Source: Candidatus Iainarchaeum sp. (GTDB lineage Archaea > Iainarchaeota > Iainarchaeia > Iainarchaeales > GCA-2688035). Taken from it: a stretch of DNA of 32,000 nucleotides. Positions 1 through 32,000 of the stretch are shown in pieces. The notes below the pieces were generated by a model, which ran no database searches, was not told the origin of the DNA, and was given only the letters and a program-made list of their open reading frames with translations. The stretch is taken from assembly GCA_028713935.1 (NCBI GenBank), contig JAQTNI010000006.1:1-32000 (forward strand), given 5' to 3'. Position numbers and translations under genes: made by a program. How positions within the stretch are numbered: the stretch's first letter is position 1; each line of letters starts with the position of its first letter.

Positions 1-60
1 AAAAATTATAAGAATTTCCCAGACAGCGGGAAAAACAGTTTATTACAGGCGCGTAATCTA

Positions 61-122
61 AACTGCCCTTTCTTTTTCTTTGCAAGAAAAAGAAAGTGTA
101 AGTTGCCCAAAGAAAAAGAACA
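61..122 (-). repeat. Inverted-orientation copy of the S12-S7 spacer element. It contains a 13-bp hairpin, CTTTCTTTTTCTT (68-80) / AAGAAAAAGAAAG (84-96).
   Basis: The reverse complement of 61-122 aligns by hand to 10422-10480 at roughly 85-90% identity. A perfect stem is visible in the sequence. Confidence 0.6.
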
Positions 123-200
123 TAAATTAATGATAAACAGATTGCCAAAAAGAAAGAATCCTGAATCTTTGATAAACAAGAAAAAAGCAATAAAAGAAAA

Positions 201-213
201 TTTAAATTTTTTA
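201..213 (+). promoter_or_regulatory. TATA-like AT-rich box (TTTAAATTTTTTA) upstream of rpoB''
   Basis: AT-rich box about 45 nt upstream of the ATG at 252 in a non-coding leader. The position is only loosely promoter-like. Confidence 0.3.
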
Positions 214-251
214 ATAACATTTTTTTGGATAAAAATTTTGGACTGATTTGC

Positions 252-3236
252 ATGCAGAACTGGGAAGTTGTTGAGGCTTATTTCAAAAACAGGAATTTTG
301 CCCAAATGGAAATTGATTCCTTTAACCAGTTTGTTGACCAGAAGCTCAACGAGATTGTCGATGAAAACAAGGAAATTGTCCCAAAAATAGAAGAAGTCAG
401 GATTGAATTGTCAAACATTGAAATTTCAAAGCCGTCAATAACAGAAGCAGACGGAAGCCCAAGGTCAAGCTTTTTTCCAATGGAGGCAAGAATCAGGAAC
501 AGGACTTATTCGGGAAAAATTTCGCTTACAATGAAATTATTCAGGAGAGACGTTGAACAGGACACAAGAAAAGCATACATCGGGGATTTGCCAATAATGG
601 TGAAATCAAAATTATGCTGGCTCAACGGAAAAACAGATGAAGAGCTCGCGGAAATGGGCGAAGACCCAAAGGATTTTGGCGGATATTTTATAATCAACGG
701 AAGCGAAAAAGCCCTGATAACACAGGAAGTGCTTGCAAGCGACAGGGTTTTGATTTCAGAAATTCCAAAAGGAGTGGCTGCAGAAGTTATTTCAACAAAA
801 GGCGCTTTCAAGGGAAGAGTCAGGGTTGCAAGGCACACTGACGGAATGATTTATGTCACTTTCCCGGCTTCGCCAAGAAAATTAAAACTGTTTGTATTGC
901 TGAAAGCCCTTGGGCTTATTTCCATACGCGAAATCCAGGATGCATTTCCCGAAGAAAAAGAAATTGAAAACGATGTGCTTTTGAACTGGCAGAACACAAT
1001 TGCAAAAACAGAAGAAGAAGCGCTTGACAGGATTGGAAAATATGTTGCGCCTGGGCAGGTTGTTGATTACAGGCTCAGAAGGGCAAGAGAAGTAATTGAC
1101 GCTTTCCTGTTGCCCCACATTGGCCAGAAAAAAACAGACAGGCTTGCAAAAGCTTATTACCTTACAATGATGGCAACAAAGGCAATTGAAAGGTATTATG
1201 GATTAAGAAGCGAGGATGACAAGGACCATTATGCAAACAAGCGCCTTGAATTGAGCGGAAAATTAATGGAACACCTGTTTCGGTACAGTTTCAAATATTT
1301 TATAAAGGATTTAAGATTCCAGATTGACAGGACAATTACAAGAAGAAGAAAATTGAACATTGCAACAGTAGTAAGGCCAGGCGCAATAAGCGAAAGAATA
1401 AGGTTTGCAATGAGCACTGGCAACTGGATTGGGCGCGCAACAGGAGTAAGCAAGTTCATGGACAGGGTGAATTACTTAAGCCCGCTTACAGACCTCAGAA
1501 AAGTGAAAAGCCCCCTGAACAAAAACAGGGAATTATACGAGGCAAGGGATGTGCATGGAACCCATTGGGGAAGGCTTGACCCGATTGAAACCCCTGACGG
1601 CCCAATGTGCGTTGCGCCTGAAACAGAAATGATTCTGGATGATTATTCTGGAATAAGCATTAAGGAATTTGAAGGCATCTGGAAGCAAAGGAAAATTGTT
1701 TCTGTTGACTGGGAAAAAAACAAGGCTGAAAAAAAAGCTGATATTGTAAGGCACATTAAAATGGCTTCAAACAAAAAAGTTTTTGAATTATTTACAAAAG
1801 AGAGCAACAGGAGAATAATTGCTTCTGCAGACCATCCTTTCTTTTCGGAACAATTTGGAAAAACTGCATTGGAAAACTTAAAGAAAGGGAACCGGGTTGC
1901 TGTGTTGCCAATAAAACCAATAAAATTTGAAACCCCTGAAAATAAGATTCTGATTAGCGAAGAAAGCATTTTCAATGCCTGCCCTGAAAAAACAGACAAA
2001 CAATACGTTTTGAACGAATTAAAGAAAAAAGGCTTTGTTCCATTGCTTGATTCAAATCAAAAAGCAATTGTTTTGGCGAAATTGCTCGGCTTTATTTTTG
2101 GAGACGGCGGGTTAAGCATTTCAATGAAAAAGTACAAGTCGAACTGCACAATTACTTTTGCTGGAAGGCAAGCAGATTTGGAAGAAATTGCAGGGGACAT
2201 AAAAGAAATGGGTTTTGATTGCGGAAAGATTATCAGAACAAAAAGGGTTTCTGTGCTTTCAAATGGCAGGGTTATTTCGGGCTATTCAGAAACAATGCAT
2301 TGCTATTCAAAGCCATTGTGGATTTTATTCAGGGCGCTGGGCGCCCCTGTTGGGGACAAAGCAATTAGCCCGACAAGCGTGCCAAATTGGCTGATGAACT
2401 CAAGGAAAATTTTTGCAATGGAATTTTTAAGCGGTTATTTTGGAAGCGAAATGACAAAGCCCAGTGCGGATAAAAGAAACGGAACGGTCTTTTTGCAGCC
2501 AGTTGTTTCACTGAACAAGTCAAAGGAACTCGTGCAAAATGGATTGGAATTTGCAGAGCAATTGAAGGAATTGCTGCAAAAGTTTGGCATTAAGGCTTCC
2601 TGCATAAAAATTGTTGACGGAATAAAAAGAAAATCAGGAATTGAAACTAAAAAAATAAAATTGCTTGTTTCCAGCAGACCGGATAGTTTGCTTAATTTAT
2701 ATGGCACTGTTGGGTTTGGGTATTGCGCTGAAAGAAAAAGCCTTGCAAGAATGGCTTACAGCTATTTGCTGTTCAAAAAAACAATGGTTGAAAAGAGAAT
2801 CAAGGCGCAGCAATTTGCAATTGCATTGGCAAATAACGGAAAAAGCATTTCACAAATAGCCGGAGAAATAGGCCCTGATGTGAAAAAGCATGATGTGAGC
2901 AATTGGCTTAAAAAAGACAAAAAAGGCTTGAACAAGTTCGTGCGGGTTTCCGAAAAAGAATTTCCAAAATTCAATGACTGGATTAGGGAACACTGCATTT
3001 CGGAAAACGGCCTGGTTTGGGAAACAATTGAATCAATAAAAGAAACAGAATGCAGGGAAGTAATGGATGTAACCACAAAACAGGCTTACCATAATTTTTT
3101 TGCAAATGGCTTTTTGACAGGCAACTGCGGCTTAGTGAAAAATCTTTGCTTAATGGCGGAAGTTACAACTGATGCTGATGAAAAACCAATTGAAGAATTG
3201 CTGAACAAGAAAGGCGTAAAAATGAGGAAATTGTAG
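252..3236 (+). CDS. rpoB2: DNA-directed RNA polymerase subunit B'' (N-terminal half of a split RpoB), interrupted by an in-frame intein
   Basis: The N-terminus (WEVVEAYF...EIDSFNQFV) and the motifs GGYFIINGSEKA, DDKDHYANKRLELSG and RLDPIETPDGPM...CGLVKNL are typical of archaeal RpoB. The track ORF starts at TTG 225; the ATG at 252 gives the canonical N-terminus. Stop is TAG 3234-3236. Confidence 0.95.
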   Translation: MQNWEVVEAYFKNRNFAQMEIDSFNQFVDQKLNEIVDENKEIVPKIEEVRIELSNIEISKPSITEADGSPRSSFFPMEARIRNRTYSGKISLTMKLFRRDVEQDTRKAYIGDLPIMVKSKLCWLNGKTDEELAEMGEDPKDFGGYFIINGSEKALITQEVLASDRVLISEIPKGVAAEVISTKGAFKGRVRVARHTDGMIYVTFPASPRKLKLFVLLKALGLISIREIQDAFPEEKEIENDVLLNWQNTIAKTEEEALDRIGKYVAPGQVVDYRLRRAREVIDAFLLPHIGQKKTDRLAKAYYLTMMATKAIERYYGLRSEDDKDHYANKRLELSGKLMEHLFRYSFKYFIKDLRFQIDRTITRRRKLNIATVVRPGAISERIRFAMSTGNWIGRATGVSKFMDRVNYLSPLTDLRKVKSPLNKNRELYEARDVHGTHWGRLDPIETPDGPMCVAPETEMILDDYSGISIKEFEGIWKQRKIVSVDWEKNKAEKKADIVRHIKMASNKKVFELFTKESNRRIIASADHPFFSEQFGKTALENLKKGNRVAVLPIKPIKFETPENKILISEESIFNACPEKTDKQYVLNELKKKGFVPLLDSNQKAIVLAKLLGFIFGDGGLSISMKKYKSNCTITFAGRQADLEEIAGDIKEMGFDCGKIIRTKRVSVLSNGRVISGYSETMHCYSKPLWILFRALGAPVGDKAISPTSVPNWLMNSRKIFAMEFLSGYFGSEMTKPSADKRNGTVFLQPVVSLNKSKELVQNGLEFAEQLKELLQKFGIKASCIKIVDGIKRKSGIETKKIKLLVSSRPDSLLNLYGTVGFGYCAERKSLARMAYSYLLFKKTMVEKRIKAQQFAIALANNGKSISQIAGEIGPDVKKHDVSNWLKKDKKGLNKFVRVSEKEFPKFNDWIREHCISENGLVWETIESIKETECREVMDVTTKQAYHNFFANGFLTGNCGLVKNLCLMAEVTTDADEKPIEELLNKKGVKMRKL
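1608..3125 (+). mobile_element. Intein (506 aa) with a LAGLIDADG homing-endonuclease domain, inserted in rpoB''
   Basis: The extein junction ETPDGPM|C...GN|CGLVKNL restores the conserved RpoB motif TP(E/D)Gxx-CGLVKNL. The N-terminal residue is Cys (CVAPETEMIL), block B is like SADHPFF, and the C-terminal block is YHNFFANGFLTGN followed by a +1 Cys. The two LAGLIDADG motifs are LAKLLGFIFGDGGLS (2073-2117) and AMEFLSGYFGSEMTK (2415-2459). Confidence 0.85.
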
Positions 3237-3266
3237 GGCTGGAAAAAAATTAATTAGGGTGTTGAA

Positions 3267-5090
3267 ATGGCTGGAACTGGAAAAGCTGCAAAAATTTATA
3301 TTAATGGAAGGCTGATTGGCTTTCACGATTCTCCGAAAGAATTGACTGACGAATTAATCAATTCAAGAAGAGCAAACAAAATAAGCCCGCTTGTAAACAT
3401 TGCTTATCATGCCGACACAAACGAGCTTTACCTTAACACTGATGCGGGAAGAGTGCAGAGGCCCCTTATTGTTGTTGAAAATGGAAAATCAAAGCTTACT
3501 GAAGAGCATTTAAGGGATTTGAAAAGCGGAAAATTAACCTGGCAGGACTTGCAGAAACAGGGAGTAATTGAATATGTTGATTCTGAAGAAGAAGAAAATT
3601 TAATGGTTGCATTGAAACCAGAGGATTTGGCAAAAGAGCACACTCATCTGGAAATAAGCTCAATTGCAATCCTGAGCCTGATTTCTTCAATGGTTCCTTA
3701 TTTGCAGCACGACATGGCTGGAAAAGTATTGCACGGCGCAAAAATGTTCAAGCAGGCACTGGGAATAAACGGAATAAATTACAACCTGAGGACAGACACT
3801 GAAGGTTTTTTGATGCATTATCCACAGAAAGAACTTATTTCAAGCAGGACAAATGCCCTTATTGAACTTGAAAAAAGGCCGCAGAGCCAGAATTTTGTTG
3901 TTGCAATAATGCCATTTTACGGCTTTAACACAATGGATGCGCTTGTCATGAACAAAGGTTCCCTTGAAAGAGGCCTTGCAAGGACATCTTATTTCAGGAT
4001 GTATGAAGGCGCTGAAAACAGGTATCCCGGAGGCCAGACAGACAAATTTGAAATTCCAACAGAAGAAACAATTGGCTATCTGCAGGAAGACCTTTACAAA
4101 AACCTTGGCGCAGACGGATTGGCTGAAATTGAATCCTGGGCAGGCGAAAGGTCAATTGTAATTGGAAGAACTTCTCCCCCAAGATTTTTGGAAGAAGTTT
4201 CTGAATTTGGCGTTGTAAAAGAAAAAAGAAGAGAAAGCAGCGTTACTACTAGAAAAGGAAAGCCCGGCTTTGTGGACAGCATTCTTATAACGGAAAATGA
4301 GGATTCAAACAAGCTTGTAAAAATAAAAATCAGGAGCACAATGCAGCCAGAGACAGGCGACAAAGTGAGCAGCAGGCACGGCCAAAAGGGAGTAATAGGC
4401 GCTGTTTTTCCAGAAGCAGACATGCCTTTTACAGCAGACGGAGTAAAACCAGACCTTATTCTTAACCCGCACAGCATTCCAAGCAGAATGACAATGGGCC
4501 ATTTGCTGGAAATGCTTGGCGGAAAATCAGGGGCAATGGCTGGCCAGGCAATTGACGGGACTCCTTTTGAATCAATGCCAATAAAAGAGCTTGAAGAAAT
4601 GCTTAAGCAGCACGGCTTCAGGCAGGACGGCAAAGAGGCTTTTTATGACGGCTTAACAGGCAGAAGGCTTGAAGGCGAAATTTTTGTTGGAATGTGCGCT
4701 TACAGAAGGCTGTTCCATATGGTTGCACACAAAATGCAGGCAAGGGCAAGAGGCCCAGTGCAAATCCTTACAAGGCAGCCAACAGAAGGAAAAGAAAAAG
4801 AAGGCGGCCTGCGCTTTGGTGAAATGGAAGGCGAAACACTTGTGGGGCACGGAGCGGCAATGCTTTTGCACGAAAAATTCATAGAAGATTCTGACAAGGC
4901 AGTTGAGCTTGTATGCGAAAAATGCGGAGTAATCGCAATCCATGACATGATAAGAAACAAAAAATACTGCCCAATCTGCGAAAGCAGCAAGGTCTATCCA
5001 GTTGAAATGAGCTATGGATTCAAATTATTGCTTGATGAATTAAAGGCACTCGGAATAATGCCCAAACTAAACATTACGGACAAAGTGTAA
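3267..5090 (+). CDS. rpoB1: DNA-directed RNA polymerase subunit B' (C-terminal half of split RpoB)
   Basis: Motifs GDKVSSRHGQKGV, PDLILNPHSIPSRMTMGHLLE, FGEMEGETLVGHGAA and the C-terminal Zn ribbon CEKCG...CPIC. SD-like GGGTG (3257-3261) lies 5 nt upstream of the ATG. Confidence 0.97.
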   Translation: MAGTGKAAKIYINGRLIGFHDSPKELTDELINSRRANKISPLVNIAYHADTNELYLNTDAGRVQRPLIVVENGKSKLTEEHLRDLKSGKLTWQDLQKQGVIEYVDSEEEENLMVALKPEDLAKEHTHLEISSIAILSLISSMVPYLQHDMAGKVLHGAKMFKQALGINGINYNLRTDTEGFLMHYPQKELISSRTNALIELEKRPQSQNFVVAIMPFYGFNTMDALVMNKGSLERGLARTSYFRMYEGAENRYPGGQTDKFEIPTEETIGYLQEDLYKNLGADGLAEIESWAGERSIVIGRTSPPRFLEEVSEFGVVKEKRRESSVTTRKGKPGFVDSILITENEDSNKLVKIKIRSTMQPETGDKVSSRHGQKGVIGAVFPEADMPFTADGVKPDLILNPHSIPSRMTMGHLLEMLGGKSGAMAGQAIDGTPFESMPIKELEEMLKQHGFRQDGKEAFYDGLTGRRLEGEIFVGMCAYRRLFHMVAHKMQARARGPVQILTRQPTEGKEKEGGLRFGEMEGETLVGHGAAMLLHEKFIEDSDKAVELVCEKCGVIAIHDMIRNKKYCPICESSKVYPVEMSYGFKLLLDELKALGIMPKLNITDKV

Positions 5091-5120
5091 GAAAGAAAAC
5101 AAAATTTAAAAATAAAATGG

Positions 5121-7757
5121 ATGATGCTGATGCTTGTAAAAAGAATTTCTTCAATCCAGTTCAATGTCTTAAGCCCTGCAATGCTCAGGAAAATGTCTGC
5201 GCTTGAAATAAAAACTCCGGACACTTATGACAAGGACGGTTATCCAATGGAAGGCGGCCTTATGGACCCGCATCTTGGCGTGATTAACCCTGGCTTGAGA
5301 TGCAAAACCTGCGGGCAAAAAATGAAGCAATGCCCTGGCCACTTCGGAAGCCTTGAATTGGTAAGGCCTGTCCTGCACTCCGAATTCAGCAAAAGAATTG
5401 AGCAATTGATGCATGCAAGCTGCAAAGAATGCAGCAGGATTGCATTGCCTGACGACAAGCTTGAATATTACAGGAGAATGCTTACCCCCCAGAACGCGGA
5501 AATCATTGGAAAAAAAATTTCCGCAAAAGCGCGCAAAATAAAAAAGTGCCCCCATTGCAAGGCAGAAAAAGGCACTGTGGTGCTTGACAAGCCGACAAAC
5601 TTTTTTTATAACAAGGAAAGAATCTATCCAACCCAGATAAGGGAATGGATGGAAAAAATTCCTGACAAGGACCTGGAATTGTTCGGCTATAAGCAGGATG
5701 TAATAAGGCCTGAATGGTTTGTTTTGACAGTAATGCCAGTTCCTCCAGTAACAATAAGGCCAAGCATTACTCTTGAATCAGGAATAAAATCCGAAGATGA
5801 TTTGACACACAAGCTTGTTGACATTATAAGAATCAATCTGCGCCTGAAAGACAACATTGATGCAGGGGCTCCGCAGCTTATCATTGAAGACCTCTGGGAT
5901 TTGCTGCAGTACCACGTAACAACATATTTTGACAACAATACTGCGGGAGTTCCGCCTGCAAAACACAGGAGTGGCCGCGCTTTAAGGACTCTTGTGCAGA
6001 GGCTGAAGGGAAAAAAAGGAAGATTCAGGCACAACCTGACAGGAAAAAGAGTGAATTTTGCAGCAAGAAGCACTATTACTCCAGACCCTTATATTCTTAT
6101 CAGCGAAGTCGGAATCCCAACGGAAATCGCCAATGAACTGACTGTCCCTGAAATGGTGACGGAATGGAACAAAAAAGAAATCCAGGCGCTTGTGAAAAAT
6201 ACTGACAAATCTGTTTATCTTGTCAGGCCGAATGAAACGAGAAAAAAAATTGATGAGGCAAACAAGCAGGAAGTAATTGAAGAAATTGACATTGGATTCA
6301 GGGTTGAAAGAAAGCTGATGGATGGCGACGTGGTTTTGTTCAACAGGCAGCCGTCATTGCACAGGCTCAGCATGCTGGCGCACACTGCAAGGGTAATGCC
6401 GGGAAGGACATTCAGGATGAACCCTATTGTCTGCAAGCCTTACGGCGCGGATTTTGATGGCGATGAAATGAACCTGCATGTGCCCCAGACAGAAGAGGGA
6501 AAAACAGAGGCATTGGAATTAATGTTTGCAAGAAATCAGGTTATTTCGCCAAGATATGGTGCGCCAATAATTGTCCTTGCCGAAGACGGAATTACTGGCT
6601 TGTTTGCATTGACAACTCATTCAATGGAATTCACAAGAGAAGATGCAATGGCATATTTTTACGAAATCGGCCTGAAGGAAATTCCAAAGCCTGACAGGGG
6701 GAAAAAGTATTCGGGAAAATTGATTTTCAGCCAGTTGCTGCCAAAAGACCTGAATCTGGAATACAAGACATTTACCTGCAATGTCCTGAGAAAAACTGGA
6801 ATCTGCAATGACTGTGTAAAGGAAAAATGCAGCCATGATGCGTACCTTAAAATTGCAGACGGAAAACTTGTTATGGGCGTAATTGACAAGGAATCCCTTG
6901 GGGAAGGCAGCGGAAAACTTGTGGACGCGCTTGCAAGGCATTATCCAAGCGAAGTCATTGAAAAGTTTTATGCGGGAGCTTCAAGAATAGTGAGTGATTT
7001 GCTTACAAAAAAAGGCATGACAGTCGGCCTTGATGAATATGAAGTGAGCGAGCATATTGAAAAGGAAAAAGAAAAGATTTTCAAGGAAACAATTGCAAAA
7101 GCAGATGTTTTTGTGCAAAAATACAAAAAAGGAAATCTTGAGCATATTCCCGGAAAAACTATTGAAGAAAGCTTTGAAACATATATTATGCGGGCAGCAG
7201 GGGAAGCCAAAAGCACTCTTGAAAAAGAAATCATGAAGGAAAAACTTAAGCCTGTGCTGGAAGGGTCATCAAAACTGAATACTATTGCGATGATATTGAG
7301 TGGCGGAAGAGGCGGAAGCATAAACCTCATGAACATTTCGGGATTCTGGGGCCAGGTTGCAGTCAGGTCTGGAAGGCCAAAAAGGGGCTTTACTTCAAGG
7401 CTTCTTTCATTGAATTACAAGGATGATGTTGGATTGTTCGCAGGCGGATTTTTAAGGGGCAATTTTATCAAGGGAATGGGCGCAGTTGAATATTTTTATC
7501 ACAGCATGGGTGGAAGGCAGGGAGAAGTTGACACTGGTGTTTCAACAAAAGTGTCGGGATACCTTTACAGGAGGCTTGCAAACAGCCTCAAGGACCTCAT
7601 GGTGAACAATGACGGCACAGTGAGGACTGCCTCAAAGAACATTGTGCAGTACAATTACGGTGAAGACTCTGTTTTCCCGCAAAAAACAGTGAAGGGAAAA
7701 ACCATTGATGTTGACATGGAATTTGTAAGAATGAACACTGAAAAAAAGGAAGACTGA
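5121..7757 (+). CDS. rpoA1: DNA-directed RNA polymerase subunit A'
   Basis: Zn motif CKTCGQKMKQCPGHFG, the catalytic motif YGADFDGDEMNLHVPQ, and RQPSLHRLSM. The length of 878 aa is normal for archaeal A'. Confidence 0.97.
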   Translation: MMLMLVKRISSIQFNVLSPAMLRKMSALEIKTPDTYDKDGYPMEGGLMDPHLGVINPGLRCKTCGQKMKQCPGHFGSLELVRPVLHSEFSKRIEQLMHASCKECSRIALPDDKLEYYRRMLTPQNAEIIGKKISAKARKIKKCPHCKAEKGTVVLDKPTNFFYNKERIYPTQIREWMEKIPDKDLELFGYKQDVIRPEWFVLTVMPVPPVTIRPSITLESGIKSEDDLTHKLVDIIRINLRLKDNIDAGAPQLIIEDLWDLLQYHVTTYFDNNTAGVPPAKHRSGRALRTLVQRLKGKKGRFRHNLTGKRVNFAARSTITPDPYILISEVGIPTEIANELTVPEMVTEWNKKEIQALVKNTDKSVYLVRPNETRKKIDEANKQEVIEEIDIGFRVERKLMDGDVVLFNRQPSLHRLSMLAHTARVMPGRTFRMNPIVCKPYGADFDGDEMNLHVPQTEEGKTEALELMFARNQVISPRYGAPIIVLAEDGITGLFALTTHSMEFTREDAMAYFYEIGLKEIPKPDRGKKYSGKLIFSQLLPKDLNLEYKTFTCNVLRKTGICNDCVKEKCSHDAYLKIADGKLVMGVIDKESLGEGSGKLVDALARHYPSEVIEKFYAGASRIVSDLLTKKGMTVGLDEYEVSEHIEKEKEKIFKETIAKADVFVQKYKKGNLEHIPGKTIEESFETYIMRAAGEAKSTLEKEIMKEKLKPVLEGSSKLNTIAMILSGGRGGSINLMNISGFWGQVAVRSGRPKRGFTSRLLSLNYKDDVGLFAGGFLRGNFIKGMGAVEYFYHSMGGRQGEVDTGVSTKVSGYLYRRLANSLKDLMVNNDGTVRTASKNIVQYNYGEDSVFPQKTVKGKTIDVDMEFVRMNTEKKED

Positions 7758-7781
7758 ACCAGGATTTATAAAGTGATTTTT

Positions 7782-9122
7782 ATGGCAAAAAACAAAAAAG
7801 AAGACGTTGAAATTCTTGAAGAAGAAGAGCTTGACGATCTTGAAGATGCGGAAATGGAAGGGAGAAAAGGCAGGGAAGACCTGAGCGGGGAAGGCGAAGA
7901 AGAACCTGAAGAAAGTGCGGAAAAAGAAGGCCCAAAAGTAAAGGAAAAAAAAGGCAGGGACAGGGAAATTCCCGATGCCAAAAAAGAGGACTGGGAAGAA
8001 CAGCCTTTGCCATACTGGGTAATGGCGCAAATTGCTTTTATTGCTGAAAGGGAAAAACTGAGCAAGCAAAAAGTCGAATCGTTAATTGAAAGGATAAAGG
8101 AAAAATTTTCCGACCTGACAGTGGAAGCAGGAGAAGCAGTTGGAATTGTTGCGGCACAAAGCATTGGAGAGCCAGGCACACAGCTTACTTTGAGGACAAA
8201 ACACTATGCGGGAGCAGCTGAAGTCAGTGTTGGCTCGGGAATACAGAGAGTTGAGGAAATTGTTGATGGCAGAAGCAAGTCAAAATATCCCACAATGACA
8301 ATTTTTTTGAATTCTCCATTGAACAAGGACAGGGAAAAAACAGTTAAATTTGCAAACAAGCTTGTTGAAGTCAGGCTGCAGGATGTTGCAAAGCTGCATG
8401 AGGATTTTGCAAACAGCGTAATCAGCATAGAACTGGATGAAAAAGCCCTGAAAGAGCATTATCTTGACGAAAAAGACATTATTGCAAAAATAAAATCAGG
8501 GATAAAGCTTGAAGCGCACCAGAAAAAAAATGTTGTGGAATTGAATTTTAAAAAAGAGCAGCTCATAAGGATAAGGAAGGCTATTCTGAAGCTTATGAAT
8601 TCAAGGGTACAGGGCATAAAAGGAATTGGAAAAGTTTTGATTGCAGAAGAAGGCAAGGAATTTGTAATAAAAACTTCGGGTTCAAACCTGAAAGGGGTTT
8701 TGAAACTTGAAGAAATTGATTCCACAAGATTGACAACAAACGACATAATGGAAACAAGCCTTGTGCTTGGAATTGAAGCGGGAAGGGCGCTTGTCGTAAA
8801 TGAACTGCAAAAAACATTCAAGGACAACAAGATTGCAATTGACATCAGGCATCTCATGCTTTTGGCAGACCTCATGACTTACAGCGGGGAAGTAAAGGGA
8901 ATAGTGAGGACAGGCATAAGCAGGGAAAAAGCAAGCCCTTTTGCAAGAGCTGCTTTTGAAGAAACAGTAAAGCACCTTGTTGATGCGAGTTTCAGGGGCG
9001 AAAGCGAAGACCTGCAGGGAGTTGTTGAAAATATTATTGTTGGCCAGCCAGTAAAAGTCGGCACTGGAATTGTTGAATTGGTAATGGACAGCTCAAAAAC
9101 AGGGAAAAGCAAAAAAGAATAG
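7782..9122 (+). CDS. rpoA2: DNA-directed RNA polymerase subunit A'' with an acidic low-complexity N-terminal extension
   Basis: Motif [28 protein letters not shown] and the C-terminal [11 protein letters not shown]...[10 protein letters not shown]. The track ORF starts at GTG 7773; the first ATG is 7782. Confidence 0.95.
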
Positions 9123-9205
9123 CGAAGCATAAGCAATTAAAAAAATTTGGTTTGGGAGATTTGTAATAAGCAAAAAAAAAAAATTTATTTTGAATGGTTT
9201 TTTAT

Positions 9206-9532
9206 ATGGTTGAAATCGACGCTAACAAGGAAATCAGAAGGGCTGTGGATACAGGTTCTGTGAAATTTGGCTTCAAGCAGTCCGAGAAAAACGTTTTAAA
9301 AGGCAATGCTGAGCTAATTATTTTAAGTTCTAACGTTCAAAAGCGCATAAAGGAAAAAATTCAGCATTATTGTGCTTCTGCAAAAATCCCGATTTTCAAT
9401 TTTTCAGGAAATTCAGTGGAATTGGGCAGTGTTTGCGGAAAGCCGTTTGTAATTTCTTGCCTTTGCATTGAGAAATCCGGAAAAAGCAAGGCCTTGGGCC
9501 TGGCAAAGATTCAGAGCAGTGAAAACAAATGA
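9206..9532 (+). CDS. rpl30e: Ribosomal protein L30e (eL30)
   Basis: The pattern IRRAVDTGSVKFGFKQSEKNVLKGNAELIILSSN...ELGSVCGKPFVISCLCI matches the L30e/L7Ae-fold family, and this is the canonical position after rpoA''. The alternative ATG at 9194 adds 4 residues. Confidence 0.88.
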   Translation: MVEIDANKEIRRAVDTGSVKFGFKQSEKNVLKGNAELIILSSNVQKRIKEKIQHYCASAKIPIFNFSGNSVELGSVCGKPFVISCLCIEKSGKSKALGLAKIQSSENK

Positions 9533-9942
9533 AACTTGGTGCAGATGAGATTTTTTACCTGAACGCTTTGAATTCGATTTCCGGGGCAAATGCGAGGGAC
9601 TGTGTTGTGCAGGGCAACACTGTGAGCTTCATTGTCAGGCCAGGGGAATTGGGCAGGGCAATTGGAAAAAACGCCCTGAACATAGAGCAGCTGAAAAAAA
9701 GGCTGAAAAAAAACATTGAAATTTTTGAATACTCCGAAAACGCAGGGGAATTTTTAAAAAAAGCGTTTTATAACATTGAATTCAAAAAAATTGATTCCGT
9801 TGAAGAACAGGGAAAAAAAGCCCTTGTGGTCGCGGTTGACGCGGAAAACAGGAGCAAAATGCTCAACAATTCAGGAAAAATAAAAAGAATAAAAGAAATC
9901 GCAAAAAGGAATTATGGAATAGAGGAAATAAAAATCAGGTAA
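9529..9942 (+). CDS. nusA: Archaeal NusA-like transcription factor (two KH domains)
   Basis: 137 aa. GRAIGKNALNIEQLKKRL and a second KH-like segment (NNSGKIKRIKEIAKR). Canonical position between L30e and S12. There is a 4-nt ATGA overlap with rpl30e. Confidence 0.82.
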   Translation: MKLGADEIFYLNALNSISGANARDCVVQGNTVSFIVRPGELGRAIGKNALNIEQLKKRLKKNIEIFEYSENAGEFLKKAFYNIEFKKIDSVEEQGKKALVVAVDAENRSKMLNNSGKIKRIKEIAKRNYGIEEIKIR

Positions 9943-9970
9943 ATTTTGGAATTAAAAATTTGGTGAAGTT

Positions 9971-10399
9971 ATGGCAAGAGGAGAATTCGCAGCAAGAAGC
10001 CTTGAAAATGACAGGAAAAAATGGCGCTGGAAAGACCCGTATTACAAAAAAAAGAAAGACAGCTCCAAAAAGAAATACGATTTGCTAGAGGGAGCTCCAC
10101 AGGCAAGGGGGATTGTGCTTGAAAAAAGAGGCGTAACTGCAAAACAGCCAAACTCCGGAATCAGAAAATGCGTAAGAGTGCAACTTACAAAAAGCGGAAG
10201 GCAGCTTACAGCGCTTGCGCCTTATGACGGCGCAATAAAGCACATTGACGAGCATGACGAAGTAATAGTTGAAGGAATCGGCGGCGCAAAAGGCGGCCCA
10301 AAAGGAGACCTTTGGGGAGTAAAATTCAGGGTTACTCATGTGAATAACCAATGCCTTGAAATGCTGCGCACAGGCAAAAAAGAAAAAGTGAAAAGGTAA
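9971..10399 (+). CDS. rps12: Ribosomal protein S12 (uS12)
   Basis: [46 protein letters not shown] is the conserved uS12 core. Confidence 0.97.
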
Positions 10400-10413
10400 A
10401 ATTTTGTTTATCA

Positions 10414-10472
10414 AAAGTGTAAGTTCTTTTCTTTGGGAAACTTACACTTTCTTTTCTTCCAAGAAAAGAAAG
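10414..10472 (+). promoter_or_regulatory. Structured S12-S7 intercistronic element with two overlapping 12-bp hairpins; the A-rich arm abuts the rps7 SD
   Basis: AAAGTGTAAGTT (10414-10425) pairs with AACTTACACTTT (10439-10450). CTTTCTTTTCTT (10447-10458) pairs with AAGAAAAGAAAG (10461-10472). GGGGAG (10472-10477) lies 5 nt before the ATG at 10483. Confidence 0.6.
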
Positions 10473-10482
10473 GGGAGATTTT

Positions 10483-11088
10483 ATGGACAGCTTGATTTTT
10501 GGAAAATGGGACACAAAAGATTTGCAGATAAAAGACCTTGGGCTTGCAAGATACGTGAACCTGAAGGCAAAAACAATTCCGCATACATTCGGCAGGGTTG
10601 CAAAAAAAAGATTTGAAAAAGCAAACATAAGCATTGTTGAAAGGCTGATAAACAAGGTAATGCGCTCTGGCCAGGGAAAAAGAAAAATGAGCGGAAAATA
10701 CATAAGAGGAAGAAACAGCTGCGGAAAAAAGCTCCAGGCAATGAAAATCATTGAAAAGGCATTTGAAAGGGTTGAAAGGGAAACAAAGCAAAACCCCGTA
10801 CAGGTTTTGATAAAGGCAATTGAAAATTCCGCCCCAAGGGAAGATGTCACAAGAATAAAAAGAGGCGGAGTAATGTACACACAGGCAGTCGACCTTTCCC
10901 CCCTGAAAAGAGTTGACGAGGCATTGAAAAATATTGCATTAGCCGCTTTTTCAGGAAGCTTCAACAACAAGAAAAAAGCCGAAGATGCCCTTGCGGAAGA
11001 AATAATTTCAGCTTCAAAAGAAGACAACAAAAGCTTTTCAGTAAAAAGGCGCGACGAAGTTGAAAGAATAGCAAAAGCGTCAAGATAA
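10483..11088 (+). CDS. rps7: Ribosomal protein S7 (uS7)
   Basis: LIFGKWD...RLINKVMRSG...NPVQVLIKAIENSAPREDVTRIKRGGVMYTQAVDLSPLKRVDEALKNI is typical archaeal uS7. Confidence 0.95.
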   Translation: MDSLIFGKWDTKDLQIKDLGLARYVNLKAKTIPHTFGRVAKKRFEKANISIVERLINKVMRSGQGKRKMSGKYIRGRNSCGKKLQAMKIIEKAFERVERETKQNPVQVLIKAIENSAPREDVTRIKRGGVMYTQAVDLSPLKRVDEALKNIALAAFSGSFNNKKKAEDALAEEIISASKEDNKSFSVKRRDEVERIAKASR

Positions 11089-11162
11089 ATTTCTTTTTTG
11101 CTTACAAATTTTTTTTGAAAAATCAGAGCCAAATTTTTAAAACAAAAAAAAACGTGATTGCA

Positions 11163-13355
11163 ATGACAAAAAGAGAAGACATGGTTGAACTGGCAGAAAA
11201 AATGATGGCTGACAGGAAAAACATAAGAAACATTGGGACAGTGGCGCACATTGACCATGGAAAAACAACTTTGTCAGATGCGCTGATTGCAGCGGCAGGA
11301 CTCATAAGCCAGGAAGTTGCAGGAACAGCGCAGATAATGGATTACGAGGACCAGGAACAGCAAAGAGGCATAACAATCAATGCCGCAAACATTTCACTTG
11401 TTTTTGATTATGAAAACGAAAAAACACTCGTCAACCTAATTGACACGCCGGGGCATGTTGATTTTACAGGCGAAGTAATAAGGGCAATGAGGGCAGTTGA
11501 CGGAGTAATTGTTGTTGTTGATGCAGTTGAAGGAATAATGCCACAAACTGAAACAGTGATAAGGCAGGCATTAAAGGAATATGTAAAGCCAGTGCTTTTC
11601 ATAAACAAAGTTGACAGGCTGATTAACGAACTGAAAGTTTCAGAAGAAGAAATGCAAAAAAGATTTTTAAAAGTCATTGCGGCAATCAACAGCCTTATCA
11701 GCAAAAATGCAGCAGGCGAATTCAAGGAAAAATGGCTAGTAAACCCAGCAAACGGAAGCGTTGCATTCGGCTCTGCAAAAAGAAAATGGGCCGTCTCAGT
11801 TCCGTATATGCAAAAATCAAAAATCAATTTCAAGCAGATTTATTCCTACCTTAAAAACGATGACCAAAAAAAGCTCGCCGAAATAAGCCCTGTTTATGAG
11901 GTTGTTTTGAAAATGGCGCGAGACCACCTGCCCAACCCCTTGGAAGCACAAAAATACAGGACCAAAAACATCTGGACAGGCGACCTTGAATCAGAAATCG
12001 GAAAATCAATGCAGGCTTGCGATGAAAAAGGCGAAATAGCAATGATGATTACAGATGTAAGCGTAAATCCCCATGTTGGCGACATTGCCACTGGCAGGAT
12101 TTACTCTGGCACACTGAAAAACGGGGTTATTGTAAAACTCTTGGGAATGCAGAAAGAAATCAGGATACAAAAAGCAGGAGTTTTTATGGGGCCGGAATTT
12201 ATTGATGTCACAAAGGCGGAAGCCGGCAATGTTGCGGCAATAGTCGGCTTGAAAGAAGTTTTTGCAGGCGAAACAATTTCCACAATTGACATGAAGCAAT
12301 TTGAAAGCTTCAAATCTTCTGTTGAACCAGTAATGACTGTCAGCGTAGAGGCAAAACAAACAAAAGACTTGCCAAAACTAATCCAGGTTTTAAGGCAGCT
12401 TTCAAAAGAAGACCCAAACCTCAGGACATCAATAAACCAGGAAACAGGAGAACACCTGCTTTCGGGAATGGGCGAGCTTCATCTTGATGTCAACAGGTAC
12501 AGGATAGAAGAAACGCACAAAATTCCAATTGCAATGGGAGCGCCGATTGTTGTTTACAAAGAAGCAATTACAAAGCCATCGCAAACACTTGAAGGAATTT
12601 CCCCGAACAGGCACAACAAATTCAAAATGAGAGTGGAACCAGTTCCTGAAGAAATTTTGCTGAAGCTTGTTGAAGCAAAAATAGAGGCAAAAATAAGGCT
12701 AAAAGACAAGGAAATAATGTCAAGGCTGGAAGAATGCGGATTTGAAAAAGAAATGTCAAAAAAAACATGGTGCGTGCACAACAACAATTTGCTTGTAGAT
12801 TCAACAAGGGGAATTGTGGCGCTGCATGAAATAAAAGAGCTTGTAATACAGGGCTTTGAAGACGCAATGGACGAAGGCCCTATTGCAAAAGAAAAATGCT
12901 TCGGGGTAATGGTAATACTTGAAGACGCAACTTTGCATGAGGACAGCATTCACCGCGGCCCTGCACAAGTACTGCCTGCAATTACAAGAACAATTTTTGC
13001 AGGAATGCTTTCAACAGACCACATACTGCTTGAACCAAAACAATTATTGTCAATCACAGTGCCAAGCGATTACATGGGCGCAGTAACAAAAGAACTTGGG
13101 TCAAAAAGGACACAAATTTCAGAAATTCGGACAGAAGGCGACACAACAGTAATTGTTGCAAAAGCCCCTGTAAAAGAACTGATCGGCTTCAGCGCAGACA
13201 TGCGCGGAGCAACCCAGGGAAGAGCAGTCTGGACAGCGGAATACGCAGGCTATGAAGTCCTGCCAAGAGAACTGCAAAAAGGCATAATCACAGAAGTAAG
13301 AAAAAGAAAAGGCCTGGAACCAGAGCCAAAAGCATGGCAATTCTTCCTGGAGTAA
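11163..13355 (+). CDS. fusA: Translation elongation factor 2 (aEF-2)
   Basis: G1 motif AHIDHGKTTL, DTPGHVDF, NKVDR, and the diphthamide-site motif HEDSIHRG. The track ORF begins at TTG 11115; the ATG at 11163 (MTKRED...) gives the canonical N-terminus. Confidence 0.97.
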   Translation: MTKREDMVELAEKMMADRKNIRNIGTVAHIDHGKTTLSDALIAAAGLISQEVAGTAQIMDYEDQEQQRGITINAANISLVFDYENEKTLVNLIDTPGHVDFTGEVIRAMRAVDGVIVVVDAVEGIMPQTETVIRQALKEYVKPVLFINKVDRLINELKVSEEEMQKRFLKVIAAINSLISKNAAGEFKEKWLVNPANGSVAFGSAKRKWAVSVPYMQKSKINFKQIYSYLKNDDQKKLAEISPVYEVVLKMARDHLPNPLEAQKYRTKNIWTGDLESEIGKSMQACDEKGEIAMMITDVSVNPHVGDIATGRIYSGTLKNGVIVKLLGMQKEIRIQKAGVFMGPEFIDVTKAEAGNVAAIVGLKEVFAGETISTIDMKQFESFKSSVEPVMTVSVEAKQTKDLPKLIQVLRQLSKEDPNLRTSINQETGEHLLSGMGELHLDVNRYRIEETHKIPIAMGAPIVVYKEAITKPSQTLEGISPNRHNKFKMRVEPVPEEILLKLVEAKIEAKIRLKDKEIMSRLEECGFEKEMSKKTWCVHNNNLLVDSTRGIVALHEIKELVIQGFEDAMDEGPIAKEKCFGVMVILEDATLHEDSIHRGPAQVLPAITRTIFAGMLSTDHILLEPKQLLSITVPSDYMGAVTKELGSKRTQISEIRTEGDTTVIVAKAPVKELIGFSADMRGATQGRAVWTAEYAGYEVLPRELQKGIITEVRKRKGLEPEPKAWQFFLE

Positions 13356-13356
13356 A

Positions 13357-13429
13357 GCTTTTCTTTGCAGAGCAAAGAAAACCTTGGAAAAGAAACAATT
13401 TGCCTCTGGCAAATTGTGGTTCGCTTCGC
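13357..13429 (+). repeat. Post-fusA copy of the composite intergenic repeat: a hairpin, a TTGGAAAAGA box, a second hairpin, then TTCGCTTCGC
   Basis: The 10-bp stem TTTTCTTTGC (13359-13368) / GCAAAGAAAA (13372-13381) starts 4 nt after the stop codon. There is a 9-bp stem CAATTTGCC (13396-13404) / GGCAAATTG (13408-13416). TTCGCTTCGC (13420-13429) is shared with 26429-26438. Confidence 0.6.
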
Positions 13430-13612
13430 TCACAAAAAAATTAAGCGGCACAAAAAATTTTGGAATATTTTGCAGCCGAAATGCTTTATTTTTGGCTTTA
13501 AGGCATCGGTTTTTAAAGATTTTGAAAGCCAAACTATTAATCAAAAATATAAACGTGTTTCCAATTTTTCCTCTAAAAAATTGGTGGCGAATTTTTTATT
13601 GGAGGTAATTTC

Positions 13613-14884
13613 ATGGCAGAAAAGCCACATCTGAACCTGGTATTTATAGGACACGTAGACCATGGCAAATCAACAACTGTCGGAAGGCTTTTGTATGATT
13701 CCGGAGCCTTGAGCGAACAGGAATACAGAAAAATCAAGGCAGACGCCGACGCCCTTGGAAAAGGCACATTTGCATTCGCATTCGTAATGGACAGGCTGAA
13801 AGAAGAAAGGGAAAGAGGCGTAACAATTGATGTTGCTTACAAAAAATTTGAAGGAAAAAACAATTATTTTACAGTAATTGACGCTCCTGGCCACAGGGAT
13901 TTCGTAAAAAACATGATAACTGGCACAAGCCAGGCAGACGCATGCGTCCTTGTTGTTGCAGCAAAAGAAGGAGTGCAGCCACAGACAAAAGAACACGCAT
14001 TCCTGGCACAGGTAATGGGCCTAAAGCAGATTATAATTGCAATAAACAAAATGGACGAAGTAAACTACGACGAAGCAAAATTCAAAGCAGTAAAAGACGA
14101 AATGTCAAAACTATTGACAAGCGTGGGCTATAAAATAGACACAGTAAAATTCGTTCCAATTTCAGGCTGGGTTGGAGACAATGTAGCCAAAAAATCAGAC
14201 AAAATGAAATGGTACACTGGAAAAACACTGCTTGAATCACTTGATGAATTTAAGGCACCATCATTGCCAACAGACAAGCCATTGAGGCTTCCATTGCAGG
14301 ATGTTTACAATATCAAAGGTGTGGGAACAGTCCCAGTTGGCAGGGTTGAAACAGGCATCCTAAGGCCTGGAGACAAAATAATTGTCAACCCCCCAGGAGT
14401 TGTTGGAGAAGTAAAAACAATTGAAATGCACCACGAACAATTAAAAGAAGCAAGGCCGGGAGACAACATTGGATTCAATGTAAGAGGCCTGACAAAAGAC
14501 CAGATAGCAAGAGGAGATGTTGCAGGGCATGAAAAAGACCCTCCGACAGTTGCAAAAGACTTTACAGCACAAATTGTGGTGCTAAACCACCCGACAGCAA
14601 TTCCAATCGGATACACTCCAGTATTCCACTTGCACACTGCGCAGTTGTCATGCACAATCACTGAAATCCAGAAAAAACTTGATGTAAAAACAGGGCAAAC
14701 AAAAGAGGAAAACCCGAAGTTTTTGAAAACAGGAGATGCGGCAATAGTAAAAATTGTCCCTACAAAGCCGGTCGTGGTTGAAGAATACAAAAAATTCCCA
14801 CAGCTCGGAAGGTTTGCAATAAGGGATATGGGGCAAACAGTTGCTGCAGGAATTGTTTTAAGCGTAACGCCAAGAACAAAATAA
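13613..14884 (+). CDS. tuf: Translation elongation factor 1-alpha (aEF-1alpha)
   Basis: [21 protein letters not shown], and full-length similarity to the EF-1alpha pattern. A strong SD, GGAGGT (13601-13606), is present. Confidence 0.98.
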
Positions 14885-14907
14885 AAAGTTGCGCAAACAA
14901 ACAATGC

Positions 14908-14940
14908 GGAAGTAAAGTTTTTTTTACTTCCTTTTCCCTT
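14908..14940 (+). terminator. Hairpin plus T-tract after tuf
   Basis: GGAAGTAAA (14908-14916) pairs with TTTACTTCC (14923-14931), 9 bp, followed by CTTTTCCCTTAATTTTT. Confidence 0.5.
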
Positions 14941-14981
14941 AATTTTTAAAAAATTTTTTCAGAAAAAAAAGGTGTATGGGA

Positions 14982-15290
14982 ATGCAAAAAGCCAGGATAA
15001 AGCTCACTAGCCCTGATTTTAAACAGCTTACGGAAATCTGCGGGCAACTGCTTGACGTGGCAGAAAAAACAGGCGTAAAGCATTCCGGCGCAATCCCATT
15101 GCCAACAAAAAAACTCGTTATCCCCACAAGAAAAGCGCCTTGCGGAGGCGGAACAGAAACATACGAAAAATGGCAGCTCCGCATACACAAGCGCATAATA
15201 GACATAGAAGCGGATGAAAGAACACTCCGCAGAATAATGCGGGTGGAAGTCCCGGAAGCAGTGCATTTGGAAATAGAACTCAAAGAATAG
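14982..15290 (+). CDS. rps10: Ribosomal protein S10 (uS10)
   Basis: ARIKLTSPDFKQL...GAIPLPTKKLVIPTRKAPCGGGTETYEKWQLRIHKRIIDI is the uS10 core. SD AGGTG (14970-14974) lies 7 nt before ATG 14982; the track start at 14976 adds 2 residues. Confidence 0.95.
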   Translation: MQKARIKLTSPDFKQLTEICGQLLDVAEKTGVKHSGAIPLPTKKLVIPTRKAPCGGGTETYEKWQLRIHKRIIDIEADERTLRRIMRVEVPEAVHLEIELKE

Positions 15291-15357
15291 TGCTATTTTT
15301 TACACAAGTCAAACAGGGCTAGGAAGATTTTTATTTCTCTGCTGCCTATTATTTCTG

Positions 15358-17022
15358 ATGTTTTCCAAAAATAAATGCAAGGCAGGCATAATGCTGCTGG
15401 CATTCCTTTTTTTTGCTGCAAGCGTTATGGCGGCCTGCGGCAATGGAAGCTGTGAAACAGGCGAGGATTATTCAAATTGCCCAAGTGATTGCCAAAACCC
15501 GAATTATGATCTTGTAATCGATTCTCCCGCTGCGTCTTCTTCTTTTCTGCGCGGCGATACTATTGTAATAACCGCACATATTTTTGACAGGCAAAAAAAT
15601 GTTTTGCTGACTGATTATTTCACTGCAAGGGGTTTCTTCGGGAGCCTGCAATTGTACGATGACGGGGACCACAATGACGGCAGGTGGAAAGACGGAATTT
15701 TTGGAAATTACTCCAGGATACACACAGACCAAAACAGGGGAATTGCCCTGATTTCAATTGCAGCGGGAATAGGAAAAACCTATTTGCTGAAAAAAATAAG
15801 CATTGAAATCAAGCCGGAACTCACAACAAGCCTTAAGACAGACAAGGAAATTTATTATTTGGGCGACGAGGTTATTTTTACAGGAACAGTTGCACGGCAC
15901 AATGTTCCCCTGGAAAAAGAATTTGATTTGGCTGTTTCGGATCCAAAAAACAAGGAATACAAAATTCCAGTGAAAACAAATGCCGAAGGAATTTTTATTG
16001 CAAAACTGCACACTTCCATGATTGATTCTGCGGGAACATGGAATGCAAAATTTTATTTTCTTGACGATTTGAACAACACTGCAAAAAGCGAGTCAGGCTT
16101 CCAGGTAAAAAATCCCGAGGCAAAATCACTGCTCAGCATCCAAATGGTTGAACCGCCGTCATTGTTTTACAGGAGAGGCAATGACCTGCTTTTGCTGATA
16201 AAAATTTCCGATGACCTTGGGAATGAAATCAGCGATGCGAATATAGAGCTTATTTCCCCGCTTGGAACGAAAACGCCTTTTGAAAAAAGCGATTCCAACC
16301 AGTTCTTTGTGGCAATAAAGGTGCCAGTGTCAATGCCAATGGGCAAGCAGAGCTTTTTAATAAATGCAAAAGCGATTTCGGAAAATGTCTGGAAAAGCGG
16401 CGACCTGAATATCCAGCTTAACATAAAGGATATTGGAATAAAAACAGAGCTTTTGTCGCCAATGTCAAATCAGATTCAGGTTGGCGAAACAGCAAATTTC
16501 AGCGTAAGAATGTATTACGAAAACGGCGAGCCCCTTTACACAAAAGTAGTGCCTGCAAAAATAAATGGAAAAGACATTGTGCTTGAGTATAAAGAAACCG
16601 GTGTTTATTCCGGCAAATATTACATAGAACCAGGTGATTCAAAAGTTGACTTTGCAATAGATTTTACTGACGAATTTGGGAACAAAGGCGCTTTTTCAGC
16701 GGAATTAAGCGTTGAAGGCACATCAATACAGTATTATTTAAAGGAATATTTTTACATTATCCTTGCAATCATTGCAATTGGAGCAATATTGCTCTGGTTC
16801 CTGAGAATGCGCATAAAGTACAATCTTGAAGTTTCAAGGCTTAGGAAAAAAATTGCCTTATACGAAGAATTAATGGAAAAAGCTGACAGGGATTTTGTGG
16901 AAGGCATTATTACCAGGGATGAATTCAACAGAATCACTACAAAGTACACTGCGGAACTGGCTGTCGCAAAAAGCAAAATTGTGGAATTGGAGGCGCGCGG
17001 GCATGGAAAAAAACAGCAGTAG
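15358..17022 (+). CDS. Single-pass (type I) surface protein P1. It has a signal peptide, a CGNGSCE...NCPSDC Cys motif, MG/Ig-like beta-sandwich repeats, a C-terminal TM helix and a SHOCT-like cytoplasmic tail.
   Basis: N-terminus MFSKNKCKAGIMLLAFLFFAASVMA. Cys motif at 15436-15492. A macroglobulin-like segment (TDKEIYYLGDEVIFTG...AGTWNAKFYF). TM helix YFYIILAIIAIGAILLWFL (about 16747-16803). The tail carries GIITRDEFNRITTKY. A TATA-like TTTTTATTT box is centred about 26 nt upstream of the ATG. Confidence 0.8.
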   Translation: MFSKNKCKAGIMLLAFLFFAASVMAACGNGSCETGEDYSNCPSDCQNPNYDLVIDSPAASSSFLRGDTIVITAHIFDRQKNVLLTDYFTARGFFGSLQLYDDGDHNDGRWKDGIFGNYSRIHTDQNRGIALISIAAGIGKTYLLKKISIEIKPELTTSLKTDKEIYYLGDEVIFTGTVARHNVPLEKEFDLAVSDPKNKEYKIPVKTNAEGIFIAKLHTSMIDSAGTWNAKFYFLDDLNNTAKSESGFQVKNPEAKSLLSIQMVEPPSLFYRRGNDLLLLIKISDDLGNEISDANIELISPLGTKTPFEKSDSNQFFVAIKVPVSMPMGKQSFLINAKAISENVWKSGDLNIQLNIKDIGIKTELLSPMSNQIQVGETANFSVRMYYENGEPLYTKVVPAKINGKDIVLEYKETGVYSGKYYIEPGDSKVDFAIDFTDEFGNKGAFSAELSVEGTSIQYYLKEYFYIILAIIAIGAILLWFLRMRIKYNLEVSRLRKKIALYEELMEKADRDFVEGIITRDEFNRITTKYTAELAVAKSKIVELEARGHGKKQQ

Positions 17023-18202
17023 CTTTCTCGCCCTGGCTTTTCTTGCATGGCTTGCAATTATGCTGCCATATGCCTCTGCAATAAACATTGAGGCACAGCA
17101 AAATATTGAAAAAGGCAAAACCCTGAAAATAATTGGCAATGCAAATTTTGGAAAAGTTACAATAAAAATCCTTTTTTCAGGCAGCACTGTAAAGGAAACA
17201 GAACTGGAAACTGAAAGCGATGGCAATTTTTCATTTGATTACAATGTCGCCTTTAATGACCCAAGCGGAACCTGGAGAATAATTGCAATACAAGGCGAAG
17301 ACAGGAACACTGCTTTTTCCAGAATAAAAAATTCCAACGAATCAGCTTTTTTGTTCATCAAGTTTTTCAGCCCTTCAAAGCAAAACTTTACTGCAACTGA
17401 AAACATTTTTTTCAGCGTAAGAATCACGGATTCCGGAAAGCTTGTTGAAAGAGCAGTGACTTATGCCTGGTTTCCGCAACTTGGCAAAACCCCCCTCCAG
17501 GAAAGCGAAAAAGGAGTGTATTCGGGAGAACTGCAAATTCCCGCAATTTTGCAGGGCGGGGACTATAATGTAATTGTAACATCGGAAAAAGTATCATCAA
17601 AAGAAGAAAAAGCAGGCGGGGAAAATGTTTTGCAAATAAGCATTGCAAAACCGGAATTAATCATAACACTGCTGAAACCCACCCTTTACGAGGCAAAAAT
17701 TGCAAAGCCAATTGAAATCGTTGCAGTGCCTTCCTACAGCACAGGCATTGTTCCAGAAGAAGCGCAAATCACTGCAGAAATAAATGGCAAAAAAATAAAT
17801 CTTGAAAAAACCGCAGAGGGCTTTTCAGCAACATATGTGCCGAGTGAACAGGACGGCAGCCTTCTAAACATCAAAATCATCGGATATGATTCCTTTGGCA
17901 ATTCCGGAAAAAAAGAATTTTCAATGAAAATAACAGGCTTTGAAGAAAATTTTTTGGAAAAAAACTGGTTGTTTTTCATAATCTGCATTGCACTTGCAAT
18001 AGCGGCAATTGCAGCAGGAGCCTGGTTTTTCAGGAACAGGAATGCAACAAGGCAGACTGAGCAGAAAAAAAAGGAAATTGAAACAAAAATGAAAAAAGTT
18101 GAGGAAAGCTTTTACAAGCGGCCAACAGTGGACAGAAAAACTTTTGACGAGGTCCTGTCAAAATACAGGGAAGACCTCAATGACCTTAAAGGTAAAGAAT
18201 AA
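17003..18202 (+). CDS. Single-pass surface protein P2, a paralog of P1 (signal peptide, beta-sandwich repeats, C-terminal TM, related cytoplasmic tail)
   Basis: The ATG at 17003 is preceded by GGAGG (16990-16994) and yields the signal peptide MEKNSSSFLALAFLAWLAIMLPYASA. The gene overlaps the P1 stop by 20 nt. Segments shared with P1 include KGVYSGE / TGVYSGK and PSGTWRIIA / AGTWNAKF. TM helix WLFFIICIALAIAAIAAGAWFF. The tail is TVDRKTFDEVLSKYREDL. Confidence 0.8.
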   Translation: MEKNSSSFLALAFLAWLAIMLPYASAINIEAQQNIEKGKTLKIIGNANFGKVTIKILFSGSTVKETELETESDGNFSFDYNVAFNDPSGTWRIIAIQGEDRNTAFSRIKNSNESAFLFIKFFSPSKQNFTATENIFFSVRITDSGKLVERAVTYAWFPQLGKTPLQESEKGVYSGELQIPAILQGGDYNVIVTSEKVSSKEEKAGGENVLQISIAKPELIITLLKPTLYEAKIAKPIEIVAVPSYSTGIVPEEAQITAEINGKKINLEKTAEGFSATYVPSEQDGSLLNIKIIGYDSFGNSGKKEFSMKITGFEENFLEKNWLFFIICIALAIAAIAAGAWFFRNRNATRQTEQKKKEIETKMKKVEESFYKRPTVDRKTFDEVLSKYREDLNDLKGKE

Positions 18203-18269
18203 AAACATTGAAATCCAACATAATACTAATTGTTTTTGCCAATGCTGAAAATCAAAAAAAAGTGTTTTT

Positions 18270-19019
18270 ATGCAAAAAACAGAGAAAAGAGAAGTAGTTC
18301 CCCTCATGGTTTCTGATTTTGACAAGCTTATTGAAAGAGGCGGGGTAAAACGCGGCGACAACATACTGATTTCCGGCGGGACAGGGACAGGAAAAACCAC
18401 TTTCTGCATGCAGTCAATACTCAGCGGCGCAATAAAGGGAGAAAAATGTGTTTACCTTACTTTTGAAGAAAGCGTTGAAAAAATAAGGGAAAATCTCAGC
18501 GAAAATTTTGGCTGGAACATTGCGGAACTTGAAAAAAAATGCTGCCTTACAATAACCAAGCTCGACGGCCTGAAAATAGCAAGGCTAGTGGAAGTTGCAC
18601 TGAAAAAAAAATCAGATTCAATGAACATTGACGACAACAGCTTCAGCTTTCCATTCAAGCCAGACAGGATTGTAATAGATTCCCTCAGCGCATTAAGCAT
18701 TGCGTTTTCAAACGATGAAGAAGCATACAGGAGATACCTGCAGTATCTTTTTGACAAGCTCGCCGGCTTCAATTCAGTAAACCTCATTGTCACTGAAACA
18801 ACACAGAACCCGGAAATTTACAGCAGAGAAGGAATAGAAGAATTTCTCGCTGACGGCGTAATAGTGTTATACAACATAAAAGCGCCCGGAGGCCAGAGAT
18901 ACAATGCGCTTGAAATACTAAAGCTGAGATGCTCTGCACACATCAAAAAACTCGTTCCCTACCAGATACAAACAGGCAAGGGAATAATAGTGCTGCCAAA
19001 ACAAAACCTGTTTTCTTAA
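18270..19019 (+). CDS. KaiC/RecA-superfamily single-domain ATPase (KaiC-like)
   Basis: FDKLIERGGVKRGDNILISGGTGTGKTTFCMQ (Walker A), RIVIDSLSAL (Walker B) and ALEILKLRCSAHIKKLVPYQIQTGKGIIVLP are typical of archaeal KaiC-like proteins. Confidence 0.85.
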   Translation: MQKTEKREVVPLMVSDFDKLIERGGVKRGDNILISGGTGTGKTTFCMQSILSGAIKGEKCVYLTFEESVEKIRENLSENFGWNIAELEKKCCLTITKLDGLKIARLVEVALKKKSDSMNIDDNSFSFPFKPDRIVIDSLSALSIAFSNDEEAYRRYLQYLFDKLAGFNSVNLIVTETTQNPEIYSREGIEEFLADGVIVLYNIKAPGGQRYNALEILKLRCSAHIKKLVPYQIQTGKGIIVLPKQNLFS

Positions 19020-19057
19020 AGCATGCAAAATTAAATTACTTGCACTGTTTCTTTATT

Positions 19058-19477
19058 ATGCAAAAATTCGTTTTTTTGGAGCACACTGCTGACGCAAAAT
19101 TCCGGGCATTCGGAAAAACAATCGAGGAATGCTTTGCAAATTCAGCACTGGCAATGAACTCAGTGGAATGCAACACAAAAAAAGTTTCAGCAAAACAAAA
19201 GCTCTCAATGGAAATTTCAGCGCCAAACCCGGAAGAATTGCTGCACAAGTTTCTGGAAGAAACCCTTTTCCAGATGGAAACAAAAGAAATGCTTTTTTCA
19301 AAATTCAAAATAAAAATTTCCAAGGAACAAACTTCCCTCAAAGCAGAATTGTTTGGCGAGCCAATTGACAAAAAAAAGCATGAATTAAAGACACTGATAA
19401 AAGCAGTGACCTGGAACAATTTCTATTTAAAAAAAGAAAAAGGTGCTTGGATTGCGCAGGCTGTCTGCGACACCTGA
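19058..19477 (+). CDS. Archease (activator of the RtcB ligase)
   Basis: MQKFVFLEHTADAKFRAFGKTIEECFANSALAM...IKAVTWNNF matches the archease signature (leHTAD...a.G). A TATA-like AAATTAAATT box is centred about 26 nt upstream of ATG 19058. The longer track ORF (from 18929) overlaps the KaiC-like gene. Confidence 0.9.
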   Translation: MQKFVFLEHTADAKFRAFGKTIEECFANSALAMNSVECNTKKVSAKQKLSMEISAPNPEELLHKFLEETLFQMETKEMLFSKFKIKISKEQTSLKAELFGEPIDKKKHELKTLIKAVTWNNFYLKKEKGAWIAQAVCDT

Positions 19478-19535
19478 TTGGTTTGAACAATCCACAATAA
19501 AATAATTGCGGGGCAATATTTTTATGGTGGGAAAA

Positions 19536-20960
19536 ATGCAGAAAATCCGTGAAGGAGTTTATGAAATCCCAAAAGAAGGGGAAATGAGAGTCCCTGCCAG
19601 AATTTATGCTTCGGAAAAAATTCTTGGCAAAATTGAGCAAGAGGCTTTTCAGCAATTAAAAAATTCTGCTGTCCTGCCGGGAATACAAAAATATGCAATT
19701 GGAATGCCGGACATGCACACGGGCTATGGGCCTCCAATTGGAGGAGTGGGAGCATTTGAAAAAGAAACAGGCGTAATAAGCCCTGGATTTGTCGGATTTG
19801 ACATTTCCTGTTCAGTGCGCTTAATCCGCACAAATCTTGAAGCAAAAGAAATAAAGCCAAAATTAAAAGAATTGATTGAGGTTTTGTTCGAACTGATTCC
19901 TGCAGGGGTTGGGGAAAAAGGAAAAATAAGGCTGGGAAAAGACGAACTTGGAGAATTGTTTGCAAGCGGAGCTGCTTATTCTGTAAAAAAAGGCTATGGC
20001 TGGAAAACGGATTTGGAAAGGACAGAAGAAAACGGAAAAATGAAAAATGCCAATCCTGCAAAAGTTTCTGAAAAGGCTTTTCAAAGAGGCCTGAACCAGT
20101 CAGGCACATTGGGAAGCGGCAACCATTTCCTGGAAATACAGGAAGTAAAAGAAATTTTTGATTCAGAAACAGCAAAAAAATTCGGCTTGTTCAAAGGCCA
20201 GGCAGTAATAATGCTGCACTCTGGCAGCAGGGGAGCAGGGCACCAGATTGCAACAGATTATATCGACAAAATGCTCCAGGCAATGGAAAAATACAAAATA
20301 AAAGTTCCCGACAGGCAGCTGGCGTGCACCCCAATAAATTCAGAGGAAGGCCAGGATTATCTGCAGGCAATGAACTGCGGAGTGAATTATGCCCTGGCAA
20401 ACCACCAAGCAATGACTCATTGGACAAGAGAAGGATTTGAAAAAGTATTCAAGCAAAAAGCAGAAGACTTAGGAATGAATGTTGTTTACACTGTGTGCCA
20501 CAACATAGCAAAACTGGAAAAGCACGAAATAAACGGAAAACAAAAAGAATTGTTGGTGCACAGGAAAGGCGCAACAAGAGCAATGCCTGCAGGAAGAACA
20601 GAAAACCCAAAAGTATACATAACCACGGGGCATCCTGTAATTATTCCCGGTTCAATGGGCACTTCAAGCTATGTTCTTGTCGGAACAGAAACTGCCTTGA
20701 AGGAAACTTTTGCTTCTGTCTGCCATGGTGCTGGAAGGGCAATGTCAAGGCATGCCGCAATGCAGCGGAAAAGAGGCGAAGAAGTAAAAAAAGAGCTTGA
20801 GCTTAAAGGCCAGGTTGTAAAAGGCGCTTCATGGGAGGGGCTGGCTGAAGAGGCGCCTGAAGCATACAAGGACATTGATGAGGTAATAGCTGCAGTTGAA
20901 TTAAGCGGCTTGTGCAAAAAAATTTCAAGGCATTTTCCAATGGCAGTAATGAAAGGATAG
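19536..20960 (+). CDS. rtcB: RNA-splicing ligase RtcB (3'-phosphate/5'-hydroxyl RNA ligase)
   Basis: Motifs GMPDMHTGYG, GSGNHFLEIQ, HSGSRGAGHQ, CHNIA, VHRKGATRA, IIPGSMGTSSYVL and CHGAGRAMSR. SD GGTGG (19526-19530) lies 5 nt before ATG 19536; the alternative ATG is 19524. Confidence 0.97.
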   Translation: MQKIREGVYEIPKEGEMRVPARIYASEKILGKIEQEAFQQLKNSAVLPGIQKYAIGMPDMHTGYGPPIGGVGAFEKETGVISPGFVGFDISCSVRLIRTNLEAKEIKPKLKELIEVLFELIPAGVGEKGKIRLGKDELGELFASGAAYSVKKGYGWKTDLERTEENGKMKNANPAKVSEKAFQRGLNQSGTLGSGNHFLEIQEVKEIFDSETAKKFGLFKGQAVIMLHSGSRGAGHQIATDYIDKMLQAMEKYKIKVPDRQLACTPINSEEGQDYLQAMNCGVNYALANHQAMTHWTREGFEKVFKQKAEDLGMNVVYTVCHNIAKLEKHEINGKQKELLVHRKGATRAMPAGRTENPKVYITTGHPVIIPGSMGTSSYVLVGTETALKETFASVCHGAGRAMSRHAAMQRKRGEEVKKELELKGQVVKGASWEGLAEEAPEAYKDIDEVIAAVELSGLCKKISRHFPMAVMKG

Positions 20961-20961
20961 C

Positions 20962-20970
20962 TTTAAATAT
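20962..20970 (+). promoter_or_regulatory. TATA box (TTTAAATAT) for the large lipoprotein gene; the spacing suggests a leaderless mRNA
   Basis: Centred about 28 nt upstream of ATG 20994, with no SD in between. Confidence 0.45.
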
Positions 20971-20993
20971 TTCGAGAAAGTAATAGTTAGCGT

Positions 20994-23900
20994 ATGTTCA
21001 GAAGGAATAGCAAAACTTTTCTCTTTTTTTTAATAGCCGCGTTGCTTGCCTTGCTTTTTCTTGGCGGCTGTGTAAGCGTTGAAACTGCAAAGTTCAATGA
21101 AAAGGTCTGCAACAAATTTGACGAGCTTGCAAAAGTAAATTCCGGAGTTGTCTGCGCAAAATGGCTCGTGGAAAATTTTTCTTCGGAAATTGATGAACTT
21201 GGCCAGGCAAACCCTGAAATGAAGCAAAACCTCTCGTCATATGCTGAAAGCGATGCAAGAATAAGGTATTTTTGCCAACCAGGCAGGTATCAGGACGGAG
21301 TACAATTAACTCTTGAGGAAAACTGCGGAGAACTCGGGCTTGCCTGCGATGCATTGACAGCGGATTCACCTGGCTTGGCGCATTGCAAACAGCCGGAATG
21401 CGGAAACAGCAAATGCGAAACCAGCGAAAACAATGAAAATTGCCCAGCGGATTGTCCAAAAATTGAAGTTTGCAACAATGATGGGGCCTGTACTGAAGGA
21501 GAAACCCTTGAAAACTGCCCAGCAGACTGCGAAACTGCAACAGAACAACCACCTGTTTCACAGGGAACAAACACCTGTGTTTCAATCACAGGGGATAAAG
21601 GCTCTACTGGAAAAGATGCCTTGCCAAAAGTGCGTTTTTACTGGGGCTGGGGAGACAATGAAAACGAATTGCCTTTGAATGCCTGTGAAAATATTTATTG
21701 TGATCCTGCCCAGTTTTCAATTGTTTTAATGAAAAAAATAAAGCAAATAAATGATGCGGGAGAAAGCTATTTCACTAATCCGCAGCAATATGAAAACATA
21801 ACAAAATTCAATGTAAATTTGATTGGGGATAATTATAATGAAAACTTTTTGAAGGACTTCGCAAATGACCAGGGGCTCTTGGAAGCGCCTGGCTGGTTTA
21901 GTTCTGCAACAACGCCATTCAACAAATATTTGCTGAATGCCGGGGCAATGAATTTTAACCAGGCAAAAATAGAAAGCGGCAAATACTCAGTGGAAATAAT
22001 TGCAAACCTTGGCTTGTATGCGCGGCAGCGAGGGCTCAAGCAATTGTTTTATAATTCAGAGCCAAATGCAACAATAAGAATAAATCTTACAAAAATTTCT
22101 TCTGCAGAAAACAATCCGTTTTATTTCCTGCCAATTAACGGCGGGATTGGCTTGTCGGGAGGCAGAAATGGCTATGGAACCAAATTTGTCCCGAGTTCCA
22201 GTGAAAAAATCTTGATCACTACAAATGTTTTTGCTGAAAGCCCTTCGGGCGCAAAAACAGTGCAAACAAATTTCAGCAATAATGATTTTGAAAAAATGAA
22301 CACTGCAAATACAAGAAGCGTTGTTTTTGCATTAAGCAACAAAGCGGAAACAATGGATTTTTATTCAAGCTCGCCAGTGCAGGTTCTGGGAATTTTTGAC
22401 CCTGCAAATGCAGCAAACGGCTTGTCATACCAATTGCTCAGCAGCAGCGGGGAATTAGAGCCAACTACTGGCAGTGCGACAACCTGGAAAGCATTTGCCT
22501 CGGAAAGCGATTGCAAAGATTCTCAGGGAGGTCCTTTGCCGCACTATGATTCCGATGAAAAACAGCCGAACTGTGATTTGGGAACGGGAAAATCATTTTT
22601 GGTGAAAAAAGGCACTGGAACTTACAAGACATTTTACAGCACAATATTTTATGTTCCACAAAACATGGAATTGTCCCTGAAAACCTGTTCAAACGGAAGC
22701 ATTTTTGCAACAAAAAATGCAGCTGCGAATGAAACACAAACAATTGCACTGGAAAAAAACCCTCAGGACACGCTTGTTTCCATCCAAAGCATTTTCAGCC
22801 TGGTTGAAGAAAAAAAAATCTGTGTTGTGACAAAAAACGGCGCAACAAAGTTTTTCTGGAATGAAAGAAAATTGCCCGAAGAAATACAGGCAAAAGCAAC
22901 AGAATTCACAACCGCAACATTGGCAAGCTGCACAGGCAGTGAAGCGCCGGAACCTGGACAGCCAGAATGCGATGTCAAAAACATTAATGATTTCACTGCA
23001 ACTAAAGCAACAGCCTTGTCTGAGGAATTAAGCCAAAAAGTCTTGGAATTTTTGCTTGAAGGCAGCAGGAACAGGAGCCTGGCAATAACTCTTTTAACAG
23101 GGCAATACACTGCAGGGATTCCTGAAGAAACACAGCAGGAAACAATAAACTACCTGCTTTCTGCAAGCAGCCAGCATTATAACCCGGGATTGGCAAGAAA
23201 CCTTGCAATAGAATTCAATCCAGGCAAAGATTATGGGGCTTGTGATACAAGAAAAGAAAATCCAAAGCCAAGTTCTGAATGCGGGGAAACAGTAAGAAAC
23301 ATTTTTGAGCCAAGCGCAGAGCCGATTGTGTTAAGCCAAGGCTTGTTTGATGAAATATTCAATTATTTAACTGAAGGTGCAAGAAACAAGGGCACTGCAA
23401 AAGAATTTGCAGTTGGGCAACTGCAATACAAAGAGCTAAGCACTGATTTCCAAACAAGCCTTGTGGATTATATTAAGAGCCGCGACAACTGGCTTGCTTT
23501 AAAAGTTGCAAAAGAATTAATGTGCGGAGCAGCTACTACCCCAGAAGACACTGGAAGAACAGAACCAACAGACACTGAAGAAACCACGCCAACTGAAACC
23601 CAGATTTGCACTCCTGCAGCCAAAGAATGCCAGGAAAGTACACTTAGACAATGCAAGGAAGATGGTTCTGGATGGGCTGAAACACAATGCCCAAACGGAT
23701 GCCAAAATGAACAATGCCTGGAATGCATTCCAAATACAATTGTTTGCACTGATACACTGAACAACAAATTCAATCAATGCAATGCAGAAGGGACTGCGTG
23801 GAGTGAAGAGCAAAAATGCGGTGATATTCTCGCAAACAGTTCCTGTGCAATAAATGCAGATGGCATTCAGGGCTGTTATTTGACAGAATGCAAGGAAGAT

Positions 23901-24068
23901 GAAAAAGTTTCCGGCGGAGAAACAGGCATTGAAGCATGCTCCAAAAAAGGATACGATTTATGCAAAGAAGCAAAAGCCTGGGAATGGTTTACAACAAACA
24001 AAAAAACCTGTGATTTTAGAATGGCATTCTGGGGCGGAAGCGCTACCTGCTGCAAAATAACAGAATAA
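20994..24068 (+). CDS. Large (1024 aa) secreted Cys-rich putative lipoprotein / surface protein
   Basis: Signal peptide with a lipobox-like LLFLGGC. Two tandem C-x-N-x-x-C-E...NCPADC motifs (21399-21455 and 21471-21530). An internal tandem repeat of about 85 aa. A T/E/P-rich linker. A C-terminal region with many Cys residues (23606-24065). No C-terminal TM helix. Confidence 0.85.
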   Translation: MFRRNSKTFLFFLIAALLALLFLGGCVSVETAKFNEKVCNKFDELAKVNSGVVCAKWLVENFSSEIDELGQANPEMKQNLSSYAESDARIRYFCQPGRYQDGVQLTLEENCGELGLACDALTADSPGLAHCKQPECGNSKCETSENNENCPADCPKIEVCNNDGACTEGETLENCPADCETATEQPPVSQGTNTCVSITGDKGSTGKDALPKVRFYWGWGDNENELPLNACENIYCDPAQFSIVLMKKIKQINDAGESYFTNPQQYENITKFNVNLIGDNYNENFLKDFANDQGLLEAPGWFSSATTPFNKYLLNAGAMNFNQAKIESGKYSVEIIANLGLYARQRGLKQLFYNSEPNATIRINLTKISSAENNPFYFLPINGGIGLSGGRNGYGTKFVPSSSEKILITTNVFAESPSGAKTVQTNFSNNDFEKMNTANTRSVVFALSNKAETMDFYSSSPVQVLGIFDPANAANGLSYQLLSSSGELEPTTGSATTWKAFASESDCKDSQGGPLPHYDSDEKQPNCDLGTGKSFLVKKGTGTYKTFYSTIFYVPQNMELSLKTCSNGSIFATKNAAANETQTIALEKNPQDTLVSIQSIFSLVEEKKICVVTKNGATKFFWNERKLPEEIQAKATEFTTATLASCTGSEAPEPGQPECDVKNINDFTATKATALSEELSQKVLEFLLEGSRNRSLAITLLTGQYTAGIPEETQQETINYLLSASSQHYNPGLARNLAIEFNPGKDYGACDTRKENPKPSSECGETVRNIFEPSAEPIVLSQGLFDEIFNYLTEGARNKGTAKEFAVGQLQYKELSTDFQTSLVDYIKSRDNWLALKVAKELMCGAATTPEDTGRTEPTDTEETTPTETQICTPAAKECQESTLRQCKEDGSGWAETQCPNGCQNEQCLECIPNTIVCTDTLNNKFNQCNAEGTAWSEEQKCGDILANSSCAINADGIQGCYLTECKEDEKVSGGETGIEACSKKGYDLCKEAKAWEWFTTNKKTCDFRMAFWGGSATCCKITE

Positions 24069-24123
24069 GCCTAATTATTTTATTAATTCCAATTGCCTAA
24101 TTATAATTAGTTTTGGTGTTAAA

Positions 24124-24873
24124 ATGCCAGGAAAACGTTTTGAAAGGCGGAAAGAAAAATTGCGGCGCAAGCAGGCTGCACGCGAGGCAGGAATAAGGCC
24201 TGACCTTTCTGGATTAGTGGCAGACCCTCCTGCAGAGGTTGTGCATGACATTTTTCTTGAATTGTTTGCAAGGAACAAGGCACCGCAAGAGGCAATTAAT
24301 GAAAAAGCAGGCCTTGTGAAAAGGATCCAGGCAAGGCTGGCAAAATTTTCCAAGATGGGGGCTCCCGCAGTCATGCTTGAAAGAGACGGGGCTTTATTGG
24401 CAAATGCCCAGGAATCATTGCGGATTTTCCGGCAATTAAATACAAGGTTCGCAGGCATGGATGATTTTCTGCATTTTGTTTCAAGGCATTTGCCAAGGCT
24501 TATAGAAACGCAAATGAACAATGAGAAAAACATTGAAAGGGAAAGCAAGTTTCTGCGCAAAGACTTAAAATTCAGAATCGGGTTTTTGTTCAGCGTGCAT
24601 GGAATAGGGCTTGGCATAGAAGTGCTTGCAGTTGAAATTGATGCAGCAAAAGAGTGCCTGGAAACTGCAATTGCAATGCGGGATTTTGCAAAGGAATACC
24701 ATACAAGGCTTTCCGGAAAACAAAGGGCTTTTTTAGAAGGGGAAATTGCAACTTACACAAACCTGCTGATTGCCCTGCCAAAAGTCAGGGCAATGGGCAC
24801 TGCGGAAAGGCAAAGGCTTTTGGATTACGCAAAAAAGAGTCCATGGGCATTGCGCAAACAGCCCCCTTTATAA
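24124..24873 (+). CDS. Hypothetical cytoplasmic protein, predicted helical, with a basic N-terminus; no family recognised
   Basis: A 249-aa ORF. SD GGTG (24115-24118) lies 5 nt upstream of the ATG. The composition is protein-like, whereas the overlapping antisense ORF is Ser/Leu/Cys-rich. Confidence 0.6.
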   Translation: MPGKRFERRKEKLRRKQAAREAGIRPDLSGLVADPPAEVVHDIFLELFARNKAPQEAINEKAGLVKRIQARLAKFSKMGAPAVMLERDGALLANAQESLRIFRQLNTRFAGMDDFLHFVSRHLPRLIETQMNNEKNIERESKFLRKDLKFRIGFLFSVHGIGLGIEVLAVEIDAAKECLETAIAMRDFAKEYHTRLSGKQRAFLEGEIATYTNLLIALPKVRAMGTAERQRLLDYAKKSPWALRKQPPL

Positions 24874-24935
24874 ATATTAACCTGTTACAGTTAAGCAGGG
24901 AAATGCTTATATACTTTGGGCGCTGCTATCTCTAT

Positions 24936-26168
24936 ATGACGAACCCTAAGTTTATCTTAGTGGGCCTGTTTTTGATTTTGTTTTCTTTTTTCGGCCAACA
25001 GGTCTTTGCAGCAAACCCTGAATGCAGCGGGATTTCAATAGACACTTATACAATCAGGGTACTGGTTGGAAACTCCTCAATTGAAAGCTTTTCAATCAGG
25101 AATTCAAATTCTGAAAGGTTTTTTGTTGATTCCGCAGTTGCCTATGATTCAAGCCCGAATTTTGATGTCCAGACAAACAGTTATGACAGGGAAATACTGT
25201 CAGAAAGCACTGGCACAATTAATGTCAAGGTTACTGGCAAAATCTTTAACGAAGAACAGCAGGAAAGGGGTTTTTTGGAGCTTAGAGGGCATTTTTTAAG
25301 CGGAAAAACCTGTTCTTTGCAGGATATTGGCAAAAAGAGCTTCTCAGTAATCATTGAAAAAAAGCCTGTTGAAACAGCCCCTGAAAGCATTATAATTCTT
25401 CCGGGCTGGAGAGGCAATCTCAGCAATTATTGCGGCAATATTGACTTTTTTGCCCCAAGCAAAATTGAAATTCAGGGCAACTCAGGGCAATTTGAACTTA
25501 CAATTGACAATAAGTCCGAGTACAGGACAACAATAAGGATTTCAGCAAAAAACAGCTCTGCAAACCCTTCATTGATTTCAGTGCCAAAAAAAAGCAGAAT
25601 AACTGAAACAATAGAAATTCAAACCAATTCAGGCCAAACAGAAATTGAATATTTGATTGAAAATTCTGTTTGCAGCTTTACAAGAAAAACAACAGTTTCC
25701 ACTGTACAAACACAAACTCTTGCTGAAAGCATTGCAATAAGCACAATAGTGCCTGACACAAATGGCACAGGATACAAATTGGCTGTTTCACTGCAAAACA
25801 AAACAGGCAAACCAATTTCAGGCAGCCTTGCGCTTAATTTGCCAGGCGATTGGCAGGCAGAAGGAACAAAAGAAATTGAATTGAATGCCTTTGAAACAAA
25901 AACAGCAATTTTCAATATAAGCCCAAAAGAAGAGCTGAAAAACAATTTTACTGGGAACGTTTCATTCAACAGCAATAGTGAAACAATTTTCACTCAATTT
26001 GAATTGAAGCCAAAGCAAAAAACAGGCATTCCCGCAATTGCAGGGACAATGCTTGCATTGCTTGGCAGCAATATATGGGCAGGATTGCTTGTGGTCTTCA
26101 TAATCCTTGTTGCAATACTTTTCCTGCTGGCAAATTACAGCAGAAAACAAAGCAAAGTACTCTCATAA
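24936..26168 (+). CDS. Single-pass surface protein P3 (signal peptide, two Cys-bounded beta-sandwich-like repeats, a CARDB/NEW3-like domain, C-terminal TM anchor)
   Basis: The ATG at 24936 gives MTNPKFILVGLFLILFSFFGQQVFA. A TATA-like TTATATAC box (24907-24914) lies about 26 nt upstream. The C-terminal hydrophobic stretch is IWAGLLVVFIILVAILFLLANY. The upstream part of the track ORF (from 24654) overlaps the previous gene in another frame. Confidence 0.75.
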   Translation: MTNPKFILVGLFLILFSFFGQQVFAANPECSGISIDTYTIRVLVGNSSIESFSIRNSNSERFFVDSAVAYDSSPNFDVQTNSYDREILSESTGTINVKVTGKIFNEEQQERGFLELRGHFLSGKTCSLQDIGKKSFSVIIEKKPVETAPESIIILPGWRGNLSNYCGNIDFFAPSKIEIQGNSGQFELTIDNKSEYRTTIRISAKNSSANPSLISVPKKSRITETIEIQTNSGQTEIEYLIENSVCSFTRKTTVSTVQTQTLAESIAISTIVPDTNGTGYKLAVSLQNKTGKPISGSLALNLPGDWQAEGTKEIELNAFETKTAIFNISPKEELKNNFTGNVSFNSNSETIFTQFELKPKQKTGIPAIAGTMLALLGSNIWAGLLVVFIILVAILFLLANYSRKQSKVLS

Positions 26169-26190
26169 CAAAGCAAAGCGAGGTGAAAAC

Positions 26191-26334
26191 ATGAAAAAAA
26201 CAAGAACTGCAAAAGCAAGAAAAGCAGCTGTAAAAGCAAGAAGCACAAAAGCAAAAACACAGCCTGCTTTCTACAAAGCACCATTGAACTTTGTTTCAAG
26301 CGGGTTCAACAGCTTTGTAAGCTATTTCAAGTAA
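26191..26334 (+). CDS. Small basic protein (47 aa), hypothetical
   Basis: A strong SD, GAGGTG (26180-26185), lies 5 nt before the ATG, and the gene starts 22 nt after the P3 stop. The sequence is MKKTRTAKARKAAVKARSTKAKTQPAFYKAPLNFVSSGFNSFVSYFK. Confidence 0.45.
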   Translation: MKKTRTAKARKAAVKARSTKAKTQPAFYKAPLNFVSSGFNSFVSYFK

Positions 26335-26337
26335 AAA

Positions 26338-26450
26338 GCCTTTTCTCTAAAGAGAAAAGCCTTGTTGCAAACCAAAAGGTTTGCGACGCGTCGCAAAGCA
26401 AAGCTTTGCAACGTGGGAAAAGAGGTTTTTCGCTTCGCGAAAAAAGGTTT
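26338..26450 (+). repeat. Composite structured intergenic repeat, copy A (five short hairpins plus a TGGGAAAAGA box)
   Basis: Stems are CTTTTCTCT/AGAGAAAAG (26340-26359), GCAAACC/GGTTTGC (26367-26384), the palindrome GCGACGCGTCGC (26383-26394), GCAAAGC/GCTTTGC (26393-26409) and TTTTTCGC/GCGAAAAA (26426-26444). The box is at 26414-26423. Confidence 0.65.
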
Positions 26451-26485
26451 CAAATAATTAACCAAAATTTTACTTTTTAATTAAA

Positions 26486-26515
26486 GGGGGCTTTGCCCCC
26501 AAATTTGATTTTTTG
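26486..26515. terminator. GC hairpin GGGGGC-TTT-GCCCCC flanked by T-runs on both strands; a candidate bidirectional terminator between convergent genes
   Basis: A perfect 6-bp GC stem (26486-26500) followed by AAATTTGATTTTTTG. It lies between the + strand small ORF and the - strand SET gene. Confidence 0.5.
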
Positions 26516-26548
26516 TTCAAACAAGGCAAAGACTGCCAGAAATTCTAC

Positions 26549-27073
26549 CTATAACTTCTTGTTGTTTTGCTTTCGAATTTTTTCTTTAAGGTATGGTGAA
26601 AAATACTCAAAATACCTGTCTTGCAGTTGTTTTAATTTCCAATCATCCATTGTAATTTTTCCACGGCAATTTTTACTCCCGCAGGCGCATTTGAAATTAA
26701 ATCTTGCAGAATTCAGGAAGGCATAATCCAAAGTAAGTTCTTCTCCCTTTTCAATATCCCTAATTGCGATTGTTGTTAGGGCATCCATAAAACCGCAATT
26801 GGGCTCGCATGAGTGATTGAGTGCCCCCAATTTTTTTGACTCCTCTGCTGTCGGAGGGCAAATGAAAAAGCCTTCATTTACTTGAATGCCAAGATGGCTG
26901 ACAGTTTTGTCATATTCTTTAATCTCATTTTTTGGAATAATAAGCCCACCAAATACACAAATTATTTTTCCCTTGTGTATTCTCTCCGATGCGCTCAAAC
27001 CATATCCTGCTATCGTTGATTTGAAGGGTTTTGCTTTTGGCGTAATCCATCGGGCATTCCACTTTTTTTGCAT
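26549..27073 (-). CDS. SET-domain protein-lysine methyltransferase
   Basis: GYGLSA..., NHSCEPNC, ELTLDYAF and the post-SET motif CACGSKNCRG. The ATG at 27073 (MQKKWNARW...) has TTTAAAATA centred about 26 nt upstream on the minus strand. The longer track ORF (to 27160) would encode the promoter region. Confidence 0.85.
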   Translation of the reverse strand: MQKKWNARWITPKAKPFKSTIAGYGLSASERIHKGKIICVFGGLIIPKNEIKEYDKTVSHLGIQVNEGFFICPPTAEESKKLGALNHSCEPNCGFMDALTTIAIRDIEKGEELTLDYAFLNSARFNFKCACGSKNCRGKITMDDWKLKQLQDRYFEYFSPYLKEKIRKQNNKKL

Positions 27074-27321
27074 ATATGCTCTTTTGCACAAAAATATTTT
27101 AAATAGGGCTCTGACAAGAATTGCGTGCAAAGTCAAGTTTGTGTTCAACTTTATGGGCAAAGCTTACACCAGGCAAGCCTTTAAAAACCTTTTTTTAAAG
27201 AATATTATAATTATAAATTGGTTTTGTCAATTAACTGAATAATTCAAAGTTTGGCAAACTGCATCGCAAGCGAGCCGCCTGTGATGTAACTGCTGAAATC
27301 AAATTCCTGATTTTAGCGTTA

Positions 27322-27431
27322 GGCCTTTTCTTAAACATTGTAAAACCGAAAGGTTTTACGATGCCTCGCAAAGCAGTGCTTTGCAAGGAAGAAAAGCCCT
27401 GGGAAAAGAAGTTTTTTGCTTCGCAAAAAAC
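27322..27431 (+). repeat. Composite structured intergenic repeat, copy B, upstream of rpl3
   Basis: The outer stem GGCCTTTTCTT (27322-27332) / AAGAAAAGCCC (27389-27399) encloses GTAAAACC-GAAA-GGTTTTAC (27340-27359) and GCAAAGC-AGT-GCTTTGC (27368-27384). These are followed by TGGGAAAAGA (27400-27409) and the stem GTTTTTTGC/GCAAAAAAC (27411-27431). Confidence 0.65.
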
Positions 27432-27497
27432 ATTCTGCCTCAAAAAGTTCGCCTTACTGATAAATTTGGAAATTAGAATTTTGAAAGGTTTTTTTGA

Positions 27498-28661
27498 ATG
27501 GTTAGAAAATCAAGGCCTCATGCGGGAAGCAAGGGTTTTTACCCTCGCAAGCGCGCTGCAAAAGAAACCCCTGGTTTCAGCACTTTTAAACCAGAGCAGG
27601 CAGAGGCAAAGGAATGCAGGCCATTGAATTTTTTGGTTTATAAGGCTGGCATGACCCATGTAATGGGAAGGGATGCGCACGCCAAGGGAACAACTTTTGG
27701 GCAGGAAATTGCTTTGCCAGTGACTGTCTTAGAGGCGCCTTCACTAAAAGTTTTTGGCGCAAGGGCTTATAAAAAAATAAATTATGGAACACAGCCGTTA
27801 ATGGAAATTTCAATTGAAAAGCCCGACAAGGAATTTGAGAGAAGGCAGCATTCTTTCAAAAAGCATGGCAAGAAAAAAAGGGAAGGAAAAAAAGCCCCTG
27901 TAAAACAAAAAACAATTGAGGACTTTGAAGCCGCAAAAGCGGAAATTGTTGATTTGAAATTATTGGCTTATTCAAGGCCGAAAGAAACAGGCCTTGCAAA
28001 AAAAAAGCCGGATGTCCTTGAAATTGCGCTTTCAGGAAGCATTGATGCAAAAATTGCTTTTGCAAGGGAAAAAATCGGAAAAGAAATTTCTTTGCAGGAT
28101 GTTTTCAGGGAAAACGATTTTGTTGATGCAAAGGCAGTTACAACAGGCAAGGGCACACAGGGGCCTGTTAAAAGGTTTGGAATAAAAATCCAGGGAAGAA
28201 AAGCAAAAAGGACTAGGGCAGTGGGAAGCATCGGGCCTTGGCACCCTAACACTTTGATGTGGCAGGTTGCAAGGTCTGGCCAGACAGGTTATCAGAACAG
28301 GACTGAATTGAACAAAAAAATTGTAAAAATTTCCGCAAAGCCGGAAGAAATTTCCGAGATTAATCCTGCAAGCGGATTCAAGAATTATGGCTTGGTACAA
28401 ACAAATTTTTTGCTTATTGGCGGAAGCGTTCCAGGCCCTGTTAAAAGGGCAATTGGCTTAAGGCATTCAATAAGGGCGCCTTCTTACAAGGCAAACAGGC
28501 ACAAGCTGGAGGGAATTGATTTTATTGCAACTTCACGCAAGGCATCAAAAATCCATATGGATGTTTCCGCGCAAAAAATCAAGTTGGAAGAGGAAAAAAA
28601 AGTTGAGAAAAAAAGCGTTGCAGATGAAATAGCATCTGCGGTGAAAGGCGAAAAAAAGTAA
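27498..28661 (+). CDS. rpl3: Ribosomal protein L3 (uL3)
   Basis: The N-terminus MVRKSRPHAGSKGFYPRKRA and the segment GKGTQGPVKRFG...GSIGPWHPNTLMWQVARSGQTGYQNRTE are typical archaeal uL3. Confidence 0.95.
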   Translation: MVRKSRPHAGSKGFYPRKRAAKETPGFSTFKPEQAEAKECRPLNFLVYKAGMTHVMGRDAHAKGTTFGQEIALPVTVLEAPSLKVFGARAYKKINYGTQPLMEISIEKPDKEFERRQHSFKKHGKKKREGKKAPVKQKTIEDFEAAKAEIVDLKLLAYSRPKETGLAKKKPDVLEIALSGSIDAKIAFAREKIGKEISLQDVFRENDFVDAKAVTTGKGTQGPVKRFGIKIQGRKAKRTRAVGSIGPWHPNTLMWQVARSGQTGYQNRTELNKKIVKISAKPEEISEINPASGFKNYGLVQTNFLLIGGSVPGPVKRAIGLRHSIRAPSYKANRHKLEGIDFIATSRKASKIHMDVSAQKIKLEEEKKVEKKSVADEIASAVKGEKK

Positions 28662-28696
28662 GGCCTTTTCTTGAAAAGAAAAGCCCTGGGAAAAAA
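28662..28696 (+). repeat. Short form of the repeat in the L3-L4 spacer: GGCCTTTTCTT-GAA-AAGAAAAGCCC followed by TGGGAAAAAA
   Basis: An 8-bp perfect stem (28665-28672 / 28676-28683) plus flanking G:C pairs. The 12 nt at 28661-28672 and the 19 nt at 28676-28694 are identical to 27321-27332 and 27389-27407. Confidence 0.65.
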
Positions 28697-28714
28697 ATGT
28701 TTATTGTGATGATT

Positions 28715-29518
28715 ATGAAAGCGAGTGTTTTTGCATTGGATGGAAAAAAACTGCATGACATTGAATTGCCAAGGGTTTTTGAAACAGCATTCCACCCTGA
28801 ACTCATAAAAAGGGCTGTTTTAAGTTGCCAGTCTGCAAGGCTGCAGCCAAAAGGCGCTTTTGTAATGGCTGGAAGAATGAACAGTGCAGAATACAGGGGA
28901 GCAAGAAGGCTTCCAACGCACGAAAGGTCAATCAATGTTGGCCATGCAAGGCTGCCAAGGCTCAAGAACAGGAGCGGGCTGCTTTATGGAAGAGTTGCAA
29001 GGGTTCCGCAGGCAGTGGGGGGAACAAGCCCTCATGCGCCGAAAGTTGAAAAAAAATTGTGGGAAAGAATAAACAAAAAGGAAAAAAGAAAAGCGCTTGA
29101 ATCCGCAATTGCGGCTTGTGCAAAAAAAGAGCTTGTGTTTAAAAGGCATTCTTTGGATGAAAAGGTTTCATTGCCTGTTATTGTTGAAGACAAATTTGAG
29201 GACCTGAAAAAAACAAAAGAAGTGATTGCTGTTTTGGCTGCCTTGAATCTTGGAAAAGACTTGGAAAATGCAAGGGCAAAGCGCAGGAGAAAATCCGGAA
29301 AAGGCAAAAAGCGCGGCCGAAAAGTAAAACAGAAAAAAAGCGTTTTGATTGTTACAAAAAACAATTCGCCTGTTTATAAGGCGGCAAGGAATATTCTTGG
29401 AATTGATGTTTGTGAATTAAGAAACCTTAATGCGGAGCTTTTGGCTCCGGGCTGCCTTGCTGGAAGGCTGGCTGTCTGGACTGAATCAGCAATAAAAGGC
29501 CTGGAAGCAAAAGTGTAA
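28715..29518 (+). CDS. rpl4: Ribosomal protein L4 (uL4)
   Basis: MKASVFALDGKK...ELPRVFE... and GRMNSAEYRGARRLP...GHARLPRLKN are uL4-like. The track start at ATG 28697 adds MFIVMI, and the start choice is uncertain. Confidence 0.92.
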   Translation: MKASVFALDGKKLHDIELPRVFETAFHPELIKRAVLSCQSARLQPKGAFVMAGRMNSAEYRGARRLPTHERSINVGHARLPRLKNRSGLLYGRVARVPQAVGGTSPHAPKVEKKLWERINKKEKRKALESAIAACAKKELVFKRHSLDEKVSLPVIVEDKFEDLKKTKEVIAVLAALNLGKDLENARAKRRRKSGKGKKRGRKVKQKKSVLIVTKNNSPVYKAARNILGIDVCELRNLNAELLAPGCLAGRLAVWTESAIKGLEAKV

Positions 29519-29531
29519 ATGGCGATAAAAA

Positions 29532-29876
29532 ATGGAAAAAAAATTTTCTGGAAAAAAAATTGCTGCAAAGGCTCTGCCCGTTAAAAAGGCAGTTGCAGAA
29601 ACTGTGAATGCAAAATTGCTTCCTGTTGATGTGCTTTTGTTCCCGTTGATCACTGAAAAAGCTGTCAACATGATTGAATCTGAAAACAAGATTTGTTTTG
29701 TGGTTAATAAAAAAGCCGAAAAAAAAGATGTTAAAAATGCTGTGGAAGCACTTTATAATGTAAAAGTTGATTCTGTAAAAACCCTGAATGACATGAAGGG
29801 AAGAAAAAAGGCAATTGTAAAAATCAATAAAAAATTCAAGGCAGATGAATTGGCAACAAAACTGGGTGTGTTGTAA
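29532..29876 (+). CDS. rpl23: Ribosomal protein L23 (uL23) with a Lys/Ala-rich N-terminal extension
   Basis: The core is FPLITEKAVNMIESENKICFVVNKKAEKKDVKNAVEALYNVKVDSVKTL. The ATG lies 13 nt after the rpl4 stop. Confidence 0.9.
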   Translation: MEKKFSGKKIAAKALPVKKAVAETVNAKLLPVDVLLFPLITEKAVNMIESENKICFVVNKKAEKKDVKNAVEALYNVKVDSVKTLNDMKGRKKAIVKINKKFKADELATKLGVL

Positions 29877-30593
29877 ATGGGTAGGCGGCTTATACAACAG
29901 AGGCGGGGAAAAGCAAGCCATACTTTTTTGGCAAGAAAAGACGGAGTAACCGCAAGATACGCTCCAATGCCAAAGGACAAACAGGGTTTAAGGGGCCAGG
30001 TTCTTTCCTTGTTCAAGGATTCAGGCAGGATGAATATTTTGGCTGATGTTTTGCTTGAAAATAATTTGCACAGTTATATGGTTGCGGCTGAAGGAATAAG
30101 CGTTGGGCAAAAAATTGAATTGGGAAAAAAAGCAAGTTTGGGAATAGGGAATGTATTGGTTTTGAATGAAATCCCGGAAGGATGCCCGATTTTTAATATT
30201 GAGCATGTTTCTGGCGATGGCGGTGTTCTTGTAAAAGGAACAGGGCTTTATGCCTTGATTGTTTCAAAAGACAATAATTATGCTTTTGTAAAAATGCCAA
30301 GCGGCAAAATAAAGCAGGTTTCCCTGGATTGCAGGGCAACAATTGGTTGTGCAGCTGGCGGTGGAAGGACAGACAAGCCAATGATTAAGGCTGGAACTGC
30401 ATTTCATAAGGCAAAGGCAAGAAAAAAATGGTTCCCTACTGTAAGGGGAGTAAAAATGAATGTTTTGGACCATCCATTTGGAGGGTCTGCGCATCATGCG
30501 GGAAAGTCAAAGTCCACATCAAGAAATGCGCCTCCTGGAAGAAAAGTCGGTGCAATTGCATCAAAAAGAACTGGGAGAATAAAGAAAAATTAA
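29877..30593 (+). CDS. rpl2: Ribosomal protein L2 (uL2)
   Basis: MGRRLIQQRRGKAS..., GCPIFNIE and VRGVKMNVLDHPFGGSAHHAGK. The start abuts the rpl23 stop (TAAATG). Confidence 0.97.
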   Translation: MGRRLIQQRRGKASHTFLARKDGVTARYAPMPKDKQGLRGQVLSLFKDSGRMNILADVLLENNLHSYMVAAEGISVGQKIELGKKASLGIGNVLVLNEIPEGCPIFNIEHVSGDGGVLVKGTGLYALIVSKDNNYAFVKMPSGKIKQVSLDCRATIGCAAGGGRTDKPMIKAGTAFHKAKARKKWFPTVRGVKMNVLDHPFGGSAHHAGKSKSTSRNAPPGRKVGAIASKRTGRIKKN

Positions 30594-30606
30594 ATGAAGT
30601 GAAAAA

Positions 30607-31008
30607 ATGGCTAAGGTTTTTATTTTTCAGGGAAAAACAATTGAAGAATTGAAAGGGCTGAGCATTGCCGAGTTTGCAAAAATTGCAAATTCAAGGGCAA
30701 GAAGAAGCCTCTTGAGGGGCTTTGACAAGAAGCTTGAGAAAAAGCTTGACAAGGCGCTTGCTGAAAAGGGAAAAGGAAAAGAGCCGAAGCCGATAAGGAC
30801 TCATTTGAGGGATGCAATTGTGATTCCAAAAATGGTCGGGTTGAAGGTTGCTGTTTACAAGGGAAGCTCTTTTGAAACAGTGGAAGTAAAGCCTGAAATG
30901 CTTGGCCATTATCTTGGGGAATATGCGCTTACAAGAAAAAGATTGATACACGGAAAAGCTGGAATTGGGGCAACAAAGTCCTCAACTGCGATTACTGCAA
31001 GGGGCTAA
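30607..31008 (+). CDS. rps19: Ribosomal protein S19 (uS19)
   Basis: RTHLRDAIVIPKMVGLKVAVYKGSSFETVEVKPEMLGHYLGEYALTRKRLIHGKAGIGATKSS. Confidence 0.95.
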   Translation: MAKVFIFQGKTIEELKGLSIAEFAKIANSRARRSLLRGFDKKLEKKLDKALAEKGKGKEPKPIRTHLRDAIVIPKMVGLKVAVYKGSSFETVEVKPEMLGHYLGEYALTRKRLIHGKAGIGATKSSTAITARG

Positions 31009-31030
31009 GGAGAAAAAAAAGGTGCTTTGA

Positions 31031-31498
31031 ATGGGTAAAAAGGATTATCAGGCCGACTTGCAGGGAAAAAACATTGCAAAGGCGTTTGCTTCAAACCAGC
31101 ATGTTTCATTGAAATATGCAAGCGAAATTTGCCGTGAAATAAAGGGAAAAAAAATCGGCAGGGCTGAAGCATTTTTGCAGAATGTAATTGAAAAAAAAGA
31201 ATTTTTGCCTTTGGTAAAATATAATAAAAAAATTCCCCACAGGAAAGGGGAAAGCAAAAGCGGGGTAAAATCAGGCAGGTACCCTCAAAAAGCCTGCAAG
31301 GCTGTCTTGAGCCTGCTGAACAGCGTGAAAGCAAATGCGGATTTCAAGGGATTGGACGCGGAAAATCTTTTGATTGTGCATGCTTTTGCTTCACAGGGAT
31401 TCAGGAGATTTGCACACCAGCCCAAGGGAAAAATTTCCGGAAAAGGATGGAAAAGAAAATCAGCGCATATTGAAATTGTTGCAAGGGAAACAGCATGA
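31031..31498 (+). CDS. rpl22: Ribosomal protein L22 (uL22)
   Basis: SLKYASEICREIKGKKIGRAEAFLQNV... and AHIEIVARE. SD GGTG (31021-31024) is present. Confidence 0.93.
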   Translation: MGKKDYQADLQGKNIAKAFASNQHVSLKYASEICREIKGKKIGRAEAFLQNVIEKKEFLPLVKYNKKIPHRKGESKSGVKSGRYPQKACKAVLSLLNSVKANADFKGLDAENLLIVHAFASQGFRRFAHQPKGKISGKGWKRKSAHIEIVARETA

Positions 31499-32000
31499 TT
31501 GAAAGGTTTTTTATAGAGCAGAACATGAAAAAAATAGAGCTGGAAAATTATGTGAAAAGCCAGCTTGGGCCAGCTGGCTTTACAAACCTTGAAATTGTAA
31601 AAACCCCGCTTGTCACAAGAATTGTCCTTCATGTTGTAAGGCCAGGGCTTGCAATAGGCAAGGGCGGGACAACAATAAACCAGCTTACACAGGAAATCGG
31701 AAAAAAGTTTGGAATTGAAAATCCGCAGATTGAAATCCAGGAAATAAAAAACCCAGAGCTTGATGCAAAGGCAAATGTTGACAAGATTGTTTCCCTGCTT
31801 GAAAGGGGCTATAGCTGGAGAAGCATTACTTTCAAGGCAATGCAGGAAATAATGAATGCAAAAGCGCAGGGAGCGGAATTGATTTTATCGGGAAAGCTTG
31901 CGGGAAAAGGCGGCAGAAAAAGAAGAGTCAGGATTGCACAGGGTTACATTAAAAAAGTCGGGAACCAGGTTAACCTTGTGGATTTCGCCAAGGCAACTGC
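31495..32000 (+). CDS. rps3: Ribosomal protein S3 (uS3), 5' part; the gene runs off the window
   Basis: This ORF is not in the ORF track because it is open-ended. My translation from ATG 31495 (ATGA overlap with the rpl22 stop) reads MIERFFIEQNMKKIELENYVKSQL...IVLHVVRPGLAIGKGGTTINQLTQEI...ELILSGKLAGKGGRKRR. That gives a KH domain with a GKGG motif, in the canonical position after L22. Confidence 0.9.
   Translation, partial: MIERFFIEQNMKKIELENYVKSQLGPAGFTNLEIVKTPLVTRIVLHVVRPGLAIGKGGTTINQLTQEIGKKFGIENPQIEIQEIKNPELDAKANVDKIVSLLERGYSWRSITFKAMQEIMNAKAQGAELILSGKLAGKGGRKRRVRIAQGYIKKVGNQVNLVDFAKAT

Follow-up and report, generated by a model that had tools for sequence, protein, structure and literature searches.

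A dispersed family of structured repeats in DPANN archaea that may be built around a hairpin and a parallel third strand

The window analyzed here (the whole stretch of 32,000 nucleotides) covers the archaeal rpoH-rpoB-rpoA-L30e-NusA-S12-S7-EF2 cluster in a genome of Iainarchaeia (DPANN) and contains two copies of a short element. From sequence comparison we hold, with moderate confidence, that both copies belong to a dispersed DPANN family of structured repeats built to keep a hairpin and a third strand, that is, a triple helix. The family consists of small, intergenic repeats and is apparently undescribed: the core sequence was found in no paper, and no description of a DPANN intergenic motif of this kind was found in the literature. 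Comparative support for triple helices is rare, and here the three tracts vary in concert across dozens of natural variants, even at one orthologous site, which makes a strong testable case for a selected triple helix in archaeal genomes.

Copy 1 begins directly after the rpoH stop codon (TAA, 59-61), inside the 190-nt rpoH-rpoB spacer, and copy 2 fills the S12-S7 spacer (Table 1). A sequence-only reading had placed copy 1 upstream of rpoB; the spacer is correct, and the position is better given as directly behind the rpoH stop. It had also aligned the reverse complement of 61-122 with 10422-10480, and here the sequences and coordinates are correct, the three run-length differences between the copies are real (tracts in Table 1), and AAAGTGTAAGTT, the partner of its first hairpin, is indeed present in copy 2 only. 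The match of about 60 nt is right as far as it goes, but the likeness extends to ~80 nt, as TGATAAACA at 131-139 and 170-178 (+) matches 10405-10413 (-) and lengthens the similarity beyond the earlier limits. The ungapped core (88-116 on the minus strand, 10427-10455 on the plus strand) has 97% identity over 29 nt, and the 25-nt pattern TTTTCTTTGGGNAACTTACACTTTC occurs in the window at exactly these two sites, with 0 matches in 100 dinucleotide shuffles. The two copies are not recent duplicates of each other; they represent two sub-types, GGGCAAC...GGGCAG and GGGAAAC...GGGGAG, which also coexist in other genomes, and the upstream module of copy 1 is most similar to an element that a relative carries between S7 and EF2. 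A search for tRNA and other RNA genes across the window found none. No Rfam family reached its gathering threshold (best score 25 bits, threshold 50), and only noise was obtained at a permissive E-value.

Table 1. Element copies, their parts and related features in the window
Feature	Position	Strand	Remarks
Copy 1, terminal module	62..122	-	CM 81.1 bits, E 1e-15
Copy 1, U tract TTCTTTTTCTTT	120 to 109	-	
Copy 1, linker GGGCAACTTACA	108 to 97	-	
Copy 1, pyrimidine arm CTTTCTTTTTCTT	96 to 84	-	
Copy 1, loop	83 to 81	-	
Copy 1, purine arm AAGAAAAAGAAAG	80 to 68	-	
Copy 1, head GGCAG(T)	67 to 62	-	Adjoins rpoH stop TAA 59-61
Copy 1, upstream (tail-side) modules	123..185	-	CTGTTTATCA-N10, degenerate second U-linker module TTCTTTCTTTTTGGCAAT, second TTGTTTATCAAAGATTCAGGA
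Copy 2, tail-side module TTTGTTTATCA...	10403..10423	+	
AAAGTGTAAGTT, inverted partial copy	10414-10425	+	Specific to copy 2; can pair with the linker
Copy 2, terminal module	10424..10477	+	CM 72.7 bits
Copy 2, U tract TTCTTTTCTTT	10424-10434	+	
Copy 2, linker GGGAAACTTACA	10435-10446	+	
Copy 2, pyrimidine arm CTTTCTTTTCTT	10447-10458	+	
Copy 2, loop	10459-10460	+	
Copy 2, purine arm AAGAAAAGAAAG	10461-10472	+	
Copy 2, head GGGAG	10473-10477	+	Also serves as Shine-Dalgarno-like site; the ATG of S7 (10483) follows after 5 nt
S7-EF2 spacer, ATTTCTTTTTTGCTTACAAATTTTTTT	11089..11114	+	Putative decayed remnant; by-eye alignment
Third triplex-type element, second family	13359..13416	-	6-nt linker; 3 nt past the EF-2 stop (13353-13355); order on the - strand: CAATTTGCC-AGA-GGCAAATTG hairpin, U TTTCTTTT, CCAAGG, TTTTCTTTGC, TCT, GCAAAGAAAA
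EF1a-S10 spacer, GCGCAAACAAACAATGCGG	14891..14909	+	Putative remnant

Read from 5' to 3', each element has a pyrimidine tract (U) followed by the conserved linker GGG(C/A)AACTTACA of 12 nt; then come the pyrimidine arm, a loop of 3-4 nt, the purine arm and GG(C/G)AG. In the hairpin arms, 96.4% of the cells are paired, and U-A is replaced by C-G on both sides at three positions (in 7, 11 and 3 sequences; 21 cells) with no one-sided change; the two arms show perfect covariation. The U tract is a mirror repeat of the pyrimidine arm, and in 27 of 29 copies its whole length complements the purine arm in parallel register. Among distinct combinations, 22 of 24 show a full-length parallel match of U with their own partners; when partners were shuffled, the mean was 7.05 and the maximum 15, and none of 10,000 shuffles reached 22, a control in which the phylogenetic non-independence of the copies is ignored. 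The parallel match of U is at least as long as the antiparallel one in 29/29 copies and longer in 20, with the qualification that the tracts are low-complexity and quasi-palindromic and that in many copies the mirror and direct matches differ by only 1-3 nt. The asymmetric copies (T6CT4 / CT4CT6, T7CT3 / CT3CT5 and others) have an antiparallel match 2-3 nt below the parallel one. The suggestion of the sequence-only reading that a selected structure lies behind the coordinated lengths is supported by the covariation in the hairpin and the equal run-length vectors of the three tracts. Its view that two alternative pairings are preserved finds no support in that form: the first T-rich tract is not a direct but a mirror repeat of the hairpin pyrimidine arm. 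This parallel mirror geometry fits a Hoogsteen third strand, as in a triple helix.

The patterns used for exact searching prescribed the innermost T3 run on either side, a bias from which only ~10 pattern-independent copies are free. Such members have one and the same run vector in all three tracts, among them [4,6] in L002 and L012, [5,1,..] in L029 and [1,1,4,3] in L045, where the linker is unrelated. In the predicted MFE folds (ViennaRNA, Watson-Crick pairs only) the adjacent arms always pair and U stays free. The triplex-type architecture occurs three times in the window, compared to one match in 30 Markov shuffles. The third occurrence belongs to a second family with the same architecture and a CCNNGG linker, its third-strand linker being 6 nt at 13359-13395; between this post-EF-2 element and its orthologue in L002 there are three differences per tract in all three tracts, and the three-way match is kept. 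Pairing of the GGGCAG tail with the linker was also considered and rejected, since it yields only 2-3 weak pairs and leaves the linked C/C and A/G variants unexplained.

The sequence-only reading had described the element as dispersed and not specific to rps7, and this is borne out by 35 further loci in several DPANN lineages together with divergent members. The exact 21-nt core was found at 18 genome loci and 17 metagenome loci from Iainarchaeum/Iainarchaeia, Nanoarchaeia, Pacearchaeota and unclassified archaea, and the covariance-model search added more divergent members. Copy number is low (1-6 per genome fragment), and no match was found among 2.9 million viral contigs. L002 (rpoH-rpoB spacer of 21 nt) and L008 (9 nt) are two relatives that lack the ~165-nt insertion (62 to ~226) of which the upstream modules of copy 1 are part. 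The S12-S7 spacer is free of the element in L010 and L004 (18-20 nt) and in L008 (12 nt to the annotated S7 start). Since both spacers are ~20 nt in close relatives, both window copies are insertions. Conversely, the S7-EF2 and EF1a-S10 spacers are filled in L002, L010 and L003, whereas the window has putative remnants only: the S7-EF2 stretch is probably what is left of an element that is intact there in L002 and L010, and the EF1a-S10 stretch probably derives from the copy that L002 and L003 hold. Four spacers are polymorphic for the presence or absence of the element in genomes that share 93-96% identity in S7. At orthologous loci in two species pairs, the element is 96-98% identical compared to 74-91% for the flanks. 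No terminal inverted repeats were found, no target duplication is present at the window insertions, and no transposase lies beside the four L029 copies, whose neighbours are housekeeping genes. In the Pacearchaeota copies L022, L026 and L027, 19-23-nt direct repeats border the module plus element. As neither a transposase nor terminal inverted repeats nor consistent target duplications were found, any mobility of the family would lack an evident mechanism.

The GGGCAG end lies flush with tRNA ends, stop codons, Shine-Dalgarno sites and tRNA-intron junctions, in both orientations. The head is within 5 nt of the 3' end of an opposite-strand gene (tRNA 3' end or stop codon) in ~18 copies, including those behind rpoH and EF-2 in the window, and within 5 nt of the 5' end of a same-strand gene in ~10 copies; five copies lie between convergent genes. 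Six tRNA introns at the canonical position carry the element with its head flush with the splice junction (2 forward, 4 reverse), and the host genes include those for Ser and the single-isoacceptor Trp-CCA and Cys-GCA. A tRNA 5' end is the exact end of the element in three copies (two in L012, plus L019/L032), and several forward copies precede ribosomal protein and other genes (S7, S10, S3Ae, EF-2) or tRNAs. A promoter function was rejected: the A/T-rich hairpin loop stands ~17 to 30 nt ahead of the downstream tRNA or ATG, depending on arm length, and TTTAYCAAA boxes are confined to the tail modules of Iainarchaeia.

In the explanation that we prefer, these would be short (~55-150 nt) structured repeats that are gained and lost between close strains. 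In single-stranded form, either as transcript or as transiently unwound DNA, the arms would make a perfect hairpin, and U would fold into its major groove, parallel to the purine arm. The triples, T(U)·A-T(U) with isolated C+·G-C, would then constitute an intramolecular Y·R-Y triple helix of 8-14 triples, and the complementary strand has the Y-loop-R-linker-R layout of bacterial purine-motif "intrastrand triplex" repeats. We infer that the triple helix is the selected feature, and that the element may have spread by copy-and-paste into spacers, tRNA leaders and trailers, and tRNA introns, sites that would be harmless because the element is removed from, or lies outside, the mature RNAs. In transcribed form its role would be limited to that of a stable barrier against 3'->5' decay or of a processing boundary (REP- or ENE-like), as opposed to termination. 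Between S12 and S7 the RNA would carry the triple-helix strand, with its end at the ribosome-binding site of S7; behind rpoH and EF-2 it is the opposite strand that is transcribed, and a hairpin would be all that forms. Given the two orientations relative to transcription, a pyrimidine-motif RNA triplex is possible in part of the copies only. Purine-motif RNA triplexes are regarded as unstable, and C+·G-C triples require protonation. The triplex alone does not account for the strict conservation of the 12-nt linker.

An extended version of this explanation, which we regard as unlikely, is that a selected triple-helix cassette moves through RNA-processing junctions, which would fit either RNA-level insertion or a 3'-end protection device in archaea that parallels the "triple helix + tRNA" of MALAT1. 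The GGGCAG terminus falls precisely at RNase P sites (tRNA 5' ends), tRNA 3' ends and splicing-endonuclease junctions of tRNA introns, and in the RNA-level route the element would be ligated to a processed RNA end and the product then copied into DNA again. If either variant is true, archaea would have a mobile or regulatory RNA element of a new class. The family itself marks rapid spacer turnover in what is, among tiny DPANN genomes, the most conserved operon, and connects intergenic repeats with tRNA-intron content. Its short, defined sequences are useful for biophysics and for studying RNA processing and decay in genetically intractable organisms.

Several other explanations deserve comparison with the triple helix. 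The two copies could in principle form two exclusive Watson-Crick hairpins in which the first T-rich tract competes for the A-rich tract, giving an attenuator- or riboswitch-like switch before rps7. Antiparallel pairing of U with the purine arm is indeed possible (11 bp in copy 1, 10 bp in copy 2), and the extra hairpin AAAGTGTAAGTT/AACTTACACTTT of copy 2 overlaps the base of hairpin 2. However, that extra hairpin exists in copy 2 alone, U is a mirror rather than a direct repeat whose antiparallel match is never longer, and the MFE fold always pairs the adjacent arms and leaves U free. Such a switch is also hard to reconcile with an element that occurs in both orientations, within tRNA introns and behind stop codons, and that relatives lack in their S12-S7 spacer, so we consider it very unlikely. 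Slightly different in kind is a strand-specific small RNA or cis-regulatory leader, with autoregulation by ribosomal protein S7 or an sRNA released from leaders or introns. Copy 2 occupies the intercistronic stretch between S12 and S7, the place at which S7 of E. coli represses translation, several forward copies precede S7, S10, S3Ae, EF-2 or tRNAs, and the linker is strongly conserved. Against this, there is no orientation preference (2 forward and 4 reverse in introns, ~10 forward and ~18 reverse at gene ends) and no Rfam match near threshold, and an S7 autoregulatory site of the str operon was rejected specifically, as the element is missing from S12-S7 in L010, L004 and L008 while many unrelated loci carry it; the chance of this explanation is accordingly very small. 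Chance similarity, or an insignificant one-off local duplication, might be suggested by finding only two near-identical copies with low-complexity tracts in the 32-kb window, but 0/100 shuffles match the core and the exact core is present at 35 other loci in other genomes, which leaves it with practically no credibility.

Placement and mobility bear on two further readings, both of which appear improbable to us. One is a bidirectional transcription terminator or insulator, with a DNA triplex or hairpin as road-block. Archaeal termination uses oligo-T, the element has T-rich tracts on both strands flush behind genes, the T-rich arm lies 0-4 nt past an opposite-strand tRNA 3' end or stop codon in ~18 copies, and five copies separate convergent genes. 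On the other hand, an efficient terminator in the six tRNA-intron copies, which occur in both orientations and include the single-isoacceptor Trp-CCA and Cys-GCA genes, would abolish the tRNA; an efficient terminator is thus unlikely, by an indirect argument from gene positions. The ~10 forward copies flush with a downstream tRNA or with a Shine-Dalgarno site and ATG leave no promoter room and must be read through. Moreover, invariance of the 21-nt core across classes would be unexplained, and bacterial PIT elements showed no terminator activity (PMC4666352). The other reading is a MITE or IS-derived non-autonomous transposon (e.g. of the IS200/IS605 type), the hairpin being the transposase site and the mirror tract incidental. 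Presence/absence at four spacers, both orientations, decayed relics and the 19-23-nt flanking direct repeats in L022, L026 and L027 speak for it, as does TTAC within the linker, which is the IS608 target tetranucleotide. Yet terminal inverted repeats were not found, the insertions in the window are without target duplication, genome fragments hold only 1-6 copies, and neither a transposase near the four L029 copies nor a viral match in 2.9 million contigs was found. The element is also conserved above its flanks at orthologous loci, and a transposon leaves the three-way covariation unexplained.

Among known elements, those closest in kind are PIT, BoxC and TMECO, the intrastrand-triplex repeats of bacteria (Hoyne et al. 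2000; Holder et al. 2015, PMC4666352), which are intergenic, without strand bias or mobile-element link, and tied to inter-strain variability (PMC4666352). Like the DPANN element, they have three consecutive homopurine/homopyrimidine blocks on one strand, forming a hairpin and a mirror-symmetric third block, and are short, highly similar, multi-copy, intergenic, free of strand bias, strain-variable and without visible transposon or phage tie; the reverse strand of the DPANN element also follows the Y-loop-R-linker-R order of TMECO. The sequences are unrelated, with TMECO being G/C-rich and the DPANN element A/T-rich (T·A-T plus isolated C+·G-C), and the latter does not match the TMECO consensus CCCTCNCCC-N3-6-GGGNGAGGG-N3-GGGNGAGGG. 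The loops are 3-6 and 3 nt in TMECO, whereas the DPANN element has a hairpin loop of 3-4 nt and a third-strand linker of 12 nt, longer than the 1-6-nt loops for which ITxF searches. Further differences are the archaeal hosts, the much lower copy number, one end that is flush with gene or RNA-processing boundaries, the presence of some copies inside tRNA introns, and the explicit three-way covariation across variants.

A likeness to the triple helices of ENEs with A-rich tracts (MALAT1, MENβ, KSHV PAN and transposon ENEs) can also be read from sequence alone. The 5'->3' order of U-rich Hoogsteen, U-rich Watson-Crick and A-rich strands is the same, U·A-U stacks are broken by single C+·G-C triples, and 8-14 triples fall within the range of RNA triple helices. 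As in MALAT1-mascRNA, three copies abut tRNAs, where RNase P would leave a triple helix at the RNA 3' end. In contrast to ENEs, however, in which an internal loop clamps a 3' tail, a simple hairpin with a 3-4-nt loop contributes the A-rich strand through its 3' arm; flanking stems and the ENE-type U-rich internal loop are absent; and the element occurs in both orientations with only 3 copies at a tRNA 5' end, so a strand-specific 3'-end position does not apply. A review from 2026 lists no archaeal example (PMC13541005). REP/BIME, Correia, ERIC and comparable small palindromic repeats between bacterial genes are likewise dispersed, structured, orientation-independent, co-transcribed in spacers or 3' flanks, and gained or lost between strains, and could similarly buffer upstream mRNA against 3' exonucleases; a triplex-type third tract is not a REP feature, and the DPANN core is conserved across phyla. 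Finally, the DPANN element resembles the transposed tRNA introns of Thermoproteales (Fujishima et al. 2010, as cited in PMC4090602) in that near-identical sequence sits in the introns of more than one tRNA gene (Ser, Trp, Cys and others), which implies that intron sequence has moved from gene to gene. It differs in that it is also found outside tRNA genes and in both orientations.

The two copies in the window, one on the reverse strand in the rpoH-rpoB spacer (copy 1) and one on the forward strand in the S12-S7 spacer (copy 2), read exactly as the sequence-only reading had given them (the reverse complement of 61-122, and 10422-10480). Their longest ungapped match spans 29 nt at 97% identity, and the 25-nt core TTTTCTTTGGGNAACTTACACTTTC matches the window at these two places only, with 0 matches in 100 dinucleotide shuffles. 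Gapped alignment of both copies confirmed the three run-length differences (T5/T4, T5/T4 and A5/A4) and extended the similarity into TGTTTATCA, and AAAGTGTAAGTT was found beside copy 2 only, in agreement with the remark that copy 1 lacks this hairpin partner. Copy 1 begins one base past the rpoH stop within a 190-nt spacer, reversed relative to the operon, while copy 2 occupies the whole 83-nt S12-S7 spacer in forward orientation.

Coordinates of features in the window and in compared loci (gene identities from Pfam)
Locus	Positions	Feature	Remark
Window	2-61	RpoH C-terminus	KIIRISQTAGKTVYYRRVI*
Window	62-122	Copy 1	reverse strand, terminal module
Window	105-108/63-66	Linked bases, copy 1
Window	131-139	TGTTTATCA, copy 1
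Window	141-185	Stacked modules
Window	252-3236	RpoB''	with intein
Window	3267-5090	RpoB'
Window	5121-7757	RpoA'
Window	7773-9122	RpoA''
Window	9194-9532	L30e
Window	9529-9942	NusA-KH
Window	9971-10399	S12
Window	10405-10413	TGTTTATCA, copy 2
Window	10424-10477	Copy 2	forward strand
Window	10435-10438/10472-10475	Linked bases, copy 2
Window	10483-11088	S7
Window	11089-11120	S7-EF2 spacer	resembles element remnant
Window	11115-13355	EF-2	TTG start as listed
Window	13359-13395	Third site of architecture scan
Window	13359-13416	Second family	directly after EF-2 stop
Window	26369-26420, 27344-27395	Palindromic repeat
L002	10631-14467	EF-2 region	with intein
L002	16030-16140	EF1a-S10 copy
L003	6100-6205	EF1a-S10 copy
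L003	35-95	Palindromic repeat	S12-S7 spacer
L011	5970-6103	Stacked modules
L012	4760-4860, 1993-2050	Stacked modules
L038		Stacked modules
L022	7207-7450	Direct repeats
L026	2097-2235	Direct repeats
L027	2910-3050	Direct repeats
L044	2330-2470	Direct repeats

The element is one member of a family with dispersed copies. Its 21-nt core CTTTGGGNAACTTACACTTTC was found at 18 loci in species-representative genomes (Ca. Iainarchaeum, 'ainarchaeum', Nanoarchaeia, Pacearchaeota and unclassified archaea) and on 17 metagenome contigs, with no match among viral contigs; this distribution excludes an rps7-specific regulator, as the sequence-only reading had anticipated. The host genome itself belongs to the DPANN class Iainarchaeia, alias 'Diapherotrites', according to its S7 homologues. 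A covariance model built from 28 copies recovers all of them together with divergent members that have other run lengths or linkers. The element has no matching Rfam family, and a literature search for the 21-nt core found it in no paper. Copies 1 and 2 are members of different sub-types of this family, not a recent duplicate pair.

Every copy has the same order: a first pyrimidine tract (U), GGG(C/A)AACTTACA, a pyrimidine arm starting with CTTTC, a loop of 2-4 nt, a purine arm ending with GAAAG, and GG(C/G)AG (the head). The hairpin is essentially perfect (96.4% of cells paired), and its variation is compensatory: three positions switch from U-A to C-G, in 7, 11 and 3 sequences, with 0 one-sided changes. 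When tracts are written as run-length vectors (U outward from GGG, the pyrimidine arm from its 5' end, the purine arm from its 3' end), the three vectors agree, being [3,5,2] in copy 1, [3,4,2] in copy 2 and [3,3,4], [3,4,4] or [3,5] among other copies; thus, U is a mirror repeat of the pyrimidine arm. Read in parallel register, U complements the purine arm (T over A, C over G), and of 29 distinct copies 27 match along the entire arm. Full parallel matches number 22 of 24, against a shuffled-partner mean of 7.05/24, and 0 of 10,000 shuffles reach 22. The exact search pattern is biased in that it prescribed the innermost T3 run of either side; copies found by the model outside this pattern keep the three-way rule with other vectors, each shared by all three tracts, namely [4,6] in L002 (a relative's locus) and L012, [5,1,..] in L029 and, with an unrelated linker, [1,1,4,3] in L045, the last three being further loci with family members.

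It had been proposed that two alternative Watson-Crick pairings are preserved. This part of the earlier interpretation is not supported, because U is a mirror repeat whose antiparallel match, as in an ordinary hairpin, is longer in 0 copies and shorter in 20. Mirror repeats of homopyrimidine tracts are not made by ordinary duplication or inversion, and the only structure known to us to select them is a triple helix with its third strand parallel to the purine strand. Cytosines in U always stand alone, which favours C+·G-C triples. A fold with the order Hoogsteen Y, linker, Watson-Crick Y, loop, R raises no topological difficulty, and the linker would join two strand ends at the hairpin base. 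Judged from sequence, the tracts have the geometry of a triple helix and not of two alternative hairpins, while selected structure and dispersal, the other parts of the interpretation, are upheld by the two-sided hairpin changes, the agreeing vectors and the loci carrying the core.

Most copies have their head no more than 5 nt from a gene boundary. The head abuts the 3' end of an opposite-strand gene in about 18 copies (eleven tRNAs, and stop codons including those of window rpoH and EF-2) and a same-strand gene start in about 10 (three tRNA 5' ends, and the Shine-Dalgarno and ATG of S7, S10 and EF-2); the same-strand S3Ae copy is further away, at 13 nt. Six copies lie within canonical-position tRNA introns (ARAGORN with introns), those of the first family in tRNA-Ser, Trp, Cys and one tRNA labelled Gly (tcc) by ARAGORN, and those of the second family, described below, in tRNA-Trp and tRNA-Ser. 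Two are forward and four reverse, and in 6/6 the head is flush with the splice junction. The neighbours of the four L029 copies are housekeeping genes, with no transposases.

Relatives with 84-96% S7 identity to the window served for comparison. The rpoH-rpoB spacer measures 21 nt in L002 and 9 nt in L008, versus 190 nt in the window, and the S12-S7 spacer 18 nt in L010 and 20 nt in L004, versus 83 nt; that of L002 (65 nt) holds only a degenerate 'U-linker' remnant. An intact element occupies the S7-EF2 spacer in L002 and L010 and the EF1a-S10 spacer in L002 and L003, and the window has remnant-like sequence in both. Thus, four operon spacers are filled or empty in varying combinations among close strains, and both window copies are insertions. 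Comparison of orthologous loci in two species pairs gave 96-98% identity for the element versus 74-91% for its flanks. In L002 and L003 the EF1a-S10 copy carries a stem-loop of about 50 nt inside the linker, between U-GGGCAAAC and the CTACAC-hairpin, reminiscent of the ENE stem-loop that separates two U-rich strands. Intein presence also varies among close strains: RpoB'' has one in the window and L004 (994 aa, Pfam Intein_splicing) and none in L002 and L008 (488-489 aa), and EF-2 has one with a LAGLIDADG domain in L002 and L003 (1278 and 1239 aa) and none in the window (746 aa). The listed window EF-2 start has no Shine-Dalgarno motif, and the true start may lie elsewhere.

As to function, an efficient terminator is unlikely because single-isoacceptor tRNA genes tolerate the element in either orientation, and copies flush upstream of genes leave no room for a promoter. 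BRE/TATA-like boxes follow some copies, and a promoter is itself unlikely because the distance to the downstream start changes with arm length. The absence of orientation bias among copies is difficult to square with a strand-specific RNA. What remains, on this evidence, is a structured repeat whose three-strand design appears to be under constraint, which is apparently copied into new sites and would persist where harmless, since these sites are outside mature RNAs or removed from them. The S12-S7 copy, whose head GGGGAG is the predicted S7 ribosome-binding site, would place the triple-helix strand in the mRNA of the operon; in the rpoH and EF-2 copies the complementary strand would be transcribed, so that only the hairpin could form in RNA. 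Our best guess at a role for this repeat is a REP- or ENE-like barrier to 3' exonucleases or a processing boundary.

Among known systems, bacterial intrastrand-triplex repeats (PIT, BoxC and TMECO) come closest. They are intergenic three-block Y-R-R motifs without strand bias, ties to mobile elements or promoter/terminator activity, and are associated with between-strain variability (PMC4666352). The DPANN family resembles them in architecture and behaviour but not in sequence: it is A/T-rich, resides in archaea, has a conserved linker that is longer than the 1-6-nt loops covered by the published search, and sits flush with processing boundaries, also inside tRNA introns. It shares the strand order of the MALAT1/PAN triple helices, and three copies adjoin an RNase P site, but it does not have their defining internal-loop clamp; a 2026 review lists no archaeal triple helix of this type (PMC13541005). 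The occurrence of similar sequence in the introns of different tRNAs is reminiscent of the intron transposition reported for Thermoproteales (PMC4090602).

A generic architecture scan of the window returned exactly three sites, copy 1, copy 2 and one after EF-2, with 1 hit in 30 Markov shuffles. The third represents a second family, with a 6-nt CCNNGG linker (CCAAGG in the window) and an upstream CAATTTGC/GCAAATTG hairpin. Its tracts are TTTCTTTT, TTTTCTTT and AAAGAAAA in the window and CTCTTTTT, TTTTTCTC and GAGAAAAA in the L002 ortholog, with three differences per tract in all three and complete matching. Other members of this family lie inside introns (tRNA-Trp and tRNA-Ser, in L011 and L014) or follow tRNAs (L019 and L026).

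In all copies of the first family, the bases after the first and last GGG are linked, GGGCAAC with GGGCAG and GGGAAAC with GGGGAG, which is not a Watson-Crick relation. The latter pairing is seen in window copy 2, L012 (twice), L015, L027 and L029, and both types are found together in single genomes. Upstream of the terminal module, the tabulated loci with stacked modules have one to three additional, more degenerate units made of a U tract and a GGGCAAC-like linker; those of Iainarchaeia carry CTGTTTAYCAAA at a constant 28-29 nt from the following GGG. In L022, L026, L027 and L044, direct repeats of 19-23 nt of the adjoining gene end (the 3' end of tRNA-Lys, a gene's final codons, a gene start) bracket tail module and element, and could be target duplications or slippage; in L022 the unit, 85 nt long, is tandemly repeated. 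An unrelated second family of palindromic intergenic repeats (TTGCAAACC..GGTTTGCGA..CGCAAAGC..GCTTTGCAA) occurs twice in the window and, relative to L002, is inserted in the S12-S7 spacer of L003.

Follow-up and report, generated by a model that had tools for sequence, protein, structure and literature searches.

REP, BIME and REPIN sequences are mobilised by RAYT, a Y1 transposase of the IS200/IS605 type, and are recognised by units of 20-40 nt, inverted doublets or alternating orientation, a GTAG or CGTC head, a cognate RAYT or TnpA gene, typically with the repeats on its flanks, and tens to hundreds of copies per genome. The BOX elements of pneumococci and the Correia elements of Neisseria are mosaics of hairpin modules which vary in number and order, are located inside transcription units and can alter the stability or processing of mRNA; to our knowledge, none has been reported within a tRNA intron. 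For the protein-spliced tRNA introns of archaea, transposition has so far been inferred solely from similar introns in different tRNA genes. The very small genomes of DPANN archaea are usually held to contain little repetitive DNA. By definition, REP and BIME sequences are short imperfect palindromes in extragenic positions (PMC2817692). In the Thermoproteales, different tRNA genes have introns of near-identical sequence, from which it was concluded that introns were recently gained (Fujishima et al. 2010, in the summary of PMC4090602); that summary describes the mechanism of transposition as thought to be DNA-level and the splice sites as bulge-helix-bulge (BHB) motifs.

Here, a family of palindromic elements is described from the DPANN archaeon Iainarchaeum. 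Four copies are present in the window, that is, the whole 32-kb stretch of DNA that was analysed, and approximately 15 in approximately 160 kb of DNA from five assemblies, namely the MAG of the window, DeMMO3_25, STB_123, Zod_Metabat.1228 and the Ga0209541 bin. Copies A and B are found on the two sides of a SET-domain gene, C is a third copy, and the fourth is a minimal one, the mini copy, in the spacer between L3 and L4. All four are probably lineage-specific, small, non-coding, mosaic palindromic elements of Iainarchaeum that are mobile at the DNA level.

Copies of the element in the window

Copy A (A-type; positions 26335-26447, + strand), delimited by sequence and fold, consists of a first hairpin (hp1, 26338-26361), a forward REP-like unit (hpX, 26364-26387), a reverse REP-like unit (hp2, 26389-26413), the box TGGGAAAAGAGG (26414-26425) and a last hairpin (hp4, 26426-26444), all on the + strand. 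Copy B (B-type; 27321-27431, + strand), delimited by sequence, fold and similarity to the loci L007 and L003, is composed in the same strand of an outer 5′ arm (27322-27332), a forward unit (27336-27363), a reverse unit (27364-27388), an outer 3′ arm (27389-27398), the box CTGGGAAAAGAAG (27399-27411) and hp4 (27411-27431).

The original prediction was that A and B are direct repeats with compensated stem changes, and they are indeed homologous, co-oriented modules of several hairpins. A repeat finder aligned 26369-26420 with 27344-27395 in the same orientation at 75% identity over 52 nt, and blastn-short gave 31 nt at 90% (E 1e-5) and a further 21 nt at 90%. Each of the stem comparisons put forward could be located in the sequence, namely GCAAAGC-AAA-GCTTTGC versus GCAAAGC-AGT-GCTTTGC, GCAAACC/GGTTTGC versus GTAAAACC/GGTTTTAC and TTTTTCGC/GCGAAAAA versus TTTTTTGC/GCAAAAAA, as could the TGGGAAAAGA common to both copies. 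The folds also reproduced CTTTTCT/AGAAAAG as a local hairpin in A and as an outer stem around two hairpins in B.

Copy C (C-type; 13354-13433, + strand, with a possible tail to ~13470) contains, on the + strand, hp1 (13358-13381), the box CCTTGGAAAAGAA (13382-13394), a hairpin (13395-13417) and the conserved GGTTCGCTTCGCTCAC (13418-13433). A copy had been suspected near 13357-13440, and it is a real third copy with the limits given here. The mini copy (28662-28696, + strand), which the earlier description did not contain, has only hp1 (GGCCTTTTCTT-GAA-AAGAAAAGCC) and the box CTGGGAAAAAA and is located immediately 5′ of the L4 ATG. It shares an exact match of 19 nt with B, and its match to the hp1 pattern is expected 0 times by chance. 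Two covariance models, R1 and R2, were used, and A, which scored 49 bits with R1 and 56 bits with R2, was partly in the training of both; the score of 52.5 bits for the mini copy with R1 was obtained by construction, since this copy was among the seven training sequences.

The closest relatives of A and B were found in other genomes. B was 91% identical over 110 nt (E 1.5e-35) to positions 1146-1255 of L007, a copy termed L007b at an unrelated locus in another Iainarchaeum MAG, and 93% identical to the fragment that is its orthologue in L003; B was also confirmed in L001, an independent contig from Logan. The nearest relative of A was L018 in a third MAG, which has the same hp1 over 29 nt (100% identity). 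Neither copy is thus the closest relative of the other, and the pair is not a local duplication; A and B are members of different subfamilies. The DeMMO3_25 contig terminates within its orthologue of B, and these repeats break assemblies.

Backbone, folding and covariation

Three parts make up the backbone: hp1, which is a U-rich/A-rich hairpin; a single-stranded box of conserved sequence, CC-YUGGGAAAAGA; and hp4, another U/A hairpin, which is degenerate in the C-type. The number of inner hairpins differs widely among copies, from zero to four or more, and hp4 is missing from the mini copy. A and B each carry an imperfect palindrome of 21-24 nt (C-TTG-Y-AAA...TTT-R-CGA) as an inverted doublet, which follows hp1 in A and is situated within the loop of hp1 in B, and the latter placement explains the permuted look of B. 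The hpX aligned to the reverse complement of hp2 with a mean score of 6.0, versus 1.9 to hp2 itself. The unit pattern TTGYAAA...TTTRCGA was found solely as forward/reverse pairs within modules (A, B and L007b; 0 expected in shuffles), and the copy L008a has two forward units followed by two reverse ones. These REP-like units were confined to spacers and leaders.

A folded at −49.0 kcal/mol (z −5.0) and B at −46.2 kcal/mol (z −6.0), and none of 200 shuffles was as good. The reverse strands folded equally well (z −5.2 for A and −7.4 for B), so that folding alone cannot identify the strand; the counts of G.U versus A.C were also uninformative in this respect. In the alignments all cells were paired for hp1 (69/69, with 5 pairs changed on both sides), for hp2 (50/50, with 2 pairs changed on both sides) and for hp4 (56/56), and the stems of hpX and of the second C-type hairpin were likewise kept by compensatory change. 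The stems of the REP-like units were paired throughout except for one conserved position, U.G in hpX and C.A in hp2, as expected if these are one unit and its inverted form.

The box YTGGGAAAAGA was identical at 9 of 10 positions across all seven aligned copies (7/7). This conservation in sequence suggests that the box is recognised by some factor. In most copies, the count of A's in the box tracked the U's in the 5′ arm of hp1, and alternative pairing between the two is possible. An Rfam search, which the original prediction had named as a way in which a known element might be revealed, gave 0 matches at the gathering threshold over the whole window and none under permissive settings either, with the best sub-threshold hit at 25.5 bits against a threshold of 56; nothing was found by Rfam in L017 and L007.

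Stems kept by compensatory change around varying loops, a nearly invariant box and the co-variation of the box with hp1 are properties that a functional RNA would have. The copies might thus be a cis-acting module which was recruited repeatedly to the operons of the translation apparatus and is kept by selection, not by mobility, as a protein-binding platform, mRNA stabiliser, processing signal or attenuator. It also argues for such a role that all copies are sense and that their spacers are transcribed and belong to genes for ribosomal proteins, elongation factors and tRNAs.

Distribution and turnover of the family

The core pattern occurred in 12 places among 185,579 species genomes, of which 5 were in three Iainarchaeum MAGs; the other 7, in unrelated bacterial MAGs, are presumably chance matches. 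In metagenomes the core pattern matched 5 times, always by chance, and two scans of viral contigs gave either none or only 20-nt chance matches without a hairpin. Scanning with covariance models, as had been proposed, revealed additional copies, including some in other Iainarchaeum assemblies. The MITE-like repeat family that had been envisaged is supported by the compensatory stems and by these further copies, which come from the window and from no fewer than four other assemblies of Iainarchaeum. The collections searched contained multiple copies of the family, in this lineage alone.

When both strands of the ~160 kb were scanned with the covariance models, every full-length copy, at approximately 11 independent sites, had the same strand as the genes or tRNA beside it. 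They were placed right after stop codons or in leaders, in ribosomal-protein, elongation-factor and tRNA gene settings. The sense-only orientation fits an RNA-level function or RNA-mediated spread equally well as strand-specific DNA transposition; explanations at the RNA level and at the level of the DNA strand are here inseparable, because nearly all sampled genes are on one strand.

The copies were not stable in position. A is missing from the orthologous locus in STB_123, where the module in the L3 leader is found on the opposite side of the leader compared with B. An orthologue of C is present in L041 and L042 and absent in L024, L026 and L027, and L024 has a C-type copy (L024c) in the S7-EF2 spacer. 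The S7 genes of L041 and L042 are 99.3% identical, yet the two loci differ by the insertion or deletion of an element of ~100 nt and by a replaced spacer. Gain or loss at orthologous sites, in spacers within essential operons, has taken place on a very short time scale, and filled and empty sites between strains this similar provide a concrete system in which the direction and mechanism of movement can be studied.

Such presence and absence, even between loci with nearly identical S7, speaks against a cis-acting module kept by selection. The different placement within the same leader in sister genomes points the same way, as do the terminator downstream of A, which works without A in STB_123, and the wide variation in architecture, down to a mini copy that lacks hp4. 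A role in tRNA introns would moreover be hard to square with roles in 3′ UTRs and 5′ leaders. Selection for a cis-acting function is a rather unlikely origin of the family.

Flanking repeats and mobility

Copy A is bordered by direct repeats. The left one, TTTCAAGTAA (26325-26334, + strand), abuts A and comprises the last codons and the stop of a 47-aa ORF, and the right one, TTTCAAATAA (26448-26457, + strand), abuts its 3′ end. They match at 9 of 10 positions (p ~0.03 in the looser shuffle test), and L018 has a flanking direct repeat of ~22 nt (p ~0). No flanking direct repeats were found at B, C, L007b, L008a, L024c or the two tRNA introns described below, and the alignment of the L042 insertion with the empty L041 site was read as showing no target duplication. 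Target-site duplication was rejected as a general feature, given that the length is not fixed and most copies are without it. The ends of the A-type, AAAGCCTTTTCT... and ...GAAAAAAGG, are imperfectly inverted and paired in the minimum-free-energy fold of A, and those of the B- and C-type are not clearly inverted. No transposase or other mobilising gene, including any Y1 domain, was identified by Pfam searches of the window and neighbouring ORFs (~160 kb). The inconsistent flanking repeats and the lack of a mobilising gene in this DNA count against mobile DNA elements.

As mobile DNA elements, which they probably are, the copies would move or be exchanged by a strand-specific process, usually without target duplication, that may resemble the single-strand transposition of REP/BIME or IS200-type sequences, or recombination. 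Their survival would be limited to harmless sites, that is, after stop codons, in leaders, in operon spacers and in tRNA introns. Copies in tRNA introns would be removed by the splicing endonuclease and the RtcB/archease ligase, and the copies in the window are presumably transcribed passengers, not introns, with any effects on mRNA stability or translation being secondary.

tRNA introns

A default tRNA search of the window and the loci found nothing. When long introns were allowed, ARAGORN reported a tRNA-Pro(GGG) with a 136-nt intron (L017) and a tRNA-Leu(CAA) with a 100-nt intron (L007), both in sister genomes; without this option both were missed, so the repeats hide tRNA genes from default finders. 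Element sequences make up most of both introns, which are unusually long, and C was 86% identical over 80 nt (E 1.9e-13) to the intron of tRNA-Leu(CAA). After splicing, tRNA-Pro has a normal cloverleaf. Both introns are at the canonical position 37/38 and have full h-B-H-B-h′ motifs, ctaccTTGG[GG|A]aagc...gtttCCAA[TT|T]ggtag in tRNA-Pro and acgagaCTCA[AG|A]ag...ttTGGG[TT|A]tctcgt in tRNA-Leu. A search for homologues of the ORF beside tRNA-Pro, meant to find orthologous tRNA sites, returned only itself, and a look-up with the rpoB′ product, aimed at DNA past the end of the window, gave no entry. The window by itself shows no sign of the link to tRNA introns.

The 5′ end of the element (AAAGCC...), as set by the flanking repeats at A and L018, corresponds to the first base of the intron in both tRNA genes (G37|AAAGCC in tRNA-Pro and CAAG|AAGCC in tRNA-Leu). 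This identity with the 5′ splice site is not predicted by random insertion into older introns. The family might instead have originated in BHB tRNA introns and spread through RNA, for instance if the endonuclease/RtcB machinery reverse-splices introns that were excised, or as a cDNA copy, and the copies in UTRs and spacers would then be active or dead mRNA introns. The exact coincidence with the first intron base argues for this, as do the sense orientation of all copies, the presence of the element in both of the tRNA genes that were identified at the loci sampled, and the genes for RtcB and archease in the window. Transposition of tRNA introns has also been inferred in the Thermoproteales (review PMC4090602).

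Around the intergenic copies the evidence is of another kind. No convincing BHB motif was found around A, B, C, the mini copy, L007b, L018 or L024c, where there were only weak, low-complexity candidates, and the copies in the window were rejected as BHB introns on these grounds. The intergenic copies also lack the ~22-nt tRNA-specific 3′ tails of the introns; they thus have a full 5′ end and a shortened 3′ end, and target-primed reverse transcription would produce the reverse. Flanking duplications of 22 nt and 10 nt speak for events at the DNA level, and no reverse transcriptase was seen. An intron-derived origin with spread through RNA is for these reasons unlikely. It is equally doubtful that the elements are a mobile form of archaeal BHB introns which travels between untranslated regions of mRNAs and the anticodon loops of tRNAs and undergoes splicing in the latter. 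Similarly improbable is the corresponding detail, in which the splicing cut would set the 5′ terminus, the endonuclease and RtcB would take part and the copies in the window would recently have landed. If true, this would be the first view of a protein-spliced intron spreading and colonising mRNAs in a DPANN archaeon.

The SET gene between A and B

The SET-domain gene (26549-27073, − strand; 174 aa from ATG; Pfam SET, E 3.8e-15) is outside the element. It was described earlier as the sole minus-strand gene, flanked on either side by the modules, and it is the only real minus-strand gene; the modules do not abut it. A GC-rich terminator hairpin (GGGGGCTTTGCCCCC followed by a T-run; 26486-26500, no strand assigned) separates it from A. 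This GGGGGC..GCCCCC hairpin is terminator-like on both strands, does not belong to the repeat family and is ancestral, being kept in STB_123 without A or SET. Between SET and B is the promoter region of the L3 operon (GCCTTTAAAAACC...TATAAT...ATTGGTTTTGTC; 27177-27228, + strand), which is conserved in L006, L008, L029 and L031, and then the leader of that operon with two hairpins (27253-27317, + strand), with B immediately 3′ of it. In an alignment of five genomes, 4 of the 22 predicted pairs in the leader had compensatory changes. The GATG...CTGA stretch upstream of B was rejected as a C/D-box sRNA, as the box spacing is wrong and the stretch is the conserved L3 leader. The modules were also rejected as intrinsic terminators or 3′-end hairpins, with B in a 5′ leader, the mini copy inside the L3-L4 operon and A upstream of a separate terminator.

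The original prediction raised the possibility that SET was inserted or inverted by recombination between A and B, which would then be substrates of that recombination or the two ends of a composite element. The position of the sole minus-strand gene between the two copies and the absence of SET from the orthologous locus in STB_123 (L008) and Zod_Metabat.1228 (L006) agree with it. Recombination between direct repeats deletes the intervening DNA and never inverts it, so an inversion between A and B is impossible. The comparison of synteny with STB_123, which has neither A nor SET, showed that the hairpin of the terminator, the promoter of L3 and its leader follow one another there as they do in the window, and these ancestral pieces between the copies and SET indicate that SET arrived independently, entering the gap between terminator and promoter on its own. 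STB_123 has modules in its L3 leader without SET. L029 and L030 have an unrelated minus-strand gene in the same gap, and the ORF at this site in L029 has no similarity to SET. The kinship of A and B, which are from different subfamilies and each closer to a copy in another genome, also contradicts a joint role, and mobilisation of SET by these copies is extremely improbable.

Comparison with known systems

Like the BOX and Correia elements, the Iainarchaeum elements, compared from sequence alone, are mosaics of hairpin modules, in different hosts and with different sequences. With MITEs, including those of archaea, they share a small, non-coding, structured and intergenic nature and polymorphism in presence and absence, and in the A-type the ends (AAAGCCTTTT... 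/ ...AAAAAAGG) are inverted, though imperfectly, and direct repeats abut them. Unlike in MITEs, the direct repeats vary in length (10 nt versus ~22 nt) and are lacking in the B- and C-type, the composition is modular and not one conserved unit, and there is no known parent insertion sequence.

For the introns of the Thermoproteales, PMC4090602 mentions relatives in tRNA genes only, at canonical as well as non-canonical positions. The Iainarchaeum family differs in its DPANN host, in having both introns at 37/38 and in being found also in spacers and leaders of protein genes without BHB motifs. In closely related strains one sequence family thus has two settings, since it forms the body of canonical tRNA introns and also stands alone as repeats between the genes of operons.

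The resemblance to REP, BIME and REPIN sequences extends to imperfect palindromes that are short and carry an inherent asymmetry by which their orientation is set, inverted doublets, mosaic clusters, extragenic and co-transcribed positions, often after stop codons within operons, and fast gain and loss between strains, usually without target duplication. In contrast to these, the host is an archaeon, the units start with C-TTG (C(C/A)TTG) and have neither a GTAG nor a CGTC head, and no RAYT or TnpA gene is present in the DNA examined. The doublets of Iainarchaeum are moreover set in a backbone that consists of two U/A hairpins and the conserved single-stranded box, every copy is sense to transcription, and the occupancy of tRNA introns has no bacterial counterpart. 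To judge from the literature searched, the family would represent REP/BIME-like mosaic palindromic repeats in a very small DPANN genome.

Window copies and their gene setting

The window comes from a DPANN archaeon. All substantial genes of the window lie on the plus strand except the SET-domain gene (26549-27073, minus). The plus-strand order is rpoB' (intein-bearing), B'', A' and A''; then L30e, NusA, S12, S7, EF-2, EF-1alpha and S10; then several unknown ORFs, a KaiC-like ATPase, archease, RtcB, three further unknown ORFs and a 47-aa ORF; and last the L3-L4-L23-L2-S19-L22 operon. Neither tRNA genes nor Rfam families at gathering threshold were detected in the window. The lysine-rich 47-aa ORF (MKKTRTAKARKAAVKA...FYKAPLNF..., no Pfam match) is conserved in the window (26191-26334) and in the STB_123 locus L008 (213-356), 3' of a 504-aa ORF in both genomes. 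LAGLIDADG inteins occupy different essential genes by strain: rpoB' in the window (225-3236), EF-2 in the DeMMO strains (L041 5902-9738) and a Rad50-like ATPase in Zod (L018 2560-6198).

The hairpin-rich copies A (26335-26447) and B (27321-27431) lie on either side of the SET gene. Their co-orientation, noted in the original prediction, was borne out by alignments of 52 nt at 75% and 31 nt at 90% identity, and every stem and compensated A/B difference quoted there was found in the sequence. The third copy that it named, C (13354-13433), is real and of a subtype distinct from A and B, and a minimal fourth copy (28662-28696) occupies the L3-L4 spacer. The predicted RNA fold has -49.0 kcal/mol (z -5.0) for A and -46.2 kcal/mol (z -6.0) for B, and the latter contains the proposed CUUUUCU/AGAAAAG stem around both inner hairpins. 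Their reverse strands folded equally well, in line with a palindromic sequence.

A lineage-restricted repeat family

The most conserved piece of the family, GGGAAAARA-NN-TTTT-NN-GC-NNN-GC-NN-AAAA, was scanned against 185,579 species, one genome each. Of the 12 matches, five came from three MAGs of Iainarchaeum (DeMMO3_25, STB_123 and Zod_Metabat.1228); the other seven, in unrelated bacterial MAGs, were taken for chance. Metagenome and viral collections held no genuine match to this pattern. Further loci were gathered via contigs encoding L3 and EF-1alpha homologues. About 160 kb was searched on either strand with BLAST and a pair of covariance models, which brought the total to about 15 copies, in support of the predicted repeat family.

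Three architectures were recognized. A-type copies consist of hairpin hp1, a conserved single-stranded box and hairpin hp4; L018 is the minimal form, and window copy A has an inverted hairpin doublet after hp1. B-type copies carry the doublet within the hp1 loop (B, L007b, the L003 orthologue, L008a and L017). C-type copies have hp1, the box, a different hairpin and then a conserved GGTTCGCTTCGCTCAC (C, the L007 intron, L024 and L041/L042). B matches L007b, at an unrelated locus of another genome (91% identity over 110 nt), and hp1 of A matches L018 (100% over 29 nt), so A and B are not a local duplication. The family is multi-copy, lineage-restricted within the collections scanned, rapidly turning over and always in sense orientation, and it also occurs in tRNA introns. 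No earlier description of such repeats in Iainarchaeota, or of intergenic repeats that also occur in archaeal tRNA introns, was found in the literature searched.

More U-rich/A-rich hairpins (CTTTCTTTT...AAAAGAAAG), like a solo hp1, occur in other spacers (window ~60-110, 10415-10475 and 14915-14945; L024 11340-11380; L041 11380-11500), and AAGTGTAAGTT is common to window ~93-104 and 10415-10426. They match the models weakly and may be decayed relatives. The 43-kb DeMMO3_25 contig (L003/L014) starts at position 1 inside the B orthologue, which suggests that family repeats break metagenome assemblies.

Covariation and the inverted doublet

Pairing was retained in hp1 (69/69 cells, both-side changes in 5 of 11 pairs), hp4 (56/56, one such pair) and hp2 (50/50, two such pairs and an invariant C.A mismatch). 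All cells were paired in hpX, with an invariant U.G wobble, and in the second C-type hairpin except the outermost pair of L024c (three pairs with both-side changes). None of 500 shuffles attained either the covariation score or the paired fraction of hp1. The box, YTGGGAAAAGA, was invariant at 9/10 positions among seven aligned copies and is left single-stranded when B is folded.

The two members of the doublet, hpX and hp2, are one imperfect palindrome of 21-24 nt, inverted in one relative to the other: hpX scored 6.0 against the reverse complement of hp2 and 1.9 against hp2 itself. The unit pattern is confined to forward/reverse pairs within modules, with 0 expected by chance.

Copies in tRNA introns

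ARAGORN, with long introns allowed, placed a complete B-type module of STB_123 (L017) inside a tRNA-Pro(GGG) gene, in a 136-nt intron at position 37/38; spliced in silico, the tRNA forms a normal cloverleaf. In DeMMO3_25 (L007), ARAGORN predicted a tRNA-Leu(CAA) with a 100-nt intron 500 nt from the B-type copy through which the locus was found, and this intron is 86% identical to copy C over 80 nt (E 1.9e-13). A scan for bulge-helix-bulge (BHB) motifs found complete h-B-H-B-h' motifs at the exact boundaries of both introns (tRNA-Pro: h 5 bp, H UUGG/CCAA, h' 4 bp; tRNA-Leu: h 6 bp, H CUCA/UGGG), and only weak low-complexity candidates at the window copies and all other intergenic copies. Both introns begin with (A)AAGCC, matching the 5' end of the element in spacers, and each ends in a ~22-nt tRNA-specific tail that pairs with the anticodon loop. 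Both RtcB and archease are encoded in the window, which thereby covers the ligation half of the splicing pathway.

It is rather unlikely that the family began as tRNA introns and spread through RNA, an origin favoured by the coincidence of the element's 5' end with the splice site and by the strictly sense copies. More probably, the elements moved or were exchanged at the DNA level. The box and hairpins may have been co-opted as RNA signals. A weak hp1 and box match (23.7 bits) at L041 16105-16153 (minus), in the 3' end of a minus-strand methyltransferase-like ORF and sense to it, is the sole hint that orientation follows transcription and not the chromosome strand.

Turnover at orthologous sites and the SET gene

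The orthologous region of STB_123 (L3 77% identical) shares with the window the end of the 504-aa ORF, a small ORF and the GGGGGC..GCCCCC terminator hairpin, lacks copy A and SET, and continues with the L3 promoter known from the window, a large module of at least four inner hairpins, the conserved L3 leader, a mini hp1 with box, and L3. Its module thus lies 5' of the leader, and module B of the window on the opposite side, 3' of it. Zod_Metabat.1228 (L3 64% identical) has promoter and leader without module or SET.

The EF-2/EF-1alpha spacer lacks copy C in L024, L026 and L027 and contains it, with compensated hp1 changes, in the DeMMO strains L041 and L042; in L024 a C-type copy instead occupies the S7-EF-2 spacer. 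L041 and L042 have identical EF-1alpha proteins and 99.3% identical S7 genes, yet the S12-S7 spacer of L042 carries a ~100-nt insertion (REP-like doublet and U/A hairpin) and their S7-EF-2 spacers differ wholly. These spacers change far faster than neighbouring genes.

At the position of copy C, between EF-2 and EF-1alpha, two small ORFs of 87 and 114 aa, neither with a Pfam match, are inserted in L024 (9226-9834), whose EF-1alpha is 92% identical. Every relative examined (L024, L026, L027, L041) conserves the EF-1alpha 5' leader GTTTCCAATTTTTCC..TAAAA.AATTGGTGGCGAATTTT (window 13560-13612) and its promoter, GATTTTTAAAG.TTTTGAAAGC. The 10-mer GTTTCCAATT of this region also ends the tRNA-Pro intron of L017, probably by coincidence.

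The original prediction also raised insertion or inversion of the SET gene by recombination between A and B, which was not supported: A lies 5' of the ancestral terminator, and B 3' of the ancestral promoter and leader. Since SET is absent from the orthologous locus in STB_123 and Zod, and L029 and L030 have an unrelated minus-strand ORF in the same place, the gap between terminator and L3 promoter takes in foreign genes. Neither A nor B marks the insertion boundary, and inversion via direct repeats is impossible.

The L3-operon promoter (GCCTTTAAAAACC...TATAAT...ATTGGTTT) and a ~65-nt two-hairpin leader (GGCAAACUGCAU-stem-GAUGUAAnUGCUrAAAUC...CUGAUUUUAGC) remain conserved in relatives with as little as 59% L3 identity (window 27177-27317; L008 505-803; L006 ~6620-6778; L029 ~6500-6653; L031 ~30-315). 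RNAalifold predicted 22 pairs in the leader, four with compensatory change; it has no Rfam match and is a candidate ribosomal-protein operon leader. In L031, a more distant relative, three related copies of a different palindromic repeat family, AAACTTTTGAAA...TTTCAAAAGTTT (~100-240), sit between promoter and leader. This is the position of the STB_123 module, which makes the site an apparent hot spot for hairpin repeats.

Spread and relation to known systems

L018 is flanked by a ~22-nt duplication of the aEF-1beta start region (p ~0), and A by abutting 10-nt repeats, TTTCAAGTAA and TTTCAAATAA; no flanking duplication was found at B-type copies, C-type copies or the L042 insertion. Because duplications are inconsistent or absent across copies, a classical DDE-type MITE mechanism with fixed duplication is unsupported, and the pattern agrees better with a single-strand process of the REP/IS200 kind or with recombination. 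No transposase was seen among the ORFs scanned in the window and sampled loci. Elements would persist at harmless sites, namely just 3' of stop codons, within leaders, in the gaps between cistrons, and inside tRNA introns, from which splicing would take them out.

The Iainarchaeum elements lack defining features of REP/BIME, of BHB introns and of MITEs: the units lack the GTAG/CGTC head and no RAYT transposase was found in the DNA scanned, the window copies lack a BHB, and a fixed target duplication is missing. In behaviour the family resembles both the Thermoproteales tRNA introns described as 'transposed' (PMC4090602) and the bacterial REP/BIME/REPIN repeats, and the layout of its hpX/hp2 pairs matches the inverted-palindrome layout of REP doublets and BIMEs (PMC2817692).
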